Of a stretch of DNA of 64,000 nucleotides, positions 1-64,000 are shown piece after piece; the stretch's first letter is position 1, and the number at the start of each line of letters is the position of its first letter. A program made the translations under genes and the position numbers. The stretch covers positions 1,977 through 65,976 of the forward strand of contig JBAZXE010000003.1 of assembly GCA_041659985.1 (NCBI GenBank). The letters are read 5' to 3'. Source of the DNA: Thermoplasmatota archaeon. Its GTDB lineage: Archaea; Thermoplasmatota; E2; JACPAO01; JAHFTW01. Below the pieces are notes generated by a model. It had not been told where the DNA came from, did no database searches, and saw only the letters and a list, made by a program, of their open reading frames with translations.

Positions 1-2385
1 AACCGCGTGCCGCTCGGCGCCGCGTCACCCATCCAGGTTCCCGCCGGGCAACCCTCCCCGAACGATGCCGCGGCCCTGCTCAACCAGCTTCTCACGCAAG
101 CCAGCGGCGGCCAGGCGCCCGGATCCGCCGAGCCCATCCCCGGGCCCCTCAACATCACGGACGAAGTGTACATGCGCGGCATGCACGAACTGTTCCGGTT
201 CCTGCAGGCCCAGGAGCGCGTGCCGGAACTGAAGTGGGCCATCACGCTGGAATCGCAGGTCCGGCTCGTCAACTACACCAACACCGGCATCCCTGGCGCC
301 GGGACCGGTCCGACGGCGCGCCCCCTCAAGGAGCCTGACGCGGCGGCCTTCTCCATGCCGGGCACCGACCCGGTCGGAGCCATGCAGTTCTCCTCAGATT
401 GGAACTCGTACTACCTGTCCAGCCCCGCCTCGGTGCGCAGCATCGTCAGCAAGGACTGGCAGAGCACCCGCCTGGCGTTCCTCTTCGACCCCGGCGAGAA
501 GAGCCTGCCGCAAATTGGGCAAGACCTCCAAGTCGCCGTCGATGAGTACCGCACCGAGGTCGCTCAGTGCGACGCCACGCCGGACCGCTGCAACCTCGAA
601 TGGAACGTCTTCGCCTACGACTCCATCATCGTGGACCCGCGTGCTCCGACGGCTGCCTCGGCGCACCTGACGGACACGACGCTGGAGGACCTCCTTCGCC
701 TGGGCCCCATCGCCATCCTGTTCGTCGGCGCCATGCTCTTCGCCGCCTTCCGCCGCCCGGGAACCGTCGTCGCGATGACGCTCCCGTTGTCCATCGCCGG
801 CTTCGGGGTCCTCGGAGCCTTCGGCTGGCTCGGCCTCCCCATCCACTCGGTGTCGCTGCTGGTGTTCCCCGTCCTCATCGGCACGGGCATCGACTTCGGC
901 ATCCACATGGCCGCCTCGTACCACGAAGCGCGCGGCCGCGGCCGGGTTCCCCTGGACGCCGCCTTCGACGCCGGGCAAGGCGCAGGCGTCCCCTTGGTCA
1001 TCGTCACCATCACGACGCTCGTCGGCATGGCCTTCCTCATCCTTGCCCCGAACCGGCTGCTGGCCCAGCTCGGCCTGGCGATTCTCATTGGCCTTTCGCT
1101 GCTGCTCGTCGTTGCCTTGACGGCGCTGCCGGCCGCGCTCAGCTGGTGCACAACCCCGCCGCCGCGCAAGACCCTCACCGACCGCTTCCTCGTGCGCAAC
1201 GCGGCGTTCTGGGGCCGCCACCGCGCCGTCGGCCTCGGTCTGGTCCTTGTCCTGATGGCCGTGAGTGTCGCTGCGGCGCCGATGCTCAAGACCCTCGTCA
1301 TCGGCACGCCCGCCGCGTACTTCCCAGGGGACGACCGGCAACACCGCGACTTCGACGCCTCCAACGACCGCTACTTCGACCAGCAGCAAGACCTCGTCAC
1401 CAACGTCCTCGTGATGGAGGGCGACCTCACGACGCCCGCGGCGCAGGAGATGCTGGGGGATTTGGAGGAGCGCCTCAAGACGCTGGACTTCGTGCGCGAT
1501 GACTCCGTCGTCTCCATCCATTTCGCCCTCAACGCGTGGATCCAGGTCCGGCAAGGCACCGCCGGGGCTCCCGCCATCCTCGCGCAGGAGGCCGCCCAAC
1601 CGGGCAGCACGTTCCCGACCGACCAGGCCAGCATCAAGGCCCTGATGGACGAGATGTTCGAGACACCGCTGCAGAACTACGCGGCGTTCTTCGTCAACCA
1701 TCCGACGTACGACATCGGCGTGATGCTGGTCGAGATTGCACAGCCAGCCGAGTTCGAGGCCCTTGAGGAGCAGTGGGATGCCATCAACAAGGTCATCGCG
1801 CAAGTGCAGCGCGAAAACCCTCACGCCGGGTTGCGCGTCCACATGGCCGGCGGTTCCGCCATCGCTTACCTGTTCACCGCCACCGAGCTGCCCTACGTCC
1901 AGACGGCTGCCCTCATCGGTTTGGTCGTCACGGCCCTCCAAGTGCTGGTGCTGCGCCGCAGCCTGCGCGACGCTCTCGTCGTGTCCGCGGTCGTCGTCGC
2001 CGCCGGAGCGTGGTGGATGGGCCTTCTCGTGGTGATGGACATCCCGCTCTCCATCGCTCTCGTCGTCCCCGTGGTCATCCTCGAAGCCATTGCCTCCGAC
2101 TACGCGCTGCACCTGCGCTACGCCATCGGCCATGAAGGCGCGCGGGCCTGGGGAACCGTCGGCCGCGCCATCTGGTACTCCGCCATCACCGACATTGGCG
2201 CGTTCCTGGTCTTCACGCGGATGCGCTACGGCCTTCTGGCCGATGCCACGGTCGCCACCGTGCTCGTCCTCACTTGTGCCCTCGTCGCCACGCTCATCCT
2301 CGTCCCGGCCTTGGCGCACCGCCGCGAGCTGCCCCGGTCCCCGGGCGAAGCGCCGCCCTCCCCGTCCAACCTGGTGACTGCATGA
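1..2385 (+). CDS. RND/MMPL-superfamily membrane exporter, 5'-truncated by window edge
   Basis: Frame 1 is open from nt 1 (track ORF 7..2385). Two clusters of 5-6 hydrophobic helices (approx aa 230-390 and 630-780), each preceded by a large soluble loop, match the MMPL/RND predicted-exporter layout; TM1 is missing. Stop overlaps the next start (ATGA 2382-2385). Confidence 0.7.
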   Translation, partial: NRVPLGAASPIQVPAGQPSPNDAAALLNQLLTQASGGQAPGSAEPIPGPLNITDEVYMRGMHELFRFLQAQERVPELKWAITLESQVRLVNYTNTGIPGAGTGPTARPLKEPDAAAFSMPGTDPVGAMQFSSDWNSYYLSSPASVRSIVSKDWQSTRLAFLFDPGEKSLPQIGQDLQVAVDEYRTEVAQCDATPDRCNLEWNVFAYDSIIVDPRAPTAASAHLTDTTLEDLLRLGPIAILFVGAMLFAAFRRPGTVVAMTLPLSIAGFGVLGAFGWLGLPIHSVSLLVFPVLIGTGIDFGIHMAASYHEARGRGRVPLDAAFDAGQGAGVPLVIVTITTLVGMAFLILAPNRLLAQLGLAILIGLSLLLVVALTALPAALSWCTTPPPRKTLTDRFLVRNAAFWGRHRAVGLGLVLVLMAVSVAAAPMLKTLVIGTPAAYFPGDDRQHRDFDASNDRYFDQQQDLVTNVLVMEGDLTTPAAQEMLGDLEERLKTLDFVRDDSVVSIHFALNAWIQVRQGTAGAPAILAQEAAQPGSTFPTDQASIKALMDEMFETPLQNYAAFFVNHPTYDIGVMLVEIAQPAEFEALEEQWDAINKVIAQVQRENPHAGLRVHMAGGSAIAYLFTATELPYVQTAALIGLVVTALQVLVLRRSLRDALVVSAVVVAAGAWWMGLLVVMDIPLSIALVVPVVILEAIASDYALHLRYAIGHEGARAWGTVGRAIWYSAITDIGAFLVFTRMRYGLLADATVATVLVLTCALVATLILVPALAHRRELPRSPGEAPPSPSNLVTA

Positions 2386-3914
2386 CTTCCCAATCCGGCC
2401 AATCCCTCGCCGAATCCGGCCAACCGGCATGGGCCGACGACACGCCCGTCCACGCCCTGCTCAGCCGCCACCCCGTCGCGCCGCTCATCGAAACGAGCGC
2501 GAGCAAGGTCATCGCCAAACCGCTGGACGAGGTGTTCCTGCACTTCTGGGGCTCCGACCCGCGCCTGCGCCTCGAACTGCACCGCGACCACGTCAAGGGT
2601 TACTCCATCCACCGCGAGACGCCAGACTCGCTCGAGTACGAATTCGTCTTCGAAGCGTACGGCACGCGCAGTTGGGGCAAGGCCGTCGAGGTCGCGCAAC
2701 GCAACCGCCCCGCCGCCCAAGGGGGTCCGCGCATCGACGTCGAGGTCCTCGACGGGCCGCTCAAAGGCCAGACCGTCACGACGCTCTTCCGCGCGGTCGC
2801 CGGCGGCACCGAAGTCACGCAGATCAACCGCGTCTGGCCTGGCGACTCTGACCTCATGGTGAAGATTCTCGGCAAGAAACTCAACGCCCGCCTCACCGCC
2901 CTGGCCGGCGTCCACCTGGAGCAGCACCGCCACGACCTGGAAGGCCTCGAGCGGTTCCAGGACCGCTTCAGCCAGGAGCACCAGGAAAAACTCGCGCACG
3001 GCGATGGCGCGTTCGTGGACTTCCTCAAAACCACGCGCGCCGTGACCTTGCCCGTCATCATCCTCCCCATCCTGGGCGCGGCCGCCCTCGCGGCTCGCCA
3101 GGGCGTCTTCGACCCGAGTGCCCTTGTGCTTACCCTCGTCGGCGGCGGTGCGGCCCTCTTGGCGGCCAACCTCCTCAACGACCTCTACGACTTCAAGGGC
3201 GGCGCCGACCAGTCGGCTCGCCAGGTCCCCGGCGCCATCGAGACCGGCTCCGGCGCCTTCGTCGAGGGCCGCTGGTCACTGAAGAAAGGATGGGCCATGA
3301 CCGTCGCGCTCTTCGGCGTGGCGGCCCTGTGCGGATTGGCCCTCGCCGTCTTTTCGACGCCTCTTGTCCTTGCCTTCGCGGCGGCGGGCGCGCTCATTTC
3401 CTACATCTACATCGGCCCACCGTTCCCGTTGGCCTACAAGGGCCGCGGCCTCGGCGAACTGTGCATCTTCGTCGCTTTCGGTCTCCTGCCGGTCGCGGGC
3501 GGTGTGCTCGCGCATGGTGGAACCTTGACCCATGAAGTCTGGGCGATTGCTTCGTTCTTCGGCCTGTCGAGCATGATGCTGCTCTACCACCACCACTTCC
3601 TGCACTGGGAAGCGGACCGTGTGGCGGGCAAGGGCTCGCCCGTCGCCATCCTCGGCCCGCAAGGCGGCGCGCTCGTCGGCATGGGGCTTGCCCTCGGCAC
3701 CAGCGCGGCCATCCTCGCCACCGTCTTGGCGCTCGGCCTGGAGCCGTGGACCGCGCTCGCCGCCGCGCCGCCCCTGCTCCTCCTGCCGCAGCAGCGCAAA
3801 GTCCTCGCCGGCAGCAAGGACCCGCCGCAGATGCTGCGCCAAATGAACGCGGCCTTTGGCGCCATGATGCTCATCGGCCTGAACCTGGTTCTTGGCCTCT
3901 GGCTCACGGCCTGA
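2382..3914 (+). CDS. Fusion: N-terminal soluble SRPBCC/START-like domain + C-terminal UbiA-family (MenA-like) polyprenyltransferase
   Basis: ATG 2382 is residue 37 of track ORF 2274..3914. The C-terminal half has ~8 TM helices and two Asp-rich UbiA motifs (NLLNDLYDFKGGAD; HWEADRVAGKGSPVAILG). The N-terminal ~230 aa is soluble; the SRPBCC assignment is by eye and weaker. Confidence 0.65.
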   Translation: MTSQSGQSLAESGQPAWADDTPVHALLSRHPVAPLIETSASKVIAKPLDEVFLHFWGSDPRLRLELHRDHVKGYSIHRETPDSLEYEFVFEAYGTRSWGKAVEVAQRNRPAAQGGPRIDVEVLDGPLKGQTVTTLFRAVAGGTEVTQINRVWPGDSDLMVKILGKKLNARLTALAGVHLEQHRHDLEGLERFQDRFSQEHQEKLAHGDGAFVDFLKTTRAVTLPVIILPILGAAALAARQGVFDPSALVLTLVGGGAALLAANLLNDLYDFKGGADQSARQVPGAIETGSGAFVEGRWSLKKGWAMTVALFGVAALCGLALAVFSTPLVLAFAAAGALISYIYIGPPFPLAYKGRGLGELCIFVAFGLLPVAGGVLAHGGTLTHEVWAIASFFGLSSMMLLYHHHFLHWEADRVAGKGSPVAILGPQGGALVGMGLALGTSAAILATVLALGLEPWTALAAAPPLLLLPQQRKVLAGSKDPPQMLRQMNAAFGAMMLIGLNLVLGLWLTA

Positions 3915-4018
3915 GGCGGCGACGCGACGGAATGGCCGGCCCAAGCCGGCAATTGCGCGGGGTGCGCGCCTTCGCGCCGACACAATGCTTAACTCGCGTG
4001 GCCGGGCGTCGGGAATCC

Positions 4019-5176
4019 ATGAACAAGGGCGTTCTTTCCTTCCTGATTGCCTCGGCGTTCCTGGCCGGTTGCGCCGACAATGGCCAACCCTCCGACGACC
4101 CCGTCGTCGACCCCGGCGTCCAGTTCGAAAGCGACGTGCTGCAACTCTCCCTGCCGACGATGCCGCGCGAGGCCCCTCTCCCCGGCGAGCGCACCCTCGA
4201 CAAAGCTCCCGAGTGGCGCCTGGGCGAATGGTGGACTTACACGCTCACTGACGGGTTCGCCGGAAACACCTACGAATTCACCCGCGTGGTCGCCGGGCAG
4301 GACAAGGCCGCCGGCAACTACCTCGTCGGCTTCCCCCTGGAGGAGTTCAACAACGACGTCATGCTGTTCCACACGCCCGGCTTCGGCGACATCCGCCAGT
4401 CCGACCTGTCCTACGAGACGCACGACGCCGTGTTCCAGATGCTGCAGTTCCCCCTGCGCGACGGCGACTCCTGGGAGGCCGAATTCGAGGGCACTGGCAA
4501 GGGCCCCGTCACCGTCGCCGCCACGGGCACCACCGCCGAGGTCGAGCTCATCAGCCCGCAGTACAACGTCGTGGCCACCTACGACGCCGAGCTCGGCGAG
4601 TTCTCCAAGATGTCCATCAACAACGGCAGCTACGAGGTCTACGAGGTCACCGGCCACGGCTACAACTACGAAGGCGTCATTCGCGTCCCACACGCCCATG
4701 ACCTCATCTTCATCAACGGCCGCCTTGCCGGCGCGCAAGACCTCGCGGGGCCCACGGGAACGGCCGCCGGGCCCACGGAGACCATCGTCGTCGGCGCCGG
4801 CTACGATCGCGCCGCCTTCATCCTCGCCGTCGGCGCCGGACCCTTCCTCGGCGTGTCCAACGCGGTGCCTGTCGGCGTCTTCCGCGAGACGGCCACTGCC
4901 CCCGACGGCACCGTGTACCAACTGCAACTGCTACCGCACGAAGGCGGTTTCAAGATCGCCGCCTTCGGACACGAGAACCCGGAAGGCACGTGGACCCTCG
5001 AGCACATCGCCGCCGGGGCGGGCGTCGCCTTCATCGAAGGCATCGGCTACCACTCCATCGACGTCGACCTGCCGTCGGGCTGCGTCATCAACTCATTCAA
5101 CGCGCAGCACCACAACTCGGAGTGCAAGATCAACCAGGACCAGGCCGGTTCCATCAACGCGACGACCGCCCCCTAG
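4019..5176 (+). CDS. Secreted lipoprotein, unknown function
   Basis: ATG 4019 inside track ORF 3746..5176. N-terminus MNKGVLSFLIASAFLAGC is a signal peptide plus lipobox Cys. No family recognised. Confidence 0.6.
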   Translation: MNKGVLSFLIASAFLAGCADNGQPSDDPVVDPGVQFESDVLQLSLPTMPREAPLPGERTLDKAPEWRLGEWWTYTLTDGFAGNTYEFTRVVAGQDKAAGNYLVGFPLEEFNNDVMLFHTPGFGDIRQSDLSYETHDAVFQMLQFPLRDGDSWEAEFEGTGKGPVTVAATGTTAEVELISPQYNVVATYDAELGEFSKMSINNGSYEVYEVTGHGYNYEGVIRVPHAHDLIFINGRLAGAQDLAGPTGTAAGPTETIVVGAGYDRAAFILAVGAGPFLGVSNAVPVGVFRETATAPDGTVYQLQLLPHEGGFKIAAFGHENPEGTWTLEHIAAGAGVAFIEGIGYHSIDVDLPSGCVINSFNAQHHNSECKINQDQAGSINATTAP

Positions 5177-5179
5177 GCG

Positions 5180-5836
5180 TCAATCTTCTTCGTCGTCCGG
5201 TTTGCCGCGCCGGCCATCCTTGCGGAAGACCTTGGGTCGCGCGGTGACCGGCTCGTCGTCCACCGCTTCGTCGCCCTCGACGAGGTAGGCCATCTGGGCC
5301 TGCACCACTTCGGCGGACGTCTCGCATTTGGCGTAGTCTTCCAGCGGGTTCTTGTTGAGGGAGAGGAACAATTCGCCGAACGGGAGCACCGAGAGGACGT
5401 CGCGCGCCTGGCGGGCCTCGCCGACGATGAAGAGAGCGGCCCCGATGGCCTCCGCCGTCGAGAGCACGAAGGGCTTGCCATAGTTGATGGGATTCGCGGC
5501 CACCAAGAAGGGCAGCGCACGGCTGCGCGTCGAGCCGAGGAGAATAGGGAACGCCTCCTCCGCCTGCGCCCACGAGCAGTCCAGCGCCAGAAGGCCATTC
5601 TTGCGCATGTCTTGCGCATCCTCGCGGCTGAGGGCTTTCTTGGCGAAGGGGTTGAGCAGGACCGAGTGCTTGGGCGCCTTCTTGACGTCGTCGAAGAGGA
5701 TGGCTTTGCCGTGCTTGGCCAGGCGCAGAGCCGTGTTCTTCTTCGGGTCGTCCTGCGCGGCGTGGTAGATGTGGACTCCGATGGTGCCGCCAATCTTGGC
5801 GGGTCGCGGCGGTCCGCGGGGACGGCGGCCGCTCAA
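5180..5836 (-). CDS. tsr3: Tsr3-like 16S rRNA aminocarboxypropyltransferase (DUF367)
   Basis: The last ~198 aa of track ORF 5180..7183 carry Tsr3-like blocks (HIYHAAQDDPKKNTALRLAKHG, LALDCSW, ANPINYGKPFVLSTAEA). There is no in-frame ATG/GTG between the conserved N-terminus and the upstream gene. The TTG at 5836 overlaps the upstream stop (ATTGA), so the start is uncertain. Confidence 0.65.
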   Translation of the reverse strand: MSGRRPRGPPRPAKIGGTIGVHIYHAAQDDPKKNTALRLAKHGKAILFDDVKKAPKHSVLLNPFAKKALSREDAQDMRKNGLLALDCSWAQAEEAFPILLGSTRSRALPFLVAANPINYGKPFVLSTAEAIGAALFIVGEARQARDVLSVLPFGELFLSLNKNPLEDYAKCETSAEVVQAQMAYLVEGDEAVDDEPVTARPKVFRKDGRRGKPDDEED

Positions 5837-7200
5837 TGAGCACCTCCCGGCGGACCAACCACGGATTGCACGGAGCCCGCGGATCCTTTGGATCCGTGCT
5901 CTTCGTGGGTTCCGTGGTTCGTTCCGGCGCGAAGCCCAGCCGCGCGGGCGGAGCGTTCCGGCGGGTCGCCGCGCAAGAGCACCTTGAGGAACAAGGCGAC
6001 CAACCTCGGTTCGGCCCACAATAGCGGCAAGACGAGGCGACTTGGATAGTCGATGTCGCCGAGGCGTTCGATGACAGCCTTTGCCCGCGGCTTGGACAGA
6101 AGCCGGGCGAGGCGGTTGAAGTCGGCGTCGGTGAAGCGCTTGTAGAGCCCGCGCAGCAGAGTCCCTTTGCGCAGTTCGCGGGCGATGGTGCGCTTGACCT
6201 TGCGTTCGTAGGGCAGGAGGTCGCCGCGGCTGAGGCCGTCGCTGCGCAGTCCGCGGTCCGCCACCACGGCCAGGTGTTCGCTTCCCACGAGCCCCATGTA
6301 GATGCCGCCGCCTGACGTCGGCTTGGCCATGCCGGCCGCGTCGCCAACCAGCATGACGCGGTCGTCCACGAGGCGCGAGCGCAGGCCGAGTGGGATGCCG
6401 CCGATGATGAGGTAGCTCGGTTTCGCGCCCGTCAAGTACGGCGCAGAATGCTTGTCGGTGAACATGCGTTCGTAGTAGGCGCGCGCCGACTGTTCGTTCA
6501 TGCCGGGCGCCACGGCCAACCCGGTGCGGGTGCGGTCGCCGCCCACCGGAATGATCCAGGAAAAGAAGCCCGGAGCCTGCGCCGCGCCGCTGAACATCGG
6601 GATGACATGCGTCCGGCCCTCGGGGATGTGGCAGCCGGACAGTTCGGCCTCGTACGCAGAGACGATTTCGTCCACGGGCGGGAAGTCGAACCAGCGCGCG
6701 ACGCCGCCGCGGATGCCGTCGGCGCCAACGAGGAGGCGGACCCGCACCGTGGAGCGCAGGCCGAGGCGCTGCAGGGTGACGGTCACGCCGCCCGGGTCGC
6801 GTTCGGCGGCCACGGCCTTGGTGGCCACGCGCAGCTCGACGCCGGCGCGCACGGCGAACTCGGCGCAGCGCACATCGAAGCGGGCGCGGTCCATGGCCTG
6901 CGCCTGCACCTGCTTGGAGACGAACTCGACCGTCGTGCCGTCGGGGGCGACGATGAGGCCGCCGCGCAAGTCGTTCTGGTGCAGGTCGCCGATGGGAAAC
7001 GGCGTGTGGTCGAAGGTGCGCGGCGTCACCAGGCCGGCGCACTGCACCGGCTGGCCGACTTCGGGGTGCTCCTCGACAAGCAGGACCTTCCAGCCGTGGA
7101 GGGCCAACAGCCGGGCCGTGTTGGACCCCGTGGGGCCGGCGCCGACCACCAGCACGTCGTAGTCGGGTCCCTGCACGCGCCATCCAGGGCCATCCGGCAT
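5833..7200 (-). CDS. FAD-dependent geranylgeranyl reductase family protein (archaeal lipid saturase-like)
   Basis: ATG 7200 inside track ORF 5833..7737. Dinucleotide motif DVLVVGAGPTGS, then CAGLV, LLVGADG and LVGDAAGMAKPTSGGGI blocks typical of GGR. The last ~30 aa (GTNHGTHEEHGSKGSAGSVQSVVGPPGGAH) are encoded by repeat element E1. Confidence 0.75.
   Translation of the reverse strand: MPDGPGWRVQGPDYDVLVVGAGPTGSNTARLLALHGWKVLLVEEHPEVGQPVQCAGLVTPRTFDHTPFPIGDLHQNDLRGGLIVAPDGTTVEFVSKQVQAQAMDRARFDVRCAEFAVRAGVELRVATKAVAAERDPGGVTVTLQRLGLRSTVRVRLLVGADGIRGGVARWFDFPPVDEIVSAYEAELSGCHIPEGRTHVIPMFSGAAQAPGFFSWIIPVGGDRTRTGLAVAPGMNEQSARAYYERMFTDKHSAPYLTGAKPSYLIIGGIPLGLRSRLVDDRVMLVGDAAGMAKPTSGGGIYMGLVGSEHLAVVADRGLRSDGLSRGDLLPYERKVKRTIARELRKGTLLRGLYKRFTDADFNRLARLLSKPRAKAVIERLGDIDYPSRLVLPLLWAEPRLVALFLKVLLRGDPPERSARAAGLRAGTNHGTHEEHGSKGSAGSVQSVVGPPGGAH
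5853..5921. repeat. Palindromic repeat element copy E1 (AACCACGGATT ... TCCGTGGTTCG)
   Basis: AACCACGGA (5857-5865) pairs with TCCGTGGTT (5911-5919). Nested pairs GCACGGA/TCCGTGC and GGATCC/GGATCC. Termini are shared with the copies at 22492 and 22910 and, degenerate, at 54508. Confidence 0.7.
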
Positions 7201-7279
7201 TTCAACATGAGCGGATGGGCGGCCGGGCCTTGGGTGGTCTCCGCTCGCTTCTTGACCTGGTGCCGCCTTGGCCGCCTTG

Positions 7280-7744
7280 ATGGCGCTCGGCCAGACCCAA
7301 CTCCTCACGGTGGCCGGCGTGCTGGCCATCCTGTTCGCGGTCATCGTGTACAACAACGTGGCCGCCATGCGCTCCCGCATCAAGGCCCGCCAAGCCACCA
7401 AGGGATCCGCCTCCTCCCATGAGGGCCCGGTCCACCCGCTCTTGGTCAAGTTCGCCCGCCACGAGGGCTCCGTGGTCGGCGAGACCGTGGCCATCGACGG
7501 CGAGCGCCTCATCCTCAAGCAGGCCGGCTCCTTCAAGGCGGTCCCCATCAGCCAAGCCGAGGTCAAGGGCGACGACGTCGTGCTCACCGGTCTCATCGAC
7601 TGGGCCATCGCGGCACAGGCTGGAACCGCCTGGCACGAATCGACCCGCAAGGCGGACGCCGGCGTCAGCGGGGAACTCACCAAGAGTTCCGACGTGAAGT
7701 CGCCCGCGATGGACGCCGTGCGCTCCCGCGACGGCAAGAACTAG
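7280..7744 (+). CDS. Single-pass membrane protein, unknown function
   Basis: Track ORF 7268..7744 (TTG 7268, ATG 7280). One N-terminal TM (LLTVAGVLAILFAVIVY) followed by a soluble domain. Coding-like GC3 bias. No family recognised. Confidence 0.5.
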   Translation: MALGQTQLLTVAGVLAILFAVIVYNNVAAMRSRIKARQATKGSASSHEGPVHPLLVKFARHEGSVVGETVAIDGERLILKQAGSFKAVPISQAEVKGDDVVLTGLIDWAIAAQAGTAWHESTRKADAGVSGELTKSSDVKSPAMDAVRSRDGKN

Positions 7745-7755
7745 GGGGCCGCATC

Positions 7756-8109
7756 GTGCCGTACAAGATGGTCATCGTGGCCCGCAAGGACCTCGACCTC
7801 AGCAAAGGCAAGTTGGCCGCCCAGGTGGGGCACGCCGCCGTCGAGTGCACGCTCAAGGCGCAGAAGTACGCCAAGGACGCGTTGGCAGAATGGCTGTCCA
7901 TGGGTCAGATGAAGGCGGTGCTGAAGGTGCAGTCCGAGAAGGAGTTCTATCCGCTCAAACAGGCCGCCGAGCGAGCCGGCCTTTGCACGGCGCTCATCAC
8001 CGACGCCGGCCACACCGAAATTCCGGCGGGGACCGTGACGGTTCTCGCCATCGGCCCTGGGCCTGAATCCACTGTGGACAAAGTCACCGGCCACCTGTCT
8101 CTGCTCTAG
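7756..8109 (+). CDS. pth2: Peptidyl-tRNA hydrolase, archaeal type (Pth2)
   Basis: 117 aa. KMVIVARKDLDLSKGKLAAQVGHAAV ... ITDAGHTEIPAGTVTVLAIGP matches the Pth2 pattern. Start is GTG 7756 or ATG 7768. Confidence 0.9.
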   Translation: MPYKMVIVARKDLDLSKGKLAAQVGHAAVECTLKAQKYAKDALAEWLSMGQMKAVLKVQSEKEFYPLKQAAERAGLCTALITDAGHTEIPAGTVTVLAIGPGPESTVDKVTGHLSLL

Positions 8110-8127
8110 GAAATCCAGCCCGGCGAA

Positions 8128-8415
8128 CTAGTCGTCTCGGCGCGCGAAAAGGAACAAGACCAGCAGCGCGGCCAGGAGAACGAAGTGGATGAACTGGTGG
8201 TCCAACTCCTCGGAGACGCCTGTAAGGTCGCCCAGGAAATGCAAGCCGGTTCCCACGCACACGATGAGGGTCGCCCACCACGCGCCAGCCAAGAGGTTCG
8301 ACTCGCCGCGCCGGTCGCGCAGCTTGACGAGAATCAGGATGGACAGGATGAATCCGCCGAGATTGAAGTACGCCAGCGGGTTCGTCGTCTCCCACCCAAA
8401 TTCCGGGAACGCCAT
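8128..8415 (-). CDS. Small 3-TM membrane protein, unknown function
   Basis: 95-aa ORF with three hydrophobic helices; divergent from the next gene. Confidence 0.45.
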   Translation of the reverse strand: MAFPEFGWETTNPLAYFNLGGFILSILILVKLRDRRGESNLLAGAWWATLIVCVGTGLHFLGDLTGVSEELDHQFIHFVLLAALLVLFLFARRDD

Positions 8416-8530
8416 GACCTAGACCTGGTGGGGCCCCTAACGAACCTTCCGAATCGCGGCCGGCCGCCGACCGCAGCCGCCATATCCTGCGCCCCTGCTG
8501 GCCACCTGGAGGCAACGCCTGGCTGGACGC

Positions 8531-9112
8531 ATGACCCTCGGGTTGTACAACTGCTATGACCCGAAGCAGTGGCATGACATCATGCGCATCACGCTGGCTC
8601 GCGCCGCGCCCGTGGCGATGGCGTTCGATTGCGACCTTGCCACCATCGGGTTCCCCTTCGAGCAGGCACGTGCGCGTGGGGCCAAGCGCAACGACTTGGC
8701 CCTCGACTCGCCCGCCGCCATCGCGACCTTCGTCACGGAAAGCTCCAGCATCGGCGACGGCGGCGACCTGTTGATCCGGCTCGTCGAAGAGAAACGCTTC
8801 ACTGTCCTCCCGTTCCCCGGCCCAACTGGATTTCCCGCCAAGCTGGGTCGTTTGGTCGCGACGACGCCCACGCCGGAAGCCGCGAAAGCCGTCACGCCGC
8901 TGCAGGTCGCCGAGGATCTTGCCGCCGGGCAGAGCCAACTGCTGCTGTTCGGATTGGGTCCGCGCGGCCTTCCGGCGCAGGTCTTGCACGACGCGCGGCA
9001 CCACCTCGAATTGACGGGCAAGGGAATCTCGATGGAGACGTCGACGGCTCTCGGCGCGCTGCCGGCGCTGGTGTCGGCGCATCTGCACCATGTACGGAAG
9101 GCGACTGCTTGA
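8531..9112 (+). CDS. Conserved archaeal protein, DUF531/SPOUT-like (tentative)
   Basis: 193 aa. N-terminus TLGLYNCYD..W..I.R..ARAAPVAMAF and C-terminus LLLFGLGPRGLP...ELTGKGISMETSTALGALP resemble the archaeal DUF531 (SpoU-like fold) family, from memory. Confidence 0.4.
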   Translation: MTLGLYNCYDPKQWHDIMRITLARAAPVAMAFDCDLATIGFPFEQARARGAKRNDLALDSPAAIATFVTESSSIGDGGDLLIRLVEEKRFTVLPFPGPTGFPAKLGRLVATTPTPEAAKAVTPLQVAEDLAAGQSQLLLFGLGPRGLPAQVLHDARHHLELTGKGISMETSTALGALPALVSAHLHHVRKATA

Positions 9113-9144
9113 CGGGCCATCCAGGAGCTCGCCGCAATCTTCTC

Positions 9145-9723
9145 GTGGCGCTGGTCACCGACGATTTCCGGCTTTACCATGAGCTTGCGCCGTATCTGGA
9201 GGCCAACGGCATCCGGGTCCTCGGCCTGAAACCCGGTGAAGACCCCCCCAAGTCGGTGAAGGTGCTCCTCGGCGGCCCTGCCGGCGATCCGCGCACCGTG
9301 CCTCTGCGCGATGATCGCGAGGCAACGTTGTTGGCCTTGATCGCAGCGCTCGATGAACGGCCGACGGCCAAGGGCGGCTACCGGCGCGTCGTCTTCGGCG
9401 TCGACCCGGGCCATGTCATCGGCCTCGCGGTGCTGGCCGATGGCCAGTGCCTGCATGTGACCGAGGCGCGCAGCCCCGACCAGGCCGTCGAGCGCATCGC
9501 CGCATGGGCCACCGGCCTCTCAGCGCAGCGCTGGGAAGTGCACGTCGGCGACGGCCACCCCAAGACGGGCCGTGGCATCCTCCCCGCCGTCAAGGCGCGC
9601 TTGCCGCAGGCCCGTGTGCTCCTGGTGCCGGAGGAGGCGACGACGCCGTTCCGCCCCGTCACCGCCAGCCGCCACACGGACGCCGCCATCACAATCGCGC
9701 AGCGCGAGCCGCGCATGGATTAG
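9145..9723 (+). CDS. RuvC/RNase H-fold nuclease-like protein (tentative)
   Basis: GTG 9145 inside track ORF 8629..9723 (the upstream part overlaps the previous gene out of frame). Motifs VVFGVDPGHVIGLAVL (GxDPG) and HTDAAITIAQR resemble RuvC catalytic blocks. Start uncertain. Confidence 0.4.
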   Translation: MALVTDDFRLYHELAPYLEANGIRVLGLKPGEDPPKSVKVLLGGPAGDPRTVPLRDDREATLLALIAALDERPTAKGGYRRVVFGVDPGHVIGLAVLADGQCLHVTEARSPDQAVERIAAWATGLSAQRWEVHVGDGHPKTGRGILPAVKARLPQARVLLVPEEATTPFRPVTASRHTDAAITIAQREPRMD

Positions 9724-9768
9724 GTCCAACCTGGGCATTGCTGGCGTGCCGGCTTTGCAAGCGGAACG

Positions 9769-10863
9769 TTGAACCGACGGCCCGTCCAATTGAGGGCGCC
9801 GATGGACCCGTCCCGCTGGATCGCCCTGCGCGAGCGCCTCGAGGACCTGCCGCAGGCGCCGGTCCCGCGCGCCCATCCGCGCAACTGGGTGTTCCGCGTC
9901 AAGCGTGGCCTCGACATCATCGGCCACCTCCGCCTCGACTCGGCGCGCTTCTTCGCCCACTACAACCCGTACCCGAAGCCGTTCAAGCATCTCGTCATCC
10001 CCCTTGACGAAGGCGTCGAGATTGGGGCGTGGCTGGGCCCGCAGCACGCCGAGCGCAGCGACTGGGGCTTGGTGCTGGTCCCCGGCATGTTCAGCACCAA
10101 GGACGACACCGTGCACAAGCGCCGGGCCATCCGGATGTGGCGGCATTGGCGCATCCCCGTCATCGCCATGGACATGCGCGGCTTCGGCGAATCCACCGGA
10201 ATCTCGACGGCCGGCTGGAAGGAGGCCGAGGACGTCCACGCCGCGGCCCGCACCCTTGTGGCGCAGACTGGCGTCAAGCGCGTGGCGATTCTGGCGGAAT
10301 CCTTGGGAGGGGCCGCCGCCCTCAACGCGTTGGCCTTCGACGGCGAATCCGGCCAGAACCTCTTCACCGGCGGCGTCCTGTGCTGGAGCGCCTTCGTGGA
10401 CGCGCGCGACGCGGTCAACTACATCTCCGAGCGCCCGCCGTCCGACCACCCGTTCCTCGGAGCGTGGGACGGTTTCCGTCGGCTGTTGCGCTTCAAGTCG
10501 ATGGGTGGGTACGACCGGTTCGACGAGTACCTCGAAGATGCGGCCCGCGTCCACGGCCTGTCCGGCTTCAGCGAGCTTGCCGACTTGTCGAACCCGAAGT
10601 GGAAGGTGCCACTGATGCGGCAGCCGACCCTCCTTGTCCATGCCACCGACGACCCTGTCGTCCCCGTGCGCCACGCCCGCCGCATGGAGCGCTACGCCGA
10701 AGGGCATCCCCACATTCAGACGCTCATCACTAGTTGGGGCGGCCACACCGGTTTCGAGCCCATGGACCCGACGTGGTTCTGGGAAGTCATGCGCCTCTTC
10801 TACGGCGAGGTCAACGGCGTCGAACTGCCGAATTTGGCCAACGAGCGGCTGCTCAAGCCGTAG
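9769..10863 (+). CDS. Alpha/beta-fold hydrolase
   Basis: 364 aa. Nucleophile elbow AESLGG, late Asp (HATDDPVVP) and His (WGGHTGF), consistent with a Ser-Asp-His triad. Alternative ATG at 9802. Confidence 0.7.
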   Translation: MNRRPVQLRAPMDPSRWIALRERLEDLPQAPVPRAHPRNWVFRVKRGLDIIGHLRLDSARFFAHYNPYPKPFKHLVIPLDEGVEIGAWLGPQHAERSDWGLVLVPGMFSTKDDTVHKRRAIRMWRHWRIPVIAMDMRGFGESTGISTAGWKEAEDVHAAARTLVAQTGVKRVAILAESLGGAAALNALAFDGESGQNLFTGGVLCWSAFVDARDAVNYISERPPSDHPFLGAWDGFRRLLRFKSMGGYDRFDEYLEDAARVHGLSGFSELADLSNPKWKVPLMRQPTLLVHATDDPVVPVRHARRMERYAEGHPHIQTLITSWGGHTGFEPMDPTWFWEVMRLFYGEVNGVELPNLANERLLKP

Positions 10864-11368
10864 GCGGCCCGGGCGCCCCCTGGTCGCGGCCCTCGGGCGG
10901 GGTCGGCGATCGCCCGGCGGTCCCCGCTTTGCGCGTGTGCCGCAAGGCCCGCCCAAACGCCGCCGCCGTGCGGGTCTGCCGGGCGTGGTGCGACGTCAAC
11001 TCACGGGCCAGGTCCACCGTGACCTGGGGATTCAACGGCTTGCGCAGGAACTGGGAGATGCGGGCCGAATTGAGGGCCTGGATGGCCACGTCCATGTCGG
11101 GGAACGCGGTCGCCAGGACGCGGGGCACCGAGGGGTGGGACTTCTGGACGATGTTCAGGAAGGCCAGGCCGTCCATGGGGGCCATCCGGTAGTCCGACAG
11201 GATGAGGCCGACCTCGTCTTCGGTCAGAAGCTCCAGCATGAGCAGGGCTTCCGGTGCGGACTGGAACGTCACGACGGGGCAACGCAGGGCCGGCTCGAGG
11301 ACGGCCTGGAGGCTCTCGCACGTATCGGGTTCGTCGTCCACGACGAGGACGAGGCGCTTCCCGGCCAC
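10853..11368 (-). CDS. Stand-alone response-regulator receiver domain protein
   Basis: RLVLVVDDEPD, LILSDYRMAPMDG and FLRKP are CheY-like acidic pocket, phospho-Asp and Lys blocks. Basic low-complexity tail and no output domain. Confidence 0.8.
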   Translation of the reverse strand: MAGKRLVLVVDDEPDTCESLQAVLEPALRCPVVTFQSAPEALLMLELLTEDEVGLILSDYRMAPMDGLAFLNIVQKSHPSVPRVLATAFPDMDVAIQALNSARISQFLRKPLNPQVTVDLARELTSHHARQTRTAAAFGRALRHTRKAGTAGRSPTPPEGRDQGAPGPPTA

Positions 11369-11567
11369 TCCCAGTAATTTTTCCGCCCTCGTGATAAAGA
11401 TTCAGGTTCCTTCCTGAACCTGGGCCATGGAAGGACCCAAGCCATCCTTCCCAAACCCTCAAAGCCACCTTTTTCCTGGTCGCCAGTGGAAGCGACGCCC
11501 CGCCGCGTGGGCCGCAAGCCGAGGGACGCCTTGTTGTCCTGCCGGCACCGGACGCGGCAAGTGCACC

Positions 11568-13085
<1,518 letters not shown>

Positions 13086-13096
13086 CGCGGCGCACC

Positions 13097-13957
13097 ATGG
13101 ACCGCCAGCGAGCCCACGCGACGGTCATCGGCCAAGACAAGGCCGGAGTCATCGCCAAGATCTGCGCGTTCCTGTTCGAGTGCGGCGGCAACATCGAGGA
13201 GCTCGACCAGCACGTCACGCATGGGCTGTTCACCATGCACCTGGAGGTTTCCTGGCCGCGCGAGGGGCGCAAGGTCAAGGAGATGCACGACGGCCTGCAA
13301 GCCGTGGTGGCCAAGCTTGGAATGGAACTGGAGTTCCGCGCCGCCGCGGACGGAGGAGACGGACCAACGCGGCTCGGGCTCCTGGTCACCAAGGAGTCGC
13401 ATGCCCCCCGTGCCGTCCTCGAGGCGTGCCGGGCGAAGGCACTGCCGTGCCAGGTCGTCGTCCTCCTGGGCAACCGTGACGACCTCCGGTCACTCGCCGA
13501 AGAATTCAGCATCCCGTTCCATCATGTCCCCGACGCCGACAAGCCGCAGCACGAGGCGGAACTCTTGCGCCTGCTGCGCGAGACCGCGGTCGACCTCGTC
13601 GTCCTGGCCCGCTACATGCGCATCTTGAGCCCGAACTTCGTGTGGCGGTTCCCCAACCGCATCCTCAACATCCACCCGAGCCTCCTGCCGGCGTTCCCCG
13701 GCGCCGTCCCCTACCGGCAGGCGCTGCAGCGCGGCGTCCGTGTGGCCGGCGTCACGGCGCACCTTGTCACCGTCGACCTCGACCAAGGCCCCATCCTGGC
13801 ACAGGAATCGTTCTCCGTCGACGCGGCCGACGAATTGGCGGACGTGGTGCGGCGCGGGCGCGACCTCGAATCCAAGGTCCTCGTGGACGGAATCCGCCTG
13901 TGGAATGCGGGGACCCTCGAAGTCGGCTGGGGCCGCACCTGGCCGGCGAGCGCCTGA
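13097..13957 (+). CDS. purU: Formyltetrahydrofolate deformylase
   Basis: N-terminal ACT domain (VIGQDKAGVIAKICAFLFECGGNI) plus a formyltransferase core (VLARYMRILSP, ILNIHPSLLPAFPG, VTAHLVTVDLDQGPIL). Confidence 0.8.
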   Translation: MDRQRAHATVIGQDKAGVIAKICAFLFECGGNIEELDQHVTHGLFTMHLEVSWPREGRKVKEMHDGLQAVVAKLGMELEFRAAADGGDGPTRLGLLVTKESHAPRAVLEACRAKALPCQVVVLLGNRDDLRSLAEEFSIPFHHVPDADKPQHEAELLRLLRETAVDLVVLARYMRILSPNFVWRFPNRILNIHPSLLPAFPGAVPYRQALQRGVRVAGVTAHLVTVDLDQGPILAQESFSVDAADELADVVRRGRDLESKVLVDGIRLWNAGTLEVGWGRTWPASA

Positions 13958-14009
13958 ACGGCCCGCCCGAGGCAGATTCACCTCGGAAGGTTCCTAACCC
14001 CCGCTTCGC

Positions 14010-14960
14010 ATGGAACATCGGGGATGCACTAGCTTGGCCTTCGACAAGCGCACGTTGGTCCTGCCCGAAGGGGCGGTCTTCGAGGAGCGCACGCTGGCCA
14101 CCGTCGGCGACCTCATCCTCGGCGACCACGTGCGTTGCGGCTACGGCCTGCGCACCCCGGGCCGCGTCTTCCTCGGCCGCGGCGTCGAGGTCAAGGGCGA
14201 CATCGCCGCCGGCAGCGACCTGCGCGCCGACACCTCCACGCACATCGAGGGCTCCGCCAAGGTCGGGGCTGCAGGGTTCCTCGGCGAGCGCTGCTTCGTG
14301 CAGGGCGACCTCGAGGTCGAGACCGACTTGGACGTCGGCGACGACGTGCGCGTCGGCGGCCGCCTGCAGGCCAAGGGCTGGGTCAACAAACGCGACCCGG
14401 TGCCGATGGTCCTCTACATTTTCCTCTACATGCTGGAACTGATGCGCCTCGGCCACTCCGAGGAAGTCGAGCGCATCCTGAAGGAATTGGAGGAGTCGGA
14501 CGCCGACATCGCTGTCAGCGATGGCTTCCTCTTCGTGCCGGACCACTCGGTCCTCGACGCCACGGTCCTCGATATCCACGGCAACCTCGACGCCGCCAAG
14601 GGTGTGCGCATCCTCGGCAACGCCACGGTGCGCGGCCATGCCCGCCTGGGCGAAGGCGTCCGGGTCTTCGGCGCCGTGCGCGCCGATGGCGACGTCGAAC
14701 TGCGCCCCGGCGCAGAAGTGCAAGGCGACTTGGTGTCCGGCGGCGAGGTCGTGGTCGGCGAGGGTTGCACCATTCTCGGCAACCTGCACGGGCGCACCGT
14801 CATCCTCTACCCGGGGGCCACCATCGACGGCAAGGTCGTCGCCAGCGAAGGCGTCTCGTTCCGCACCGAGGCCCAGGCCAAGGCGCAGCAGACCGCCGCA
14901 GAGAACGTCGAGACGTTTGCGGTCACCAAGTCCGCTGATTTGGCGGACCTCTTGGGGTAG
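14010..14960 (+). CDS. Bactofilin-like (polymer-forming beta-helix) protein with two repeat domains
   Basis: 316 aa. Two blocks of short G/D/V-rich beta-helix repeats (GDLILGDHVRCG..GRVFLGRGVEVKGDI..; GNATVRGHARLGEGVRVFGAVRADGDVELRPGAEVQGDLVSGGEVVVGEG) separated by a hydrophobic helix (PVPMVLYIFLYMLELMRL). Confidence 0.6.
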   Translation: MEHRGCTSLAFDKRTLVLPEGAVFEERTLATVGDLILGDHVRCGYGLRTPGRVFLGRGVEVKGDIAAGSDLRADTSTHIEGSAKVGAAGFLGERCFVQGDLEVETDLDVGDDVRVGGRLQAKGWVNKRDPVPMVLYIFLYMLELMRLGHSEEVERILKELEESDADIAVSDGFLFVPDHSVLDATVLDIHGNLDAAKGVRILGNATVRGHARLGEGVRVFGAVRADGDVELRPGAEVQGDLVSGGEVVVGEGCTILGNLHGRTVILYPGATIDGKVVASEGVSFRTEAQAKAQQTAAENVETFAVTKSADLADLLG

Positions 14961-14965
14961 CCCCG

Positions 14966-15739
14966 TCAGACCCCGGTGGCGAGTTCCCAGGTGATGACGT
15001 CGTCCGGAGCGAGCGGCATCAGGGAAATGCCGAAGTCGGCGGTGCTGCCGTTGACCTTGTAGCCCCAGTAAGGCGGTTCCCCGGCGTCCAGCGCGTTGCC
15101 GGCGCCATTGACCTTGTCGACGCCGAAGTCGAAGGCGTCATCGTAACTGTACTCGACAACGTTGCCGGTGACGGCCTCCCAGGCGACCAGGGCGTCGTGC
15201 ACGTTGGCGAAGTCGGGGTGCGGCCGCGCCTTGTCCTCGTAGGCTGGCGCCGAGGCGAAGGCGTCGATGTCCATCCAGATGGTGTCGGTGGTGCTGGCGC
15301 GCGGCGGCACGACGGCGGTGTAGAGAACCTCGATGGTGACGGAGGCCATGCGGACGACGGTGGCGCTGGCGAGCGCGGTTGACAAGCCGTCGTCCGCGAA
15401 GACCTCGACAGGGGTGTGTCCGTAGCGCAAGCCTTGCAACGTGACTGTCCAAGTCTCGTTGGCCTGCGTGTTGCCCGAGACGTAGATGGCGTCCCCTCCG
15501 TCGCCGTCGCTGCCGATGACTGAGATGGCGGCGGGCTTGGAGATGGTGCCGCGAAGGGTGATGGTGTCCGCGTCGGTCGGCGTCGGTTGTTCCAAGGTGA
15601 GGATCAGGGCGATGGGGGCGGACTGCGTCGATGTCGGGGCAGTCGACGGCGTCGCGGATTCGTCCGGGGCCTCTGGCGTGGCACTGCAGCCCGCAAGGGC
15701 GACAATGAGGAGGACAACGAGGGCAAACGGTCGGATCAT
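14966..15739 (-). CDS. Lipoprotein with C-terminal DUF4430-like domain
   Basis: MIRPFALVVLLIVALAGC lipobox. The C-terminus (EPPYWGYKVNGSTADFGISLMPLAPDDVITWE) resembles the DUF4430/transcobalamin-like domain. Start overlaps the upstream stop (ATGA 15736-15739). Confidence 0.55.
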   Translation of the reverse strand: MIRPFALVVLLIVALAGCSATPEAPDESATPSTAPTSTQSAPIALILTLEQPTPTDADTITLRGTISKPAAISVIGSDGDGGDAIYVSGNTQANETWTVTLQGLRYGHTPVEVFADDGLSTALASATVVRMASVTIEVLYTAVVPPRASTTDTIWMDIDAFASAPAYEDKARPHPDFANVHDALVAWEAVTGNVVEYSYDDAFDFGVDKVNGAGNALDAGEPPYWGYKVNGSTADFGISLMPLAPDDVITWELATGV

Positions 15740-16698
15740 GGGGAAGAGCGCCTCCGGAGGACGATCAGGGCGAGGAGGAGAAGGGACAATGGCGCGAGGC
15801 CGGATGGCGGCGAATCACGGTCGCCCGGAAGATCGACGGCGAAGCCCGGGACCGTGAAGGAGAGTCCCTGGTCGGGCGAGCGGCGCTCTTCCCCCTCGCT
15901 GCGGTAGTCGAGCGTATGGCCGCCCGAATCAAGCCCTTCGAAACGGATGCGCCACTCGGGGCCGGTGGTCCGGCGCTCCCACGCGCCGCCGTCGAGCCGC
16001 CACCAAATCTCCGTTGCGTTGCCGTCGGCGTGGCGGCCTTCGACCTGCACGGTTTCGGAGGTCACGTTGGCCTGCGCCGTCGGAGCCAAGAGCGGCAGCG
16101 CGCGCCACAGGGACACGGCCGCCTGCGAGGGCGGGAACGAGGCCGTCAGATTCGCCGACGAGTCGAAGCGTTCGCCGCCGTCGGAGGTGTTGGTGGCGAT
16201 GACGTGGTTCCCGTTGGCGGAGAGCACGGCGAGCCAAACCTTGCGTTCAGTGGGCCGGGTTTCGAGGCCAGGCGCCGTCCAGTCCGCCTGCCATTCACGC
16301 ATCAACGTGCCTTCCGGGAGGTACGTGATTTCCTGCGGGTTGGGGACGCGCAACTTCCCTTCGAATCCGTCCGGGACGGCAAACGACCCGCCGTCGATGG
16401 AGAGGTCGAAGCCGCCTTGCGGAGCCGGCGGGGGGAGGGCTTGGGGGCCGCCGGTCACACGGATGGTCAGGCGATAGGTCTGACCAACCTCCCACGCTTC
16501 TGGAAGGCCCTCCAGCTGGGCGAACGCCGGCTCGTGGAGGGCGGGAGCCACGGTGTGGCACGACAGGCAGGTGGCGCCGGCCCGGCCGGAGAAGCCCGGC
16601 GAGGAGGCGAAGGTGGCGTCCGCGTCCTGGGCCAGCCACACAGCACCGGGCAGAAGGCCCAGCAGGAGCGTGGCGGCCAGGAGGCGGTTCAAGCCCAC
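15736..16698 (-). CDS. Secreted, C-terminally anchored protein with a single CxxCH haem-c motif
   Basis: Signal peptide (MGLNRLLAATLLLGLLPGAVWLAQDA), GATCLSCHT motif, two beta-rich domains, and a C-terminal TM plus basic tail (GLAPLSLLLLALIVLRRRSSP). Confidence 0.55.
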   Translation of the reverse strand: MGLNRLLAATLLLGLLPGAVWLAQDADATFASSPGFSGRAGATCLSCHTVAPALHEPAFAQLEGLPEAWEVGQTYRLTIRVTGGPQALPPPAPQGGFDLSIDGGSFAVPDGFEGKLRVPNPQEITYLPEGTLMREWQADWTAPGLETRPTERKVWLAVLSANGNHVIATNTSDGGERFDSSANLTASFPPSQAAVSLWRALPLLAPTAQANVTSETVQVEGRHADGNATEIWWRLDGGAWERRTTGPEWRIRFEGLDSGGHTLDYRSEGEERRSPDQGLSFTVPGFAVDLPGDRDSPPSGLAPLSLLLLALIVLRRRSSP

Positions 16699-16900
16699 TT
16701 GCGGGTCGTCAACCAGAATGGAATGCTGAAAAGCCCTCTGTCAAAGGCGGTTGATGCCACGACGCCGAAATCGCTCGGTACTAATGGGGTGTGGAGGGGG
16801 TGCGGAAAGGGAGGAACGTACGAATGAGGGGGAAAAGGGTGCGAGGTCGCGTCGGTTTGGATTCGCGCCCCGGCAGTCTCACCCAAGAGGCGAACGGACC

Positions 16901-17134
16901 TCAAGGAAGGGGGATGTGGTCGACGGTCTCCAAGACGAAGGCGATGGTGCGGGCGGCCTCCTCCTGGACGAACGCGACCGCAGCCATCCCGTCGCTGGCG
17001 GCCCCGCCGTCGCAGTACGCGTAGTTCACCGTGGGGGCAGCGGGACCATAGTACTGGCACGCCGAAGCCGAGGGGGCGGCCACCAGCGCAACGGCGGTCA
17101 ATGCAATCATCATCAAGGGCAGGGTTTTGTTCAT
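16901..17134 (-). CDS. Small secreted protein (77 aa, 2 Cys)
   Basis: ATG 17134 inside track ORF 16901..17203. Signal peptide MNKTLPLMMIALTAVALVAAPSASA. Confidence 0.45.
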   Translation of the reverse strand: MNKTLPLMMIALTAVALVAAPSASACQYYGPAAPTVNYAYCDGGAASDGMAAVAFVQEEAARTIAFVLETVDHIPLP

Positions 17135-17284
17135 GGTTTTTCGTCTCCTTGTTTGAAGGCGATCCGGTTGGGGACCGCTTCGAAGGGTAGGAAACGAGGG
17201 CATGGCTTAGCCCGACTGGAGCATGCGAGGGCCACGAGTTTCCCTCTGTTGGACCGGCGTTCAGCCCACCTTTGCTCCACTCCG

Positions 17285-17290
17285 TTTATA
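17285..17290 (+). promoter_or_regulatory. TATA-box-like element (TTTATA) positioned for a leaderless transcript
   Basis: The only AT-rich hexamer in a GC-rich intergenic region; its centre lies ~26 nt upstream of ATG 17314. Confidence 0.4.
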
Positions 17291-17313
17291 CTGCCCTGCG
17301 CGCCTGATGAGGC

Positions 17314-17730
17314 ATGGCTGAGCAAACCCGCCCCGCCGCCTCCAACTTCCCCCGCCGTGCCACGGGCCTGCTCCAGCGACTTGGACTCCTTGGCGTGGCC
17401 GCCGTGCTGCTGGCGCCCTCGGGGCAGGCTTGGGTCCTCATGACGTATGCTCCCGTTCACGTCGATGTTGACGTCAACTACGGCCTCGACCCGGACCAGG
17501 GGGAGGCGTCGATGGGGGCGACGGTCCTAGTGTGCTCCGAGAATGACGAATACAGGCTGGTTGACGTGGACGACGATCCCGGGTGGGTCACGGTTTGGAC
17601 ACGCAACGGTGCAGACGAGAGCGAAGGCTCCCGCAAGACAACGGCTGGCTGCGGGTCCGACGAATCTGAACCGGAGTCGCCCGTCGAGGTCACAGTCTGG
17701 GTCGACCAGCGGCCTTGGGGCATCGTTTGA
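17314..17730 (+). CDS. Secreted protein with Tat-like signal, unknown function
   Basis: 138 aa. FPRRATGLLQRLGLLGVAAVLLA is a twin-arginine-like signal. Acidic mature part. Confidence 0.5.
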   Translation: MAEQTRPAASNFPRRATGLLQRLGLLGVAAVLLAPSGQAWVLMTYAPVHVDVDVNYGLDPDQGEASMGATVLVCSENDEYRLVDVDDDPGWVTVWTRNGADESEGSRKTTAGCGSDESEPESPVEVTVWVDQRPWGIV

Positions 17731-18557
17731 ACCGGTCTGCGGTCCTGATGCTGGTGGGCGTGCTCGCTGCCGGGTGCGCGGGCCCCGCAGGAACGCTCGG
17801 CGGCGGCGAGGCGACGGTCGAAGATTACGCGCTCCCCCTCGTCGGTGGGCCGGGGTCCCTGACGTTGACCGAGTGCGTAGCCCTGAAGGCCACCGCCCAT
17901 CTCCCAGGGGGCATCGGCGCCGCAGACCGCCCCCCGGGATGGCCCGCCTCGCCCGGGACGGACCTGCCGAACATAGTCGTCCAAGCGTTGCGATGCTCCC
18001 GCATCAGCGTGGGGCCGTTCGAGCGAGGCCCCGTCCACGTCGTCCTGGAGTGGCACGGAGACGCCCAGGCGCCGGCCCAATGCTTGGAGGGGCAAAATGG
18101 CCCCCGGGAGACACGCATTTTGTCCACGGCCTTGTTGGACGATTCAGAAATCGCTGACTACTTGGAGCGTGAATACCACGTGCCTGTTCGGGTCGCCACG
18201 TTCACTGAGGACGAGGTCACTCTAGGTCCGGTCCAGTTGCACACCTGGACGCTGCGCGTAGGGGAGGGCCCACAATCGGAGGTCCGGCTCGAAGCCGACC
18301 CGGCCAACGGCGTCGAACAGTGGCAGTGGCGTCTGTTTTGGGCATCGGGCGACGGTGTGGCCAGCCTTGACATTGCCTGGTCCGGAACGGGTTCAACGGC
18401 GCTGCGCCCGGCAGAAGGGGCCTTCCATCCTCCAATGCTTATTGGCCGAATGGCCAACCAGACGTTCCTCGGCTCAGGGGTATGGTACCCGAACCTGGAT
18501 GGTCATGGTGCCTTCACCGCTTACCTTGACCAGCACTGTCGGGAGATGCAGGGGTGA
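17727..18557 (+). CDS. Lipoprotein, unknown function
   Basis: Track ORF 17715..18557. TTG 17727 overlaps the upstream stop (TTGA), with TTG 17715 as an alternative. N-terminus NRSAVLMLVGVLAAGC contains a lipobox. Confidence 0.55.
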   Translation: MNRSAVLMLVGVLAAGCAGPAGTLGGGEATVEDYALPLVGGPGSLTLTECVALKATAHLPGGIGAADRPPGWPASPGTDLPNIVVQALRCSRISVGPFERGPVHVVLEWHGDAQAPAQCLEGQNGPRETRILSTALLDDSEIADYLEREYHVPVRVATFTEDEVTLGPVQLHTWTLRVGEGPQSEVRLEADPANGVEQWQWRLFWASGDGVASLDIAWSGTGSTALRPAEGAFHPPMLIGRMANQTFLGSGVWYPNLDGHGAFTAYLDQHCREMQG

Positions 18558-20158
18558 GGATTGCCCTGCTGGTCTTGCTTAGCGTCGTTGCCTTGGCCGG
18601 ACCCGGTGCCGCCTCCGAACCAACGCCGCTGGCAATCAACTTCCGCGTCCCCGCCCAAGCCGAGGGCCGGCTAGCGGTCAACGCCGCCGAGTGGGCCCTG
18701 CTGGTCTTTCCGCCTGCACACACGAACGTGGTCGACCTCGAGTTGGCGCAAGCCGGCAAGGCGACTACGTACACGTACCTGCAATACACGGTGAGCGAAG
18801 GGCCCTTAGCGTGGGAGCCCGATTCGCTTTCCATTCGCGATTCGAACATGCCCCTGCAGCCGGGGTTGCGCGCCACAGCGACGTTTCCCGCCGGGCGCTG
18901 GGGCTCCCTGTTCATCGTGGCGGACGACATTGAACTCTCCATGGGCGACGCGCAGGTCATCCTCGGCCAGGCAGAGGCGGGATCTCCGACCGAACCCCAA
19001 CTCCCCCCCGGCGAGGTCCCGGTAGGGACCGTGCGGCCCCTTTGGCCCGACATCCCTGTCACCTCGGCAACCCTCGGCCTTTCCAACGGAGAGCAGGGCG
19101 CGTCCTTCCGGTTCGAGGCAACTGGCGTCCAACAACTTGAATGGCACAACGCCACGGTGGCTTGCCTTGACTCCCAAAGTTGCCCGGATACCCCAGCCTA
19201 TTGGCAGTCCATCCTTCCCCTTGGCGACGGGAACGACCGCATCGAGGTCCGTAACTACACCGAGCTCACGACGACGGGCGGCCACGCAATCGGCTCGGGC
19301 CAGGCGTTCCTGGCTGCGATGGGTGGCGCCCGGATTGACGTTGCCCTCGAAGGATCCATGCGCCTGCCCGGGGCCCAACTCGTCCGGTGTGACCCCGACT
19401 GTGCGGCTCCCGACGAAGGCACGCTGCTTGCCAACGGCAGCTTAACGCTGAGGGGCCTCGAGCCCTTACCGGGACGCAGCGACCGTCTGCGCGGCCAACT
19501 CGGCGGGACGGCAACGTCAGCGCGCCTCGACGAGGAGCCCCGCCCGGGTCTCTTGCGTGCCTCGGCGGTGGCTGGCGGAGCGGCGCTTGGGCTGGCCCTG
19601 CTGGCCAAACTCATGGCGGTCTTGTTTTGGCGGCGCCCGCGTGTGCCCCCGGCCGACCATCCCCGACGCCAGACCTTGCAGAGTCTCGTGGTCCAAGAGC
19701 CGGGGCTCACGTTCCGTCAACTGCAACGCCGCGTCGGGTGGGCAAACGGCGTCACGCGGCACCATCTCGACCACCTCGTCCGAGCCCGGGCCATCGTTGC
19801 GCGACCCTATCGCAACACCGTGCGTTACTTCGAAAACCATGGCCGGTACGACACCGATTGGCAGAGAGTCGTGTTGACCCGTGACGCGGAGCAACGCTGG
19901 CTCCTCGATTGGCTTGCGCAGCGCGGCGGCGCCAGCCAGGTAGAAATTGTGCGTGCCGCGTTATCCACCCGAGGTTGGAGCCGTTCGGCGACGCAGCGCC
20001 GACTCAAGGCCCTGGTCAGCACGAGCCTCGTTCACGCAGCACCGGCGGTCCGCCCCCGGTTCTACATCGCCCCCGGTCGGCCACCGCCACTTGCGGCGAC
20101 GGGCGGTTCGTATGGGGGGACTCGCTTGTCTTTGGCCCTGGTTCCCCGGGATACTTGA
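18554..20158 (+). CDS. Membrane-tethered regulator: extracellular domain + 1 TM + two cytoplasmic winged-helix DNA-binding domains
   Basis: GTG 18554 overlaps the upstream stop (GTGA). Signal peptide, ~320-aa extracytoplasmic region, TM (AALGLALLAKLMAVLFW), then two wHTH-like units (LVVQEPGLTFRQLQRRVGWANGVTRHHLDHLVRARAIVARPYRNTVRYFE; WLAQRGGASQVEIVRAALSTRGWSRSATQRRLKALVSTSLV). Confidence 0.6.
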   Translation: MRIALLVLLSVVALAGPGAASEPTPLAINFRVPAQAEGRLAVNAAEWALLVFPPAHTNVVDLELAQAGKATTYTYLQYTVSEGPLAWEPDSLSIRDSNMPLQPGLRATATFPAGRWGSLFIVADDIELSMGDAQVILGQAEAGSPTEPQLPPGEVPVGTVRPLWPDIPVTSATLGLSNGEQGASFRFEATGVQQLEWHNATVACLDSQSCPDTPAYWQSILPLGDGNDRIEVRNYTELTTTGGHAIGSGQAFLAAMGGARIDVALEGSMRLPGAQLVRCDPDCAAPDEGTLLANGSLTLRGLEPLPGRSDRLRGQLGGTATSARLDEEPRPGLLRASAVAGGAALGLALLAKLMAVLFWRRPRVPPADHPRRQTLQSLVVQEPGLTFRQLQRRVGWANGVTRHHLDHLVRARAIVARPYRNTVRYFENHGRYDTDWQRVVLTRDAEQRWLLDWLAQRGGASQVEIVRAALSTRGWSRSATQRRLKALVSTSLVHAAPAVRPRFYIAPGRPPPLAATGGSYGGTRLSLALVPRDT

Positions 20159-20232
20159 CCGGCCTTGGCCTTCGAGGGGTAGCCGGTCGGCTTGGAGCCT
20201 TCAAATATGGAGGGCTTCGTCGCGACGTGCCC

Positions 20233-21738
20233 ATGGCCCGCACCCCCGCCCCAACGCCCGAGGAGTACGCCGCCCTCCTCGGCGCCGTCGACCCGGAGCA
20301 GGTCAAGAAGGTCGCGGCGCTTGGGAAGAAGGCCTGGCCGTACTCGTTCAAGGCGGAACGCGACCTTGCGGGCCTGCGCGCCAAGCTGGAGAAAGCGTTC
20401 GAACCGGGAGCCAAGGGCAACGCCGACGGCATGAAGCGCTACAAGGTCGCGGGGCGGCTGCGCGCCAAGCGCGGCTCCGGCGGCATCGCGTTCTTGGATC
20501 TGGAAGGCCAGGACGGCAAGATCCAGGCCATCATGGACAAAGCGGAAGTCGGCGAAGAAACGTTCGCCGAAATCCTCCATCTGCTCAACGAGGGCGACTT
20601 CGTCGGCGTCGTCGGGTATGGCATGCGTTCCCGCCGCGGCGAGCCATCCATCGGTGCCGAGAAAGTCGTCCTTCTTGCCAAGGCCCTGGTGCCCTTCGTG
20701 GACCTGGGCGGCTCCGACAACCCGAACCGCTACTCGAAACCGTACCTCGCCTACATGCAGGGCCCCGCGGCGCGCAAGATCCTCGTCGACCGAGCCCGCA
20801 TCACGCAAGTCGTGCGGCAAACCCTGGAGAAAGAAGGCTTCCTCGAAACCGCCATCCCCGTGTTGGAGAAACTCTACGGCGGCGCCAACGCCAAGCCGTT
20901 CACGACGCACTCCAACGCGAAGGACTCCGAGATGTTCCTGCGCATCAGCCTCGAGTTGGCCCTCAAGAAACTCCTCGTCGGGGGCCTCGAGCGCGTCTAC
21001 CACATCGGTCCCGTCTTCCGCAACGAGGACATCGATACAACGCACAACCCCGAGTTCACGCTCATGGAGTGCTACGCCGCGTACTGGGACTACACCGGCA
21101 TGATGCGCCTCACCAAGAAAATCTTCCAGAAAGCCGTGGCCGCCGTCAATGGCGGCTCGCTGCAACTGAAGCGACCAGACGGCACCGTCCTCGACTTCGC
21201 CAAGTTCGAGGTCGTCACCATGTACGATGCCATCCGCGCCCACGGCGGACCGGACCCGAAGACCGTCTCCGACGAAGAAATCAAGGCCATCCTCGCGAAG
21301 AACGATGTCCACATCCGCGGCGGCTACGTGCGCGGCCTCGGCATCGCCAAGCTCTTCGAGGTCTTCGCCGAGAAGAAACTCATCCAACCCACGTTCGTCA
21401 TCGACCACCCGAAGGAGACGACGCCGCTGTGCAAGGCCCACCGCAAGGACCCCGACCTCGTGGAGCGCTTCGAGCTTTTCATCGGTGGAATGGAGCACGC
21501 CAACGCCTACTCCGAGCTTAATGACCCATACCGCCAGGCCCTGCTGTTCAAGGAGCAGGACGACCGGCGCAAGGCCGGCGACGACGAATCGCCTCCGACC
21601 GACCACGAGTTCGTGGAAGCGCTCAAGCACGGCATGCCCCCCGCGGGCGGCTTGGGCGTCGGCATCGACCGCATGGTGATGACCCTCCTCGGCATCGATT
21701 CCATCAAGGCTGTACTGCCGTTCCCGCAGGTCAAGTAG
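20233..21738 (+). CDS. lysS: Lysyl-tRNA synthetase, class II
   Basis: ATG 20233 inside track ORF 19909..21738. OB anticodon-binding domain, class II motif 2 (FRNEDIDTTHNPEFTLMECY) and motif 3 (GLGVGIDRMVMTLLG). Confidence 0.9.
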   Translation: MARTPAPTPEEYAALLGAVDPEQVKKVAALGKKAWPYSFKAERDLAGLRAKLEKAFEPGAKGNADGMKRYKVAGRLRAKRGSGGIAFLDLEGQDGKIQAIMDKAEVGEETFAEILHLLNEGDFVGVVGYGMRSRRGEPSIGAEKVVLLAKALVPFVDLGGSDNPNRYSKPYLAYMQGPAARKILVDRARITQVVRQTLEKEGFLETAIPVLEKLYGGANAKPFTTHSNAKDSEMFLRISLELALKKLLVGGLERVYHIGPVFRNEDIDTTHNPEFTLMECYAAYWDYTGMMRLTKKIFQKAVAAVNGGSLQLKRPDGTVLDFAKFEVVTMYDAIRAHGGPDPKTVSDEEIKAILAKNDVHIRGGYVRGLGIAKLFEVFAEKKLIQPTFVIDHPKETTPLCKAHRKDPDLVERFELFIGGMEHANAYSELNDPYRQALLFKEQDDRRKAGDDESPPTDHEFVEALKHGMPPAGGLGVGIDRMVMTLLGIDSIKAVLPFPQVK

Positions 21739-21773
21739 AATTATCAGGGGGAGGCCAGTCGGCCGCTCCAACT

Positions 21774-21847
21774 GGGCCTTTAGTGTAGCTTGGATAGCAC
21801 AGAAGCCTCCGGAGCTTCAGACCCGAGTTCGAATCTCGGAGGGCCCG
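21774..21847 (+). tRNA. tRNA-Arg (anticodon CCG)
   Basis: Hand-folded cloverleaf: acceptor GGGCCTT/AGGGCCC, D stem GTGT/GCAC, anticodon stem GAAGC/GCTTC with loop CTCCGGA, 4-nt variable loop, T arm CCGAG-TTCGAAT-CTCGG, discriminator G. No encoded CCA and no intron. Confidence 0.9.
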
Positions 21848-21900
21848 CTTGAAGATGCCCCGCTCGGGCGAGCGAAGCGAGCCAGAGGCGCATCTTCAAG
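21848..21900. repeat. Perfect 11-bp inverted repeat (CTTGAAGATGC ... GCATCTTCAAG) abutting the tRNA 3' end
   Basis: Arms at 21848-21858 and 21890-21900 with a 31-nt loop. Pairing can extend 2 bp into the tRNA end (C21846-G21902, G21847-C21901). Confidence 0.8.
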
Positions 21901-21912
21901 CGCCGCAGCCGC

Positions 21913-22020
21913 GAGCGCAGCGAGCGTTGCGAGGACCCACACTTTGGCACGGGTCGGCGACGAATGGAGCGCAGCGAACGAGCGTTGCGAGGATTCACAC
22001 TTTGGCGCGTGTCGGCAACG
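21913..22020. repeat. Two tandem ~50-54 bp direct repeats
   Basis: Copy A 21913-21962 is GAGCGCAGCGAGCGTTGCGAGGACCCACACTTTGGCACGGGTCGGCGACG. Copy B 21967-22020 is GAGCGCAGCGAACGAGCGTTGCGAGGATTCACACTTTGGCGCGTGTCGGCAACG. A weaker third GAGCGAAGCGAGC-initiated unit lies in the hairpin loop upstream. Confidence 0.8.
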
Positions 22021-22101
22021 TGACGGAAGGCCAACCCCCGTCCTACGCCACGCCATGGCCTTGACGCCGCCCGCTCTCATACCCCCTAGCCTGCCAAGCG
22101 C

Positions 22102-22482
22102 ATGGCCCCAACGCCATCCATGCCCTCTTCCCAGATCAACGACCTCGTCCTGTCCGAGCTGCGCCGCATCGGCGACCTCCTCGACGCGCGCCTTCCCGCC
22201 CCCGGCTCGCAGCCGGCCGTGTCCTTCAAGCCCGGCCCGGCGCCCATCCCGCTCGACGAGGCGGGCGAGCGCGTCTTCGAGGCTCTGCGCGCCTGGCGCC
22301 TGGAGCGCGCCCGCAAGGATGGCCTGTCGCCGTACATCGTCGCCTACGACCGCAGCCTGCGCCAAGTCGCGCGCGAGCGGCCGTCCAGCCTCGAGGACCT
22401 GCAGGGCATCCAGGGCTTCGGCCCGGCCAAGGCCGTCAAGTATGGCCCTGAGCTGCTCGAGGTCTTGGCGAAGGCCGACTGA
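22102..22482 (+). CDS. Stand-alone HRDC-domain protein
   Basis: 126 aa. The C-terminal 75 aa (FEALRAWRLERARKDGLSPYIVAYDRSLRQVARERPSSLEDLQGIQGFGPAKAVKYGPELLEVL) match the RecQ/RNase D HRDC pattern. No helicase or nuclease domain. Confidence 0.7.
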   Translation: MAPTPSMPSSQINDLVLSELRRIGDLLDARLPAPGSQPAVSFKPGPAPIPLDEAGERVFEALRAWRLERARKDGLSPYIVAYDRSLRQVARERPSSLEDLQGIQGFGPAKAVKYGPELLEVLAKAD

Positions 22483-22491
22483 ACGGCCCAA

Positions 22492-22561
22492 CGAACCACG
22501 GATTACACGGATGGCACGGAAGCTCTTACTTTTCCGCGGAATCCGTGAAATCCGTGGTTCG
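22492..22561. repeat. Palindromic repeat element copy E2
   Basis: Perfect 13-bp terminal inverted repeat CGAACCACGGATT (22492-22504) / AATCCGTGGTTCG (22549-22561), plus inner CACGGAT/ATCCGTG pairing. Starts 10 nt after the HRDC stop. Confidence 0.8.
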
Positions 22562-22895
22562 GCTTGTTGGAGCAGCCGAGTTTTTCCACTTCGTCCCCTA
22601 TCGCCGATGCGTGCCCGGACCGAAGACTCCCCCCAAGACGCCCCCGACGGACGCGCCGCCCGTCGACGTGGACGCCTTCCTCAACGAGATGAAGACGCAG
22701 TTCGGCGCCCTCGGCAAGCAGTTCAAGGAGGTCGCCGACAAGGTGGGCGAAGAGGCGCAGTACCACTTCGACAAGGAACTGGCGCGCGCCCTGGCCAAGC
22801 ATCCGGACCTCTACGCCGAAGTGCGCAAGACCCTGCGGCAAATCAAGAAAACCGCCGACAAGGCCGCCGAATCGTTGGGCCTCAAGCCCGAGTAA
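22545..22895 (+). CDS. Small helical protein, unknown function (start uncertain)
   Basis: Track ORF of 116 aa. The first codons lie inside repeat E2, so the true start may be a later in-frame GTG/ATG (for example before PGPKTPPKTPP or at MKTQFG). The C-terminal ~65 aa are Lys/Glu-rich and helical. Confidence 0.45.
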   Translation: MKSVVRLVGAAEFFHFVPYRRCVPGPKTPPKTPPTDAPPVDVDAFLNEMKTQFGALGKQFKEVADKVGEEAQYHFDKELARALAKHPDLYAEVRKTLRQIKKTADKAAESLGLKPE

Positions 22896-22909
22896 CTGCG
22901 CCGGGGTTT

Positions 22910-22970
22910 GAACCACCACACACGCCGACGCACAGAGTCGTTCGGTGTGCTCGGTGTGGTCCGTGGTTCG
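22910..22970. repeat. Palindromic repeat element copy E3 (between convergent genes)
   Basis: GAACCAC (22910-22916) pairs with GTGGTTC (22963-22969), with inner CCACAC/GTGTGG, CCGA/TCGG and GCACA/TGTGC pairs. The right end TCCGTGGTTCG (22960-22970) is identical to E1 and E2. Confidence 0.7.
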
Positions 22971-23177
22971 TCAAGTCGGCGGCGGCACGGCCTTGCGCCG
23001 GTTTTGCACGTAGAACCACAGGGTGAGCCCGGCGAGGGCCGACGCGGCGACGAGAATCATGACGAGCCCAGCGGTCTGCAGCGCGTCGTCCTTGCTCAAA
23101 AGCAATCCAGCGCCAATGATGAGGTCGGCGAGGAACGCGACCCAGATGATGAGAAGGGTCAGTCCGCGACGCGCCAC
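22971..23177 (-). CDS. Small 2-TM membrane protein
   Basis: 68 aa, two hydrophobic helices, basic termini. Confidence 0.45.
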   Translation of the reverse strand: MARRGLTLLIIWVAFLADLIIGAGLLLSKDDALQTAGLVMILVAASALAGLTLWFYVQNRRKAVPPPT

Positions 23178-23218
23178 ACGCCGGCGACGCCAATCCGGCT
23201 TCTAGGTTTGTCGCTGCG

Positions 23219-23638
23219 CTAACGCGCCCTAGCGACGGCGACCGCGACGTCCGGTTTCTGCTTGTTGAACGCGGCCATGACTTCGTCGGTCTCCCGCTTG
23301 GGGATCTTGAAGTGGGCGAGTGTGCGCGCGAGCTCGGCCGCGACCTCGTCGAATTCCTGGGCGGTGATGTTGAGGTCCTTGTGGGCGTTGCCCAGGGGCT
23401 TGCCGGCGCCTTCGTACTTGAATGGCCCGCCGCTTACCGAGCAGACCCAAAGCGTCCGCATGAATTTCAGGCCCGGCATGCGCGCCGCCGTCTGGTTTGT
23501 GCTCCACTCGCGGAGCGCCGAGTTCTTGGACTTCTTGCCGACCAGGGGATTTGCCAAGACGTTGTCGCTGAAATGGTCCACAACAGCCGCGATGGCGAAG
23601 GCGCCACCCAACCGTTCGTACAGAGATTTTTCTGGCAT
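23219..23638 (-). CDS. glbN: Truncated (2-on-2) haemoglobin, group I-like
   Basis: 139 aa. SLYERLGGAFAIAAVVDHFSDNVLANP and LGNAHKDLNITAQEFDEVAAEL align by eye to trHbN A/B helices and the proximal-His F-helix region. Confidence 0.7.
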   Translation of the reverse strand: MPEKSLYERLGGAFAIAAVVDHFSDNVLANPLVGKKSKNSALREWSTNQTAARMPGLKFMRTLWVCSVSGGPFKYEGAGKPLGNAHKDLNITAQEFDEVAAELARTLAHFKIPKRETDEVMAAFNKQKPDVAVAVARAR

Positions 23639-23743
23639 GGTCTAACCGGGCGCCGTGACACCCTAGAGCGGTTATCGGTTTGCCCAAGGCCGAACATGTT
23701 GGGGCGGCGAGGCTTCCCGCAATCCCTGTTTGGGCCGGAGTTG

Positions 23744-25237
23744 TCAGGCGACCGGCAGCGGGCCAGGGAACGGCTTGAGCGGCCCCGCCATACCCGGCGT
23801 GCCGACCAGGTCGCCATCCTGCACGACGGCCTTTCCGGCAAGGAACGTGTGGCTGGGGAAGACCGCCTTGAGGCCGTCGTAGGGAGACCAGCCGCACTTG
23901 GAGTGCAGGTCGTTGGAGTCGACCTTCGTCAGATGCTTGAGGTCGTAGATGGCAAAGTCGGCGCGCATGCCGGGCTCCAGGACGGCGCGGTCCTTGAGGC
24001 CGAGGAGGTTCGCGGGTCCGACGGTGACCGCATCGACGACGCGCTGCAGGGGCAGCTTACCCCCCACGTGCGCCAGCATGAGGGGCACCATCGTCTCCAC
24101 GCCGGGCACTCCGCTCGGCGCGTTGTGGAAGGCGTCCTCCTTCTCGACCTTGGTGTGCGGCGCGTGGTCCGATTCCAGGATGGGCACCTTGCCGCCGGCG
24201 AAGGCGTCCCACAGCGCCTTGCGGACGGTGGGGCTGCGCAGGGGGGGATTCATTTTGCCGTAGGCGTGGCTCAAGCCGGCCGTCGTGTCGAGGAGCAGGT
24301 GGTGCGGGCAGGCGCCCAGGCTGAACTTCGCCGTCGTCGCGGCCGCCACCGCGTCGGGGCTCGCGATGTGCGCGATATGGATGGTTGGCGCCTTCTTGAC
24401 GCCGGCCAGCGCCTTCATGGCGTCGTAGATGGCCTCCACCTCGGCCAGCGGGGGCCTGGCGTGGTCGTGGTCCTCCAAGGTCCCCTCGTTGCGGCGCAGC
24501 TGTTGCAGGATGCGTTGCGACTCGCAGTGCAAGGCGACGGGGACGCCCTCCTTCCCGGCGGCCGTGAGGATCTCCGCGAAGCGGGCCTGGTCCTCCAAGA
24601 GCAGGTCTCCGGTGCTGGCGCCGAGGTAGGTCTTCACGCCGACGGCCCACTTCAGCATCTCCGGGAGTTCGCCGGTGTACCACGTGCCGCCCGCCCAGGC
24701 GCCGAAGTCCACCAGGGATTTCTTCTGCGCGAGGGCGAGCTTCTCCTTCAACGTCCGGACCGAGATGGTCGCCGGGAGGGTGTTGGGCATGTCGACGTAG
24801 CCCGTGACGCCGCCGAAGGCCGCCGCCGTGGAACCCGTCGTGAAATCCTCCTTGTGCGTGTGGCCTGGCTCACGGAAATGGACGTGCAGGTCGATGGCCC
24901 CGGGCAGGATGGCCTTGGCGCCGACGTCGAGGTGTGTTGCGAGCCGCGTCGACTTGGCGATGCGCACGATGCGGCCGCTGTGCGTGTCGATGTGCAAGAC
25001 GGCGGGAACAAGTTTCCCGCGCTGGTAGACTTGACCAGCAACCGAGAGGTCGGGTTCGCGCGCCGAGCTGGCCACGGACTTGGACGGTTTCGCAGTCTTC
25101 GCCGGGCGGGGTGCCGACTTGGCCTTCACGGCCTTGGGTTTCGCGGCTTTGGGCTTCGAAGACTTGGCGGGCTTCGCCTTCGCTGGCTTGCCCTTGGGCT
25201 TGGGTCGCGGCTTGCCTGCCTTGCCCTTGCCGGCCAC
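23744..25237 (-). CDS. pyrC: Dihydroorotase (cyclic amidohydrolase) with Lys/Ala/Pro-rich N-terminal extension
   Basis: Metal-binding blocks (DLHVHFREPG; VKTYLG; VALHCE; IAHIAS; ESDHAPH). Upstream in-frame codons encode (K/A/P)n. GTG 25237 shares a base with the upstream stop (TAGTG). An alternative GTG lies ~25070, just before the catalytic core. Confidence 0.8.
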   Translation of the reverse strand: MAGKGKAGKPRPKPKGKPAKAKPAKSSKPKAAKPKAVKAKSAPRPAKTAKPSKSVASSAREPDLSVAGQVYQRGKLVPAVLHIDTHSGRIVRIAKSTRLATHLDVGAKAILPGAIDLHVHFREPGHTHKEDFTTGSTAAAFGGVTGYVDMPNTLPATISVRTLKEKLALAQKKSLVDFGAWAGGTWYTGELPEMLKWAVGVKTYLGASTGDLLLEDQARFAEILTAAGKEGVPVALHCESQRILQQLRRNEGTLEDHDHARPPLAEVEAIYDAMKALAGVKKAPTIHIAHIASPDAVAAATTAKFSLGACPHHLLLDTTAGLSHAYGKMNPPLRSPTVRKALWDAFAGGKVPILESDHAPHTKVEKEDAFHNAPSGVPGVETMVPLMLAHVGGKLPLQRVVDAVTVGPANLLGLKDRAVLEPGMRADFAIYDLKHLTKVDSNDLHSKCGWSPYDGLKAVFPSHTFLAGKAVVQDGDLVGTPGMAGPLKPFPGPLPVA

Positions 25238-25722
25238 TAAAGGACCCCCCACACCCCGATCTCGCCGGAGTCGACGAGGTCCGAGACGGAGTCGGCAAAG
25301 CCGCGCATCCACGACCGGAGATGCAGGTAGTGCACGAGGAGGAAGGCCGGCACGAGGCCATTCAAGGCCAAGACGGGGAACGCCCACACGGATGGATCCG
25401 TGTCTTGGAAAGCCAGCAAAAGAAGGGCGACCTCAAGGGCCCACAGGAACGTCAATCCGGCCGCAGCGAGCCACGGCAGGTTGCGTGCGCCCTTGCCTTG
25501 GACGCGGCGGTACAGTTCAGGGAAGCTCTCGGCGGCGACCGAGTAGCGCATCCAGGATTTCCAGGTGCCGCGCAGGCTGACCTCGTAGGCGGCGACGCGG
25601 CGGCGACTGTACAGTTGGCCGGCCAAGAGTCCGACCAGGACGGCTACCCCGTGAACGAGAAGCCCCTGCCATGGGTAGAGGAAGTACGCCGGGACGGCCA
25701 GGAGGAGGGCCACGAGGGCCAT
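25237..25722 (-). CDS. 4-TM membrane protein, unknown function
   Basis: C-terminal 161 aa of track ORF 25237..26373 starting at ATG 25722 (GTG 25803 also possible). Four hydrophobic helices. Tightly coupled to pyrC. Confidence 0.5.
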   Translation of the reverse strand: MALVALLLAVPAYFLYPWQGLLVHGVAVLVGLLAGQLYSRRRVAAYEVSLRGTWKSWMRYSVAAESFPELYRRVQGKGARNLPWLAAAGLTFLWALEVALLLLAFQDTDPSVWAFPVLALNGLVPAFLLVHYLHLRSWMRGFADSVSDLVDSGEIGVWGVL

Positions 25723-25919
25723 CACGACGGTCCGGCGGCGGCAGGCGCGCTGGTCGGTGTCCAACAGGTGGACAAAATGGCTGGCGACGCCCCCCGACGG
25801 CACAGGAGGAGGACCGGTCGCCGCCTCTTGAGCAAGGTGGTTTGGTTTTCGCGCCGTGCGGTTAAAAGCACCCTCCTGGACGAGGGGCTCCGGGGTATTT
25901 CCGTCCCGGGCGGCGAAAT

Positions 25920-26738
25920 CTACGAGCCGACAGCGGGGGGGCCAAGCCACCGGCCGAAGACGAGGAACCCGGTGTGCCCGAGGCCCTCGAAGGAGGGGCG
26001 GCTGCCGCGCTCCTTGACTTCCCAGCCGCGCTCGATGAGCTCGAGCTGGCGGACGGCGGCGAAGCCGGACGCGGTGAGGGTTCGGCTGGTCTCCTCCATC
26101 TGCGAGACCTGCGGCGTGTAGCAGGCAATGGTGGCCCCCGGCGCCAACGTGGGCAGGAGGTGGGGGATGGCCCTCCACGGTTCCGGTTGGTCGAGGACGA
26201 CGGCGTCGAACGGCCCGCGAATGGCGGCGGCGAGGCCCTGGGTCAAGTCGCCGACATGGACTTCGAGGCGGGCGCCGAGGCCGGCCTTCACGACGTTGGC
26301 GCGGCCCCACTCGGCGAACTCGTCGCGCAGCTCTTGCACGACGATTTGGCCGGCCGCGCCGACGGCCCAGCACAACGGGATGGTGAGCCCGGCCGACCCG
26401 ATGCCCGATTCAAGGACGCGCGAACCCGGCCCGATGCCCAGTTCGAAGAGGATGCGGCTGGCGTCCTTGGGGAGGATGACCTGCGCCTTGCGGGCGATGG
26501 TCGCCGTCAAGTCGGCCAACGTCGGGCGCAGAAGGGCCAGGTCCTTGTCGCCGATGCGCACGCGGGTGCCCCAGGGCTGGCCGACCCAGCGGTCGGGGTC
26601 GAGGATGCCGAGGCCCTTGTGCTTGCGCGTCCCGGTGCCGTCGAGGACAAGGAGGTGGCGTTCGCCGGTGTTGACCTCGAAGGCGAGGACGCGATCGGCC
26701 TTGCCGATGGTCGCGGCCGCGGGCGCCTGGGCGTTCAT
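25920..26738 (-). CDS. trmI: tRNA (adenine-N1)-methyltransferase TrmI/Gcd14 family
   Basis: 272 aa. SAM motif VLESGIGSAGLT, DLTQ...FDAVVLDQPEPW, typical TrmI layout. Start overlaps the prefoldin stop (ATGA). Confidence 0.8.
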   Translation of the reverse strand: MNAQAPAAATIGKADRVLAFEVNTGERHLLVLDGTGTRKHKGLGILDPDRWVGQPWGTRVRIGDKDLALLRPTLADLTATIARKAQVILPKDASRILFELGIGPGSRVLESGIGSAGLTIPLCWAVGAAGQIVVQELRDEFAEWGRANVVKAGLGARLEVHVGDLTQGLAAAIRGPFDAVVLDQPEPWRAIPHLLPTLAPGATIACYTPQVSQMEETSRTLTASGFAAVRQLELIERGWEVKERGSRPSFEGLGHTGFLVFGRWLGPPAVGS

Positions 26739-27085
26739 TGCTTGAGCGCGCCCTGGAGTTTCTGCTGCAGCGCCGTCAGCGATTCCTTGAGGGACGCCTC
26801 CTGCTTCTGCAGACGGGCGATGCGGATCTCGAGGGTCTCCTGGTCGTCCTTGAGGCGGTCGACGGCCGTCTTCTTGCCCGGTTCTTTGACGAGGAAGGCT
26901 CCGACGCTGCGGTAGACGGGGGCGTCGTCCGCGATGGAGTCGAGCGCCTGGAGCGCCTGCTCGCCTTCGGCCTTCATGGCCTCGAACTGCGCCCGCTGCT
27001 GCGCCGTGGCTTGCAGCTGCTGGTTCTGCTGCTGCAGTTGCGCCAGCTGCTGCTGCATCGCGGGTGTCAGGGTCGGTTCGGCCAT
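26735..27085 (-). CDS. pfdB: Prefoldin beta subunit
   Basis: ATG 27085 inside track ORF 26735..27511. 116 aa: coiled coil, beta hairpin (PVYRSVGAFLVKEP), coiled coil. Confidence 0.75.
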   Translation of the reverse strand: MAEPTLTPAMQQQLAQLQQQNQQLQATAQQRAQFEAMKAEGEQALQALDSIADDAPVYRSVGAFLVKEPGKKTAVDRLKDDQETLEIRIARLQKQEASLKESLTALQQKLQGALKQ

Positions 27086-27244
27086 GGCGCGGCCACCCGG
27101 GGCTCCCACTTCAAGATGGCGGGGCGACGGGACAGCGGGCGCCCGGCGGCTCGTCGAACGGGAAGGACCGGCCGCTGCTGCTTTTATGCAGGGTTCTGCA
27201 TCGACAATGACCTCCGAGCCCCGCTCGGCGGCCCGGAAACCCCG

Positions 27245-28132
27245 ATGGCGCGAATCCACGTCGAGAAGGTCACCAAGTCCCTGGCGGGGCGGGCCATCCT
27301 CGATGGAGTCGACCTTACGGCCGGACCGGGCGACATCGTGGCTCTCATCGGCCCCTCCGGTTGTGGTAAGACCACGCTGTTGCGCACCATCCTCGGCGAG
27401 GTCCGTCCCGATTCCGGCCGGATCATCCTGGACGGGCAGGACGTTACGCACATACGCGTCGAGAAACGCCGCGTCTCCATCGTTTACCAGGACTACGCGC
27501 TCTTTCCCCACATGACCGTCGCGGAGAACGTCGGTTACGGCCTGCGCATCCGCCGCTGGTCACGGGCCAAGCAGAAGCGCCGCATCGATGAGCTGCTGGC
27601 CATGGTGCACCTCGAGGACCAGCGCGACAAGTACCCCCGCAATCTCTCCGGAGGCCAGCAGCAGCGCGTCGCCATCGCCCGGGCCCTGGCCGTCGAACCG
27701 CGCATCCTCCTCCTCGACGAGGCGTTCACCGCCCTAGACACGGTCACGCGCACGGAACTGGTCGCGCAGGTCCGGGACATCATCAAGCGCCTCAAGGTCA
27801 CGACCATCATGGTGACGCATGACCAGGAGGAGGCGTTTCTCTTCGCCAAGCAGGTCATCGTGCTCAACGAGGGCAAGGTTGTCGTCTCCGGCCGGCCCGA
27901 GATGGTCATGAAACACAAGCACCCGTTCGTGCAGGACTTCGTCAAGATGGTGCTGTTCCAACGCGTCAAGGTGCAGAAGGATGCGGCGGGCAAGCGCTAC
28001 GTCCAGATTGAAGGTGGAGCCAAGATCCCACTCGCCCTCACCGGCGTGCGCGAGGGCGACGAGGTCCACATCATGGTCAAGAAAGGACCGGAACGCGAAA
28101 GCGTGGAGGTGTGGCCGATTGAATCCCTCTAG
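27245..28132 (+). CDS. ABC transporter ATP-binding protein (CysA/PotA/FbpC-like with C-terminal TOBE-like domain)
   Basis: ATG 27245 inside track ORF 26738..28132. Walker A GPSGCGKT, signature LSGGQQQRV, Walker B LLLDEAF, H-loop VTHD. Confidence 0.9.
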   Translation: MARIHVEKVTKSLAGRAILDGVDLTAGPGDIVALIGPSGCGKTTLLRTILGEVRPDSGRIILDGQDVTHIRVEKRRVSIVYQDYALFPHMTVAENVGYGLRIRRWSRAKQKRRIDELLAMVHLEDQRDKYPRNLSGGQQQRVAIARALAVEPRILLLDEAFTALDTVTRTELVAQVRDIIKRLKVTTIMVTHDQEEAFLFAKQVIVLNEGKVVVSGRPEMVMKHKHPFVQDFVKMVLFQRVKVQKDAAGKRYVQIEGGAKIPLALTGVREGDEVHIMVKKGPERESVEVWPIESL

Positions 28133-29093
28133 GCTGTTCTTGCCGCTTGGGGTGCTGGCCTTCGCGTTGGCCACGGTGGCGGCGGGACTCGACCTGCGCC
28201 ACGTGGAGAAGGAGACCGTCGTCGTCTACGCCACACCGGCACTGCAGGAGTTCCTAGAGCGGGTCGTGCTGCCGGAATTCCGCCGCGACACCGGTTTCGA
28301 CGTCGTCCCCGTCTACATGACGGCGTCGGAAGAGTACTACCGCGTGCGCCTGGCCCCGCAGCGACCCGAGGCCGACGTGTTCGTGCACGCCTCGCCCCTG
28401 TTTCTGGAGAAGGGCTACGCCTCGGGCATCATCGAACCGATGGACGCCGACGTGGACCTGGGCGCCGGCAACCAAAGCCGAGCCGTGCCGGGCGGGGCCA
28501 TCTGGCATGCCTTCGCCTGGAGCCCGCTCGTCGCCGTGCACCGTCCCGGCGACGGCCCCGTCGACCTGGGTTCCGATGGCGGAAGCTTCGGCTTCGCCCA
28601 TCCGCAGTTGTCCAACAACGGCGTCTACAATGTCCTGTTCCTCGAGGCCCTCGATCCCGCGATTGGCCAGGCCGTCCTCGGCAGAACCGTCGTCCAGCCG
28701 GTGAACGCCCGGGCCACCATCGGGGGCGTGGCGGAGGGTTCCTACGACTTCACCCTCGGGTACGAAGCCGTGGGACGGTACTACCAGGGCCGAGGCGCCC
28801 GAATCGACATGAGCGTCCCTGTGGTGGCGGGTGAACCGGTGACGACGCCGGTGCTGTTCAGCGTCGCCTTGGTACGAAACCACCCGCACGAGGCCGCAGC
28901 AGACTTCGTCCGGACGTTCTTCCAACCGGAGGTTCAGGCCCAGTTGGCTGATTCGCATTTCCGCCCCATCCTGGCCGGGTTCCCGCAACCGTCCGACGCC
29001 CTCGACGTCTCCGAGGCGCGTGTCGTGCAATACGACTGGTCGAAGTGGGATGCGCTGGAATCCAAGCTTCCGTCCTACGAGGTGAACCGGTGA
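28119..29093 (+). CDS. ABC transporter substrate-binding protein (family-1 type, substrate unknown)
   Basis: TTG 28119 inside track ORF 27981..29093. N-terminal anchor helix (LFLPLGVLAFALATVAAG), then VVVYATPALQEF...F..DTGFDVV...ADVFVHASP, typical of iron/thiamine/oxyanion-type binding proteins. Confidence 0.65.
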   Translation: MNPSRLFLPLGVLAFALATVAAGLDLRHVEKETVVVYATPALQEFLERVVLPEFRRDTGFDVVPVYMTASEEYYRVRLAPQRPEADVFVHASPLFLEKGYASGIIEPMDADVDLGAGNQSRAVPGGAIWHAFAWSPLVAVHRPGDGPVDLGSDGGSFGFAHPQLSNNGVYNVLFLEALDPAIGQAVLGRTVVQPVNARATIGGVAEGSYDFTLGYEAVGRYYQGRGARIDMSVPVVAGEPVTTPVLFSVALVRNHPHEAAADFVRTFFQPEVQAQLADSHFRPILAGFPQPSDALDVSEARVVQYDWSKWDALESKLPSYEVNR

Positions 29094-29120
29094 CCCCGGG
29101 AGGTGGACCGGTGACCCCGG
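29079..29120. repeat. Tandem 21-bp duplication spanning a gene junction
   Basis: GAGGTGAACCGGTGACCCCGG (29079-29099) is followed directly by GAGGTGGACCGGTGACCCCGG (29100-29120), with 1 mismatch. The first copy contains the SBP stop and the overlapping GTG of the permease. Confidence 0.85.
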
Positions 29121-30073
29121 CGACCACAGCGACCACGGCGGGGCGGCCACGCAAAGGCCCCGCGGCAGGGGCTCCCAAACCCGCGCTTCCGCCCCACGAT
29201 GAGCGAACCGCCACCTGGACCGACGTCTGGGGGCGCATCACCAAGTCGATGTGGACCGTGGTCGTGTGGGGGCTCTTCCTCATCGTGGTCCTTGGCCCCC
29301 TCCTCACCGTCCTTCTCTTCAGCCTCACCCCCTCGGTGTTCGAAGGCATCCGTCCGTCCACCCTGCAATGGTATCGGGCCATTCTCTCCGACCCGGTGCT
29401 CTACTATCCCCTCGTCCGCAGTTTCGAGATTGCCTTCTTGGTGGTGGCCTGCCAACTCGTGTTCGGGACGCTCGTCGCCTACGCCATCGTGCGCCGCAAG
29501 GTGTTTGGCCCCGGGCTCATGGATGCGATGAGCAACCTCACCATCGCGCTCCCGTCCGTCGTCATCGGCCTTGCTTTGCTGTCGTTCTACAGTCCGTATG
29601 GCCCATTCTCGGCCCTCGCCGACCTGGTGTACGGGCACCCGTTGTCGCTGACGTTCACGATGTGGATCGTCGTACTGGCCCACGTCCTCGAGACCTTCCC
29701 GTACATGGTGCGCACCGTGGGTTCCGTCCTCTCGCAGGTGCCGCGCAACTTGGAATCCGCAGCCCACAGCCTCGGCGCAGGGCGCTTCACCGTCTTCCGC
29801 ACCGTCCTGCTGCCGCAACTCAAACATAGCCTGCTGGCCGGCTCCGTCCTGGTCTTCAGCCGCAGCCTAGCCGAGTTCGGGGCCACCATCGTCGTGGTCT
29901 CCGCCGCGCTGAAGACCGCGCCGACGCAGATCTACTCTCAGGAAAGCGCGGGAAACCTGGAACTCGCAGCGGCCTATTCGGTCATCCTGATGCTGGCCTC
30001 GCTCATCATCTACCTGGCCTTGCGCCGGGCTGCCGCCAAGGGTCTTGCCGGCATTGAAATGCAAGCAGGATGA
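29090..30073 (+). CDS. ABC transporter permease
   Basis: GTG 29090 overlaps the SBP stop (GTGA); a duplicated GTG lies at 29111. Six TM helices and an EAA-loop-like ESAAHSLGAGRFTVFRTVLLP. Confidence 0.8.
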   Translation: MTPGGGPVTPATTATTAGRPRKGPAAGAPKPALPPHDERTATWTDVWGRITKSMWTVVVWGLFLIVVLGPLLTVLLFSLTPSVFEGIRPSTLQWYRAILSDPVLYYPLVRSFEIAFLVVACQLVFGTLVAYAIVRRKVFGPGLMDAMSNLTIALPSVVIGLALLSFYSPYGPFSALADLVYGHPLSLTFTMWIVVLAHVLETFPYMVRTVGSVLSQVPRNLESAAHSLGAGRFTVFRTVLLPQLKHSLLAGSVLVFSRSLAEFGATIVVVSAALKTAPTQIYSQESAGNLELAAAYSVILMLASLIIYLALRRAAAKGLAGIEMQAG

Positions 30074-30147
30074 AACAGAAGCCGAACCGGACCGGACGAC
30101 GGGGCAATCACCACTCAGGTTAAGACGGAGGACGTCGGCCTTCGACC

Positions 30148-30843
30148 ATGACCAAGCTCCTTGCACTGTTTGCTTTCGGACTCCTGCTGCTAGCGGGTTG
30201 CTCGTCCTCGCCCGGCCCCGCCCCATCGTCCGCGATGCCCTCACACACGTTCAGTGTGACCGGGGACAATCGCATCGAACCGGCCGTCTTCACCGACACC
30301 TTGCACCTGCTGGCTTTCCCGGACACCACGCCGGCGATTCCAGAGGCCTACGACGACCTGCGCCTTCCGATCCCCGGCACCGCGGACATCGCGGCCTCCG
30401 GCACCACAGGCAACGCTGCTATGCACGAATGGCGGCTGCACCTGGGCGAAGACCTCCAAGGCGTCGTGGGGACGGCGACGTTCTGGGTTGATGTGCGCGG
30501 TAGCATTCTCAACAACCCCAACCCGCTGGTCGACCACTGCTTCTGGGAATTCCGTTTCCTGACTGGCGACGTGAACACGGGGGAGTCGCACTTTGCGCCG
30601 TGTGGAAAAGAGAATGCCACAATTGCCCAGGGCGTGCGCCCGATCACCTTCACCTTCGATCTGCCGGCCGCGTCCGTGCCCGCGGGCCAGGACCTGCGCT
30701 TCGAGCTCTACACACAGGATTTCGGCCGCGCCCCCGGGGCCACCGTCGACCTACTGACAGGCTCGGTCGCCCACGACAGCCGCGTCCAGCTCATCGGCCT
30801 GCGCCTGCCCCTCGACACAGGGGTTCTTTTGGCCACCACGTAG
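30148..30843 (+). CDS. Lipoprotein, unknown function
   Basis: MTKLLALFAFGLLLLAGC lipobox; 231 aa, beta-rich. Confidence 0.6.
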   Translation: MTKLLALFAFGLLLLAGCSSSPGPAPSSAMPSHTFSVTGDNRIEPAVFTDTLHLLAFPDTTPAIPEAYDDLRLPIPGTADIAASGTTGNAAMHEWRLHLGEDLQGVVGTATFWVDVRGSILNNPNPLVDHCFWEFRFLTGDVNTGESHFAPCGKENATIAQGVRPITFTFDLPAASVPAGQDLRFELYTQDFGRAPGATVDLLTGSVAHDSRVQLIGLRLPLDTGVLLATT

Positions 30844-30899
30844 CGGGCCCCGGCAGCCCTTAAGACCCTGAACCTGTTCGATGCGGCAGTGAACTGTCC

Positions 30900-31589
30900 A
30901 TGGGAATGACGGAGCTTCTGTTCCAAGTCGAGCTGCCCGACTGGCCGGTGGCGACCTTCACGCGCCAAGTGAAGGATTCGCGCGTCATCATGAACCACAT
31001 CCGGTTCGACGAGGACCACTTCCCCACGCGCAACATCTTCACGGTCCTGGCCGACCCCGAGGAGACCACGAAGGTCCTCGAACTGATGCGCCAGATGTAC
31101 ACGAACATCCAGGTCCTCCGCCAGGACCCACAAGCCCTCTCCGTCCTCGTCGAGCCGGCGCCGGACAAGATGAAGTTCCTCAAGGCGCCGTTCACGGCTG
31201 CTCTGCGCGCCCTCGGCCCCGACCGCATCCTGCGCCCCATCATCATCCGCGACGGTTGGATGACCGTCAGCATCATCACCGCCGCCAAGGTGGAAATCGG
31301 CGACATCATCCGCACGGCGGGCGAGTCGTTCAAGAAGGCGGGGCTCAACATGAAGCTCATCCGCTGGGGCGAGTACAAGCCCGAGGACCACCCCATCGGT
31401 GACTACGAGGAGAAGCTCACGCCCAAGCAAGTTGAGATTGTCAAGATGGGGCTCGCGCTGGGATTCTACGACAATCCGCGCCGCTGCAATCTCGAGGCGC
31501 TGGCCAACGTCTTCGGGATCAGCAAAGCTGCCGCGCACAACCGGTTGAAGAGCGCGGAACGAAAGATTCTCACGAGCTACTTCTCCTAG
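30900..31589 (+). CDS. HTH_10 (bacterio-opsin-activator C-terminal type) transcriptional regulator
   Basis: C-terminus LTPKQVEIVKMGLALGFYDNPRRCNLEALANVFGISKAAAHNRLKSAERKIL is the archaeal Bat-type HTH. N-terminal domain unassigned. Confidence 0.7.
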   Translation: MGMTELLFQVELPDWPVATFTRQVKDSRVIMNHIRFDEDHFPTRNIFTVLADPEETTKVLELMRQMYTNIQVLRQDPQALSVLVEPAPDKMKFLKAPFTAALRALGPDRILRPIIIRDGWMTVSIITAAKVEIGDIIRTAGESFKKAGLNMKLIRWGEYKPEDHPIGDYEEKLTPKQVEIVKMGLALGFYDNPRRCNLEALANVFGISKAAAHNRLKSAERKILTSYFS

Positions 31590-31601
31590 GGGGGAACGAA
31601 C

Positions 31602-32642
31602 TTGCGATTGTCGTTGCCGTTCATTGTTTGTTGCCTCCTGACGGGTTGCCTTTCGGTCAAGCCTGCCGTCATTTGCTCATCGACCGCAGGGTCGATTGGC
31701 TGGCACCAACCCGCGATGTTCGAGGCGCTCCAGTCAACGCCAGATTCAACCAAAATCTTGCCTTCCGAGGGGACGTGGTTCCCAACAGACCTTCAGTGGC
31801 GGCCGTTCCTTGCCTTCGACGCACCTCGGGACTTTGAAGATGCTCGGCTCTACGAAATCCACTGGCGAGGCCCTAACGGTTCCTGGAAAGACTACGAAGC
31901 GGAACCTCTAGGTTTCTATCTCCGCAACAATGCAATCAGCGCCTATTTGCCTCCGGGGACGGCACGGGACATTGTGGAGCCCGCCCTTGAAGAATTCGCA
32001 GAGGCCGTGCTAGTCATCGACTTCGATGCGCCTGACGGCCACGAGTTGGCCGATTGGGAAGGCCTTCGCGAGAGGTTTTTCGAGGACACCGGCGGGTGGA
32101 GCTACTACGCCGACTCCTTGTCGCCTTTTTTCGGCGTCGATTGGTACCAGGCAGTGGTCCACCGCCAAAGGGAATTGCGAATCTCTGCGCTGTTCGAATC
32201 GCTAGAACCAAGCCTCCAGGAAGCCCAGCCAATTCTGGAGTACCCAAATCACATCCGCCTTTCTGACGGTAATTGGGATTTCGATTTCGCCGTCCCATCT
32301 GTGGCAGCGGCCGAGCGCCAAAACGTGACCGTAGCCACTTGGCTCGGGCCCACTTCCGCCTACATGACCTGGAGTATCCAGGCGAATGAGATGGGCCACG
32401 TCGCATTCAGGTTCTCACTGTTCAATGACGTGAATATGACTGGAGCTCCCTTCGCCTTGATGTCCCCGAAGGAATGGAAGGCCATCGCTGCCACAGCCCT
32501 TGAAGAAGCGGGGTTGCCTCGTCCAGACTTCAATCAATTGTGGGTGGATCCCCGGGCGGGATGCGCTGAAGAGACTGCAAGGAATCTGTACCATCCTCAA
32601 GTACGGGAAAACCCCAATCTCTTGCCAGCAAGTGCCCGCTAG
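31602..32642 (+). CDS. Lipoprotein, unknown function (compositionally atypical)
   Basis: TTG 31602. MRLSLPFIVCCLLTGC lipobox. Sampled lines give ~52-53% G+C versus ~65-70% in the flanks. Confidence 0.55.
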   Translation: MRLSLPFIVCCLLTGCLSVKPAVICSSTAGSIGWHQPAMFEALQSTPDSTKILPSEGTWFPTDLQWRPFLAFDAPRDFEDARLYEIHWRGPNGSWKDYEAEPLGFYLRNNAISAYLPPGTARDIVEPALEEFAEAVLVIDFDAPDGHELADWEGLRERFFEDTGGWSYYADSLSPFFGVDWYQAVVHRQRELRISALFESLEPSLQEAQPILEYPNHIRLSDGNWDFDFAVPSVAAAERQNVTVATWLGPTSAYMTWSIQANEMGHVAFRFSLFNDVNMTGAPFALMSPKEWKAIAATALEEAGLPRPDFNQLWVDPRAGCAEETARNLYHPQVRENPNLLPASAR

Positions 32643-32972
32643 TACCACACCTGGACGGGCCTGGGCTCGTGGCGCTCGACTAGCTAGCGGCCGGCCTGCG
32701 CGGGAGGGGTCGCATGGGCCGGTTGCCTGTCCGGCGTTCCTGCGCGGTCTCGGTGACCGCCGTGACTTCAAGACCCGTCCCATTGGCGCGCGCCGTCAAA
32801 GCAACGCCGGGTCTTTGTAGGCGGGTGCAGAGTGTAACCTGTGTCCGGCCACACGCCGCAAGGCGCCGGTCGACGGCCCGCAACAACGGGGCGCCCGGTA
32901 GCCGCTGCGCGGCCGCTCACCCCGGTCGGGTGGCAGGTCGTGCCAACGCGGCGCCGGGCCGTATCGCCCGTC

Positions 32973-33584
32973 ATGGCTTTCGCAGCCCTCCATCTTCTGT
33001 TGGCGCTCATCGTCCTGGGTGCCCAGTACGATGCTGCATATCGCAGCCTGGACCGGCGCGAACCGAACGAGGACGCCGCGCGAACGCTGCACATCGGGGT
33101 CATCGTGACGGGCGCCGCACTCTTGGGGGCTGGCGCCTTCCTCTCGAGACACGTGAGCCCATGGGTCGGAGCCGCGGCCCTGCCGGGGATCCCTCTCGGG
33201 CTGGCCCTCTTCCAGATGTCGCGGACCTACTCGCACACCGATTGCTGGAACGGATTCTGGTGGTCGGGTTGTACGTCAGAGGGTGCGGCCCTTCCCGCGA
33301 TCCATGCTGTGTTCGGCTGGCTTGCGTTCGGCGCGCTCTTAGCGGCTTTGGTCTGCCGGCTTGGCATCGGTCCTAGGGCGTCGGCCGCTGCCCTACTTGG
33401 CTGTGGGCTGGCCGTGGCGTCGGCCTTCACGGTCGCATCCATCAACCTCTTGCTCAACCTGGGCGAGGAGGCGGCGAAGGCGGCCGAGGCGAACGAGCCG
33501 ATCATCCACGACACACCAGGGCTCGGTCCCGTGCTCGTCGGGCTTGGGCTGGTCGCAGCCGTCGCGTTCCGCCGACGGGCGTAG
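32973..33584 (+). CDS. Polytopic membrane protein with PGF-CTERM-like C-terminal anchor
   Basis: ATG 32973 inside track ORF 32841..33584. Several TM helices; the end TPGLGPVLVGLGLVAAVAFRRRA resembles an archaeosortase-type sorting signal. Confidence 0.5.
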   Translation: MAFAALHLLLALIVLGAQYDAAYRSLDRREPNEDAARTLHIGVIVTGAALLGAGAFLSRHVSPWVGAAALPGIPLGLALFQMSRTYSHTDCWNGFWWSGCTSEGAALPAIHAVFGWLAFGALLAALVCRLGIGPRASAAALLGCGLAVASAFTVASINLLLNLGEEAAKAAEANEPIIHDTPGLGPVLVGLGLVAAVAFRRRA

Positions 33585-33603
33585 CGCCCTCGGGTAAGCC
33601 GCG

Positions 33604-35193
33604 TCAGCGCGCCGAGCGGATGACCACCGGGTCGGCCAGGTGCTGTGCCACGGAGTTCGCGTAGTACTGCACGAGGTCCCACAAGATTGGGTGCGTGCGG
33701 AACAGTCCGTCGGCTCCCTCGAACAGGAGTCCCCGCCGTCCCATCACGTCGAGCGCTCGGCCGAGGAGTTCCTCGAGGTCGTCCGTCTCGGACAGCGTGA
33801 GGTGCACGACATCGAGTTCGTGTCGGCCTTCGGCGCGTTCCAGGCGCTTGCGTTCCTCTTCGCGCTTGGCGTATGGGTCGCCGGTGAAGAACGGCGCCTT
33901 GGCGGCTTCGAGGCGGTCGATGGCGCCGCGCAAGGCGAACAAGAGGTCGCCGCGCGGCACGCCGGCACTGAGGCGTTCGGCGCCCAGGTCGACCATGGCC
34001 GTGGCGACGGCGGCGACCGGAGTCACTGGGATGGCGCGGCCGATGCGGCGCAGCAGATCCTCGGCGAACGGGCGCAGGACTGCCTGTCGGGCGTGGCGGT
34101 CGTCCTCGCGTAGAAACTTGGGGTGTTTGGCGGACCAGTCGTCGAAAGAGACGGGTTCCCCGAAGTGGATGGCGCAGACGCCGTGCTTCTTCAGGCGCTT
34201 GGCGAGGAAGCGGCCGATGTTGGCGGGCACGCCGATGAACGCGCGGCCGACCAAGGTAAGGAGTCGCTTGGCTTTTTTCGCAGGGCCGCGACGGCGCAGC
34301 GGGTGGTCGCCGGCCAGCGTCTCTCGCACGAGAACCTCGTCCTCCAATACACGGTCGAAGTTGATTCCGACGGGCAGAAAGACGAGGGGCTTGGTGAACG
34401 CCGGGTCCTTCTTGGCGCGCCCCATGTGGTCGAGGAGGCCGAGTTTCACGGGGCGCAGTTTGCCGTCGCGGCTGAGTCCGCCTTCCGGGAACATTGCCTG
34501 CGTAACGCCTTGCTTGGTGACGAGTTGCAGGTACGATTCCAGGGTGCGGTGGTAGAGGGGGTCCTTCTCGCCACGCCGCACGAAGTAGGAGCCGAACGAC
34601 TTGAACAGGCCCTCCAGGGGCCAGACGCGCGCCCATTCGCCGACGGCGTAGGAGACCTGCACCGACTTGGAGAGCATGAAGCCGGTGACGACGAAGTCGG
34701 CGTTGCTGCGGTGGTTGGAGACGAGGACGACGGCGGCGTTGGGCGGCACCTTCGCCATGGCGGCGTCGAGGCTGGCCTTGTCGAGGCGGACGTTGTACAG
34801 GGCGTACGCGAAGATGCGAGCGAGGCGGTAGCCGACGCGGTAGTAGGCCAGGAGGTTGAACTGCGGGACAATCTCGTCGAGCCAGGCCCGGACCTGGGAT
34901 TGCACTTCAGCAAACGGCTTGTTCTGCTCGCGGGCCCGTTCCGCCATCGCCTCGACCAGACCGGGGTCCGACAGCACCATCTCCTTGACGACGACGCGGT
35001 GCGTGTGGCGGAACGGGTCGGTCGGGATGCGGTGGCTGCGCAGGAAGGCATCGACGCGGCGTTCCTGCCGGCCGCGCCACCATCCGGCAAGGAAGGAGCG
35101 CACGAGTTCGTACAGCAGGACGGCCGCGAGCGCGATGAGCGCCACCTGAAGCCAGTCGCCGGTCGTCCAGGCCAACGCCCTCCCCACCCCCAC
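33604..35193 (-). CDS. PlsB/GPAT-family glycerol-3-phosphate (or DHAP) acyltransferase-like protein
   Basis: 529 aa with an N-terminal TM. Acyltransferase blocks I-IV: VSNHRSNADF (HX4D), SYFVRRGEKD, FPEGGLSRDGKL, VFLPVGINFDRVLE. Confidence 0.7.
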   Translation of the reverse strand: MGVGRALAWTTGDWLQVALIALAAVLLYELVRSFLAGWWRGRQERRVDAFLRSHRIPTDPFRHTHRVVVKEMVLSDPGLVEAMAERAREQNKPFAEVQSQVRAWLDEIVPQFNLLAYYRVGYRLARIFAYALYNVRLDKASLDAAMAKVPPNAAVVLVSNHRSNADFVVTGFMLSKSVQVSYAVGEWARVWPLEGLFKSFGSYFVRRGEKDPLYHRTLESYLQLVTKQGVTQAMFPEGGLSRDGKLRPVKLGLLDHMGRAKKDPAFTKPLVFLPVGINFDRVLEDEVLVRETLAGDHPLRRRGPAKKAKRLLTLVGRAFIGVPANIGRFLAKRLKKHGVCAIHFGEPVSFDDWSAKHPKFLREDDRHARQAVLRPFAEDLLRRIGRAIPVTPVAAVATAMVDLGAERLSAGVPRGDLLFALRGAIDRLEAAKAPFFTGDPYAKREEERKRLERAEGRHELDVVHLTLSETDDLEELLGRALDVMGRRGLLFEGADGLFRTHPILWDLVQYYANSVAQHLADPVVIRSAR

Positions 35194-35369
35194 CTGCGAC
35201 TTGGCCGTTTCGAAGCGCAGATTCCGCCGATGCGCTCCGCGCCCCCGGATGACGCAGATTCAGGGCACCTGACGGGTGGTCTAACCGGGTGTCGTTGTTT
35301 GGAGTCGGCGGGAGCGAACCCGTTAAGTAAGAATCCCTGGCTTGCGTCGGCCAACAGGAGTCCCGTCCC

Positions 35370-35627
35370 TTGACCCGCGTCATCACCTCCAAGTGCATCG
35401 GCACCAAGGACACCAGCTGTGTCGATGTCTGCCCCGTCGACTGCATCCACCCGAAGAAGGACGATGCCAAGTTCGGCTCGGAGACCCACCTCTACATCAA
35501 CCCGGACGAGTGCATCGACTGCGGCGCTTGCGAATCCGCCTGCCCGGTCAACGCCATCTTCCCGGACGACGAGGTCCCCGAGGGCGAGAAGAAGTACATC
35601 CAGATCAACGCGGATTACTTCAAGTGA
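35370..35627 (+). CDS. fdxA: 7Fe ferredoxin ([3Fe-4S][4Fe-4S])
   Basis: TTG start. Cys spacing C8-x7-C16-x3-C20P ... C-x2-C-x2-C-x3-CP (SKCIGTKDTSCVDVCPVDC ... DECIDCGACESACP). Confidence 0.85.
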   Translation: MTRVITSKCIGTKDTSCVDVCPVDCIHPKKDDAKFGSETHLYINPDECIDCGACESACPVNAIFPDDEVPEGEKKYIQINADYFK

Positions 35628-35745
35628 GCACGAAACGGTCCTCGCTCTTCGAGCTCGGACACGTTTCGCGCTAGACCGGTCCTTCGGACCCCCCTCGGCC
35701 GGCTCGCAAAGCTCGCGGGCAAGCCCGCTCTTGGCGCGATGGGAC

Positions 35746-35759
35746 GGGCCAAATAGCCG
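35746..35759 (+). promoter_or_regulatory. Shared 14-mer GGGCCAAATAGCCG (TATA-like AAATAG) upstream of paralog P1
   Basis: Identical 14-mer recurs at 38353-38366 upstream of P3. The AAATAG centre is ~26 nt from GTG 35780, the spacing expected for a leaderless transcript. Confidence 0.45.
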
Positions 35760-35779
35760 GACCCAAATCGACGGCCGCC

Positions 35780-37072
35780 GTGATCGAGTGGTCGCACCTG
35801 GACACCTCGTTCGGCGCGCTCATCCGCTCGGGAGTGGGCATCCTCTCGGTGGTGCTTGGCTCCTTCGTGCTCGCGGCCAAGCCCCGGCTCCGGCCTAACA
35901 TGCTGCTCGGCGTGTTCCTCGTGCTAGACGGCCTGACCTACGCCATCTACGCCTTGGCCGGCGGCTTCTCCGACTTCCCGCACAAGGAGCTCGTTGTCCC
36001 CTCGCACGTGGTCACGACCGTCGTCCAGTTCACGCTTGCTGGCCTGCTCCTGGCCTATGCGGTGTCGTTGCTGCGGCGGGCTGGCGCAAGCGGGCCGACC
36101 TGGGCCTTCGCCATCACCGTCTTCCTGTTGTGGGCGACCGGCAATCCGGTCGTCTTCTTCCTCTTCGACATGCGGCCCCCCGTCGAGCTGTTCGGCAGCC
36201 CCGAGGGGCAGGTCGCGGGCATGTGGGACTACACGTCGTTCGGGTTCTACATGGGTGGCGTGGCCTTCGCCTGCGTCGCTCTGCTGGCCTCCCTGCGCCA
36301 CGACCCCGACCATCCTGCCGCGCGGGCCCGCCTTCTGCTGGCGGGGAACTGGCTGGCGGCCATGCTCACCGCCATGGTCGTCGTCGTCTTGGCCGCCGCC
36401 TCCGACCCTTCGTTTGCCGGCCCGTTCGCCCGCATCTTGGCCGTAGTGGGAGCCGCCCTGGTGCTTGGGGTGGCCCTCGGCCTGCTTCGCCTGCCGCGCG
36501 TGGGGCCGTGGAAGGGATGGTGGCCCGTCAGCGTGCTGCTGGCCGGCTTGGCGGTCGCCGTGGTCGAGATGCTGCTCGTCGCGGGCGATGCGCCCTCCGA
36601 CGGAGGGTTCGGGGGCGTGGTCGCGTTGATCGGGGTCGCCGGGGTCGCCTACGCGGTCTTCCGCCTCGACCTCCTCGGCGTGCCGGTCCCGCGTCCGCGG
36701 GCCGGGGTCTTGGCCTCCATCGCGCTGGCGACGCTGTTCATCACCGCCCAGGTCGCGCAGAACTTCCTGAGCGACGAGCTCGGCCTACTGACTGGTGGCA
36801 TCGTCGCTGGCGCCGCGGTCTTCGCGGCTTACCCGCTGCAGAAAGCGGCCGAGAAAGCAATGGAGAAGCGGGCAAGCGGTCCGGATGGCCGGCGGCCGTC
36901 GACCGGGGAGGCGGCCTACCGGACGGCCCTTGGCCTGGCCTTGCGCGACCGCCGCCTGAGCTCAGAGGAAGAGCTGGAGTTGGCGCGGTTGGCGGACCAA
37001 CTCGGCGTCGGCGCAGTCCGGGCGCTGGAGATTCGCGGCGAGGTTGCCGGGAGGCGCACGCGTGGGGCTTGA
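35780..37072 (+). CDS. Polytopic (~11 TM) membrane protein, paralog P1, with conserved C-terminal module and TerB-like tail
   Basis: 430 aa. ~9 variable TM helices, then the conserved block RLDLLGVPVPRPRAGVLASIALATLFITAQVAQNFLSDELGLLTGGIVAGAAVFAAYPLQKAAE and a helical tail (AYRTALGLALRDRRLSSEEELELARLADQLG). Confidence 0.65.
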   Translation: MIEWSHLDTSFGALIRSGVGILSVVLGSFVLAAKPRLRPNMLLGVFLVLDGLTYAIYALAGGFSDFPHKELVVPSHVVTTVVQFTLAGLLLAYAVSLLRRAGASGPTWAFAITVFLLWATGNPVVFFLFDMRPPVELFGSPEGQVAGMWDYTSFGFYMGGVAFACVALLASLRHDPDHPAARARLLLAGNWLAAMLTAMVVVVLAAASDPSFAGPFARILAVVGAALVLGVALGLLRLPRVGPWKGWWPVSVLLAGLAVAVVEMLLVAGDAPSDGGFGGVVALIGVAGVAYAVFRLDLLGVPVPRPRAGVLASIALATLFITAQVAQNFLSDELGLLTGGIVAGAAVFAAYPLQKAAEKAMEKRASGPDGRRPSTGEAAYRTALGLALRDRRLSSEEELELARLADQLGVGAVRALEIRGEVAGRRTRGA

Positions 37073-38363
37073 CCTGTCCGCCGCTGCCCTCATCGGCTGC
37101 GGCACCGGCCTCATCTTCTGCCTGTTCGGCGCGTTCTTCGTGGCGCACGCCAAGGGCAACCGGTTGAACCTCGCGCTCGGCATCGTCTACATCTCAAACG
37201 GCTTGGCGGGCATGGTGCTCTTCCCGGGCGGCATCTTGCTTCCCGAAGAGGAGTTCACGTTCGCCGTGCCCGTGTATGCCATTGCCCTGGCCTTCGACCT
37301 GGTTTCGCTTGCCGGCATGGTCGCCCTCGCAGTGCAGCAGGCCCGGCGCCTGCCTTCGCCTTCACGGCGCATCGTCGCATGGTTCGCGGCGGGCTTGGGG
37401 CTCGCGCTGGCGGCCGCCCTCGCCATCCTTGCACTGCTTGGATTTCCCTCGGAATACACCGGCACGCGATTGGTCTTGTCCTACGTTGACGGCGTCACGT
37501 TCAGGGCATTCTTGAGCGCGTGCGCCATTGTGGCCCTCGTCGGCTTGGAAAGCATCCGTCGCGGCCTCGAGTGGTCGCGAACCGGCGCGGCACTCTTGCT
37601 CGCAGTCTTCCCCATGATGCGCAATGCCTCGAGCGATTTGTCGGTCGCGGTCATTGAGTTTGCGCGACAAACCGACGACCTCGCCACTTATGCATTCCTC
37701 CTGGCGAGCCTGTTGGTCCTTGGGCCAGTTGCCTGGTCCTTGGGGGCCATGGCGGCCCCCAACGGCAAGCACGCGCGAAACTTCCTGCTGCTCGTGGCCG
37801 CCAACATGATCCTGACGGCGTTTCTGCACGCAGCCGTCGGCCCCACACAAAGCGTTCTGCGTGTGGCCGGCATTGTGGCCGTCGCCTCGATGGCCGCGCC
37901 GGCCTACGCGGTGGTGCGCCTTGACCTCCTGCAGACTCGCCTGCCGCGACCCACCATCCGGGCGGGCACACTCGCCTCCATCGGGCTCGGAGCCCTCTTC
38001 ATCACCGCTCAGGTCGCGCAGAACTTCCTCAGCGACGAGCTCGGCCTCTTGACTGGAGGCATCGTGGCTGGCGCCGCGGTGTTCGCGGCCTATCCCTTGC
38101 AGAAGGCGGCCGAGCGGGCGATGGAGGGCCGCGGGCGGGGCGACCCGGCCAAGGCCGAATCGGCGGACAAGTATCGCCGCCTCGTCGAGACCGCCTGGCG
38201 TGATGGGCGCCTCGGGGCCAACGAGCGCCTGCTCTTGGCCGAGGCCCGGCGCCAACTGGGGCTCGATGCCGAGACCGCTTCAAGCATTGACGAAGGGGTC
38301 GCGCGAAAACATGCGGCACGCCCCCAACCACGACGGGGCCGTTCGGTCGGCGGGGCCAAATAG
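37062..38363 (+). CDS. Polytopic membrane protein, paralog P2
   Basis: GTG 37062 (track ORF starts at 37044) overlaps the P1 end by 11 nt. Same plan as P1, with 39 consecutive residues identical to P1. Confidence 0.65.
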   Translation: MGLDLSAAALIGCGTGLIFCLFGAFFVAHAKGNRLNLALGIVYISNGLAGMVLFPGGILLPEEEFTFAVPVYAIALAFDLVSLAGMVALAVQQARRLPSPSRRIVAWFAAGLGLALAAALAILALLGFPSEYTGTRLVLSYVDGVTFRAFLSACAIVALVGLESIRRGLEWSRTGAALLLAVFPMMRNASSDLSVAVIEFARQTDDLATYAFLLASLLVLGPVAWSLGAMAAPNGKHARNFLLLVAANMILTAFLHAAVGPTQSVLRVAGIVAVASMAAPAYAVVRLDLLQTRLPRPTIRAGTLASIGLGALFITAQVAQNFLSDELGLLTGGIVAGAAVFAAYPLQKAAERAMEGRGRGDPAKAESADKYRRLVETAWRDGRLGANERLLLAEARRQLGLDAETASSIDEGVARKHAARPQPRRGRSVGGAK

Positions 38364-38366
38364 CCG
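38353..38366 (+). promoter_or_regulatory. Second copy of 14-mer GGGCCAAATAGCCG, upstream of paralog P3
   Basis: Embeds the P2 stop codon (TAG 38361-38363). Followed by AATCGAAC, compared with AATCGAC after the first copy. ~55 nt upstream of ATG 38414. Confidence 0.4.
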
Positions 38367-38413
38367 CTGCGGAATCGAACAAGCCGTGGCGGCGGCCTGT
38401 GGGGGATTGAGCG

Positions 38414-39757
38414 ATGGACATTGAGTACGCCGCCATCGTCCGGGCCAGCGTCGGCGTCCTGTACGCCCTTCTAGGATTGTTCTTGATCGTTCGGGCGCCG
38501 CGGTCCAAGACGATGGCCGTTTGGGGCGCCGTCTACTTCATCACGGGCAGCATGCGCATTCACGGGAATCTCCTCGTAATCCTGTCCGATAAAACTCTCT
38601 TGTCCACTCTGGACATCCTCATCAGCGTCCTGTTTGACCTCGTCCTCTTGGCACTGCTTGTGGCTCTATTGGTCTTCGCCGCACGACCGCTTCCTCGCAC
38701 GTCGGTCCGCGCCGTCCGCGCCGTCTTTCTGAGCGGATTCGCCATCGCCCTGGCGTACGTCATCTTCGATTCCGGCCCATTCCGCGAGATTCCGGTACGC
38801 CAGATGGCGTTGATCGCCAATAAGGCCGTGGACACTTCGGTGGTCTTCGCAGCAGGGGCGCTCTGGATTGCAATCCTGGAAGGCTTGAGGCGACAGTCGA
38901 TGCCGAAGGCAAAATCCTGGCTTCTGGCTGCGTTTCCCATCGTGGGAACCATCGTCGGAGGGAACGTGGCCAGCCAGATGGACTGGCTGTTCCCCGAGTT
39001 CGTTGTGTTCATCACGGACCTGCCGCCCATCGCGGCGCTTGACGCGTTGACCGCAGTCGTTGCCCTCGTTCCATTGGCCTGGTGCTATGCATTGTTGGGA
39101 GGCCCGAATGGCCGGTTCGTCTGCAACCTGTTGCTGGGCATCTTCGTGTGGATTGCCTTTTCTCTGGCCTACGTGAGGACTGCACCGGAATTCGACGGGT
39201 TCTTCGGGACGGCGCCAGGAATCCTGCGGGTCATTGCCTTGGCTACCATTGGGTACGCCATCGTGGCACGTGATTTCTTGCCGACGGCCCTACGTCTTCC
39301 GACTGCCCGACGCGGGACGCTGGCGGGAGTCGCCCTGGCAAGCCTGATTATCACGGCACAAATCGCGCAGAATTTCCTCGGGGCAAAGTATGGCATCTAC
39401 GTGGGTGGCCTCGTTGCCGGCGGCGTCCTAGTGGCCGCATTCCCGCTGCAACGACGACTCGAGCGCGTCGCGGGAAGTCGCAATCGGAACGAAGCCGATT
39501 CGGAACGTTCGTTCGTCCAGGCCGCCCGAATCGCCCTGCGCGACCGGGTTCTGACCACGCAGGAGGGACTCGACCTACTGGACTTGGCGTTCCAACTGGG
39601 CATACCCCCGCGCCGGGCTACGGCACTAATCGACCAGGAACGCTCCTCCCAGCAAGGCGGTCGCCGCCAGTTGGGGCTCGACGCTGAGACGACTGTTGTC
39701 ATCGACGAAGGGGAAGCGGGGCGCCACGTTTCGTCTTCCAGGAAAAAGCCCGCATGA
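38414..39757 (+). CDS. Polytopic membrane protein, paralog P3 (more divergent, lower GC)
   Basis: 447 aa. Conserved block LIITAQIAQNFLGAKYGIYVGGLVAGGVLVAAFPLQRRLE. The tail carries two LG...ID half-repeats, the second (RRQLGLDAETTVVIDEG) matching the P2 end (RRQLGLDAETASSIDEG). Confidence 0.65.
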   Translation: MDIEYAAIVRASVGVLYALLGLFLIVRAPRSKTMAVWGAVYFITGSMRIHGNLLVILSDKTLLSTLDILISVLFDLVLLALLVALLVFAARPLPRTSVRAVRAVFLSGFAIALAYVIFDSGPFREIPVRQMALIANKAVDTSVVFAAGALWIAILEGLRRQSMPKAKSWLLAAFPIVGTIVGGNVASQMDWLFPEFVVFITDLPPIAALDALTAVVALVPLAWCYALLGGPNGRFVCNLLLGIFVWIAFSLAYVRTAPEFDGFFGTAPGILRVIALATIGYAIVARDFLPTALRLPTARRGTLAGVALASLIITAQIAQNFLGAKYGIYVGGLVAGGVLVAAFPLQRRLERVAGSRNRNEADSERSFVQAARIALRDRVLTTQEGLDLLDLAFQLGIPPRRATALIDQERSSQQGGRRQLGLDAETTVVIDEGEAGRHVSSSRKKPA

Positions 39758-40140
39758 CCTCCAACCGGTTCCCGCTCACCCTTCTGCCGGGCAATATCGC
39801 CGTCTGTCGTCTCGCGCCCGATTCGGAAGTGCCCGACTGGTCGAGCGAGGGGCCGTTCTCGTGCGTGATGCGGACGCCCGACGAACTCTCGATCGTCTGC
39901 GCCGAGGCCGCCGTCCCCGCAGGGATCCAGGCTGAACGTGGGTTCCGCGCGCTCAAGCTCGAAGGCCCGGTTCCGTTCACGACGATCGGCGTCGTGAGCG
40001 GCATGACCAAGCCGCTGGCCGAGGCCGGCATCAGCGTGTTCATCCTCTCCACCTACGACACGGATTACCTCCTGGTCAAGGCGACCGCCCTCGACCGGGC
40101 GGCGAAGGTTCTGGGGCGCGCGGGATTCTCAGTCGCCTGA
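39754..40140 (+). CDS. ACT-domain (ACT_7/CASTOR-like) small-molecule-binding protein
   Basis: 128 aa. Start overlaps the P3 stop (ATGA). The pattern IAVCRL......P.W......F......DELSIVC ... GISVFILSTYDTDYLLVK is typical of ACT_7 proteins. Confidence 0.6.
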   Translation: MTSNRFPLTLLPGNIAVCRLAPDSEVPDWSSEGPFSCVMRTPDELSIVCAEAAVPAGIQAERGFRALKLEGPVPFTTIGVVSGMTKPLAEAGISVFILSTYDTDYLLVKATALDRAAKVLGRAGFSVA

Positions 40141-40204
40141 CCGCCCGCCGCCACTCCGATAGCGAACCAAACCCCTTTGACCCCCCGTCGGCGTCGCCGT
40201 CGCA

Positions 40205-41734
40205 ATGGGCGGGCCGATCAAGTTCAAGCAGAACCTCCGGTTGTTCGAGGCCATCACCATCATCGTCGGCTCGATGATTGGATCCGGCATCTTGCTTCTG
40301 CCCGCCGACATGGCTGAGCTCATGCCAAGCCCCGGCCTCATTCTGCTCGTGTTCGGGGCCGGCGCGGTGCTGACCATCGTCGGAGCCCTGACCTTCGCCG
40401 AGCTGTCGGCCATGTTCCCCCGCGCCGGCGGCCAGTACCATTTCCTCAAGGAGGGCCTGGGCCGCTTCTACGGCTACCTCTTCGGCTGGACGCAGTTCTG
40501 GGTCATCCAGACCGGCATCGTGGCCGGCGTCGCCGTCGCCGTGACGCGCTTCACCAAGTTCTTCGTCGAACGCAACGGCGGCCACCTCGGCGGCCATTCC
40601 GTCCGCTTGACCGAGCTGGTGGACGTCGGCCCCTGCGTGCAGGAAAGCCTCGCCGGCGAGTGCACGAAGCGGCTCATCCACCTCGACCCGTTCACCATCC
40701 CCGCCTGGGGCGACGCCTTCGTCGCCATCGCGGCAATCCTCCTCCTGATGGGGCTCAACATGCTGAGCACCCGCTTCGGCGGCATCGTTCAGAACATCAG
40801 CACCGTCGCCAAGGTCCTTGGCCTGGTGAGCCTGGTTGCCATCATCTTCATCGGCGGCTCCCTCGTCGACGGCGGCTACGAGGCCACGGGCGGCGGTTTG
40901 GCGCCGGAGGGCATGGGCGCCGGAGCCCTTGTCGTCGCCTTCGGCGGCGCCCTCGCGCTCAGCCTCTTCGCCTACGACGGTTGGCCGCAGGCCACCTACG
41001 TCGCCGGTGAGGTGCGCAACGCCAAGCGCAACCTTCCCCTGGCGCTCATTATCGGCCCGCTCATCACCGCGGTCGTCTACATCGCCCTCACGGCGGCGTA
41101 CTTCTACGTCATTCCGATTGATGAGGCGGTCCGGCTCGGCATCAACGACGAGCGCATCGCGCCCGTCGCAGCGGGCAAGGTCTGGGACTACGGCCCGGTC
41201 TACATCAGCGCCGTCGCCCTCGTCTCGGTCTTCGGCACGGTCAACGGCTTCTTGCTTACCGCACCGCGCATCTTCTACGCCTTGAGCCACGACGGCGCCT
41301 TGCTGCCCAGCATGGGCAAGATCAGCAGTCGCGGCACTCCGGCGTGGGCCATCTACTTCACCGCTTTGTGGGCCAGCCTCCTCGTGTTGTCGGGCGGGTA
41401 CCAGCAACTGGTGACCATGGTCGTCTTCGGGATCTTCCTGTTCTACATCCCGACGGCGATTGCCCACATGCGCATGCGCAAGACGCACGCCCACGTCGAA
41501 CGGCCGTTCAAGACCCCGCTCTACCCACTGGTCCCCATCCTGTTCATGCTGGCCAGCGTGTTCATCGTCGGCATCATCCTCGTGGGTTCGCTGCTGCAGG
41601 GACTCATCGCCTTGGTCCTCATCGCCGCCGGCATCCCGGTCTATTTCGCGCAGCGACCGCGCATGATCCGCGTCGAGGCCGAACGCCAGGCCGAGGCCAC
41701 GCCACCGGCCGAACCGGACCCGGCCGTCACATAG
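40205..41734 (+). CDS. APC-superfamily amino acid permease
   Basis: 509 aa, ~12 TM. The N-terminal block LFEAITIIVGSMIGSGILLLP...GAL.FAELSAMFPRAGGQY is typical of APC transporters. Confidence 0.85.
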   Translation: MGGPIKFKQNLRLFEAITIIVGSMIGSGILLLPADMAELMPSPGLILLVFGAGAVLTIVGALTFAELSAMFPRAGGQYHFLKEGLGRFYGYLFGWTQFWVIQTGIVAGVAVAVTRFTKFFVERNGGHLGGHSVRLTELVDVGPCVQESLAGECTKRLIHLDPFTIPAWGDAFVAIAAILLLMGLNMLSTRFGGIVQNISTVAKVLGLVSLVAIIFIGGSLVDGGYEATGGGLAPEGMGAGALVVAFGGALALSLFAYDGWPQATYVAGEVRNAKRNLPLALIIGPLITAVVYIALTAAYFYVIPIDEAVRLGINDERIAPVAAGKVWDYGPVYISAVALVSVFGTVNGFLLTAPRIFYALSHDGALLPSMGKISSRGTPAWAIYFTALWASLLVLSGGYQQLVTMVVFGIFLFYIPTAIAHMRMRKTHAHVERPFKTPLYPLVPILFMLASVFIVGIILVGSLLQGLIALVLIAAGIPVYFAQRPRMIRVEAERQAEATPPAEPDPAVT

Positions 41735-41745
41735 TCACGCAATGA

Positions 41746-42177
41746 CTACCGCGTCGCTTTCTTGCCAGGTTTGGCCCGCTTCCTGGTGGAGCGCGCCAAG
41801 ACGCAGATGCGCTCGACGGCGGCCGTGAAGTCGTCGTAGTGGAACGGCTTCTGGATGTAGTCCAGCACACCCAGTCCCTCGCAGGTGGCGACGGCGGCTT
41901 CCTCGCGAGCGGTGCTGAAGACGACGACTGGCAGGCCCCGGGTCGGTTCGTCCTCGCGCAGACGGCGCAGGGTCTCGAGGCCGTCCAACACAGGCATGTT
42001 GAGGTCGAGGACGACGAGGTCCGGGCGCGTGACCTGGAGGGCGGCCAGCGCCGCTTCACCGTCGCCGACGAACTCGATGGCGGGCGGTGCGGCAATCTGG
42101 CTCAGCGCGTGATGGATGAGCACTTGGTCATCCACGCCGTCCTCGGCCCACAGGATGCTGGCCACTCGGGTCGGCAC
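41746..42177 (-). CDS. Stand-alone response-regulator receiver domain protein
   Basis: ILWAEDGVDD, LVVLDLNMPVLDG and YIQKP blocks. Start uncertain (GTG 42177 or 42165; the track ORF extends to 42282). Confidence 0.75.
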   Translation of the reverse strand: MPTRVASILWAEDGVDDQVLIHHALSQIAAPPAIEFVGDGEAALAALQVTRPDLVVLDLNMPVLDGLETLRRLREDEPTRGLPVVVFSTAREEAAVATCEGLGVLDYIQKPFHYDDFTAAVERICVLARSTRKRAKPGKKATR

Positions 42178-42317
42178 TACCCCTTCGACGCCGAAGCCTC
42201 TTGATGAAGCTTTCTTGTGGGCACGGCCTTGCCCAGCAGGACCGGGGGAGAGTTGGCTGGTGGGCACGATGTTGCCCCACAACGGTTGTCATGCTCGGGA
42301 GCCGAAGAGGGCCCTGG

Positions 42318-42485
42318 ATGGACGTCAATCCGCGCGAATGCATGTTCTGCCACGGCGACCTGCCCGTTCGCCCGGACGAACCCGTCAACCTGGCGTTTAT
42401 GGCCCACATCGAGACCCGTGCGCCATGCCGGTCGGAGTTCGACGTGTGGACCAACCACATGCAGAAGGACTTCACGGGATACTAA
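42318..42485 (+). CDS. Small Cys/His-containing protein (55 aa), possible zinc-binding
   Basis: ATG 42318 inside track ORF 42201..42485. MDVNPRECMFCHG...HIETRAPC. Its end overlaps the convergent Nob1 stop by 4 nt. Confidence 0.4.
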   Translation: MDVNPRECMFCHGDLPVRPDEPVNLAFMAHIETRAPCRSEFDVWTNHMQKDFTGY

Positions 42486-42997
42486 TCGCCGCGAGTCGGA
42501 CGGGTGCCGCCTTTCCACGGCCGTGGTTTGACGGGCGAGCCGCACACCGGGCAGTCCTCTGTCTTGGGCATGGCCTCAAACCAGCGCCCACATCCGGTGC
42601 AGCGCGGCCGGAAGTCAAGGCTTGCCCGGATTCCGTGCTGATTCACTGTTTGTGTTCGGACGCCCAACCGCGCTGCAAGGTCGAGCAGGGTGTAGTCATC
42701 CGTGACCAACGTGGCCTGCGCGCCCAACTCCAACGTCAAGGCCAAGAGGGACCGGTCTGCGGCGCTGAGCCGGGCCAGATTGCCGGCTGTCACTCCTGCC
42801 GCCTCCACTCGTGACCGGGCCTCGGGTCCGGGGTCGCGCACCTCCAGGCCGATGGACTGCCAATCCTCAAAGCGCCGGGCATCCCGCCCGCCGGGCGACA
42901 CCTCGGCCGCCGCCTCGGACGTGGTCGCCCAGCGCGGGCCGCGCGGCGGATCCTTGCCGCCGAGCAGCAACGACGTGTCGAGGACGAGCCACTGCAC
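42482..42997 (-). CDS. nob1: Nob1-like endonuclease (PIN domain + C-terminal zinc ribbon)
   Basis: GTG 42997 inside track ORF 42482..43171. WLVLDTSLLLGG and TLVTDDYTLLDLAARLG are PIN blocks; CTGCGRWF....CPVCGS is a zinc ribbon. Confidence 0.65.
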   Translation of the reverse strand: MQWLVLDTSLLLGGKDPPRGPRWATTSEAAAEVSPGGRDARRFEDWQSIGLEVRDPGPEARSRVEAAGVTAGNLARLSAADRSLLALTLELGAQATLVTDDYTLLDLAARLGVRTQTVNQHGIRASLDFRPRCTGCGRWFEAMPKTEDCPVCGSPVKPRPWKGGTRPTRGD

Positions 42998-43078
42998 GTC
43001 CGGGCAAGGGGCCGTCGCGCGCTTCAGGATGTCGCAGCGCTGCGGCAGGGCCAAGAGCGCCGGGCCGGTCCGGGGGCC

Positions 43079-43792
43079 GTGGACGGGACGGCCCTCGGCA
43101 TTCTCCTTGGTTTGGCGTTCCTGCCGCCCCTGCTGTTCATGCTTTGGGTGCGGAACCACGAGAAGACCCAACCTGAGCCATTGGGCGCGGTGTTCGGTTT
43201 GTTCGTCTACGGCGGGTCCCTGGGGGTGGGCATCGCCCTTGCCTTGTCTTTGCTGCTCGACTACGGCATCGGCGTCGAGTTGGGCGGACTGGCCCTCGTC
43301 GGCGTGGTCGTCGTCGCGCCGCTTGTGGAGGAGTTTGCCAAAGGACTCGGGCTCGGCCTGGTACGGACCCGGGTGCGCGAACTTGAGGACGGCATCGTGT
43401 ACGGCGCCGCCATCGGCCTAGGCTTCGGCGCAACGGAGAACCTGCTCTACGGGTTCCAAGCCCTGGGTGACGGTGGCATCGAGCATGCGGCGGTCACCAT
43501 CGCGTTCCGCGTCGTCTCGAGCGTGCTGTTGCATGCCGGGTCGTCGGCGCTCCTGGGTTACGGCTACGGCCTCATGCGTTTGCGGCGCAAAGGGCTGGCG
43601 ATGCTGCTGCCCTACTATTTGCTCGCGGTCCTTCAGCACGCGCTATACAACTTCCTCGTCGGTCCGCAGTACCTCTGGGGCTTCGCGGCCGCCGTCGTCA
43701 TGGTTCTCGTCGTCACCGGCTCCCTGCGCCGGCAGATTCGCCGCTTGGACGCCCGTCCGGCCGATGCCTGGGAACCCGTGAATCGGCAGTAG
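43079..43792 (+). CDS. PrsW-family intramembrane metalloprotease
   Basis: 237 aa, polytopic, with EEFAKG, ATENLLYG and HALYN motifs. Confidence 0.75.
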   Translation: MDGTALGILLGLAFLPPLLFMLWVRNHEKTQPEPLGAVFGLFVYGGSLGVGIALALSLLLDYGIGVELGGLALVGVVVVAPLVEEFAKGLGLGLVRTRVRELEDGIVYGAAIGLGFGATENLLYGFQALGDGGIEHAAVTIAFRVVSSVLLHAGSSALLGYGYGLMRLRRKGLAMLLPYYLLAVLQHALYNFLVGPQYLWGFAAAVVMVLVVTGSLRRQIRRLDARPADAWEPVNRQ

Positions 43793-43844
43793 CCAGCGTT
43801 CAGTGCTATGGTCCTATAACGCGCTGACATGTACCGACTGGTAG

Positions 43845-44150
43845 ATGGCGCGCTGGGCGTGGTCACGCATTCTGGTGTGGAGCTTGGCTGTTTCGAGCTC
43901 CCTGCCGGCTTTGGTGCTACAGAGCAAGGTCTACGCGGATCACCCCTACGTTGGAATCCAACGCGATGTTGGCTACCTTTTCCTTTTGCCCGCTCTTGTT
44001 TGCCTCGGTGTGGCAATCCATGACTTCGTCCGGCATCGAGCGCCCCCAACTGCATGCATTCTGCTAGGACTGTTCGGTTTAGCCATGCTCTACATGGCCA
44101 CAATGAGCTGCCTTTTCGCCGGATGGACGGACGACCGTTGCTTTAGTTGA
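43845..44150 (+). CDS. Small 3-TM membrane protein (lower-GC patch)
   Basis: 101-aa ORF with hydrophobic helices, in a region of reduced G+C. Weak support. Confidence 0.35.
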   Translation: MARWAWSRILVWSLAVSSSLPALVLQSKVYADHPYVGIQRDVGYLFLLPALVCLGVAIHDFVRHRAPPTACILLGLFGLAMLYMATMSCLFAGWTDDRCFS

Positions 44151-44312
44151 TTGCCGGCCTGCCCGGTTTCCATCTGAATAAAGCGGCCTTGCCATCAACG
44201 AGTACACAACTGGGTATGGGCCTTGCCAGGCCCGTAGGCATCGCCTCGCTTCGCTCGGGACCCTGAGCGCCGTCCTCGTCGGCCTTTTCAAGGCCATCCT
44301 TGTCCGCCGTTC

Positions 44313-45266
44313 ATGGTCAAAGTCGGCTTCGTCGGCGCCGGCACCATTGGTGCCAACTCGATCTTCGCGAGCCTCATGCTCACCGACCGCATCGACGAGA
44401 TCGCAGTCGTCGACATCGCCGAGGCCGCCGCCGTCGGGCGCGCCATGGACCTCAACACGGCCTCCGTCGCCTTCGGCCGCCGCACCAAGGTCTCCGGCAG
44501 CACCGACTACGCGACGCTGAAGGGCGCCGACTTGGTCGTCGTCTCCGCCGGTGTCCCGCGCAAGCCCGGCATGACGCGCGCCGACCTCCTGGGCATCAAC
44601 ATCAAGATCCTCAAGTCGGTGTGCGCCGAAGTCAAGAAGAACGCCCCCGACTGCGTCTTCCTGCTGGTGAGCAACCCGGTCGACATCCTGCTCTACATCT
44701 GCTGGAAGGAGCTCGGCTTCTCGCGCGAGCGCACCATCGGCATGACCAGCCTGCACGACTCCGCCCGCTTCACGGACATCGTGCGCGACGCCACCGGCGA
44801 CCGCACCGTCCGCGCCACCATCCTGGGTGAGCACGGCGAGACCATGTTCGTCTCGCCGACGCTCTCCAGCCCGGAGCTCAAGGGCGGCGACTGGGAGGCC
44901 TGGGAGAAGAAGACCCGCGGCCGCGCCATGGAGATCATCGAGCGCGTCGGCGCCACCGCCTACGCCCCCGGCGCCTGCACGGGCCGCATGGTCAAGGCCA
45001 TCATCGAGGACACGCACGAGGAGATTCCCACCGGCGTCATCCTGATGGGCGAGTACGGTCACCGCGACGTCGCCACCGGCGTCCCCGCCGTCCTGGGTCG
45101 CGGCGGCCTCATCCGCGTCGTCCAGTACGACCTGAGCGCCGTCGAGAAGGCCAAGCTCGAGGTCACCGTGAAGGCCGTGCGCGAGAAAATCGACGAAGGC
45201 CTGCACATCCTGGCGAACCCGCCGGCACCCACGCCCGCCCCCGCGCCGACTCCGAAGACGGCCTGA
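44313..45266 (+). CDS. mdh: Malate dehydrogenase (LDH-like MDH family)
   Basis: VGFVGAGTIG, DLVVVSAGVPRKPGMTRADLL, LLVSNPVD, ILGEHGETM. Confidence 0.85.
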   Translation: MVKVGFVGAGTIGANSIFASLMLTDRIDEIAVVDIAEAAAVGRAMDLNTASVAFGRRTKVSGSTDYATLKGADLVVVSAGVPRKPGMTRADLLGINIKILKSVCAEVKKNAPDCVFLLVSNPVDILLYICWKELGFSRERTIGMTSLHDSARFTDIVRDATGDRTVRATILGEHGETMFVSPTLSSPELKGGDWEAWEKKTRGRAMEIIERVGATAYAPGACTGRMVKAIIEDTHEEIPTGVILMGEYGHRDVATGVPAVLGRGGLIRVVQYDLSAVEKAKLEVTVKAVREKIDEGLHILANPPAPTPAPAPTPKTA

Positions 45267-45341
45267 CGGGCAGGAACCCCACGGAGGCCGCACGGCGGGG
45301 AGGGACCAGAGCCCACTCGGAGCGGTGGGCGCTCTCCGCGT

Positions 45342-46097
45342 TCAGATGAACGTGTTGACGCCTTGGCTGCCTAGCGCCGGGTCCGGGACAGACGCCCGCA
45401 TCTTGCTGAGTTCGCCTTCAAGCGCCATGGCCTCCTGAAGCAAGGGCTTGGCGTCCATGAGGACGTCGGGCATGATCTTGCCAAGGGCCTCGATGAGTGC
45501 GGCGGCCGCCCGGCCGTCCGGATGGTCCCGCGTCGCTTCGACCATGATGGCCCCGGAGCGCACCTTGCGGGCTGGAGCCAAGAGCAGGATGTGCGCCGTG
45601 ATGCCGCCGATGAGCGCGCGCTCCACCGCCGGGATTCCCGTCTTGGAGATCTCCTGCAATACGTCATCGGCCGCCGCGGCGCAGAAGACGTCCGGGGTGT
45701 CATCGCCTTCGCCGCGCACGACCCCCTCCAGGGCGATGACGAGGTGGGCACCGCCTTTGCCGGCCCAATCGAGGATGGTTTCCGACAGCCGCATGGCAAC
45801 CGATGGAGGCGGGGCGAGTTCCGTCGTGATGACATAGATGCGCGGGCACTTCCTGTCGAGGCGGCAGGCGACCTCACCGCCGAAGACGCGCACGGCCGAC
45901 GTGGCGCGCCCGTCCTGGATGGCCGTGATGGCGGACAATTCCGGGAAACGCAGATGGGCCACCAGCGGCAGCTCGAGGTTGCGGATGAGGTACTGGGCCG
46001 CGATGGAGGCCGCCGAGCCCGTGGTGGGGAAGGCGGCGATAACGAGGGCGTCTTTGAGGTCAATGGCCCCGAAGGCTTCCAGGGTCGGTTCCGGCAT
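45342..46097 (-). CDS. PAC2-family proteasome assembly chaperone
   Basis: 251 aa. ALVIAAFPTTGSAASIAAQYLI... is typical of the archaeal PAC2/PbaA-B family (COG1938-like). Confidence 0.55.
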   Translation of the reverse strand: MPEPTLEAFGAIDLKDALVIAAFPTTGSAASIAAQYLIRNLELPLVAHLRFPELSAITAIQDGRATSAVRVFGGEVACRLDRKCPRIYVITTELAPPPSVAMRLSETILDWAGKGGAHLVIALEGVVRGEGDDTPDVFCAAAADDVLQEISKTGIPAVERALIGGITAHILLLAPARKVRSGAIMVEATRDHPDGRAAAALIEALGKIMPDVLMDAKPLLQEAMALEGELSKMRASVPDPALGSQGVNTFI

Positions 46098-46257
46098 CGC
46101 TGGAGCAAGCGCGGCCTGCGGCTTTCATCCTACCGCCGTCAGAGCCCCTCCAGTCGTCACCGATTCAGGCATTGCCGAGAATCCCGATCCTCGGCTTGCG
46201 CCTCGCGGCGTGAACTGGCTCCCGGTTCTTGAAAATGGCTTCGTACGCTTGAGGCCG

Positions 46258-47427
46258 CTAGAGCCGACGACGGCGACGGCGCTCCTCGATGATGAGAGCC
46301 CGCTCGCGACCAATCTGGCCGCGGATGGAGGTGTTTTCCTCCGCGCGGCGCGTGAGATAGGGAACGACGGCGCGGACTGGGCCGTAGGGGACGTACTTGC
46401 AGACGTTGTAGCCCTCGGCCGCGAGGTTGTAGGAAAGGTGGTCGCTCATCCCGAGGAGCTGCGAGAAGTACAGCCGCGGGTCGTCGCGGCGGAGTCCGCG
46501 CTTCTCCATGAGTTCGGTCAGCAGGAGGGTCGACGTCTCGTTGTGCGTGCCTGCGACAAGCGCAATCCGGTCGAGGTGCTCGACCGAGAAGACCAGCGCC
46601 GCGTCGTACGCTGCGTCACTGGCGGCCTTGTCCGGCAGGATGCAGGAGTCCGCCCCCGCCGCCGCGGCTCGGGCGCGCTCCTTTTCCATGTAGGCGCCCC
46701 GCACGAGTTTCAATCCGAGCAGGTATCGGCCCTCCGTCGCGCGCCGGTGGCTTTCGCGCAGGAAGTCGAGGCGGCCTCGGCGGTAGAGTTGGATCGTGTT
46801 GAAGACGATGGCCGTCTCGGTGTTGAACCGGGCCATCATGGTGGTCGCAACATCGTCGATGGCGCCCTGGATCCACGACTCTTCGGCGTCGATGAAGAGA
46901 CGCACGTTCTTCGCGTGCGCGTGCGCGCAGACGCGCTCGACGCGGCTCTTGGCGCGCGCCCATTCATCGTTCTCGCGTGCATCGAGCGCCTGCCCGGCGT
47001 CGACCTTCTCGAGCAGGGCGAAGCGGGCGACACCCGTCATCTTGAACACGCAGAACGGGATGGCCGGGTTCCTTGCGGCCAGGTCGATGGTGCGCTCGAT
47101 CTCGTCCGTCGTCCGGTCGAACTCCGCTTCGTCCTCGTGCCCCTCGTCCGCGATGTCAAGGATGGTCCCGACGCGGAAGCGCCACAACGTCTCGATGGTG
47201 GGGGCGCACTCGGCGATCGTCTCGCCGCCGCAGAATTGGCGAAAGATTGTGCGTTTGACGAGCCACACCACTGGGAGGTGGAGGGTGAGCGCGACGCGCA
47301 GGAGCCACGTGCCGGTCCGGACGGCCCAAGGGTGGGCAAACGCCCGAAACATCCAGTCGGCCCGCCGTAGCGCGACATCGCTCTTTGAACGGAACGCGAC
47401 CTCGGTGTTGGCGAAGCTCAGCGCCAT
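46258..47427 (-). CDS. putA: Proline dehydrogenase
   Basis: 389 aa. FIDAEESW, VFNTIQLYRR, GLKLVRGAYM, AGTHNE, QLLGMSD and YVPYGP...YL.RR..EN blocks of the PRODH TIM barrel. Confidence 0.8.
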   Translation of the reverse strand: MALSFANTEVAFRSKSDVALRRADWMFRAFAHPWAVRTGTWLLRVALTLHLPVVWLVKRTIFRQFCGGETIAECAPTIETLWRFRVGTILDIADEGHEDEAEFDRTTDEIERTIDLAARNPAIPFCVFKMTGVARFALLEKVDAGQALDARENDEWARAKSRVERVCAHAHAKNVRLFIDAEESWIQGAIDDVATTMMARFNTETAIVFNTIQLYRRGRLDFLRESHRRATEGRYLLGLKLVRGAYMEKERARAAAAGADSCILPDKAASDAAYDAALVFSVEHLDRIALVAGTHNETSTLLLTELMEKRGLRRDDPRLYFSQLLGMSDHLSYNLAAEGYNVCKYVPYGPVRAVVPYLTRRAEENTSIRGQIGRERALIIEERRRRRRL

Positions 47428-47490
47428 GCGGGTTGGTGAGCCAGTGTTGCGCCCGGGATAAAGAAACGGGTCCTTCGGATTAGGGGTGGG

Positions 47491-47841
47491 TCAGACCTTG
47501 GAATGAACGCCGTGTTTCCGCAACTGCTTGCCCAACTGTCCCGTGATGAAGGAGGCGAACATGACCCAGTCGGCCGCGAACGACTTGAACGGGTACGTGA
47601 ACGTCGCCGGCCGGTTGTGCTCGACGAAGTAGTGCGCGACCCAGGCAAAGGCGTAGCCGGCGACGAGTCCGCCGAGCAGGAACCAGGGGGTGAGAAGGAT
47701 GGCCAAAACGATGCAGGCCAGGGCGATGGCCGTTCCGATGAGGTGGAGGGCGCGGGTTCCCGTCCGGCTGTGTTCGTGCAGGTAGAACGGCCAGAACTCG
47801 CGCATAGTGCGGTACTTGGTGGCCTTGTGTTCCGGCGGCAT
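47491..47841 (-). CDS. DUF962 (Mpo1-like) membrane protein
   Basis: ATG 47841 inside track ORF 47491..48006 (the extension would run into the tRNA). MREFWPFYLHEHSRTGTRALHLIGT...AHYFVEHNRPATF. Confidence 0.65.
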   Translation of the reverse strand: MPPEHKATKYRTMREFWPFYLHEHSRTGTRALHLIGTAIALACIVLAILLTPWFLLGGLVAGYAFAWVAHYFVEHNRPATFTYPFKSFAADWVMFASFITGQLGKQLRKHGVHSKV

Positions 47842-47981
47842 GGAATGGCGGGCCGGGAATCGACGTGACGGTTCAAGTAGCCTGGGGGGGACTCGACCGG
47901 GCGTGGTTGCAGCGGCGCTTGCTACACCAAAACCGTCAGGGCAGGGCACGCCCGCGGGCGGCGCGGCCCTGCGTTTTTCAG

Positions 47982-48052
47982 TGCGCGGTACGGGATTTGA
48001 ACCCATGCTTGCACCTTGGCAAGGTGCAGTCCTACCACTAGACTAACCGCGC
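47982..48052 (-). tRNA. tRNA-Gly (anticodon GCC)
   Basis: The reverse complement folds by hand: acceptor GCGCGGT/ACCGCGC, D stem GTCT/GGAC, anticodon stem GCACC/GGTGC with loop TTGCCAA, 4-nt variable loop, T arm ATGGG-TTCAAAT-CCCGT, discriminator A. Confidence 0.9.
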
Positions 48053-48135
48053 GTTCGAAAAAGGCGCTAGACTTACGCCTCGTCTTGGCGGCCGACTAGC
48101 CGACCCTATTTGAGTCCAACGGTGGGATGCGGGAC

Positions 48136-48627
48136 TCAAAGCGCCGAGTATCCCGCCGGCACTTCCGTTTCGCCGTGGAAGAGCGTGATTGCGAGGCGGT
48201 ACTCCACCATGCTGGCGGCGCCGTTGGCGAAGGCGGAGGCCTGCCAGTCGCCGGCTTCGGGGGCCGCGAGCGTGAAGCTGTGCGGCGAGTCGGGTGCGCC
48301 CGGCGAGCCCGCCTGGACGATGTAGTCGAAGTTCTGCGCGGTGCCCGTCATGCCGGCGCTCGGGCTGGCCAAGGCGAGGTCGATGTCCTGCACGGCGTCG
48401 TCCCAGGCAATCTCGGCGTAGAGCAGCGTCACGTTGGAGCCCACGGAGAACGCCAGCGATTCGCCACCGACGGCGAGGACGGGGCCGGAGGCCGTGATCA
48501 TGCCGGTGCCTTTGACGACCGTCGGGGCTTCGACGACGGGAACGTCGTCCCTCGGATTGTTGCCGCCGGAATCCAAGCAGCCTCCGGCCAGCAAGGCCGT
48601 GAGCGCGAGGGCCATGGTCCACTTCAT
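48136..48627 (-). CDS. Lipoprotein, unknown function
   Basis: MKWTMALALTALLAGGC lipobox; 163 aa, beta-rich. Confidence 0.6.
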   Translation of the reverse strand: MKWTMALALTALLAGGCLDSGGNNPRDDVPVVEAPTVVKGTGMITASGPVLAVGGESLAFSVGSNVTLLYAEIAWDDAVQDIDLALASPSAGMTGTAQNFDYIVQAGSPGAPDSPHSFTLAAPEAGDWQASAFANGAASMVEYRLAITLFHGETEVPAGYSAL

Positions 48628-48772
48628 GATCGTTCCGTGGCCTCCGTCCTACAAAAGGATTGAGTCCTACCCCTCACGCTCGCTCACTTTAGCCGCTCAG
48701 CCCGCCCGTCATCTCATCATGGGTCAGCGCGGATTCTTACATCATCGCGGCACGCGTGCCAGCGAGTCCGGG

Positions 48773-48778
48773 TTTAAG
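48773..48778 (+). promoter_or_regulatory. TATA-like TTTAAG positioned for a leaderless transcript
   Basis: AT-rich hexamer whose centre is ~26 nt upstream of in-frame GTG 48801. Confidence 0.3.
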
Positions 48779-48800
48779 GCGTGGACCTTGGTGGCGGCGC

Positions 48801-49349
48801 GTGGCGCAACCCGACCGGGTCCCCGGCTTCATCGTGGAAGGGGGACGAGCCATCGGCCATGACCTGCCGTCGGTGGATGGACGCGAGAGCCTGGTGCCCT
48901 GGCGCACGGCCATCGGCGGCCGTGGCCCCTTCTTCGTGCGCATCGCCGCCGACGACCCGGCTGTCGTCAAGCACGTGCAGAGGCTGTCGCGCGTCGGTGA
49001 GTTGTGGCTGGAGACGCCGCTGGGCAGCATCGACGATGCGCTCGACCTCGTCGTCGCCGGAGCCTCACGCCTGGCCGTGCCGACAGCCGACCGCGACGCC
49101 GATTTACTGGAGGCCGTCGGGCCTTCCGCCCTCATTGCGTGGGACGGCGTGACACCGTGGGCCGAGGTTGAGGCCGCTGCCTTGGCGCACGAGGCGCCCG
49201 TCCTTGTCCGCCAGACGCCTCCCCCGGGGGCCGCTTGTGACGTCTTCCTTCTCGAAGAAGGCCCTGAAGGCCTGCGCCTGGTGCGCGTCGCATCGGCTCC
49301 CGCTGCTGCCGCGCTCCCGACGCCCGCCGTCGAAGGCGAGGCCGAGTGA
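48801..49349 (+). CDS. Hypothetical protein (weak HisA/HisF-like N-terminal pattern)
   Basis: Track ORF 48756..49349. GTG 48801 is preferred from promoter spacing. The VPGFIVEGGRAIG start resembles archaeal HisA/HisF-related barrel proteins, but only weakly. Confidence 0.4.
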   Translation: MAQPDRVPGFIVEGGRAIGHDLPSVDGRESLVPWRTAIGGRGPFFVRIAADDPAVVKHVQRLSRVGELWLETPLGSIDDALDLVVAGASRLAVPTADRDADLLEAVGPSALIAWDGVTPWAEVEAAALAHEAPVLVRQTPPPGAACDVFLLEEGPEGLRLVRVASAPAAAALPTPAVEGEAE

Positions 49350-49870
49350 CGTCCGACTTCGAAGTGGCCTTCGCGTTCATCGCGCGCCGCCAAGCCACGA
49401 AGGCCATGTCTGCCTCGCGCTGGTCGCACATGCTCTCCCTGGAGCTCGGCTGGATGAACCCGGGGCAGGCGCGCACGTTCGTCGAACGCGGCGTGAACGC
49501 GGGGCTGCTGACGCCCGACGGCGACACGCTCCGCCTCGTCATCGACCCGGCCTCCGTCGAGGTTCCGCGCGGATTCAAGCCGAATCCCGATGCCTCGGCC
49601 GGCCCGGCAGGACCGGCATCATCATCTTCCGGGTCGTCCACGGCTTCCGCCCCGGCGGATCCATTCTTGGGTTGGGTGGCCAAGGTCGCCGCGCAGCGCG
49701 GCCTGACGCGCGACCAGGTCCTCGGCCAAGTCGCCGCGGCGCAGGAAGAGCTGGGGGGCCTGCTCACGGCGGAGGCGGCCGTGCTGTTGCTGGCGCGGCG
49801 CAACGGCCTCGACGTCAGGGATGCCGCACGCGCTGCGGAAGGCGCCCGTCAAGCCAAACCGAGCCGGTAG
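49346..49870 (+). CDS. Conserved archaeal protein, DUF2240-like (tentative)
   Basis: GTG 49346 overlaps the upstream stop (GTGA). Two helical domains joined by a Ser/Ala/Pro linker. Confidence 0.4.
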   Translation: MTSDFEVAFAFIARRQATKAMSASRWSHMLSLELGWMNPGQARTFVERGVNAGLLTPDGDTLRLVIDPASVEVPRGFKPNPDASAGPAGPASSSSGSSTASAPADPFLGWVAKVAAQRGLTRDQVLGQVAAAQEELGGLLTAEAAVLLLARRNGLDVRDAARAAEGARQAKPSR

Positions 49871-51111
49871 GCAAGGACGGGAATCAGCAAACACCCGGTC
49901 AGGTGGATTCGACCGGTGCCGCTGGCCAACGGGACCAAACCAACGATTGCGGCGACGAGGAACAGGGCGAGTCCCATTCCACCCGACAGCACGCCCACGA
50001 CGACGATGAGGACCGCCAGCGCGACGGCGGCCAGCAAGCCTGGGCGGGCGGCCACCAGCCATTTGGAGGTCCGGCGCACCAGCGCGCCGGTGGCCACATG
50101 GGCAAGGATGCCGCTGACGAGGGCGGCGGCGAGGAGCCAACGCAACGGCAGCGGCGGAGCGCCAATCGTCCACGCCTGCACCGGCCACGCCTGCTGCACA
50201 GCGGCGGCAAGCCCGCTGCGCGCCCGCAGCGACAGCCACAGCACGGCGAACGCAAGGACGACCTGAGCCAGGGCGATGGCGGCCAGGGTCGCCAGCACCG
50301 GCCGCGGGTCACGCTCCTCGCGCGCACCGGCTCGCGCGGCGGCCGCAGCGACGGCCGACGTCATGCCAGGCAGGACGCTCGTCATCGCTGCGGCCAAGAC
50401 CCCGGAGACGACCCCCCAACGGCTTCGTCGCCGCACGCCAAGCGGAGGCCGGTTCGCTGGTTCCTGGTCGGGGACAAATGGGCGGCTGCGCAGCGTGTCC
50501 AGCAGCGCAGGTGCGCCGAACAGGCCCGACAGCAGCGGAAGCAACGGTGAAGCGGGGACGTCGAAGAGACCCGCCACAGTCAGCTTGCCCGCCGCCAAGC
50601 CCAACGCCCCCGCAAGCGCCAGGATGGCGGCGGCCCAGGCGACGGCCTGCGTGCCCTTCGGGAGTTCGCGGGCGAGCAGGAACAGGAGGATGCCCCCCAG
50701 CACCCATGGCATGGATTCGTCGAGCGCCGCGAGCAGCTGGCCCGGTTCTCCAAGGACCCACTTGTACGGCAGCAACAGGACAATGGCGAGGACGAGACCG
50801 CCCAGGGCGCCGTTGAGAGAGGCCTGCACGGCATCCGCGCCGTGGCCGTCGAGAAGCATGCGATGGGCGGGCAGCGCCGAAAGCAGCGTATCCTCGCCCG
50901 GTGCGCCCAGATAGGTGGAGGGAATCTGCGAGGCGAAGCCGTGCGCGACGGTCATCGAGCAAAGACCCACGGCCAAGGTCGGGCCGAGGCCTGGCGCGAA
51001 CGAGAGGGCGATGGCGCACACTGTATTGACGTGCAGGCCTGGCACGAGGCCTGCGACAAGCCCGACCAGGCAGCCGGCCGTCGTCGCCAGGGTGGCCGTC
51101 AGGGCGTCCAT
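49849..51111 (-). CDS. TctA-family (DUF112) membrane transporter subunit-like protein
   Basis: ATG 51111 inside track ORF 49849..51204. ~10 TM. GLVAGLVPGLHVNT ... SVLPGMTSAVAAA repeats are typical of DUF112. Confidence 0.55.
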   Translation of the reverse strand: MDALTATLATTAGCLVGLVAGLVPGLHVNTVCAIALSFAPGLGPTLAVGLCSMTVAHGFASQIPSTYLGAPGEDTLLSALPAHRMLLDGHGADAVQASLNGALGGLVLAIVLLLPYKWVLGEPGQLLAALDESMPWVLGGILLFLLARELPKGTQAVAWAAAILALAGALGLAAGKLTVAGLFDVPASPLLPLLSGLFGAPALLDTLRSRPFVPDQEPANRPPLGVRRRSRWGVVSGVLAAAMTSVLPGMTSAVAAAAARAGAREERDPRPVLATLAAIALAQVVLAFAVLWLSLRARSGLAAAVQQAWPVQAWTIGAPPLPLRWLLAAALVSGILAHVATGALVRRTSKWLVAARPGLLAAVALAVLIVVVGVLSGGMGLALFLVAAIVGLVPLASGTGRIHLTGCLLIPVLAYRLGLA

Positions 51112-51704
51112 GGCCAAATCTCGCGGGCGTCGAAGCGATGGCACAAGCAGTCGGCATCCGCGCGGAGGAACCCGCGGGCTTGCACTCGCCCTTGCGTTGG
51201 CCATGGGCCCTCACCCAAGGCCACCGAGCGCGGTCCGTCGTGCAGGCGTCCGCCCCGCAGTTCGCCGGTGAGCAAGAGCGGTCGGCCGTCCCAGGTCTCA
51301 GGGTGCGCGGAGACCTCCGTCCAAGCGGGCGTCGCCGCCGCAGTCGGCGCGACCACCTGCAGGTGTCTGGGTTCCTCGACCTCCAAGCGGAGCTGGCCCT
51401 GCCACCGTCCAAGGCGGCCCGTGGCTTGCGCGCGGTCGCCGGAGTGCAACGGCAAGTCCGGTTCGTCGACGGCGACCGACCGGACGGCCACGGCGTGCTG
51501 CCCGTCGACGAGGCTGAAGCGGAGGGCATCCGGTTCCGTTCGCAGGTCCTTGATCCAGCCTTCCAGCGTCACCGTCTGTCCTTCCCACCGCGCCGCGTCG
51601 TCGAGCGTGGCCAGCGGCGCAGGCCTTGCGGTGACCGACCACGTGAGCGCCCCGACGAGGAGGATGGCGGCGGCAAGAAGCGGACGGGGCGGTAGCACGC
51701 GCAC
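51099..51704 (-). CDS. Membrane-anchored OB-fold-like protein
   Basis: GTG 51704 (or 51698) inside track ORF 51099..51887. N-terminal TM, then EGQTVTLEGWIKDL...FSLVDG, an OB-like beta-barrel pattern. Overlaps the TctA-like start by 13 nt. Confidence 0.35.
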   Translation of the reverse strand: MRVLPPRPLLAAAILLVGALTWSVTARPAPLATLDDAARWEGQTVTLEGWIKDLRTEPDALRFSLVDGQHAVAVRSVAVDEPDLPLHSGDRAQATGRLGRWQGQLRLEVEEPRHLQVVAPTAAATPAWTEVSAHPETWDGRPLLLTGELRGGRLHDGPRSVALGEGPWPTQGRVQARGFLRADADCLCHRFDAREIWPWTP

Positions 51705-51735
51705 GGATGTGGGGGCGGGGCGTGGGATGACTTGC

Positions 51736-53214
51736 TCAGGCCTTGGCCTGTCGGTGCGCTTCGAGTCGCACGAGGATGGCCGGAATCGCCTGGGCGACGT
51801 CGAGTGCCGTCGCGCCGTAGGAGCGCAGGCTCGCCGCGACCTCACCGGCGCTCTTGAGCAGGTAGCTGGCGGCGCACGCGGCGTCAAAGGGTGCCGCGCC
51901 CTTGGCCAGCAGGGCGCCCGTGATGCCGGCCAACACGTCGCCGGTGCCGCCGACCGTGAGGGTTGGGTGGCCGAGGCGGCAGTCGCGCGTCATTGCGCCG
52001 TCGCTCACGATGTCGATGGCGGATTTGCGCAGCACGGTCACCCCGTTGGCCTTGGCGTAGGAGACGACATGGCTCTTCGTCGCCGTGCGGCCCGAGAGGT
52101 CGAGGAATTCGCGGGCGTGGGGCGTCAGGACCATGCGGCGGCCGTGTCGGGCCAAGAGGGACGCGTCGAGGGCGTCGAGGCCGTCCGCGTCGACGACGGT
52201 GGGGAGGGAGCGCTCCGCCGCAGCGACCAGGATGGCCTGCGTCGCGGCCAGCGTGCTCGGGTGCTTGCCGAGCCCTGGACCGATGACAAGGGCCGTGCAG
52301 CGGTCAAGCAGGCGCTCGATTGCGGGAATCGCGGCGGGCGCCAAGTGGTCACGCCGACCGACGGCATGCACGATTGCCTCCGATCCCCAGGAACGGATGG
52401 GTTGGGCGGCGTCCGGGGGCGTGGCGATGTGGACAAGGTCGGCGCCCGTCCGATAAGCCCCCATCGCGACGTAGTGCGGCGCCCCCGCGAGCGATTGGCT
52501 TCCGCCGACGACGAGGACGATGCCGTTGTCTCCTTTGTGGCTGTCATGGCGCACCACGGGGTAGCCGGCCTCGAGGTCGCCGAAGCCGATGTCGACGGCG
52601 CGCGGGGGAATTCCGATGGGCGCGACGACGATGCGCCCCGCCAACTTCGGCTCAAGACCCGCCTGGGCCCGATGCAGGGCAAGCGTAATCGTGGGGCGGG
52701 CGGCCAGCGGCGTGCCGAAGCCGGAGGGGACATCGCAGGAAACGAGGGTCGCGCCGGCCTTGCGTCTCGCGTTCATCCAGTGCACGAGGGAGTCGTACGG
52801 CTTGCGCGGGGGACCCGAAAGCCCTGAACCGAGCAGGCAATCGGCGACGATCTTGACCTTGGACCACGCCCGTTCTGGCCGGCCCGTCCAAACCGTCCAC
52901 GACCCCTTGCCCAGTCGTTCAAAGTGGGCGCGTGCGGCGGACGAGACGATGCGCGACGGTGGCTCCGCAAGCACGACCACGGCCTTTCGTCCCATGGCCT
53001 GCAGTTCGGCGGCGGCCGCAAATCCATCGCCGCCGTTGTTGCCCTTGCCGCACAGGACAAGGACCTCTTGGCCGCGTTTGGCGTGGCGGGCCAGTTCCCT
53101 GGCGAGCGCCTTGCCGGCGTTGGCCATGAGGCGCACGACAGGGACCCCCAACTCCTTGGCATTGAGGTCCAGGCGCCGCGCTTCCCGGGCATCGTACGGC
53201 GCGGAGCCGGCCAT
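51736..53214 (-). CDS. nnr: Bifunctional NAD(P)H-hydrate repair enzyme (epimerase + ADP-dependent dehydratase)
   Basis: ATG 53214 inside the 917-aa track ORF. YjeF-N blocks (LMANAG, VLCGKGNNGGDG) and carbohydrate-kinase blocks (HKGDNG.VLVVGGS, GAP..A..GA.R.GA, GPGLG, GGTGDVLAG). Confidence 0.85.
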   Translation of the reverse strand: MAGSAPYDAREARRLDLNAKELGVPVVRLMANAGKALARELARHAKRGQEVLVLCGKGNNGGDGFAAAAELQAMGRKAVVVLAEPPSRIVSSAARAHFERLGKGSWTVWTGRPERAWSKVKIVADCLLGSGLSGPPRKPYDSLVHWMNARRKAGATLVSCDVPSGFGTPLAARPTITLALHRAQAGLEPKLAGRIVVAPIGIPPRAVDIGFGDLEAGYPVVRHDSHKGDNGIVLVVGGSQSLAGAPHYVAMGAYRTGADLVHIATPPDAAQPIRSWGSEAIVHAVGRRDHLAPAAIPAIERLLDRCTALVIGPGLGKHPSTLAATQAILVAAAERSLPTVVDADGLDALDASLLARHGRRMVLTPHAREFLDLSGRTATKSHVVSYAKANGVTVLRKSAIDIVSDGAMTRDCRLGHPTLTVGGTGDVLAGITGALLAKGAAPFDAACAASYLLKSAGEVAASLRSYGATALDVAQAIPAILVRLEAHRQAKA

Positions 53215-53258
53215 CAGGGGGCAAAGGGTCAAACCGTATATCCGCGTGGCGACGGACA

Positions 53259-53684
53259 ATGCTGCCAGGAATGGGGGGCGGAATGGACCCGCGCCAGATG
53301 TCGATGATGATGAAGAAGCTGGGAATCGACGTCCGCGACATCGAGGGTGTCCAGCAGGTCGTCGTCCGCACGGCGAGCAAGGACTACGTCTTCGACAAGG
53401 CCACCGTGTCCGTGATGAAGGCCCAAGGCGTCGAGACGTGGCAGGTCTCCGGCAAGCCCCGCACCGTCGAGCGCTCCTCCGACGGTCCGTCCATTTCTGC
53501 CTCCTCGTCTTCCCCGGCTCCCGCCCTCGCCCCGGCCCTCGTCGCCGCCGAACCGGAGTACGTGGCCGAGCCCGCGGACATCGCCCTCGTCGCGCAGGAG
53601 ACCGGTAAGTCCCCCGCCGAGGCGCGCGCCGCCCTGGTGGCCACCAAGGGCGACCTCGCCGAAGCCATCCTGAGGCTGTCGTAA
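53259..53684 (+). CDS. nac: Nascent polypeptide-associated complex protein
   Basis: MDPRQMSMMMKKLGID.. NAC domain plus C-terminal UBA-like domain (DIALVAQETGKSPAEARAALVATKGDLAEAILRL), with a Ser/Ala/Pro-rich linker. Confidence 0.9.
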   Translation: MLPGMGGGMDPRQMSMMMKKLGIDVRDIEGVQQVVVRTASKDYVFDKATVSVMKAQGVETWQVSGKPRTVERSSDGPSISASSSSPAPALAPALVAAEPEYVAEPADIALVAQETGKSPAEARAALVATKGDLAEAILRLS

Positions 53685-53688
53685 CGCA

Positions 53689-54603
53689 ATGACCGACGGT
53701 GACCGCGGGGCCCTGCTGCTCGAGTACCGGCCGCCGCGCGCGCACCCCATCGTGTACGCCGGGCTCATCGTCTTCACCTTCGTCGCCTTGACGGGCAGCC
53801 TGGAGAACGCCCTCGGAGTGAAGCGGGCTTTCCTCTACGCAGTCTACTGGGCGCCCCCCTTGGCGATGCTCCTGATCCTTGGCGCCCTGTGGCCGTCGAC
53901 GACGTGCATCCACGAAGCGGGCATCGCGCCGAGCCGACCATTCCTTCTTGCGTGGTTGCGTCCCTTCGTGCGCTGGGATGAGCTGGTCGCCGTCTATCCG
54001 TCCTCGTACGACGTCACGGGCGCCTTCGTGTCTCCGTTCGCTTCCTCTGATGGCAAAGTCACGCAGACCGGTCTCGGCCTGGAATGGCCGGATGGTCGCA
54101 CGGAAACGGTGAAGTTCACGCCGACGCGTTTTGCCCAGACGAGTCGACGCAGCCGCGGCTACCGCGAAGCGTACGCCGTCGTGTTGGACCTGTTCGAGCG
54201 GCGCGGACGGCCCCTCGTCCCGACCTCGCCCGTGTACTCCGCTACGGAACGTGACGCGATGCTGGCCAAGGCCCGCGAGCCGTTCCTGCCGTTCTTCGTC
54301 ATTGTCTTCCTCTTCGCGTCCGCCGCGCCGGTCACCTGGGTCCTTCTCAGGTTCGGAACGCCAGTCAAAGTCGCGTTGCCCCTTGCATTGATTGCTCCCC
54401 TGGCCACCAGCCTGCGCAGCTGGACGAAGAGCCGCCAGCGCAACCGCATCCTTGACTTGCTGTCGAAGTCGGCGCAGTTCGAACGACAACGCCCAACGAC
54501 GAACTCCCCAACCACGGATTCCGCAGAACGCGCGGACCCGATTCGTTCCGCCGGTTCCGCGAACTCCGCGGTTTCGTCCGGCATCGGGGGCGATGCGGCA
54601 TGA
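53689..54603 (+). CDS. Membrane protein, unknown function
   Basis: 304 aa. 2+2 TM helices flanking a soluble domain. The last ~30 aa are encoded by the degenerate repeat element E4. Stop overlaps the next start (ATGA). Confidence 0.5.
   Translation: MTDGDRGALLLEYRPPRAHPIVYAGLIVFTFVALTGSLENALGVKRAFLYAVYWAPPLAMLLILGALWPSTTCIHEAGIAPSRPFLLAWLRPFVRWDELVAVYPSSYDVTGAFVSPFASSDGKVTQTGLGLEWPDGRTETVKFTPTRFAQTSRRSRGYREAYAVVLDLFERRGRPLVPTSPVYSATERDAMLAKAREPFLPFFVIVFLFASAAPVTWVLLRFGTPVKVALPLALIAPLATSLRSWTKSRQRNRILDLLSKSAQFERQRPTTNSPTTDSAERADPIRSAGSANSAVSSGIGGDAA
54508..54576. repeat. Degenerate palindromic repeat element copy E4
   Basis: Left end CCAACCACGGATT (54508-54520) shares AACCACGGATT with E1/E2. 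Right end TCCGCGGTTTCG (54565-54576) is a 2-change variant of TCCGTGGTTCG. Confidence 0.5.
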
Positions 54604-54947
54604 GCAAGGTCTCCATGCCGAGGCCGCGCTACTTGGCCTTCGAGGTCAAGGCGCCCGCGCCCCTTGGTCGCCGCGCCTTCGCCAACGCCCTCAAGGGCCG
54701 CGCGCGGCACGAAGGGTGGGCCGACGCCGAGGGCCCGCACCTGACGCGCTACGCCTTCCCGCACGGCATCGTGCGCGTCGAGCACACGCGCTCTGCGGCC
54801 TGCCGCAAACTGCTGGCGGCTGTGACCTGGGCGATTGAGGGCAACGCGCGCATCGAGTTCGCCGTCGTCCCCCTGTCGACGTCGGGGACCTTGAAGGCGC
54901 TCACCGACCGCGTCGGCGTCCTCAAGGAACGCGCCGCGCCGGCTTAG
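54600..54947 (+). CDS. rnp2: RNase P protein component 2 (Pop5/Rpp14 family)
   Basis: 115 aa. RPRYLAFEVKAP... and the ...LSTSGTLKAL pattern are typical of archaeal Pop5. Confidence 0.7.
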   Translation: MSKVSMPRPRYLAFEVKAPAPLGRRAFANALKGRARHEGWADAEGPHLTRYAFPHGIVRVEHTRSAACRKLLAAVTWAIEGNARIEFAVVPLSTSGTLKALTDRVGVLKERAAPA

Positions 54948-56331
54948 CCGACGCCAGCTTCGCGGCGGCCGGCTTCTTCCGGCCCGGCACGGAATCGGGT
55001 CCGCCTCGCTCGTACTGCCAGACCAAGAGGCTCGAGACCACGACCGTGAGCACGATTGTGATGAGGGCGAGGTCGATGAAGACCGGCTGCCAAGGCGCGA
55101 ACAGGGCGTGGTACGAGGTTCCGGCGACGAAGCTCGAAGCGACAAACGGCAGGGTGGCCAGGACGGCCGTGTCAAGGCCGCGTCCGAAGACGGGGAAGAG
55201 CGCCTTGCGGGCCGGATCGCGCGCGGCGGCGGCCATCGCCAGGACGGGGAAGTAGCGCGCCAGCACGAGCACCGAGACGACGAGGAGGGTCGCCAACGCG
55301 AACATCGTGCCGCTTCCCAGCTCGCGCACGAAGGGGAGCGGGCTTAGGACGGGCCAGCGTGCTTCGGCGCCGACGCTGAAACTGATGCCAAGGTAGAGGA
55401 AGAAGATCGTGCGCACGAGGAAGGTAATCTCGGCATGGAACGATTGCACCTTCTCATGCTCGGTGTCGATGATGCGCAGGTGGGCGAAGCGACGCAGGAT
55501 GGTCGTCCGGTTCCCCACGGCGAGGCCGAAGAGGAGGATGCTCATGGCGCCCGATCCGCCGAGGAACTCGCTGGCGCCGTAGACGCCCAGAGTCGTGGCG
55601 AAGGTGAGCATGTAGGACGTGGGGTGGCCCTTCAGGCCGCGCAGCGCGAAGATCCAAGCGAGGCCGCCCGCCACGCCGACGAAGACTGAGATGGAGATCA
55701 TGGCGGCGAACCCGCGTGCAAACATTGCCAGGCCTTGGCCCGCCTCGACGCCCTCCGCGAACGTCAGCATGGAGACGATGAGCGGGATGGAAATGAGGTC
55801 GTAGAGGGCCATCTCGAGGAAGTACATGGCGCGCAGGTTGTCCGGCAGGTCAAGCCGCTTGAGGACCCCGGATGAAACCGCCTGGTCGACGTTGACGAGA
55901 GCTACCCCAAGGAGGACCGCGACTAAGATGGGGATGCCCAGGACGTAGTGCCCGAGCACGGCGATGCCCAGCACGGTCAGCAACAGGATCGGCAGGGTGT
56001 GGAGGAACGCCGGGCCCAGGCTGCGGCGGAAGGCCGCGAAGTCGAGCTCCATGCCGGAGTCGAAGAGAAGCACAACGAGGGCGATTGCCGCGATGAATGG
56101 TGCGGCGGCGGTCAGGGCGGCGGGGTCGAGGGCGTTTGCGAGGGCGTCGGAGCCCCAGCCCTGGCGCACCGCCAAGCGGTTGATTGGACCCAGGAGAAGG
56201 CCGAGGCCGAGGAGGATGGGAACATCCGGGAACCGCGTTCGCTCGAAAAAGCGCCCGGCCGCGAACCCGGCGTACACCAGCGCCGCGATGGCCAGGAAGA
56301 TGGCCGCAACGGGCGCCATGCCGGCATACAC
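54922..56331 (-). CDS. Cation/proton antiporter (Na+/H+ exchanger family)
   Basis: 469 aa, ~12 TM. RFPDVPILLGLGLLLGP N-terminal block. Basic Pro/Ala/Lys tail. Confidence 0.75.
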   Translation of the reverse strand: MYAGMAPVAAIFLAIAALVYAGFAAGRFFERTRFPDVPILLGLGLLLGPINRLAVRQGWGSDALANALDPAALTAAAPFIAAIALVVLLFDSGMELDFAAFRRSLGPAFLHTLPILLLTVLGIAVLGHYVLGIPILVAVLLGVALVNVDQAVSSGVLKRLDLPDNLRAMYFLEMALYDLISIPLIVSMLTFAEGVEAGQGLAMFARGFAAMISISVFVGVAGGLAWIFALRGLKGHPTSYMLTFATTLGVYGASEFLGGSGAMSILLFGLAVGNRTTILRRFAHLRIIDTEHEKVQSFHAEITFLVRTIFFLYLGISFSVGAEARWPVLSPLPFVRELGSGTMFALATLLVVSVLVLARYFPVLAMAAAARDPARKALFPVFGRGLDTAVLATLPFVASSFVAGTSYHALFAPWQPVFIDLALITIVLTVVVSSLLVWQYERGGPDSVPGRKKPAAAKLASAKPARRVP

Positions 56332-56352
56332 TCCCCTGAGGGCAGAAAAAGA

Positions 56353-57840
56353 CTAGGCATTCGGTTTCCGGGGCCGCTGCCGCGCCGGTTCGCGCGACGC
56401 CGGGGCCTGGCGGGGCCCCTTCGCGGTTGCGACCTGCGTCGTCGGCCTGGCGCGGGCGACAGGCGGCGAGAGTGTCTCGGCTGCCGCCGTGCGCGATGCC
56501 TCGGCCGCGCGCCCGGGCCAGCGCTCCGACACGAAGACAAGGGCCCCCGAGCCCAGGACGGAGCCAAGGATGACGAGGAACGCCAAGTTGACGAACACGG
56601 GCTCCCAGGGGGAGAACTGCGCGTGGAACGCTGTGCCGGGCTGGTAGTCATGCCAGATGAACGGCAGCGTGGCGAGGACGGCCGTCCCCAAGCCATGCCC
56701 GAAGACGGGGATGAGGTCGTGCCATTCGCGGTGGCGGCGGCCGGCTACGGCGGGGATGGCCGCGGCGCGGGCCAAGGGGAGGGCCACGAGTACGAGGGCG
56801 GCTCCGAGCCCGAACAGCGCGGCCCGGTTGCGCAGGGGTTCCAAGACCTGCAGAGGTGAGGCGACTGGCCAGCGGTCCTGCAGCCCAATCGTGAAGGAGA
56901 GGCCCAGGAATAGGAAGAAAACGGTGCGCACGAAGAAGGAGACCTCCTCATGGAAGGCCTGCACTTTCGCTTCCTCGCCCTCGCGGGCGAAACGCCGGCC
57001 GAAGCGGCGCAACAGACTGACGCGGTTGCCAATGATGAGCCCGAACAGCAGGACGCTCACGGCACCGGCGCCTCCGAGCGCCTCCGTGATGGCGTACACG
57101 GCCAGCAGGGTCGCCAGCGTCAGCACGTATGAGTGGGGGTGCCCTTCCAGGCGACCCAGCGCCAGGAGCCACACGATGCCCGCGCCGCCGCCCAAGGACA
57201 GGCTGATTGCGGTTGTCTGCGCGAATCCACGGATGGCCTCGCTCCACATCACGCCCTCTTCCGGCCCTCCGCCGGCGAACTGGAACAGGGACACCAGGAT
57301 GGGTACGCTGACCACGTCATAGATTGCCATTTCAACGAGCCCGATGGCGCGCGTGGATTCGTCGGTGCGCATGCGTCGAAGAAGGGCGCTCGAGACGGTC
57401 TGCCCGACGTTGCTCAGCGCAACGCCGAGCACCACAGCGACGATGGGTGGCATCCCAAAGACCCACACGCCGATGGCGGCGACGGCCCCGGCGGTAAGGA
57501 GGAAAACTGGGAGAGCGATGCGTACCGCTGGACCGAGGCTGGAGCGAATCTGGCGGACCTCCATGCCGAGGCCGGCTTCGAAGAGGATGACGACCAAGGC
57601 GAGACCGGCCACGATGGGCGCGACCTCACGCAGCCATGCCGGGTCGAGCGCGTCGGCGAGGGCCGCCGACCCGAGCCCCTGCGAACGCAGCAAGCGGTTG
57701 CCCGGGCCCAGCGCCAAGCCGATGACGAGCAAGAGGGCGACGTCTGGGAACCGCGTGCTGCGGGCAAAACGGCCCGCGAAATAGCCCACTGCGATGACCG
57801 CGGAGACGGCCAGGAAGACCAAGGTGGCGGAGGCCAACAC
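56353..57840 (-). CDS. Cation/proton antiporter (tandem paralog)
   Basis: 495 aa, collinear with the downstream paralog (RFPDVALLLVIGLALGP ...). Basic Pro/Ala/Arg tail. Confidence 0.75.
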   Translation of the reverse strand: MLASATLVFLAVSAVIAVGYFAGRFARSTRFPDVALLLVIGLALGPGNRLLRSQGLGSAALADALDPAWLREVAPIVAGLALVVILFEAGLGMEVRQIRSSLGPAVRIALPVFLLTAGAVAAIGVWVFGMPPIVAVVLGVALSNVGQTVSSALLRRMRTDESTRAIGLVEMAIYDVVSVPILVSLFQFAGGGPEEGVMWSEAIRGFAQTTAISLSLGGGAGIVWLLALGRLEGHPHSYVLTLATLLAVYAITEALGGAGAVSVLLFGLIIGNRVSLLRRFGRRFAREGEEAKVQAFHEEVSFFVRTVFFLFLGLSFTIGLQDRWPVASPLQVLEPLRNRAALFGLGAALVLVALPLARAAAIPAVAGRRHREWHDLIPVFGHGLGTAVLATLPFIWHDYQPGTAFHAQFSPWEPVFVNLAFLVILGSVLGSGALVFVSERWPGRAAEASRTAAAETLSPPVARARPTTQVATAKGPRQAPASREPARQRPRKPNA

Positions 57841-57929
57841 GAGACAAGGGGCCCCCAGGTCTTAAGCCGAGGCGCTCGGAGGCGCACCAGCTCCTTCGCG
57901 GTCCCATCACAACAACCCTTACGTCCCAG

Positions 57930-59513
57930 GTGTGGCCCTGGGTGCGCGTGGTCAGGGCAGCCTCAGCCGTCGTCATGGTCGCCCTCGCGGCCGCCGTCCT
58001 TGCATTCTTGCCGTCGGCCTCGGCGCAAGCACATGAGCACGGCGTCGTAAACACCCAGATCGCCATCGCCCACGACGTCCCCGCCGATGGCCGCACCTTC
58101 GTCGGGAACGTCAACCACTTCTCGGTCATCGCGCACGGCGACGACTCTGTGCCCGACTTCCATCAGAACATCCCGTGGCGCGTCACGCTCAACGGGCTCA
58201 CTTTGGTTGAGACGACGGCCACCAGCGGACACGACTACGACGGCGTCAACACCTTCGACATCGTCTTCCCGGTCGCCGGAGCCTACACGGTCGAAGCGCT
58301 CGATGCGGAAGGCAAGGTCGCCGCGATGTTCGTGGGCACCGTGGAGCCCGCCTCGACCCGTACCGCCGCCATCAAGTTCGACGCCCCCAGCGACCCGGTC
58401 CTCGCCGGTCAACCGGCGCGCTTCACCTACTCCGTTTCCGACGCCACGCAAGGCGCCAGCGACCTGCCCATCGCGCATAGCGACTGCACCTTCGAGGTCC
58501 TGAGCCAAGGCCGCACGCAGTTCCGCGCCAAGAGCCACACCCACGAAGACCGGCAGCAAGTCCAGTACGCATTCGCTGAAGCCGGTTCCTCGACGGTTCG
58601 CGTCACGTGCTTCCAAGCCTTCCCCTCCGCGCGGGCCACGCTCTTCGTGCCGGTGGTGTTTGAACAAGATCTCATGGTGCTGCCGGGACCGCCCGCGAAC
58701 ACGGCCTCGTCGATGCCGGAGCCAACCGTTCCATCCTCCGACCTGAACGCCGTCGTCACCGCACCGGCCGGCGAAGGCATGACCTTGGTCGGGACCTTTG
58801 ACCCGTACACCGTGGTCGGCCCAGACACCCTGCAGCATCTCAACGTCTTGGCCGTCGACGCGACGGGACAGACCATCCAGCACGTCGATTTCACGGCGAC
58901 CCTCGACGGCCCCGCCGGCCTTGTGTTCCGCTCGGAAACCCTGCATGAGTACGATGGCATCCTCGAGTTCACGACGCGCCAGGCAACGCCGGGGTTCTAC
59001 ACCCTGCGCGTCACCGCCGAAGGCGCCTCCGGCTCCGGCGAACTCACCATGACCTATCTCGTCGCCCCGCGCGCCGTGCCGCTCAACGCGGGCCTGGTCG
59101 CCGTCACGCTCGACGTGCCCGGCATCGTTTCCGGCATCCCGGCCGAATGGAGGCTCGCCGCGGGGGCCACGAGCGGCCCCTTCGCGCACGGCGAACTCGA
59201 AGTCCGCCTCACCGCGGCGGGGCAGACCGTCCCCTACCTGCAGGCCAAGCTGCACACGCACGCCGACGGCGCGTTCCCCTTCACGGTGGCGTTGCCGACG
59301 GCGGACGCCTACACGCTCGACGTCATGCCGTTCCCGCTCATGCCGGAGCTGGTGCTGCCGGCGGCGACGTCGTTCACGGTGCAGCCGGCCGAGGGCGCGG
59401 CCCTTCCAGTGGCGGCCCTCCCCGACGCCAGCCAGGATGCGCCCGCCTTCGCCCCGGCCCTCCTGTTGGTTGGCTTGGCTGGCATGGCCCTTGCGGTGCG
59501 GCGCCGGGCCTAA
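57930..59513 (+). CDS. Cell-surface protein with ~4 Ig-like (YtkA/FixH-like) repeats and PGF-CTERM-like anchor
   Basis: Signal peptide ends ...PSASAQA. The mature N-terminus HEHG is His-rich. There are four ~120-aa beta-domains, several ending in the pattern H.H.DG..F.F.....G.Y.L.V. The C-terminus is PAFAPALLLVGLAGMALAVRRRA. Confidence 0.55.
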   Translation: MWPWVRVVRAASAVVMVALAAAVLAFLPSASAQAHEHGVVNTQIAIAHDVPADGRTFVGNVNHFSVIAHGDDSVPDFHQNIPWRVTLNGLTLVETTATSGHDYDGVNTFDIVFPVAGAYTVEALDAEGKVAAMFVGTVEPASTRTAAIKFDAPSDPVLAGQPARFTYSVSDATQGASDLPIAHSDCTFEVLSQGRTQFRAKSHTHEDRQQVQYAFAEAGSSTVRVTCFQAFPSARATLFVPVVFEQDLMVLPGPPANTASSMPEPTVPSSDLNAVVTAPAGEGMTLVGTFDPYTVVGPDTLQHLNVLAVDATGQTIQHVDFTATLDGPAGLVFRSETLHEYDGILEFTTRQATPGFYTLRVTAEGASGSGELTMTYLVAPRAVPLNAGLVAVTLDVPGIVSGIPAEWRLAAGATSGPFAHGELEVRLTAAGQTVPYLQAKLHTHADGAFPFTVALPTADAYTLDVMPFPLMPELVLPAATSFTVQPAEGAALPVAALPDASQDAPAFAPALLLVGLAGMALAVRRRA

Positions 59514-59576
59514 CCCTTATCTACAAGGCTTGCTCACGCGAAGCCTGAAGCCGGTCCGAAAGGACGCGGGCTGTCG

Positions 59577-59586
59577 TTGAAAAATG
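59577..59586 (+). promoter_or_regulatory. TATA-like TTGAAAAATG upstream of the ribosomal protein cluster
   Basis: An AT-rich island whose centre is ~27 nt upstream of ATG 59609. Confidence 0.35.
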
Positions 59587-59608
59587 ACCTCGGCCGCAAG
59601 GCTGGGGA

Positions 59609-59992
59609 ATGGAGACAGCACACATGGCAATGTTCGTTCGCTTTGAAACCCCCAAGGAATTGGGGACGCAGATTTACGAGGCCGTCGAGAAGGCCCGTTC
59701 CACCGGCCGTGTCGCCAAGGGCGCCAACGAGGTCACCAAGCAGGTCGAGCGCGGCGTCGCGAAGTTCGTCGTGATGGCCGAAGACGTGACCCCCGAGGAG
59801 ATCCTCGCCCACGTCCCCCTCCTCTGCGAAGAGAAGGGCATCCCGTACGGCTATGTCCCGTCGAAGGCTGAGCTGGGCTCCGCCGCCGGGCTCCCCGTCG
59901 GCACCGCCGCCATCGCCATCATGGATGCCGGCACCGCCGCCGAGTCCATCGAGGACGTCGCCAAGAAGACGACCGCCCTCAAGGCCGCCTAG
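59609..59992 (+). CDS. rpl7ae: Ribosomal protein L7Ae (kink-turn binding)
   Basis: [10 protein letters not shown]...[37 protein letters not shown]. Start is ATG 59609, 59624 or 59630. Confidence 0.95.
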
Positions 59993-60005
59993 GAGGCAAC
60001 CCCGA

Positions 60006-60362
60006 ATGGCTGAGAAAGAACAGACCAAGAAGGGCAAGCCCGGCTGGGGCGCCGGCAAGGACGACAAGGCCAAGGCCGACAAGCCTGAGGCCGCCGCCGG
60101 CGCCACGCCGGCCGCCGTCGCCAAGCCCGCCGCCCCCGAGCAGGGCGACTCCGATGCCTTCCCCGCGGAAGTCGTCGAAGTCCTGCAGCGCGGCGGCATG
60201 ACCGGCGAAGTGACGATGGTCAAGGTCCGCGTCATGGCGGGCCGCGACAAGGGCCGCATCATCGCCCGCAACGCGATGGGCCCCGTCCAGATGGGCGACA
60301 TCCTGATGCTCCGTGAGACGGAACGCGAGGCGCGCGTGCTCGGGGGGAACCGCAAGAAATGA
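60006..60362 (+). CDS. rps28e: Ribosomal protein S28e with ~50-aa Lys/Ala/Pro-rich N-terminal extension
   Basis: ATG 60006 inside track ORF 59853..60362. Core [59 protein letters not shown] saw no plausible internal start before the core. Confidence 0.9.
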
Positions 60363-60616
60363 CGAACTGTTCGTTCTGCGGGACCGCCATCGAGACGGGC
60401 ACCGGCAAGATGTACATCAAGCGCGACGGCACCGTCTTCTACTTCGACTCTGCCAAGTGCCAGCGCAACCAGGTCGGCCTGGGGCGCGTCAACCGGCACG
60501 TCAAGTGGACGCAGGCCGCGGCCAACGCCAAGGCCCTGGCCAGCCACGCCGCCAAGGGCGAGCCCAAGGCGAAGGCCGCCAAGGCGGTCAAGGCCGCCGC
60601 GCCCAAGGCGAAGTAA
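60359..60616 (+). CDS. rpl24e: Ribosomal protein L24e with Lys/Ala-rich C-terminal tail
   Basis: [34 protein letters not shown] zinc-ribbon core. Start overlaps the S28e stop (ATGA). Confidence 0.95.
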
Positions 60617-60630
60617 ACCCCTTCGCCGAT

Positions 60631-60660
60631 TCCTTTTCCCTTCTCCTCCCCTTCGTTTTT
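60631..60660 (+). terminator. Pyrimidine/oligo-T tract after the ribosomal cluster
   Basis: TCCTTTTCCCTTCTCCTCCCCTTCGTTTTT, ending in T5, lies 15-45 nt after the L24e stop. Oligo-T is the usual archaeal termination signal. Confidence 0.4.
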
Positions 60661-60804
60661 CGCTCGCCGTTCAAGCCAGGCGGCAGCGTCATCGCGCCAC
60701 GGGCCAATTCACGGTCGCCGGCGAGTTGCATTTCCATTGCAACGGTTCGATAAATGGGATACGAACAACACGCCTTGTAGTGGGGACGAGGGTCTCGCAG
60801 GCCG

Positions 60805-61938
60805 ATGCGCATTGGTGCCATCCTTACCCTTCTCCTGTTGACCCTGGCGGGTTTGGCCGTCTCCCCTCTGGCAACCGCCGCTCCTGCTGCGCCCGCTTGC
60901 AATGGCATCGCCCATCTCCGCAAGGAAGTGGGTCCCCTCACGGTCGACGTGACCCCCGGGATGTGCTACGAAGTGAGCGTCAACGAGGACTGCGGAGGCG
61001 CCCCCTCCGCAACGCAGCATGCCGGCCCGGTCACCGTGCGAATCTGGGAATGTTCGGCTGCGGCCCAATCGATGGCCCCGCCGTGCACCTGCCCACCGCC
61101 GCCGCGCTGCACCCCAATGGACACGACGGGCGCCATCACGCTCGTCGTCATGATCCAGCTCCAGAGCGACTGCGACGTCTACCTCGTCCTGCTCGCCGGT
61201 GCTCCCTGCACGGAGGGGCCGATTGCGTCCCAGGGCCGTGTGCACGTCTATGGGCCGCGCAAGTGCACGCTGCCGCCGCTGCCGCAGCCTTGCCAGCCGC
61301 CGTACTTCGCCTGCGTGCCCTACCCGATTGGGACCTCCAGCGCCGTCCTCATCCCGCCGGTCTGCATCGAGAGGACGGTCGAGCAGGCCCCGGTCCGCGC
61401 CGGATTCTCCACGTGCTACGACGAGTTCGTCGAGGTCGACCTGTGCCCGGCCGCCAACCCGGCGGTCGACGTGCATGAGGATCTCGGACCAGCCTACGTC
61501 GACGTCGAGCAATGCCTCAGTTCGCAATGCTCCAAGCTCGACCCGGCGACTCCGTTTGTCGACGTGTCGCCCTCCTGTCAGATTCTCGTCTCCGTCGACG
61601 TGATTGACTGCCTGTGGGGCGAGACCTGGGTCACCTACACCGTAGGCCCGGTCACCGTTCGCTACACGACCTGCAGCGGCCCCTACGAAACGATGTCGGC
61701 CGCGCCGCCGTGCACCTGCCCACCACCCCAGCCGTTGTGCTACCAGGTCAATCGGGCCATCGCCTGGAACCAGTACTACAGCGTCGACGACTACTGCAAC
61801 GTCACCATCAACCTCGAAGCCTACTGCGGATTGCAGGGCACCGAGGACCACACCCAGAAGGCCGGCAAGGTCACGGTGAACTACCAAACCTGCCAGCCGC
61901 CTCCCCTGCAAGGCGCCGACCCCACGGCTTGGAGCTGA
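60805..61938 (+). CDS. Secreted Cys/Pro-rich repeat protein A (26 Cys)
   Basis: Signal peptide MRIGAILTLLLLTLAGLAVSPLATAAP. Repeated 4-Cys modules and PPCTCPPP linkers. Internal DNA duplications at 61024/61645 and 61078/61705. Confidence 0.65.
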   Translation: MRIGAILTLLLLTLAGLAVSPLATAAPAAPACNGIAHLRKEVGPLTVDVTPGMCYEVSVNEDCGGAPSATQHAGPVTVRIWECSAAAQSMAPPCTCPPPPRCTPMDTTGAITLVVMIQLQSDCDVYLVLLAGAPCTEGPIASQGRVHVYGPRKCTLPPLPQPCQPPYFACVPYPIGTSSAVLIPPVCIERTVEQAPVRAGFSTCYDEFVEVDLCPAANPAVDVHEDLGPAYVDVEQCLSSQCSKLDPATPFVDVSPSCQILVSVDVIDCLWGETWVTYTVGPVTVRYTTCSGPYETMSAAPPCTCPPPQPLCYQVNRAIAWNQYYSVDDYCNVTINLEAYCGLQGTEDHTQKAGKVTVNYQTCQPPPLQGADPTAWS

Positions 61939-61942
61939 CCGC

Positions 61943-63529
61943 ATGAAACTCCCCACCCTTCTGACCCTTGGTCTCCTGTTGGCGGCAGCATTCGTCGCCC
62001 TTCCATCCGCACAGGCCGCACCGCCCGGTCCCCAATGCGTCCTTCCGTGCGATGGGCCGATTCCCGACCCCGAAGAGGTGCCGACCTGCAAACCGGTCGA
62101 CCGCTACGACAACGGCGGGACCCTCCACACACGGGTCGACGCCGACTGCCACATCCGCATCGACAACAAGCCGTACGACTGCGTCTGGAACTGCGGCTGG
62201 CACACCGTCGTCGACACGCCCTACCTGACGATTCGCACGTACGGACAGAACAGTGGGGAACCGGCGTCCGCCTCAGCAGCCCCGCCGCCCGGCATCCAGC
62301 CGCCCCCGCAGTGCGTGACCTCGCCCTGCTGCTTCGCGCCATGCCCACCCCCGTGCTACGACACGGGATGCCCGCCTCCGGTGGCCTGTCGCGACGCCGA
62401 GGCTCGCACCAGCGACCTCCTGGCCTACATGGGCCCGCAAGCCGGCGCCGTGCTGCACCGCGACTGCACCCTTGACCTCTACGAGGATGACGTCATCTGC
62501 CCCTCCGGATGGGAGAAGACCGAGGACAACCGGCGCAGCGTGGGTGGCCGCGTCGACGTGTCGTACGACAGTTGCGAGGAACGCCTCGACTGCACGTGCG
62601 ACCCCCTGCCCATCGAGTTCACTTCGGCCAACGCCGCCGCCATTGAGCCGCCCATCACCATCAAGGTCGTGGATTGCGTCCAGGCCCCCTGTCCGCCCAT
62701 CGTGCGCTGTTCGCCCCGCGAGGTCGATGGCGCCTACCTCTTCGGCGCGTACGTCGAGAGCGACTGCGACGCCACAATCGGCCTCATTGATGCCTACCGG
62801 CTCTGCCCACCCGGGCTCGACCACCAGCAGGTGCGCCGCACCCAGGAAACACCGGCCAACGACGCCACCGTCGTCGTCAACTACTGCGCACCCGGTTTGG
62901 ATTGCGCCTGCGATCCAATCCTGCAAGAGCAATCCGCTTCGGCCATTGAGCCGCCCGTGGGCATCGAATTCGTGCAGTGCACAACGGCGCCTTGTCCGCC
63001 ACAAGTCTGGTGCAACGTCCACGGCCACGCCGCCGTGTTCCAGTACGACATGACCCGTTCCTGCGGCCACGTGACCCTCACCCAGGACCCGCTTCCCTGC
63101 GAGGGAACCCGGCACGAGACCACCACGCAGGGTCCGCTGACGGTCCGCCGGTCGTACTGCGGCCCGGGGATCGACCCGTCGGCGGCCTCCATGCAGCCGC
63201 CGATCGTCTGCGTGATGGCCCCGTGCGGCCCGCAGTGCATCGTCCCATGCGTCCCGCAAGTCGTGCCGACGGATTGCGAGCTGCGCGAAGCGACGCCGCA
63301 GACGGTTGGGCCGCTTGCCATTCCGGCCAACCCTCGAACGTTGGTCTGGGGCAGCAGCACGTCGGACTGCACCATCGACGTCGAACCCGTCTACGACTGC
63401 GTCGGTGGCTGGGGTTTCGACCGTCACGTGACAGCCGCGTTCATCGACGTGACGGCGCGGGTGTGCACCGGCGGTCCGTTCCCGCCGGCCCTGGTGCAAG
63501 TCATCCTGGACGCCTTGGCGCTCGAATAG
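61943..63529 (+). CDS. Secreted Cys/Pro-rich repeat protein B (40 Cys)
   Basis: Signal peptide MKLPTLLTLGLLLAAAFVALPSAQA. Five 4-Cys modules joined by (A/S)-rich and APCPP..C linkers. Starts 4 nt after protein A. Confidence 0.65.
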   Translation: MKLPTLLTLGLLLAAAFVALPSAQAAPPGPQCVLPCDGPIPDPEEVPTCKPVDRYDNGGTLHTRVDADCHIRIDNKPYDCVWNCGWHTVVDTPYLTIRTYGQNSGEPASASAAPPPGIQPPPQCVTSPCCFAPCPPPCYDTGCPPPVACRDAEARTSDLLAYMGPQAGAVLHRDCTLDLYEDDVICPSGWEKTEDNRRSVGGRVDVSYDSCEERLDCTCDPLPIEFTSANAAAIEPPITIKVVDCVQAPCPPIVRCSPREVDGAYLFGAYVESDCDATIGLIDAYRLCPPGLDHQQVRRTQETPANDATVVVNYCAPGLDCACDPILQEQSASAIEPPVGIEFVQCTTAPCPPQVWCNVHGHAAVFQYDMTRSCGHVTLTQDPLPCEGTRHETTTQGPLTVRRSYCGPGIDPSAASMQPPIVCVMAPCGPQCIVPCVPQVVPTDCELREATPQTVGPLAIPANPRTLVWGSSTSDCTIDVEPVYDCVGGWGFDRHVTAAFIDVTARVCTGGPFPPALVQVILDALALE

Positions 63530-63637
63530 GACGCTCGACCCGGCCTCTCCCTTCTTCCCGACCTCGTTTGGGCGAACCGGTGGCCTTCGACGCTGCACCC
63601 AAGGAGCTTGAATACTAAGAGCGGGGCGTCTCTCCCC

Positions 63638-64000
63638 ATGCGCCCCATGCTGGCCATGCTCTTGCTGGCCCTGCTTGCCGCCTCCCTCTCGGGATGCGCC
63701 TCCAACGACCCCGCCGCCCTGCCTGCCGACGAACCGTCCGAGGGATTCCAAAACGACCTCTTTGCCGGTGAGGCGGACGCAGGGACCCCGGCGGGAGACG
63801 CGGGCTCGCATGGCACCCCGCAGCGCGAGGACGGCCCTGTTGAAACCGGCTCCGAGGCGCCCCTCCAGTTCCCCGGGTCCTACGCCCGCCGCACCATCAC
63901 CATCAGCAACGACTTCGGCGGCGCCTCCCTCGGCACCCTCTTCGCCGGCGTCGAATCGGGCACCATCACGGTCGTGCCCGGTGAAGGCGAGGACTCCACA
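63638..64000 (+). CDS. Lipoprotein, 3'-truncated by window edge
   Basis: ATG 63638. MRPMLAMLLLALLAASLSGC lipobox. I translated the frame by hand to nt 64000 and found no stop (absent from the ORF track because it is open-ended). Confidence 0.6.
   Translation, partial: MRPMLAMLLLALLAASLSGCASNDPAALPADEPSEGFQNDLFAGEADAGTPAGDAGSHGTPQREDGPVETGSEAPLQFPGSYARRTITISNDFGGASLGTLFAGVESGTITVVPGEGEDST

Follow-up and report, generated by a model that had tools for sequence, protein, structure and literature searches.

The window analysed here, a 64,000-nucleotide stretch from an archaeon of the Thermoplasmatota, carries three tandem genes, hereafter P1, P2 and P3, followed on the same strand by a gene for an ACT-domain protein and a gene for an amino acid permease. 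The features of the locus, in positions of the window, are as follows.

35370..35627, + strand: ferredoxin, 2x[4Fe-4S], 85 aa (Pfam Fer4_7, 5e-17)
35780..37072, + strand: P1, 430 aa, GTG start (ORF; family HMM match 1.8e-103)
Within P1, transferred by alignment to the AlphaFold model of P2: nine-helix bundle ~35810-36664; TM10-TM11 hairpin 36704-36871; type-B tail 36890-37063
37062..38363, + strand: P2, 433 aa, GTG start (family HMM match 4.6e-101)
Within P2: bundle 37080-37919; hairpin 37965-38132; type-A tail (KYRRLVETAWRDGRLGANER...) 38145-38318
38414..39757, + strand: P3, 447 aa (ORF and family HMM match)
Within P3: bundle 38426-39268; hairpin 39314-39481; type-B tail 39485-39658
39754..40140, + strand: stand-alone ACT protein, A9CJY8-like_N + ACT_7 (Pfam, 3.9e-19 and 9.7e-14)
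40205..41734, + strand: permease of the APC superfamily, putative SLC7/LAT type (AA_permease_2, 1.4e-50)
41746..42282, - strand: receiver-only gene, convergent with the permease gene (Response_reg, 1.7e-20)

The P1 gene is called identically by JGI (P0020). JGI's start for P2 is also the GTG at 37062 (P0001, 100% identical to P2); the longest P2 ORF begins upstream, at TTG 37044. The P1 stop codon (37070-37072) lies within P2, giving an 11-nt overlap, and the ATGA at 39754-39757 contains both the stop codon of P3 and the start codon of the ACT gene. An earlier note on this DNA had described both overlaps, the three tandem ORFs and their neighbours (ACT gene, APC permease and convergent receiver gene). 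All are present, the neighbours being assigned by Pfam, and the paralogy is far above chance in tblastn comparisons (P1/P2, 7.8e-41; P2/P3, 9e-37; P1/P3, 1.4e-25). P1, P2 and P3 are three old tandem paralogues of one family. The conserved block that the note proposed matches as written except in P3, which departs from it at 'R.DLL' and 'PRP'; about 45 residues of the block are identical between P1 and P2. In P3, the type-B tail is followed by one more helix (~39660-39730), a further copy of the helix that closes the P2-type tail. Orthologues of P3 (P0028, P0029) are found at about 50% identity, and a P3-like copy occurs in locus L023.

The AlphaFold model of P2 (pLDDT 89.1, pTM 0.80) shows nine helices, then a two-helix hairpin, then three tail helices (pLDDT >90). 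In the P proteins, Lys/Arg content alternates loop by loop, which indicates 11 TM with the N-terminus outside and the tail inside. Loop charge and the modelled 9+2 helices agree with the plan of about 11 TM that had been noted. The tail is predicted to be cytoplasmic and so to share its compartment with the ACT protein. The TM10-TM11 hairpin, polar on one face (A-Q-x-x-Q-N) and lined with small residues on another (G-G-x-x-A-G), is strongly conserved, whereas the nine-helix bundle diverges fast. Family conservation reveals in the bundle no invariant charged or polar residue and no conserved catalytic or substrate-type residue, and hhalign detects no internal repeat between helix blocks of the P proteins (all probabilities <4%).

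The family comprises at least 484 clusters (50% identity, E<=1e-3), nearly all of 390-440 aa. Named sources are all Thermoplasmatota-type archaeal MAGs; on this evidence the family is restricted to uncultured Thermoplasmatota. P1, P2 and P3 have no significant match to any Pfam or NCBIfam family; neither database has a model for proteins of this kind, source records call them 'hypothetical protein', and no description was found in the searchable literature. A match to EmbA (E 3e-4) was rejected because bias accounts for 20.9 of its 23.1 bits. Foldseek searches of the PDB with the whole P2 model gave no match at E<=1e-3 (best TM ~0.25-0.29), and the C-module alone has no fold match either. The best Foldseek matches of the P2 model are GPCR-like noise (TM ~0.25). 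In the P proteins, neither a kinase, a cyclase nor another output domain is present, and the 150 relatives listed (all of 125-462 aa) have neither an extra domain nor a precomputed Pfam domain. No fusion of P to ACT or permease was seen among the P relatives listed or the ACT_7 proteins examined. The view that the proteins lack a kinase, a transporter signature and an output domain, and belong to no characterised transporter or enzyme family, is borne out by Pfam and NCBIfam and, for families, by Foldseek. The P proteins constitute an undescribed family of integral membrane proteins of about 410-440 aa, as had been supposed for their novelty.

Several polytopic sensor input modules whose function has not been solved share this general plan. 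HisKA_7TM, 7TMR-DISM, 5TMR-LYT and the MASE types likewise join a variable, short-loop, multi-helix membrane part to a conserved cytoplasmic module and have many paralogues per genome. However, neither P1-P3 nor 100 relatives match HisKA_7TM, which the earlier note had singled out for comparison, 7TMR-DISM, 5TMR-LYT or the MASE types in Pfam. Moreover, the P proteins have 9+2 helices and no output domain, and they occur in tandem arrays, which such sensor modules usually do not.

It could also be proposed that the P proteins are secondary transporters or channels, for instance ones that export amino acids or similar small solutes. The bundle would then set substrate specificity, the Gly-rich polar hairpin would line a pore or gate, and the tail would be regulatory; the cluster would pair import through the LAT permease with ACT-controlled export. 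The proteins are indeed polytopic, transporters often form tandem paralogue families whose membrane domains diverge, the Gln/Asn and Gly-Gly-x-x-Ala-Gly motifs of the hairpin resemble those of pore-lining helices, and the P genes adjoin genes for a permease and an amino-acid-binding-type protein. Nevertheless, no transporter or channel family (APC/LeuT, MFS, DMT, LysE/RhtB, MscS and others) matches in Pfam, NCBIfam or Foldseek. Two further points against transport are that no internal repeat is detected and that no charged or polar position of the bundle is invariant. A third is locus L023, where a form reduced to the C-module (161 aa) occupies the same slot, shares 4 nt with the ACT gene and appears sufficient there. 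A transport function is, on balance, unlikely.

The cytoplasmic tail is a membrane-proximal helix-turn-helix unit of about 50 aa with the motif Y-R-x-A-x-x-x-A-x-x-D-x-x-L-x-x-x-E-x-x-x-L-x-x-L-x-x-x-L-G, in which an Asp and a Glu are near-invariant (D381/E388 in P2, D377/E384 in P3). The earlier note had likened it to TerB-type repeats. Support comes from sub-threshold Pfam matches in some of 100 relatives (Tic110, 11, best 0.02; DUF533, 10, best 6.7e-5; TerB, 7); P1-P3 themselves match none of the three, TerB and DUF533 not even at E<=1. A tail profile matches the Tic110 structure 4BM5 once, over 47 residues (207-253, E 6e-4), with the remaining repeats of the chain scoring near zero, and it matches the TerB structure 2OU3 at E 0.25 only. 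Foldseek on the C-module returned no TerB or Tic110 structure. Recurrent as they are, these matches weakly suggest that the tail is one repeat of the TerB (PF05099), DUF533-YebE (PF04391) or Tic110 (PF16940) type. Those families, however, form multi-repeat bundles, and none has an 11-TM domain of the P kind. The type-A variant of the tail adjoins ACT_7 in 9 of 11 known contexts, the two exceptions (L024 and L025) lying within short contigs. At equal bundle divergence, type-A tails are 66% conserved vs 44% for the default tail, a similarity inflated by the word-based search, seeded with P2, that defined the set.

Tandem arrays recur in the family: at least 11 consecutive copies with nothing else between them in one contig (L022), four to five in L008 and two to four elsewhere. 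In the L008 array, a PIN-type gene is interspersed. Since tandem multiplication is a trait of the family, the triplication in the window is not special, contrary to what had been suggested. Within arrays, the bundles have drifted to about 20% identity, and the C-modules remain at 60-75%. Between P1 and P2, dS is 0.80 and dN 0.07 in the hairpin (dN/dS ~0.09), vs dS 1.02 and dN 1.11 in the bundle, where dN is thus close to dS. Purifying selection on the hairpin is strong, and its conservation does not stem from recent gene conversion. The proposal of a variable polytopic N-terminal part joined to a conserved membrane-proximal module is thereby upheld. The evolutionary mode is unusual, with bundles near sequence saturation within arrays and a 50-residue hairpin almost unchanged.

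The association of P, ACT_7 and APC genes recurs in at least eight further non-redundant loci, with one to three P, one to two ACT and one to two permease genes per cluster. Internal order can change, as in L021 (ACT-P-P-APC, with ACT upstream of both P genes), genes are inserted in L023, and the flanks vary (Na/H exchanger and MMPL; cytochrome oxidase; receiver and PIN genes). In four loci (the window, L001, L019 and L023), the P gene and the ACT gene share 4 nt, and in L017 a distant P copy adjoins an ACT_7 gene. A ferredoxin gene 72-97% identical to that of the window lies directly upstream of the cluster in L001, L004, L018, L020, L023, L026 and L028. A receiver-domain gene beside the permease is absent from L001, L004, L018, L021 and L023, and the receiver protein of the window has no tblastn match in any of the related loci; the conserved cluster does not include this gene. 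The same-strand cluster is often translationally coupled. Most of the wider family, however, has neither ACT_7 nor permease nearby (L007-L016, L022, L024), so that the linkage put forward in the earlier note holds for one sub-clade, which includes the window, and not for the family. The ACT-linked loci may represent only two to three independent evolutionary events. Other P members lie beside genes of amino acid metabolism, for RidA and a Thr/Ser dehydratase (L025) or for M3 and M28 peptidases (L016, L023).

The ACT protein reaches 68.7 and 51 bits in ACT_7 and A9CJY8-like_N (cut-off 27). It matches Atu0741 (PDB 1ZHV) over its full length at 4e-25 and the ACT domains of CASTOR1/2 at ~3-6e-9, and is a true sequence homologue of both. 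Small stand-alone ACT_7 proteins are widespread, also in bacteria without P, which implies that ACT function does not need P. The permease belongs to the APC superfamily (AA_permease_2, 172.9 bits, cut-off 27). Its nearest solved relatives are b(0,+)AT1 (2e-50) and BasC (6F2G, 2e-49), and it also matches y+LAT1, LAT1 and xCT (2e-50 to 1e-30). It can thus be regarded as SLC7/LAT-like. Against the NCBIfam LAT model TIGR00911 (2e-56) it scores 191.5 bits, far below the cut-off of 701.8, and some 50 aa are inserted in it after residue 113; subfamily membership is not supported.

One possibility is that P has no functional link to its neighbours, synteny having been inherited within a single Thermoplasmatota order while P acts elsewhere, for example in buffering envelope or membrane stress through its TerB-like tail or in a diversifying conflict or immunity function. 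The many P genes without ACT or APC neighbours, the long L022 array, the PIN-type gene in L008 and the wide occurrence of ACT_7 without P all fit this proposal, as do weak matches of the tail, both to families of the TerB clan and to the PADLOC defence candidate PDC-S48 (E 6e-5 to 6e-3). The PADLOC matches, however, span only ~48 tail residues, with no full-length match to any defence protein model. The 4-nt overlaps, the retention of the cluster while flanks and internal order change, the independent ACT_7 neighbour in L017 and the amino-acid-metabolism genes beside other members are also at odds with a mere accident of inheritance. The absence of a link is doubtful, if still worth serious consideration.

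Another relationship may be sought with the permease alone. Eukaryotic SLC7 light chains require a partner subunit, and SLC3 heavy chains have one TM helix and an ectodomain that resembles a glycosidase. By analogy with these heteromeric amino acid transporters, or with dedicated membrane chaperones, the P proteins could be accessory or biogenesis subunits that stabilise or insert the LAT-type permease rather than signal to it. The closest solved relatives of the permease are indeed such light chains, every cluster examined keeps both P and the permease, even L021, in which ACT lies upstream, and the small-residue face of the hairpin suits helix-helix packing. On the other hand, bacterial LAT homologues such as BasC work without a partner subunit, P shares nothing with SLC3 heavy chains or known chaperones, the copy numbers of P and permease are unrelated (3:1 in the window, 1:2 in L001), and most P genes have no permease neighbour. 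An accessory role of this kind is improbable.

The reading that we favour, at a probability of about one in three, is that P acts neither as an enzyme nor as a transporter but as a membrane adaptor or sensor, whose C-module would cooperate with the ACT protein in adjusting amino acid uptake. Differing inputs at the membrane level would come from the variable bundles, and hairpin and tail would make up a face for output or docking at the inner surface of the membrane, possibly by oligomerisation. The soluble ACT protein would bind an amino acid and join this face, and their association would tune uptake by the permease. In favour of such adaptors are the C-module-only form in the ACT-adjacent slot of L023, the type-A tail beside ACT_7, the survival of the cluster through changes of order, copy number and flanks, the homology of the ACT protein to the arginine sensor CASTOR1/2 and the shared cytoplasmic location of tail and ACT protein. 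Against them stand the wider family without ACT_7 or permease, the ACT_7 proteins that occur without P, and the lack of any P-ACT or P-permease fusion among the proteins examined; moreover, nine helices are more than a simple anchor would call for, and no site for a ligand can be pointed to in the P proteins.

The logic would resemble that of GlnK, a small ligand-binding regulator encoded beside AmtB, the transporter that it plugs, or that of CASTOR1/2, the ACT-domain arginine sensors of mTORC1, here with a membrane partner. The likeness lies in a membrane transport gene having as its neighbour a gene for a small, stand-alone ligand-binding protein of the beta-alpha-beta type. It is an analogy of logic only: ACT is not PII, there are no GATOR-type partners here, and those systems have no counterpart of the third partner, the P family. 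Similarly, the likeness to heteromeric transporters and BasC is confined to an SLC7-related permease encoded with a membrane protein.

A broader and rather unlikely reading is that the family constitutes a new archaeal receptor-like superfamily, in which hypervariable bundles are joined to a two-helix/TerB-like output module, in arrays that reach at least 11 copies, one branch being wired to a CASTOR-type ACT protein and an SLC7/LAT permease. If so, it would represent kinase-free prokaryotic membrane signalling, or 'transceptor' nutrient sensing, with a fold that has no solved counterpart. Should there be no link to the neighbours, P would simply add to the uncharacterised membrane families of archaea that live uncultured in soil and groundwater; it would be of modest interest, though its definition as a family would still be merited. 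Whatever its function, this is a large, one-lineage family that can be folded confidently and has no fold match in the PDB. If the P proteins are adaptors, they would provide archaea with a new, kinase-free coupling of membrane inputs to amino acid uptake, and would offer a tractable prokaryotic context in which to study a CASTOR homologue together with an SLC7/LAT-type permease.

The earlier note had described three tandem paralogous membrane proteins (P1, P2 and P3; P denotes any member of the family) followed by an ACT gene, an APC permease gene and a convergent receiver gene. Open reading frames and pairwise tblastn comparisons (E 1e-25 to 8e-41) confirm the three paralogs with their conserved block, and Pfam and NCBIfam confirm the neighbours. 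The window has a G+C content of ~67%.

Genes of the window around P1-P3 (coordinates, strand where noted, product)
33604-35193, minus strand: PlsB-like acyltransferase, upstream (Acyltransferase and GPAT_C domains)
35370-35627: ferredoxin, upstream of P1
35780-37072, plus strand: P1, open reading frame of 430 aa
37062-38363, plus strand: P2, open reading frame of 433 aa from a GTG start also called by JGI
38414-39757, plus strand: P3, open reading frame of 447 aa
39754-40140: ACT protein (ACT_7 and A9CJY8-like_N by Pfam/NCBIfam)
40205-41734: permease (AA_permease_2)
41746-42282, minus strand: receiver-only gene, convergent with the permease gene
42482-43171, minus strand: PIN-domain and zinc-ribbon gene
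43079-43792, plus strand: PrsW-family intramembrane protease gene
44313-45266: malate/lactate dehydrogenase, beyond the PIN and PrsW genes
45342-46097, minus strand: PAC2 proteasome-assembly homologue
46258-47427, minus strand: proline dehydrogenase

As claimed, the P1 and P2 genes overlap by 11 nt and an ATGA is common to the P3 stop and the start of the ACT gene. The longest P2 frame starts at TTG 37044. A 35-nt direct repeat with 74% identity (..GGGCCAAATAGCC..AATCGA) lies at 35737-35771, just before the P1 start, and at 38344-38378, spanning the P2 stop 5' of P3. A remnant of the duplicated unit, an AT-rich promoter-like box or mere chance could each explain it. The PIN/zinc-ribbon and PrsW genes are divergent, and the 5' ends of their longest frames overlap by ~90 nt. 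Archaea are expected to make ether lipids, and a PlsB-like acyltransferase gene is unusual in an archaeal genome. This glycerol-3-phosphate acyltransferase (33604-35193) is conserved, with 82-92% identity, in L004, L020 and L026 (L001-L028 are loci from other contigs carrying family members).

Pfam and NCBIfam gave no significant family for P1-P3, and no transporter, enzyme or sensor-kinase signature was found with either database in P1-P3 or with Pfam in 100 relatives, in agreement with the earlier view of these proteins as unassigned. Weak Pfam matches (Acyl_transf_3, Wzy_C, Chs7, MotA_N and others, none of them in more than 3 of 100 members) were rejected as noise from transmembrane composition, and a match to the EmbA arabinosyltransferase (PDB 7BVF, E 3e-4) as a compositional artefact, bias accounting for 20.9 of its 23.1 bits. 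The AlphaFold model of P2, run on an alignment of 138 relatives (mean pLDDT 89.1, pTM 0.80), comprises a bundle of nine membrane helices, a two-helix hairpin (TM10-TM11, residues 302-357) and three short tail helices (362-419); hairpin and tail are called here the C-module. Foldseek found no PDB match at E<=1e-3 for the whole model or for the C-module alone, the top matches of the whole model being GPCR-like with TM-scores of 0.25-0.29. Because the Lys/Arg content alternates loop by loop (~3 versus ~0.7 per loop, alignment average) and the tail is highly charged, the predicted topology has 11 transmembrane helices, an outside N-terminus and a cytoplasmic tail. Conservation in the alignment sits mainly in the hairpin (L-F-I-x-A-Q-V-A-Q-N-F ... 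G-L ... G-G-x-V-A-G ... P-x-Q ... E) and in the tail, where an Asp and a Glu are near-invariant. Model, charge pattern and conservation thus agree with the proposed plan of a divergent bundle followed by a conserved membrane-proximal block. In the bundle, the alignment contains no invariant polar residue, and hhalign comparison of helix blocks revealed no internal repeat or duplication. The P proteins, polytopic as they are, might be transporters or channels themselves, which we consider unlikely.

The tail had been likened to TerB/DjlA-type repeats. P1-P3 themselves have no TerB-type match; among 100 relatives, weak matches recur to Tic110 (11), DUF533 (10, best 6.7e-5) and TerB (7). A tail-only profile matched one repeat of the Tic110 structure 4BM5 (E 6e-4) and the TerB structure 2OU3 (E 0.25), and PADLOC gave weak tail-only matches to PDC-S48. 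The likeness to TerB-clan/Tic110 helical repeats, confined to the tail and sub-threshold, is therefore a reasonable lead at the motif level, but Pfam did not assign the proteins to the family. Two tail variants can be distinguished, type A, as in P2, and the default type B of P1 and P3. Type A carries the motif Y-R-R-L-V-E-T-A-W-x-D-G-x-L-G-A-N-E-R and stands beside ACT_7 in nine of 11 known contexts; the two exceptions (L024 and L025) show that it does not mark ACT linkage perfectly. It is better conserved than the default tail at equal bundle divergence (66% vs 44%), a comparison biased by the word search seeded with P2 from which the type A set came. The end of P3 (39660-39730) bears an extra P2-type last tail helix (RRQLGLDAET..IDEG; compare 38260-38320), ~80% identical in DNA to the P2 copy, so that P3 has a hybrid tail; its 3' end may be the ancestral one that preceded the ACT gene.

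An exhaustive phmmer search with P3 yielded 484 cluster representatives at E<=1e-3, nearly all of 390-440 aa. Soil and groundwater MAGs of Thermoplasmatota-type archaea account for all the named sources, and a search of the searchable library found no paper describing the family. The triplication had been taken as a special sign, a view that does not survive the comparison, tandem multiplication being a family trait. L022 holds at least 11 consecutive same-strand copies over 12.6 kb (L022:1-12621; ENA ERZ1700618, a 31-kb contig), one gene being split into two pieces, and the array may reach past the fetched stretch. L008 has 4-5 copies, and L009, L017, L020, L021 and L028 have 2-4 each. Within arrays, bundles are near saturation (14-35% identity) and C-modules of neighbouring genes are 67-75% identical; the corresponding values are 17-23% and 67-75% for the first four L022 genes, and 19% and 62% for P1 versus P2. 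For the latter pair, Nei-Gojobori estimates are dS 0.80 and dN 0.07 in the hairpin, and dS 1.02 and dN 1.11 in the bundle. Since synonymous divergence in the block identical between P1 and P2 is near the level elsewhere in the gene, recent gene conversion is ruled out, and the substitution pattern argues for strong purifying selection on old duplicates.

A C-module profile search (8 proteins scored) showed that C-module-only short forms exist. L023:368-853 encodes a 161-aa protein in which only the final helix of the bundle precedes the conserved hairpin and a type A tail; its gene lies 74 nt 3' of a ferredoxin gene and overlaps by 4 nt the ACT gene directly downstream. Because such a protein fills the ACT-adjacent slot, the C-module may work without the nine-helix bundle.

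A cluster of ferredoxin, P, ACT_7 and permease genes is found again in at least eight loci.

Composition of the recurring cluster in related loci
L001: one P, one ACT, two permeases
L004 and L026: one P, two ACT
L018: one P, one ACT, one permease
L020: two P, two ACT
L021: gene order ACT-P-P-permease
L023: short P - ACT - M28 peptidase - P - permease
L027: partial, with P and two ACT

Its flanks vary (cytochrome oxidase; Na/H exchanger plus MMPL; receiver plus PIN and PrsW), and permease identity across loci goes down to 53-57%. The 4-nt P/ACT overlap is found in the window, L001, L019 and L023. In L017, a distant P copy adjoins an ACT_7 gene that is itself divergent, and a PLP enzyme is encoded close by. 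The proposed genomic linkage to ACT and permease holds in one sub-clade, in which the grouping of P with ACT_7 and a permease of the LAT type is conserved and often translationally coupled, but not in 11 other loci (L007-L016 and L022), where the search, which included a dedicated ACT HMM, found no ACT_7 or permease close to the P gene; nor does it extend to the receiver gene, never conserved with the cluster in related loci. The metagenome-contig scan contributed 8 short loci only. The P proteins may have no functional link to their neighbours, the family acting in membrane stress or conflict; the 11 loci would fit this, the recurrence in the sub-clade would not, and we hold it rather doubtful. 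That they are accessory subunits of the permease, as their recurrent proximity might suggest, is quite improbable given the same 11 loci.

Other family members lie beside RidA and a Thr/Ser-dehydratase-like PLP enzyme (L025:210-2659), ACT_7 and a PALP enzyme (L017:3187-5021), an M3 oligopeptidase (L016:4340-6118) or an M28 peptidase (L023:1276-2340). This proximity to amino-acid and peptide metabolism genes is suggestive.

Over its full length the ACT protein is homologous to Atu0741 (1ZHV, 4e-25), and it is also related to the ACT domains of CASTOR1/2 (~3-6e-9), which are arginine sensors. Its family is independent of P, as it comprises over 1,600 stand-alone proteins of 120-145 aa, some of them bacterial. 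Literature searches on ACT_7, Atu0741, A9CJY8, TerB/DUF533/Tic110 and Thermoplasmatota permease with ACT returned nothing relevant. The nearest solved relatives of the permease are SLC7 light chains (b(0,+)AT1, 2e-50) and bacterial BasC (2e-49). Compared with all LAT/SLC7 relatives, the permease (40205-41734) has an insert of ~50 aa with two cysteines (residues ~114-165), and every PDB or NCBIfam match falls into two segments, residues 1-113 and 165-482.

We propose, with a probability of about one in three, that the P proteins work with the ACT protein to tune the permease. Hairpin and tail would be the face through which P works or gives its output, possibly by docking or oligomerisation; in the clade of the window, this face would cooperate with the amino-acid-binding ACT protein, so that the permease is tuned, and the variable bundles would supply differing inputs. 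The interpretation in the earlier note is partly supported, the sensing role being putative. The cluster shares only its logic with GlnK-AmtB and with CASTOR, although between CASTOR and the ACT protein there is true homology, and P shares only its plan with polytopic sensor input modules. In the P proteins, a variable polytopic membrane part is combined with a conserved juxtamembrane module that is TerB-like. Their membrane domain has no match among solved or curated families (PDB, Pfam, NCBIfam), and the fold as well as the P-ACT-permease system could be categorically new. They form a large, real, previously undescribed family with an unusual evolutionary pattern, from uncultured archaea only, whose tie to genes of amino acid sensing and uptake is suggestive.

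Follow-up and report, generated by a model that had tools for sequence, protein, structure and literature searches.

Two tandem membrane-protein genes of a Thermoplasmatota archaeon with an identical terminal hairpin: a probable old gene-conversion tract under strong selection

The P1-P2-P3 locus and its protein family

The window, meaning the whole 64,000-nucleotide stretch of DNA that was analysed, carries three tandem paralogs, P1, P2 and P3. They belong to an unannotated family of 11-helix membrane proteins in Thermoplasmatota archaea that comprises at least 3,769 clusters at 50% identity. All coordinates are window positions. W_P1 and W_P2 denote P1 and P2 of the window genome, and A to D denote related genomes. 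The features of the locus are listed below.

35737-35771, + strand: promoter-like repeat upstream of P1, core GGCCAAATAGCC at 35747-35758
35780-37072, + strand: P1 gene, 430 amino acids; predicted 11 transmembrane (TM) helices and 3-helix C-terminal tail (AlphaFold pLDDT 88.7, pTM 0.80)
36737-36853, + strand: P1 copy of the 39-codon block; outer half of TM10, short outer turn (SDEL) and TM11
36917-37069, + strand: P1 C-terminal tail, type I (ALRDRRLSxEEE...), 92% nucleotide identity with the relative A ortholog
37050-37072, + strand: P1/P2 junction; GGAGG at 37050-37054, P2 GTG start at 37062, P1 stop at 37070-37072
37062-38363, + strand: P2 gene, 433 amino acids from the GTG at 37062; a TTG at 37044 is an alternative start in the open frame
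37998-38114, + strand: P2 copy of the block, with a translation identical to that of the P1 block
38172-38360, + strand: P2 C-terminal tail, type II (AWRDGRLGANERL...), with remote TerB/DUF533/Tic110-like similarity
38344-38378, + strand: promoter-like repeat, copy 2; overlaps the P2 end, upstream of P3
38414-39757, + strand: P3 gene, third tandem paralog, 447 amino acids
39347-39463, + strand: block homolog in P3, sharing 21/39 residues with P1/P2

The promoter-like element upstream of P1 is also kept in relatives A and B. The 11-nt overlap of P1 and P2 is kept in relatives A, C and D, and this conservation points to translational coupling of the two genes. The P3 tail contains an extra half unit (39662-39733) that resembles P2 38247-38318 (47/72 nt).

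The predicted protein plan is tripartite. A 9-helix bundle at the N terminus diverges fast, the last TM hairpin, which is the block, is conserved, and a small helical tail of probably cytoplasmic location follows. The block helices are 308-329 and 335-365 in the P1 model. Within the family no segment is more conserved than the hairpin, in line with the emphasis that the first-pass annotation had placed on its conservation. About ten of its positions are nevertheless free to vary in the family, among them 332-334, 338, 341, 345-346, 351 and 357. P3 matches P1 and P2 at only 21 of the 39 residues, and therefore the block tolerates many replacements.

Pfam and NCBIfam searches with P1-P3 gave nothing meaningful, and Foldseek matched the full P1 model to no PDB entry below E 0.1. 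One clue to the N-terminal bundles is HisKA_7TM (PF16927), the N-terminal 7TM region of histidine kinases. There too a multi-helix N-terminal bundle precedes a cytoplasmic part, and a divergent family member from the same taxonomic order (L023) matches the full-length profile with 36.4 bits, above the gathering threshold of 28.6. However, P1, P2 and P3 give no hit, and the profile link is confined to the first two helices (hhalign 90%). Furthermore, the family proteins have no kinase domain, and they have 11 helices rather than 7. The 9-helix bundles are possibly HisKA_7TM-like sensor domains.

The tail has remote similarities of its own. Its motif, YRxxxxxAWxDGxxxxxERxxLxxLRxxLGL, can be aligned to the Tic110 repeat unit, and the D and E of DGxxxxxE are invariant. 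The tail profile matches Tic110 (PDB 4bm5) with E 6.8e-6 and three repeat matches. Sub-threshold matches of the tail were to DUF533 (PF04391; 12/33), TerB (PF05099; 9/33) and Tic110 (PF16940; 5/33). However, all of them lie under the curated cut-offs (best TerB 1.2e-4, DUF533 0.0016-0.0022), and the tail differs from the TerB superfamily in being one unit of ~50 residues, which lies outside the 39-codon block. Foldseek with the C-terminal model (pLDDT 84.5) returns nothing from the PDB below E 0.7, and a literature search for a Tic110/TerB link found nothing specific. The idea that tail types are frequently shuffled across N-terminal types has limited support. At least 7 switches of tail type were counted on a 126-member N-terminal tree, and free shuffling might be expected to give many more.

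Identity of the block and selection on it

Both P1 36737-36853 and P2 37998-38114 are translated as FITAQVAQNFLSDELGLLTGGIVAGAAVFAAYPLQKAAE, the same at 39/39 residues. The underlying DNA differs at 12 nucleotides, in codons 4, 11, 17, 18, 20, 23, 28, 31, 32, 33, 34 and 36, and every one of these differences is synonymous. This agrees exactly with the codon list of the first-pass annotation, which had reported protein identity over 39 codons with 12 silent differences. It had also described the upstream regions as divergent, and the N-terminal domains indeed have only 16-25% amino acid and 37-43% nucleotide identity. The sole long direct repeat that a repeat search found between the genes is 36698-36865 versus 37959-38126 (168 nt, 82%). 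The two block copies lie in tandem genes, 1261 nt apart.

The chance level of such identity was taken from 13,348 pairs of proteins in the family whose N-terminal identity is under 30%. Mean block identity among these is 0.54-0.58 and the 99th percentile is 0.82-0.87. Only two pairs reach 100%. One is P1/P2 and the other is W_P2 with a fusion gene of relative B (see below). The identity of the P1 and P2 blocks exceeds chance and is an extreme outlier family-wide.

The silent sites are less exceptional. Identical codons make up 27 of the 39 in the block, versus 50 of the 119 amino acid-identical sites in the rest of the gene (Fisher P=0.0027). Set against the empirical background, which is unrelated pairs of this codon-biased block, 27/39 is not elevated (0.63; P=0.28). 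An initial silent-site test that used genome-wide codon usage (19.8 identical codons expected versus 27 seen, P~0.01) overstated the signal, because codon bias is stronger in the block than in the genome on average, and even unrelated blocks share 63% of their codons.

Very strong purifying selection, as had been proposed, is borne out. At the omega of the flanking genes (0.11), ~5.4 replacements would be expected between the P1 and P2 blocks and there are none. Across the blocks of W_P1, W_P2, the relative B fusion (B_F) and C_P1, there are at least 24 silent changes versus 1 replaced codon, and block omega is ~0.02-0.03. The first-pass annotation was also right that there has been no recent conversion, since the silent sites of the block are near the saturation level of unrelated blocks. 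In the permease gene, the orthologs from W, A, B and D show a GC3 of 92-98% and a pS of 0.30-0.34 at any pN. Orthologs between genomes are thus close to silent-site saturation, and dS gives no date for the proposed conversion.

Discordant history of the block centre

The P2 orthologs of two relatives differ from the window block at 7/39 and 9/39 residues, and have what is termed here a P2-type centre. Quartet sites with relative A (L035) support orthology outside the block (225, versus 11 by genome and 18 crosswise). Inside it they do not (0 by orthology, 6 by genome and 2 crosswise). Similarly, a tree of the N-terminal domain groups W_P2 with A_P2 and C_P2 (SH-aLRT 99), whereas the block tree places it among the P1-type sequences W_P1, B_F and C_P1. 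An AU test on the 117-nt block alone, which offers few sites, did not reject W_P2 grouping with its orthologs (delta lnL 10.7, p=0.10).

The boundaries of the discordant segment can be located with diagnostic sites, defined as those with one state common to W_P1 and C_P1 and another common to C_P2 and A_P2. W_P2 is P2-type at 22 of 25 such sites upstream, P1-type at all nine in codons 9-27 and P2-type again from codon 40 (run test P~1e-5). A sliding window shows a matching switch. These sites delimit the following segments.

36763-36817, + strand: P1 equivalent of the minimal tract, the putative donor; 50/55 nt identical to the P2 tract
37995-38114, + strand: candidate maximal conversion tract in P2, with P2-type sites at codons -1 and 40 as its limits
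38024-38078, + strand: candidate minimal conversion tract in P2, block codons 9-27; 9/9 diagnostic sites P1-type

Three of the nine in-tract sites are synonymous and six are replacement sites, and the latter could in principle stem from parallel selection. Within the tract W_P1 and W_P2 also have two rare codons in common, ACT (5% usage) and GCT (7%; P=0.012). Moreover, the most variable block positions of the family fall in this centre. The locus thus shows what is looked for in a case of gene conversion: a segment whose phylogeny is discordant with the flanks of the two genes, in quartets and segment trees alike; an unbroken run of donor-type sites with recipient-type sites on either side; and a donor and a recipient in one genome with sufficient local identity. 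The first-pass annotation had taken its data as an argument against recent gene conversion. The data do not support extending this argument to gene conversion as such, and the switch from P2-type to P1-type and back tells against doing so.

Probably, then, the identity of P1 and P2 goes back to an old, short P1-to-P2 gene-conversion tract and subsequent strong selection. The two genes are ancient paralogs, and both have separate orthologs in the related genomes. Once the window lineage had split from the sampled relatives, a piece of the P1 hairpin would have been copied into P2 by interlocus gene conversion, over at least 55 nt (38024-38078) and at most ~120 nt. The near-invariant ends of the block (codons 1-10 and 28-39) may have supplied the homology. 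Very strong purifying selection on the hairpin would then have let only silent changes accumulate in both copies. The 39/39 identity would therefore be composite, consisting of ends conserved in both gene types and a converted centre. The proposed direction rests on two P2 orthologs and a species order from one permease gene, in which pN is 0.035 for W-B and 0.131 for W-A and A is the outgroup.

Other arrays and rival explanations

The block has also recombined elsewhere. At the syntenic site of relative B (GCA_054606395.1) there is only one gene, a P1::P2 fusion with the crossover inside the block. It is C_P1-like (89-98% nt) to about block codon 23 and C_P2-like (80-93%) past about codon 45. 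Genomes differ in having 1, 2 or 3 gene copies at the locus. A_P1 shows the mirror pattern of W_P2, with a P2-type centre at 5/6 sites, and the P1 and P2 hairpins of relative C are unmatched (30/39). A P3-to-P2 conversion in relative C, suggested by a shared AKYG.Y, was dropped as a candidate, A and Y being the family consensus there.

An all-against-all screen extended the pattern. Three of the four tested outlier pairs are co-resident in one tandem array (L043, L044 and L046), and these three unrelated arrays have a homogenised hairpin module. Genes g3 and g5 of L043, otherwise saturated paralogs, have 15-codon windows at 100% nucleotide identity over ~25 codons. Genes g3 and g4 of L044 have 57 codons in common with 0 replacements and 26 silent codon differences. 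Hairpins are matched inside arrays and different between them (~50% identical).

Could selection have done all of this without any transfer of DNA? The first-pass annotation had attributed the identity to selection since duplication, in which case the A_P2/C_P2 centre would be derived in those lineages. The very low block omega suits this, the L044 pair shows that such freezing occurs, the silent sites are near the block's own background and the AU test on the block is not significant. However, with A as the outgroup, the simplest reading of the states common to A_P2 and C_P2 (F11, K14, V22, V26 and, at codon 9, the rare AAT) is that they are the ancestral P2 states. Furthermore, position 19, the family's most variable, is a T encoded by the rare ACT in W_P1 and W_P2 alike, and A_P1 has the mirror pattern. 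Free variation of orthologs within the block had been named as a finding that would count against selection, as had replacement differences between P1 and P2. The former is seen in part, at ~10 positions and in the differing P2 orthologs, whereas the latter number 0. The variable positions and the other centre of the P2 orthologs tell against selection since duplication as the cause of the identity, and this explanation is unlikely.

Parallel replacement is a more doubtful proposal. Here co-translated P1 and P2 would co-assemble via the hairpin, and matching would be selected without DNA transfer. The 11-nt overlap with GGAGG in four genomes suggests coupled expression, hairpins are matched within arrays and differ between them, and a small-residue motif (GGxxAG) and lower hairpin pLDDT (60-76) are compatible with an interface. 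On the other hand, six identical replacements in one copy are required, and the shared rare codons, the synonymous diagnostic sites and the L043 stretches at 100% nucleotide identity go unexplained. Nor are the relative C hairpins matched. An assembly artefact, chimeric or collapsed across the repeat, is barely credible even for a metagenome-assembled draft (151 contigs, 88% complete), because the 12 spaced differences leave a longest exact common run of ~20 nt, too short for collapse, and independent assemblies show the same architecture and P1-type block.

Interlocus gene conversion and concerted evolution of tandem paralogs are well known, for example from tufA/tufB in enterobacteria and from many eukaryotic tandem families. 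Here the process is probably at work in a large uncharacterised protein family. The likeness to the general pattern in paralogs (PMC3966223, PMC3728101) includes a short homogenised tract in diverged paralogs, a tract tree that is discordant with the flanks, the position of the tract in the segment of highest identity, and products of unequal crossover (a fusion gene and copy-number change) at the same site. The differences are that the P1/P2 tract appears old, with silent sites nearly re-saturated, and spans just 55-120 nt; that the rest of the family is almost unalignable at the DNA level; and that uncultured archaea show the pattern repeatedly, in arrays of 6 to 8 or more genes. A literature search for gene conversion in Thermoplasmatota found nothing specific. 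The P1/P2 case is ordinary in kind, and of modest interest as a family-wide pattern.

Perhaps the hairpin is a shared assembly module. In this speculative scenario, paralogs with different 9-helix bundles would co-assemble via identical hairpins, episodic conversion and selection would keep arrays matched, and the block would serve as a recombination joint for fusions and copy-number changes. The hairpin would then be akin to a constant region joined to variable regions, and it would be explained why it is frozen within an array (L044) yet only ~50% identical between arrays. A last hairpin that evolves in concert while the rest diverges almost past recognition makes interaction or assembly via this module a testable idea, and it draws attention to a large unannotated archaeal membrane family whose tandem arrays reach eight or more genes. 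Identical protein with many silent differences looks like pure selection, an inference easily made from one genome. The P1/P2 result corrects it, the likely cause here being an old conversion tract between two invariant anchors. In practical terms, the hairpin segment should be left out of paralog trees and dN/dS scans in the P1/P2/P3 family.

Two old paralogs and a shared block

Three paralogous membrane-protein genes stand in tandem in the window, and a fourth paralog lies on a different contig of the same genome. According to source names in the protein collection, the organism is an uncultured Thermoplasmatota archaeon.

35780-37072, plus strand: P1 gene, tandem paralog
37062-38363, plus strand: P2 gene, tandem paralog; GTG start at 37062 according to the gene caller
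38414-39757, plus strand: P3 gene, tandem paralog

The same 39 residues are encoded at 36737-36853 in P1 and at 37998-38114 in P2 (117 nt each), and all 12 base differences between these blocks are synonymous, exactly as the first-pass annotation had listed them. Beyond the C-terminal third, P1 and P2 have 16-25% protein identity and about 40% DNA identity. A repeat search found the block region to be the sole long direct repeat between the genes (36698-36865 versus 37959-38126, 82%). The block homolog of P3 matches P1 and P2 at 21 of 39 residues. The tail of P3 has an additional half unit (39662-39733, RRQLGLDAET...IDEG) that resembles the end of the P2 tail (38247-38318) at 47 of 72 nt, with the first 10 residues the same. 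It marks an older recombination or duplication.

The locus was compared with metagenomic assemblies of relatives, where the syntenic order is a GPAT-like acyltransferase, a ferredoxin, one to three family genes, one or more ACT-domain genes and an amino-acid permease. There is one family gene in relatives B (GCA_054606395.1), E and G, two in A (L035), C (L038) and D (L040), and three in the window. Between the paralogs and the permease there is one ACT_7-type gene in the window (39754-40140), against two in A, B and D. In the N-terminal-domain tree the window's P2 groups with the P2 genes of A and C (SH-aLRT 99), and in the tail tree its P1 groups with their P1 genes (SH-aLRT 100). P1 and P2 are therefore old paralogs, each with separate orthologs. 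From about 40 codons upstream of the block onward, the window's P1 has 84-93% nucleotide identity to its orthologs. Its N-terminal domain (35780-36620, residues 1 to about 280) has 37-53% protein identity to those of A and B, which are 82-95% identical to each other; flanking genes of the window and B are 89-93% identical. Either this domain has evolved very fast in the lineage or an unsampled donor supplied a replacement.

Selection and probable conversion in the block

It is clear that the block is under strong purifying selection, as the first-pass annotation had proposed. Flanking genes of the window and relative B give an omega of 0.11, at which 12 silent changes would be accompanied by about 5.4 replacements; there are none. 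Among four P1-type blocks (those of the window's P1 and P2, the single gene of B and the P1 of C) at least 24 silent changes stand against one replaced codon, so omega is roughly 0.02-0.03. In a 170-member alignment the block is also the most conserved stretch, with a mean frequency of the commonest residue of 0.64-0.74 versus 0.22-0.45 in the N-terminal domain.

Could selection alone, acting since the duplication, have kept the two blocks identical? Q327, G335, G339, A343, G344, F348, P352, Q354 and E358 are near-invariant in the family. Positions 332-334, 338, 341, 345, 346, 351 and 357 are free to vary, and at 338, the most variable, the commonest residue reaches only 0.21. For the 13,348 family pairs whose N-terminal domains are less than 30% identical, mean block identity is 0.54-0.58 and the 99th percentile 0.82-0.87. 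Only two pairs are identical at 39 of 39 residues, and the window's P2 is in both. Family-wide constraint therefore fails to predict the identity of P1 and P2.

Comparison with relatives gives the block a history discordant with that of the rest of the genes. Of the informative sites outside the block in the P1 and P2 genes of the window and A, 225 favour orthology, 11 group the genes by genome and 18 are crosswise; the corresponding counts inside it are 0, 6 and 2. Diagnostic sites were defined as those where the window's P1 and the P1 of C agree and differ from a state common to the P2 genes of C and A. At these sites the window's P2 is P2-type at 22 of 25 upstream; all nine in block codons 9-27 are P1-type, and from codon 40 the states return to P2-type. 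A run this long has a permutation P of about 1e-5, and sliding windows show the same switch. An AU test on the block gave p=0.10, a figure to be read with the low power of likelihood tests on so short a block. The site pattern places a converted tract in P2 that is no shorter than 55 nt (38024-38078) and no longer than about 120 nt (37995-38114). The block ends (codons 1-10 and 28-39) encode the same protein in both gene types, so the 39-residue identity consists of two invariant anchors and a converted centre. The first-pass interpretation is supported in part. Its points that purifying selection is strong and that any conversion is not recent are upheld; the data do not argue against conversion as such, and selection alone since the duplication does not account for the identity.

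Silent sites bear on both the event and its age. Three of the diagnostic sites that are P1-type in the window's P2 are synonymous. Within the tract, P1 and P2 also have two rare codons in common, ACT for T19 (5% usage) and GCT for A24 (7%), with a chance of 0.012 for two. At positions with identical amino acids, the same codon is used at 27 of 39 in the block versus 50 of 119 in the rest of P1 and P2 (Fisher P=0.0027). A genome-wide codon-usage control (27 identical codons versus 19.8 expected, P about 0.01) was judged too lenient, since unrelated family blocks already share 63% of codons at such positions, against which 27 of 39 is unremarkable (P=0.28). Orthologs of the permease (window 40205-41734; L035, L036, L040) have a GC3 of 92-98% and a pS of 0.30-0.34 for all pairs at any protein distance. 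Silent sites, under strong codon bias, are near saturation, and dS is therefore unusable for dating here. This is a trap for dS-based dates in the clade.

The direction of conversion would be from P1 to P2. Permease replacement distances (0.035 between the window and B, 0.131 between the window and A) make A the outgroup, so ancestry is the simplest reading of the P2-type centre in A and C, which leaves the window's P2 as the copy that changed. The P2 orthologs behind this polarity number two, and the species order comes from one gene. The P1 of A is P2-type at five of six sites in codons 11-24, a less clean mirror image that points to a separate event running the other way.

Recombination in other arrays

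In relative B the syntenic site is occupied by one gene only (L036 8001-9335, JBTSCH010000016.1). This gene has 89-98% DNA identity to the P1 of C up to about block codon 23 and 80-93% identity to the P2 of C from about codon 45, with mixed states in between. It is a P1::P2 deletion-fusion, with a P1-type N terminus and hairpin on a P2-type tail; the crossover falls in the 3' part of the block or immediately downstream of it.

In addition, 170 representatives were compared all against all in search of pairs with divergent N termini and near-identical blocks. In three of the four outlier pairs looked up, both genes belong to the same array; the contig of the fourth, at 2.4 kb, is too short to tell.

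L043 1477-9026: P0092 and P0129, array of at least six genes
L044 125-8993: P0135 and P0140, array of at least eight genes
L046 2238-7293: P0108 and P0110, four adjacent genes of which at least two are confirmed members of the family

In these arrays, from other uncultured archaea, there are subsets of genes whose N-terminal identity is 16-35% but whose hairpin modules, 54-57 residues long, are 94-100% identical in protein; the hairpin sequence differs from array to array. Genes g3 and g5 of L043 are 100% identical in DNA in 15-codon windows across about 25 codons, for which recent conversion is the sole explanation. Genes g3 and g4 of L044 have 26 silent codon differences and no replacements in 57 codons, and the L046 pair has 51 of 54 residues the same with 25 nt differences. 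The window's P1 and P2 fall between these extremes. The family thus shows a continuum, which fits conversion of short tracts in episodes whose products are then frozen by selection; within an array its hairpins evolve in concert. Short-tract conversion is a well-known kind of event; what is new is the setting, a very large, unannotated and functionally uncharacterised archaeal membrane family.

Architecture and expression of the family

Pfam and NCBIfam models gave no match to P1-P3. A 52-member profile matched 3,769 cluster representatives at E<=1e-3, of which 1,237 reach E<=1e-30, and the top matches are all about 400-440 aa and aligned over their full length. The AlphaFold model of P1 is confident (pLDDT 88.7, pTM 0.80) and has three parts.

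Up to residue 294: nine helices
Helices 308-329 and 335-365: hairpin, lower confidence (pLDDT 60-76)
Residues 375-427: three-helix tail

The block is the last hairpin of this predicted fold. By the positive-inside rule, applied to the loops, the N terminus would be external and the tail cytoplasmic, so that the short SDEL turn in mid-block would face outward. A structure search found no solved structure similar to the whole model or to the C-terminal module. The tail has a remote likeness to TerB, DUF533 and Tic110 units, all sub-threshold. In a divergent family member (L023 754-2031, genome G027, same order) the N-terminal domain scores above the Pfam gathering threshold for HisKA_7TM (36.4 versus 28.6 bits), a hint of kinship between the variable bundle and the 7TM sensor regions of histidine kinases; the profile link between HisKA_7TM and the rest of the family covers two helices only.

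P1 and P2 overlap by 11 nt (window 37050-37072, GTGGGGCTTGA), and a GGAGG precedes the P2 start by 7 nt. Relatives A, C and D have the overlap as well; its sequence and the GGAGG are kept in A and C and differ in D. Retention of the junction in three further genomes suggests that the pair is translationally coupled. Perhaps co-expressed paralogs assemble through the hairpin as a common interface, a role compatible with the coupled junction, with the GGxxAG motif and with the hairpin's lower confidence in the model. Upstream of P1 (35737-35771) and of P3 (38344-38378) stands a 35-nt repeat (74% identity) with the core GGCCAAATAGCC in both copies; it is probably a promoter element, of which P2 has no copy of its own. 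The core is also kept upstream of P1 in relatives A and B.

Follow-up and report, generated by a model that had tools for sequence, protein, structure and literature searches.

What kind of proteins are encoded by a pair of adjacent Cys- and Pro-rich genes in a Thermoplasmatota archaeon, and what are their many Cys residues for? The pair lies in a stretch of 64,000 nucleotides (GCA_041659985.1, JBAZXE010000003.1:1977-65976), referred to here as the window. ORF1 (60805..61938, + strand) encodes 377 aa with 26 Cys and 46 Pro (NCBI WC876_01225, MFA5943066.1), and ORF2 (61943..63529, + strand) encodes 528 aa with 40 Cys and 68 Pro (WC876_01230, MFA5943067.1); NCBI assigns both to a Candidatus Thermoplasmatota MAG, as hypothetical proteins. 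An earlier note on this DNA had described two + strand ORFs 4 nt apart, and both were found at the coordinates that it gave; its hand counts of residues and Cys proved exact on recount. ORF1 starts differently in the two annotations, being 377 aa long at NCBI and 273 aa long, from M105, at JGI. The ORF1 stop codon TGA (61936-61938) is separated by 4 nt from the ORF2 ATG at 61943, and a Shine-Dalgarno-like GGAG (61931..61934, + strand) is located within the end of ORF1, 9-12 nt upstream of that ATG. The short gap and the GGAG suggest that the two genes are co-transcribed. With a Cys content of 6.9-7.6 %, both proteins are extreme outliers, since the other proteins encoded in the window carry 0-8 Cys each.

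Are these frames genuine? Two ORFs on the minus strand (60709-62091 and 62273-63811) are long, at 460 and 512 aa, and uninterrupted, which could make the Cys-rich frames artefacts of real antisense genes. Their GC3, however, is 0.62 and 0.67, against 0.84-0.88 in genuine local genes and 0.84 in each of ORF1 and ORF2, as in the neighbouring genes. The antisense products contain 15 % Arg and 16 % Gly, a composition typical of shadow frames in high-GC DNA, whereas dozens of homologues of the + strand products were found, in which the signal peptide is conserved and the Cys are invariant: 24 homologues of ORF1 open with the same signal peptide followed by APPxPxCNG, and 19 homologues of ORF2 were found by sequence search. 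NCBI and JGI also both call genes on the + strand. The codon statistics and homology that had been proposed as a check thus favour the + strand ORFs, and on GC3, composition, homology and annotation the antisense alternative was ruled out as practically untenable. ORF1 and ORF2 are real genes.

Both proteins are built from a module of ~55-65 aa, C1-x(16-30)-[D/S]C2-x-V-x-V-x(6-8)-C3-x(20-23, containing GPVTV)-C4. ORF1 consists of a signal peptide, five such modules and Pro/Cys linkers, and ends in ...PTAWS. HMM matches on the + strand were obtained for module 1 (60898..61053; C32, C54, C63, C83, canonical Cys spacing), module 2 (61108..61266; C102, C123, C135, C154), module 4 (61528..61674; C242, C258, C269, C290; E 7e-15 to 3e-15) and module 5 (61738..61893; C312, C331, C341, C363). 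C4 of module 2 was assigned by hand to C154, so that C163 and C170 form a 2-Cys linker. Module 3, of the IPPVCIER... type (61363..61515, + strand; C187, C204, C214, C237), is not matched directly by the HMM; its spacing of 17/10/23 fits, and homologous segments in two family members (P0022 and P0038) are matched. The earlier note had missed this fifth module (residues 187-237), although all of the module and linker peptides that it quoted are present. ORF2 contains a signal peptide, five modules, Cys-dense Pro-rich linkers and a C-terminal helix, and ends in ...LDALALE. Its five modules, again on the + strand, are module 1 (62087..62248; C49, C69, C80, C84; HMM match), module 2 (62387..62575; C149, C175, C186, C211), module 3 (62708..62887; C256, C275, C288, C315; HMM match), module 4 (63011..63160; C357, C374, C386, C406; HMM match) and module 5 of the CVGGWG type (63275..63466; C445, C476, C486, C508; HMM match), which is the most conserved module among homologues. 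Module 1 is a variant in which C4 is absent and replaced by an extra Cys four residues past C3, in CVWNC.

The pattern written in the earlier note captured a repeated unit that is real, but in its literal form was too narrow, with 1 match in ORF2 and 0 in ORF1. A relaxed 4-Cys pattern gave 8 and 9 matches in ORF1 and ORF2, versus 0.8 and 1.5 after shuffling of the residues. Repetition is proved more soundly by HMM iteration, which, started from any ORF2 module, led to one common core with 354 copies in 112 proteins. Among the 301 canonical copies with tight spacing, 278 have exactly four Cys, and these four Cys are the sole invariant columns of the module alignment. The repetition is also visible in the DNA, where the noted word pairs were found. 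The 20-mer CCGCCGTGCACCTGCCCACC occurs identically at 61078..61097 and 61705..61724 (+ strand), each copy encoding in frame a PPCTCPP linker (CxC), and the 14-mer GGCCCGGTCACCGT, encoding GPVTV, occurs at 61024 and 61645; PPCTCPP and GPVTV are the two most conserved peptide motifs. Because the modules share only about 15-42 % identity with one another, recent internal DNA duplication was rejected, and the identical words are attributed to conserved motifs together with codon bias or local conversion.

AlphaFold2 predicted ORF2 module 2, with an alignment of 140 rows, at pLDDT 93.2 and pTM 0.73, as five strands (6-9, 20-25, 31-36, 44-52 and 58-67) and one short helix (12-17). Module 1 of ORF2 reached pLDDT 83-86 and module 3, in the full-length model, 63-74. 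The full-length model has a mean pLDDT of 58 and a pTM of 0.28, with no confident packing between modules. The 4-Cys unit is thus a genuine repeated module, predicted to fold independently. The earlier note could not assign it to any named domain, and neither could the database searches: Pfam and NCBIfam gave zero matches for ORF1 or ORF2 at E<=1, a Pfam scan of 10 divergent family members returned no relevant family, and the best matches among PDB sequences were at E 3.1 (phmmer) and E 1.2 (module profile). Foldseek with the pLDDT-93 module model found at best E 2.3 and TM 0.32 in the PDB and no match in the viral BFVD, and with the full-length model only noise, namely OB-fold and HIN matches at E>=0.087. 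A literature search on secreted or envelope proteins rich in Cys, in Thermoplasmatota or in archaea, gave no relevant result. The module is a previously undescribed all-beta unit without a known domain relative. A pattern search of the GTDB genome collection gave 32 matches, with no relative among them, and a profile search of 1.84 billion representatives matched only 87 clusters; the family is small and seems limited to a lineage of Thermoplasmatota with high GC. As to the host, the window also carries genes for a globin, a proline dehydrogenase and an FAD monooxygenase, and the sample contig name of one homologue begins with 'soil'; together, these weakly suggest an oxic habitat, a minor point in favour of the disulfides discussed below.

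How do the proteins leave the cell, and are they held at its surface? Signal peptides, judged by pattern to be of the Sec type, occupy residues 1-25 of ORF1 (60805..60879, + strand; predicted cleavage after A-T-A) and of ORF2 (61943..62017, + strand; predicted cleavage after A-Q-A), the latter being helical in the AlphaFold2 model and conserved across the alignment of ORF2 homologues. An n-h-c pattern with an AxA site was found in 109 of the 114 family proteins (ORF1, ORF2 and 107 more). ORF1 and ORF2 lack a lipobox with Cys at +1; the AxA is followed by A-P-P, and the first Cys lies 7 residues past the predicted cleavage site. None of the 114 proteins has a hydrophobic run of at least 15 residues within its last 35, nor a transmembrane, archaeosortase or PGF-CTERM anchor in the form of a hydrophobic helix followed by basic residues. 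The claim of a signal peptide in each protein without a C-terminal anchor was thereby borne out, and lipoprotein or PGF-CTERM anchoring of ORF1 and ORF2 was rejected. The C-terminal amphipathic helix of ORF2 (...PPALVQVILDALAL; 63488..63523, + strand; residues 516-527 in the model) is not a membrane anchor; it is conserved in seven listed homologues (P0002, P0003, P0006, P0008 and P0010-12), and a similar GG..LGD-type tail is also found between modules in divergent members. No known cell-surface attachment motif is present in ORF1 or ORF2 either. With anchor and attachment motif both absent, a surface coat may be the wrong picture, and the proteins may simply be released.

What state would the Cys residues adopt after export? 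Among the 109 family members that have a signal peptide, 107 show an even Cys count in the mature protein, and the two odd ones are truncated. When modules and linkers are defined by the HMM, short linkers carry 0, 2, 4 or 6 Cys in 136 of 139 cases, the three odd ones being boundary mis-assignments; a per-segment count after cutting at A/S-rich runs (147:128) is meaningless, as the cuts fell inside modules. Natural variants lose C1 and C2, or C3 and C4, together: some modules lack C1 and C2 jointly, and half-modules retain C1 and C2 only. The Pro-rich linkers carry self-contained Cys pairs (CxC, CC, CxxxC, CxxxxC). From the parity of proteins and linkers and the paired loss of Cys, we infer local disulfides C1-C2 and C3-C4 within modules, with each 2-Cys linker motif paired with itself; the even number in every linker indicates intrachain pairs. 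These observations fit the earlier proposal of disulfide-locked beads on Pro-rich stalks. Mean-field DCA on the 301 modules, applied to strand and Cys neighbours, was swamped by artefacts from gaps and subfamilies. The parity argument needs CxC and CC disulfides, as at C303/C305 of ORF1, although such bonds are rare and strained. The conserved neighbourhood showed no gene for a disulfide-forming enzyme.

Even counts would also be expected if each site held a metal by two or four thiolates. The reduced Cys would then ligate Cu(I), Zn, Cd or Hg, each 2-Cys motif (CxC, CC, CxxxC) forming a two-coordinate site and each module holding 1-2 sites, and the proteins would act as extracellular metal sponges or metallochaperones. 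Like metallothioneins and Csp (PF03860), they are rich in Cys and contain CxC and CC motifs: 76 CxC and 39 CC were counted in 48 family proteins, linkers such as QCVTSPCCFAPCPPPCYDTGCPPPVAC in ORF2 are very Cys-dense, and CxC is known to bind Cu(I) in CCS and metallothioneins. A possible link to copper comes from the syntenic block, where a secreted Ig-like protein has faint YtkA matches and a mature N-terminus that would be HEHG, and where L002 and L003 have a gene recorded as PF03860 Csp. These genes sit, however, beyond the ribosomal-protein operon, and hmmscan at E<=0.1 did not confirm the Csp label of L002:3818-4270, which leaves the connection with copper a weak hint; ORF1 and ORF2 have no Csp match in Pfam. 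Metallothioneins have no regular secondary structure and Csp folds as a four-helix bundle, whereas here C1 and C2 are 16-30 and C3 and C4 20-23 residues apart in a well-predicted beta fold, a wide spacing typical of structural disulfides rather than thiolate clusters. The module survives the loss of Cys pairs, His (1.3-1.9 %) and Met (0.9-1.6 %) are scarce, and CxxC is rare (10 of about 1400 Cys-Cys gaps in the 48 proteins). Known thiolate clusters, moreover, are not even-numbered, mammalian metallothionein domains having 9 and 11 Cys and Csp1 13. The suggestion that the CxC and CPPPC runs bind thiophilic metals is thus weakened, with the dense linkers and even counts still in its favour, and we regard it as unlikely. 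CxxCH is absent from the 48 proteins, and a multihaem c-type cytochrome was rejected for this reason.

The proposed local disulfides also bear on two comparisons. In design, the proteins resemble the Sushi/CCP/SCR modules of complement regulators (PF00084), which are likewise extracellular, ~60 aa long and all-beta, with four invariant Cys, and are strung in variable number on short linkers. CCP modules contain two disulfides, C1-C3 and C2-C4, and a conserved Trp. The pairing suggested here by joint Cys loss and the CVWNC variant would be C1-C2 and C3-C4, DCxVxV and GPVTV stand in place of the Trp, the spacing differs and the host is archaeal. No PF00084 match was found for ORF1 or ORF2 at E<=1, and no CCP entry was among the Foldseek PDB matches, although the PDB contains many CCP structures; the two are alike in design but do not belong to one family. 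The linkers, in turn, resemble the IgG hinge (CPPCP) and high-sulfur, Pro-rich cross-linkers such as keratin-associated proteins in their polyproline-like runs broken by close Cys (CTCPPPP, CPPPC, CC), with no sequence homology to either.

Hinge-like linkers such as APPCTCPPPPRC and CPPPC could instead form intermolecular disulfides, by which ORF1, ORF2 and their paralogues would make up a covalent Cys-rich shell that serves a wall-less archaeon as its main envelope layer. Chlamydial OmcA and OmcB, Cys-rich exported proteins encoded side by side, are thought to stiffen in this way, through disulfide cross-links, an envelope with little peptidoglycan. The paralogues here are co-oriented and tightly spaced, 1-4 per locus, neither ORF1 nor ORF2 has an anchor of its own, and the locus adjoins highly expressed ribosomal-protein genes behind its own conserved promoter-like box. 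There is no homology to the chlamydial proteins, however: OmcA is a lipoprotein and OmcB consists of DUF11 repeats, whereas an envelope role is hypothetical for the unanchored proteins described here. A symmetric interchain hinge would impose no parity, yet just 3 of 139 linkers are odd, all with mis-assigned boundaries. One genome (L006) has a single gene, divergent members P0083 and P0085 have Cys-free linkers, and the lack of confident inter-module packing in the full-length model adds to the case against a covalent shell, which we consider quite improbable.

The promoter-like element TTCGATAAATGGGATACGAACAACACG (60746..60772, + strand) lies 33-59 nt upstream of the ORF1 ATG and comprises a TATA-like box and, after it, an invariant CACAACACG. 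The AT-rich box named in the earlier note, GATAAATG, was confirmed at 60749 as a single occurrence and is conserved in related genomes. In the spacers between L24e and the first Cys-rich gene of the window and of L001-L004, TCGA.A, GG and ACAACACG are invariant and GATAA occurs in 4 of 5, from which TTCGATAAATGGGATACGAACAACACG is a putative promoter. On the other side lies, as had been noted, a lipoprotein gene, whose 5' part (63638..64000, + strand) encodes the lipobox LSGC; its product is an orthologue of a DUF4097/Toastrack protein, 63 % identical over 119 aa to L004:11256-12518, which carries PF13349. Between L24e and this gene, 1-4 Cys-rich genes occur in the window and six loci (L001-L004, L006, L007), representing seven related genomes. 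These loci all come from closely related genomes, so the Toastrack linkage may reflect plain synteny. The flanking genes of the window and L004 are 63-64 % identical, whereas ORF2 and its L004 counterpart share 42 % identity over 74 % of the query, with a different module order: the Cys-rich genes diverge faster than the genes around them.

Such divergence could mark released effectors (multi-headed protease inhibitors, toxins or antimicrobials, or virus decoys) rather than envelope components. Small disulfide-rich secreted modules elsewhere usually are effectors, and a size range from a single-module protein of ~92 aa (L009:2003-2281) to a many-module protein of 810 aa, fast module shuffling with copy-number change and the lack of an anchor are typical of arms-race genes. 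The family has, however, no similarity to any inhibitor or toxin family and no immunity, transporter or processing gene in its conserved neighbourhood; no reactive-site-like loop is conserved, the conserved positions being structural (Cys, GPVTV, xVxV). An effector role therefore seems very unlikely to us.

Overall, we lean, with slightly better than even confidence, towards Sec-exported, unanchored strings of modules with local disulfides and an extracellular structural, surface or adhesive role. After export, every Cys would enter a short-range intrachain disulfide, yielding rigid beads, resistant to proteases and denaturation, on stiff polyproline stalks. A function as a structural, surface-coat or adhesive component outside the cell may follow, with less support than export and pairing, and exposure to viruses, grazers or varying substrates could drive the quick reshuffling of the module repertoire. 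Archaeal S-layer and surface glycoproteins share with these proteins a Sec signal peptide, an acidic pI (about 4.4 here), beta-rich repeated domains and an extracellular location. S-layer proteins are typically very Cys-poor and anchored (by a C-terminal transmembrane segment, PGF-CTERM or lipid), unlike ORF1 and ORF2, with 7-8 % Cys, no anchor and 0-1 N-glycosylation sequons. A bolder and highly doubtful proposal is that the module is an extracellular fold that is truly new, and that the proteins form, with the Toastrack lipoprotein, a disulfide-stapled and possibly cross-linked Cys-rich coat. This coat would replace or supplement the S-layer of a Thermoplasmatota lineage living in soil and groundwater, and strained CxC and CC disulfides in its polyproline linkers would serve as redox- or force-sensitive latches.

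What does the family mean for these archaea? Extracellular disulfide-rich 'beads-on-a-string' proteins are common in eukaryotes; to our knowledge, very few have been described from archaea, where surface proteins usually contain next to no Cys. The modules constitute a new domain family of ~350 copies in ~110 proteins, with a confidently predicted fold that has no neighbour in the PDB or BFVD and an inferred disulfide map that is clear and testable, and the genes that encode them make up a tandem locus that is hypervariable in this uncultured lineage of Thermoplasmatota. Protein engineers may also take an interest in the module, which is small and looks very stable, and in its rigid Pro-rich linkers. 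If the proteins are minor secreted products, they remain a well-delimited new DUF-type family. Large amounts of them on the cell would alter current ideas of envelope construction or decoration in these archaea and would imply an efficient extracytoplasmic oxidative folding system in the lineage; and if the disulfide-stapled coat were to prove true, it would represent a principle of archaeal envelope construction not described before.

ORF1 (60805–61938, + strand; 377 aa, 26 Cys, 46 Pro) and ORF2 (61943–63529, + strand; 528 aa, 40 Cys, 68 Pro) are present in the ORF listing exactly as the earlier note had described them for 60805–63529. They are identical to NCBI MFA5943066.1 (WC876_01225) and MFA5943067.1 (WC876_01230), respectively, each annotated as 'hypothetical protein' in the same Candidatus Thermoplasmatota archaeon MAG, and every other callable protein of the window contains 0–8 Cys. 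GC content by codon position was found to be 0.62/0.53/0.84 in ORF1 and 0.66/0.54/0.84 in ORF2, the same pattern as in the neighbouring L7Ae gene (0.65/0.45/0.88), and that the Cys-rich frames are an artefact is considered virtually inconceivable. The antisense ORFs at 60709–62091 and 62273–63811, which had been raised as possible real genes, show GC3 values of 0.62 and 0.67 and encode 15% Arg and 16% Gly, which marks them as shadow frames in a genome with 67% GC. Annotations differ in the start of ORF1, placed by NCBI at 60805 (377 aa) and by JGI at 61117, corresponding to Met105 (273 aa); with the latter start, the product would lack module 1 and its signal peptide. Homologues favour the 377-aa start, since they open with this signal peptide and continue with APPxPxCNG. 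ORF2 begins after a gap of 4 nt, with GGAG located 9–12 nt upstream of its ATG.

Both proteins contain a typical n-h-c signal peptide with an AxA end and lack a hydrophobic C-terminus, in agreement with the previous description of secretion without a C-terminal anchor. The mature proteins are acidic (pI 4.4), with 0–1 N-glycosylation sequons each. HMMs were seeded with four separate segments of ORF2, and after iteration across the family all reached one common core, a module of 55–65 residues with four cysteines (C1–C4) and the consensus V-x4-D-C-x-V-D-V-x6-C-x2-G-...-V-G-P-V-T-V-x4-C-x-P-P. In the enlarged family set, 354 copies were detected in 112 proteins; exactly four Cys occur in 278 of the 301 canonical copies, with 16–30 residues between C1 and C2, mostly 10–12 between C2 and C3, and mostly 20–23 between C3 and C4. 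When 140 diverse copies were aligned with MAFFT, no column other than the four Cys was invariant, and the copies were 13–42% identical to the ORF2 copy. By HMM and Cys-spacing criteria, plus inspection by hand, five modules were assigned to ORF1 (C32–C83, C102–C154, C187–C237, C242–C290 and C312–C363) and five to ORF2 (C49–C84, a variant, C149–C211, C256–C315, C357–C406 and C445–C508). The repeat pattern originally proposed fits one module only in its literal form; once relaxed, it gave 8 and 9 matches vs 0.8 and 1.5 in shuffles. The Pro-rich linkers hold 6 Cys in ORF1 and 20 in ORF2, arranged as CxC, CxxxC or CxxxxC pairs, with six in the ORF2 linker at residues 124–143. The repeated identical 20-mer and 14-mer in the DNA encode PPCTCPP and GPVTV, respectively. 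Ala/Ser-rich AxA-like stretches also separate modules in ORF2 linkers, as at 63182–63250 (SAASMQPPIVCVMAPCGPQC), and the sequence that follows such stretches matches the mature N-terminus of other members, P0004 and P0007 for instance beginning with AAQPPIYCVMAPCGPE after the signal peptide. Either 'cap+module' cassettes may be shuffled whole, or the proteins may be cut after export into single units.

Is the module related to any known domain? The earlier note could assign it to none, and the searches bear this out. No match at E≤1 was obtained for ORF1 or ORF2 in Pfam-A or NCBIfam, Pfam gave nothing meaningful among ten divergent relatives, and the best E values against PDB sequences were 3.1 (ORF2 query) and 1.2 (module profile). 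AlphaFold2 modelling of full-length ORF2 with 20 homologues yielded beta-rich modules (pLDDT 63–86) and unconfident linkers; for residues 147–214 of ORF2, the 140-row alignment of modules led to a model of five strands plus one short helix (pLDDT 93.2, pTM 0.73). Foldseek found nothing for this module model in the PDB (best E 2.3, TM 0.32) or in BFVD (best E 0.3). The lack of a known relative is itself a result; on the basis of the model, we hypothesize that the module may represent a new fold, the structure comparison having covered the PDB and BFVD. Overall, the module defines a domain family that is new and clearly bounded; its structure is predicted with confidence, and no relative could be detected. 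Its design resembles that of eukaryotic CCP-type proteins, four-Cys beta beads on linkers, but the archaeal module belongs to none of the CCP-type families.

The even Cys counts noted for ORF1 and ORF2 (26 and 40 in total) extend across the family: the mature count is even in 107 of 109 proteins with a recognizable signal peptide, and both exceptions are visibly truncated. Linkers of ≤45 aa between recognized modules follow the same rule, with 0, 2, 4 or 6 Cys in 136 of 139, the three 'odd' ones being mis-assigned boundaries of the PCGPTAYCTGPEC cap. Natural variants add information on the pairing. Both C1 and C2 are missing from the module type LPVEVHVV...HVDVYVKADVMDC...VWVWGC (P0024, P0025, P0027, P0029, P0031 and P0036), whose counterpart in P0023 has all four; half-modules with C1 and C2 only occur in P0007 (136–182), P0018 (180–207), P0019 (221–252) and P0009 (130–160); and the CVWNC type, including ORF2 module 1, is without C4 and has an extra Cys four residues past C3. 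All three patterns fit C1–C2 and C3–C4 as probable partners. A C2–C3 bond is unlikely because a six-residue strand separates these residues in the AlphaFold2 module model. From the same model, we infer that C3 and C4 lie to either side of the final hairpin's base, and the predicted secondary structure fits C1–C2/C3–C4 pairing. In the simplest reading, every Cys would lie in a short-range intrachain disulfide, and the linker CxC and CC would form unusual disulfide rings; in the last super-module of ORF1, C303 and C305 have no other free partner. Binding of thiophilic metals is the second-ranked explanation and seems unlikely, although metal sites with two or four thiolates would yield the same even parity. 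Of ~1400 Cys-Cys gaps, 10 are of the CxxC type, and no CxxCH occurs in the 48 family proteins covered by this count.

The family is small. Word-indexed searches retrieved 19 relatives with ORF2 and 23 with ORF1, all unnamed and without Pfam domains, and a HMMER profile run against 1.84 billion cluster representatives matched no more than 87 clusters at E≤1e-3, 22 of them at E≤1e-30. Members range from a 92-aa secreted protein with a single module (L009:2003–2281) to the 810-aa, many-module P0083 on contig L005, and are carried on contigs of 61–74% GC; for one, the sample's contig name starts with 'soil'. The last two residues are Trp-[Ser/Gly/Gln/Thr] in 32 of 114 family proteins, after different last-module types and including ORF1 (...PTAWS, 61924–61938). 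This frequency is far above chance for a residue present at ~1%, and the ending looks like a putative C-terminal recognition or sorting motif.

The window and six related loci (L001–L004, L006 and L007) share one gene order: L7Ae, S28e and L24e, a pyrimidine-rich spacer, the Cys-rich gene(s) and a DUF4097/Toastrack lipoprotein gene. A single Cys-rich gene is present in L006 and a pair in the window, L001, L004 and L007, while L003 has three and L002 four; all extra array genes encode signal-peptide proteins with even Cys numbers. The spacer carries a conserved element, TTCGATAAnTGGG...CACAACACG, which supports the AT-rich box previously ascribed to the pair, and we infer a probable independent promoter for the Cys-rich genes. 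Directly after the L24e stop, a pyrimidine-rich tract with a T5 run (60617–60662), conserved in character in L001–L004, looks like a possible terminator of the ribosomal-protein operon. The lipoprotein gene reported after the pair (63638–64000, + strand, cut by the window end) has the lipobox LSGC and is orthologous to DUF4097/Toastrack proteins, which follow the Cys-rich genes in 7/7 related loci examined; MRPML at 63638 is its more likely start, rather than 63608. An RNase H gene comes next in L001–L004 and L006, a position the window stops short of. Flanking genes of the window and L004 are 63–64% identical, vs 42% identity over 74% of ORF2 length for ORF2 and its L004 counterpart, in which module order differs. 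The most divergent members (L005, L008 and L009) adjoin neither L24e nor a Toastrack gene, but here too further small module proteins lie alongside. After P0083, the most divergent of all, comes a gene of the AhpC/TSA-Redoxin family (L005:2757–3305); its product has a CxxC motif (FICNHCPYV) and no obvious signal peptide, and is possibly just a cytoplasmic thiol peroxidase or reductase. The neighbourhood says little on function because the conserved loci come from related genomes. A link between Toastrack domains and envelope-stress systems has been described (bioRxiv 10.1101/2020.09.24.301986) and gives no more than a weak hint.

The product of a conserved gene further upstream (57930–59513, + strand) is secreted and 527 aa long; it shows weak matches to PKD, Filamin and Big_1 and has a C-terminal hydrophobic segment with the ending RRRA. 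Its predicted mature N-terminus, His-Glu-His-Gly, would suit a histidine-brace Cu site, and its orthologues show faint YtkA matches. In L002 and L003 its gene adjoins one recorded as Csp, a copper storage protein (L002:3818–4270 and L003:5197–5640; 147–150 aa, 7–8 Cys). This label, PF03860, was precomputed, and an hmmscan of the L002 gene against Pfam at E≤0.1 did not recover it. A copper theme in the syntenic block is possible, judging from these sequences.

What might these proteins do? They are established as a secreted, unanchored, modular, Cys-stapled and fast-diversifying family in tandem arrays. A structural, surface-coat or adhesive role outside the cell, with disulfides formed within each chain, is ranked first and is, by a modest measure, the probable one. 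The window also encodes a bacterial-type (truncated) globin (23219–23638, − strand), a proline dehydrogenase (46258–47427, − strand) and an FAD-dependent monooxygenase-like protein (5833–7737, − strand); together with the 'soil'-named sample, these are weak indications of an oxygen-using lifestyle, which makes oxidized extracellular cysteines plausible. An envelope shell cross-linked between molecules, ranked third, is quite improbable, and a released inhibitor, toxin or decoy, ranked fourth, more improbable still. These functional roles are proposals, and the finding would be of high interest only if the envelope-shell reading were true. It does not amount to a new kind of biological system: the bead-on-linker design is already known, and what is new is the domain family.
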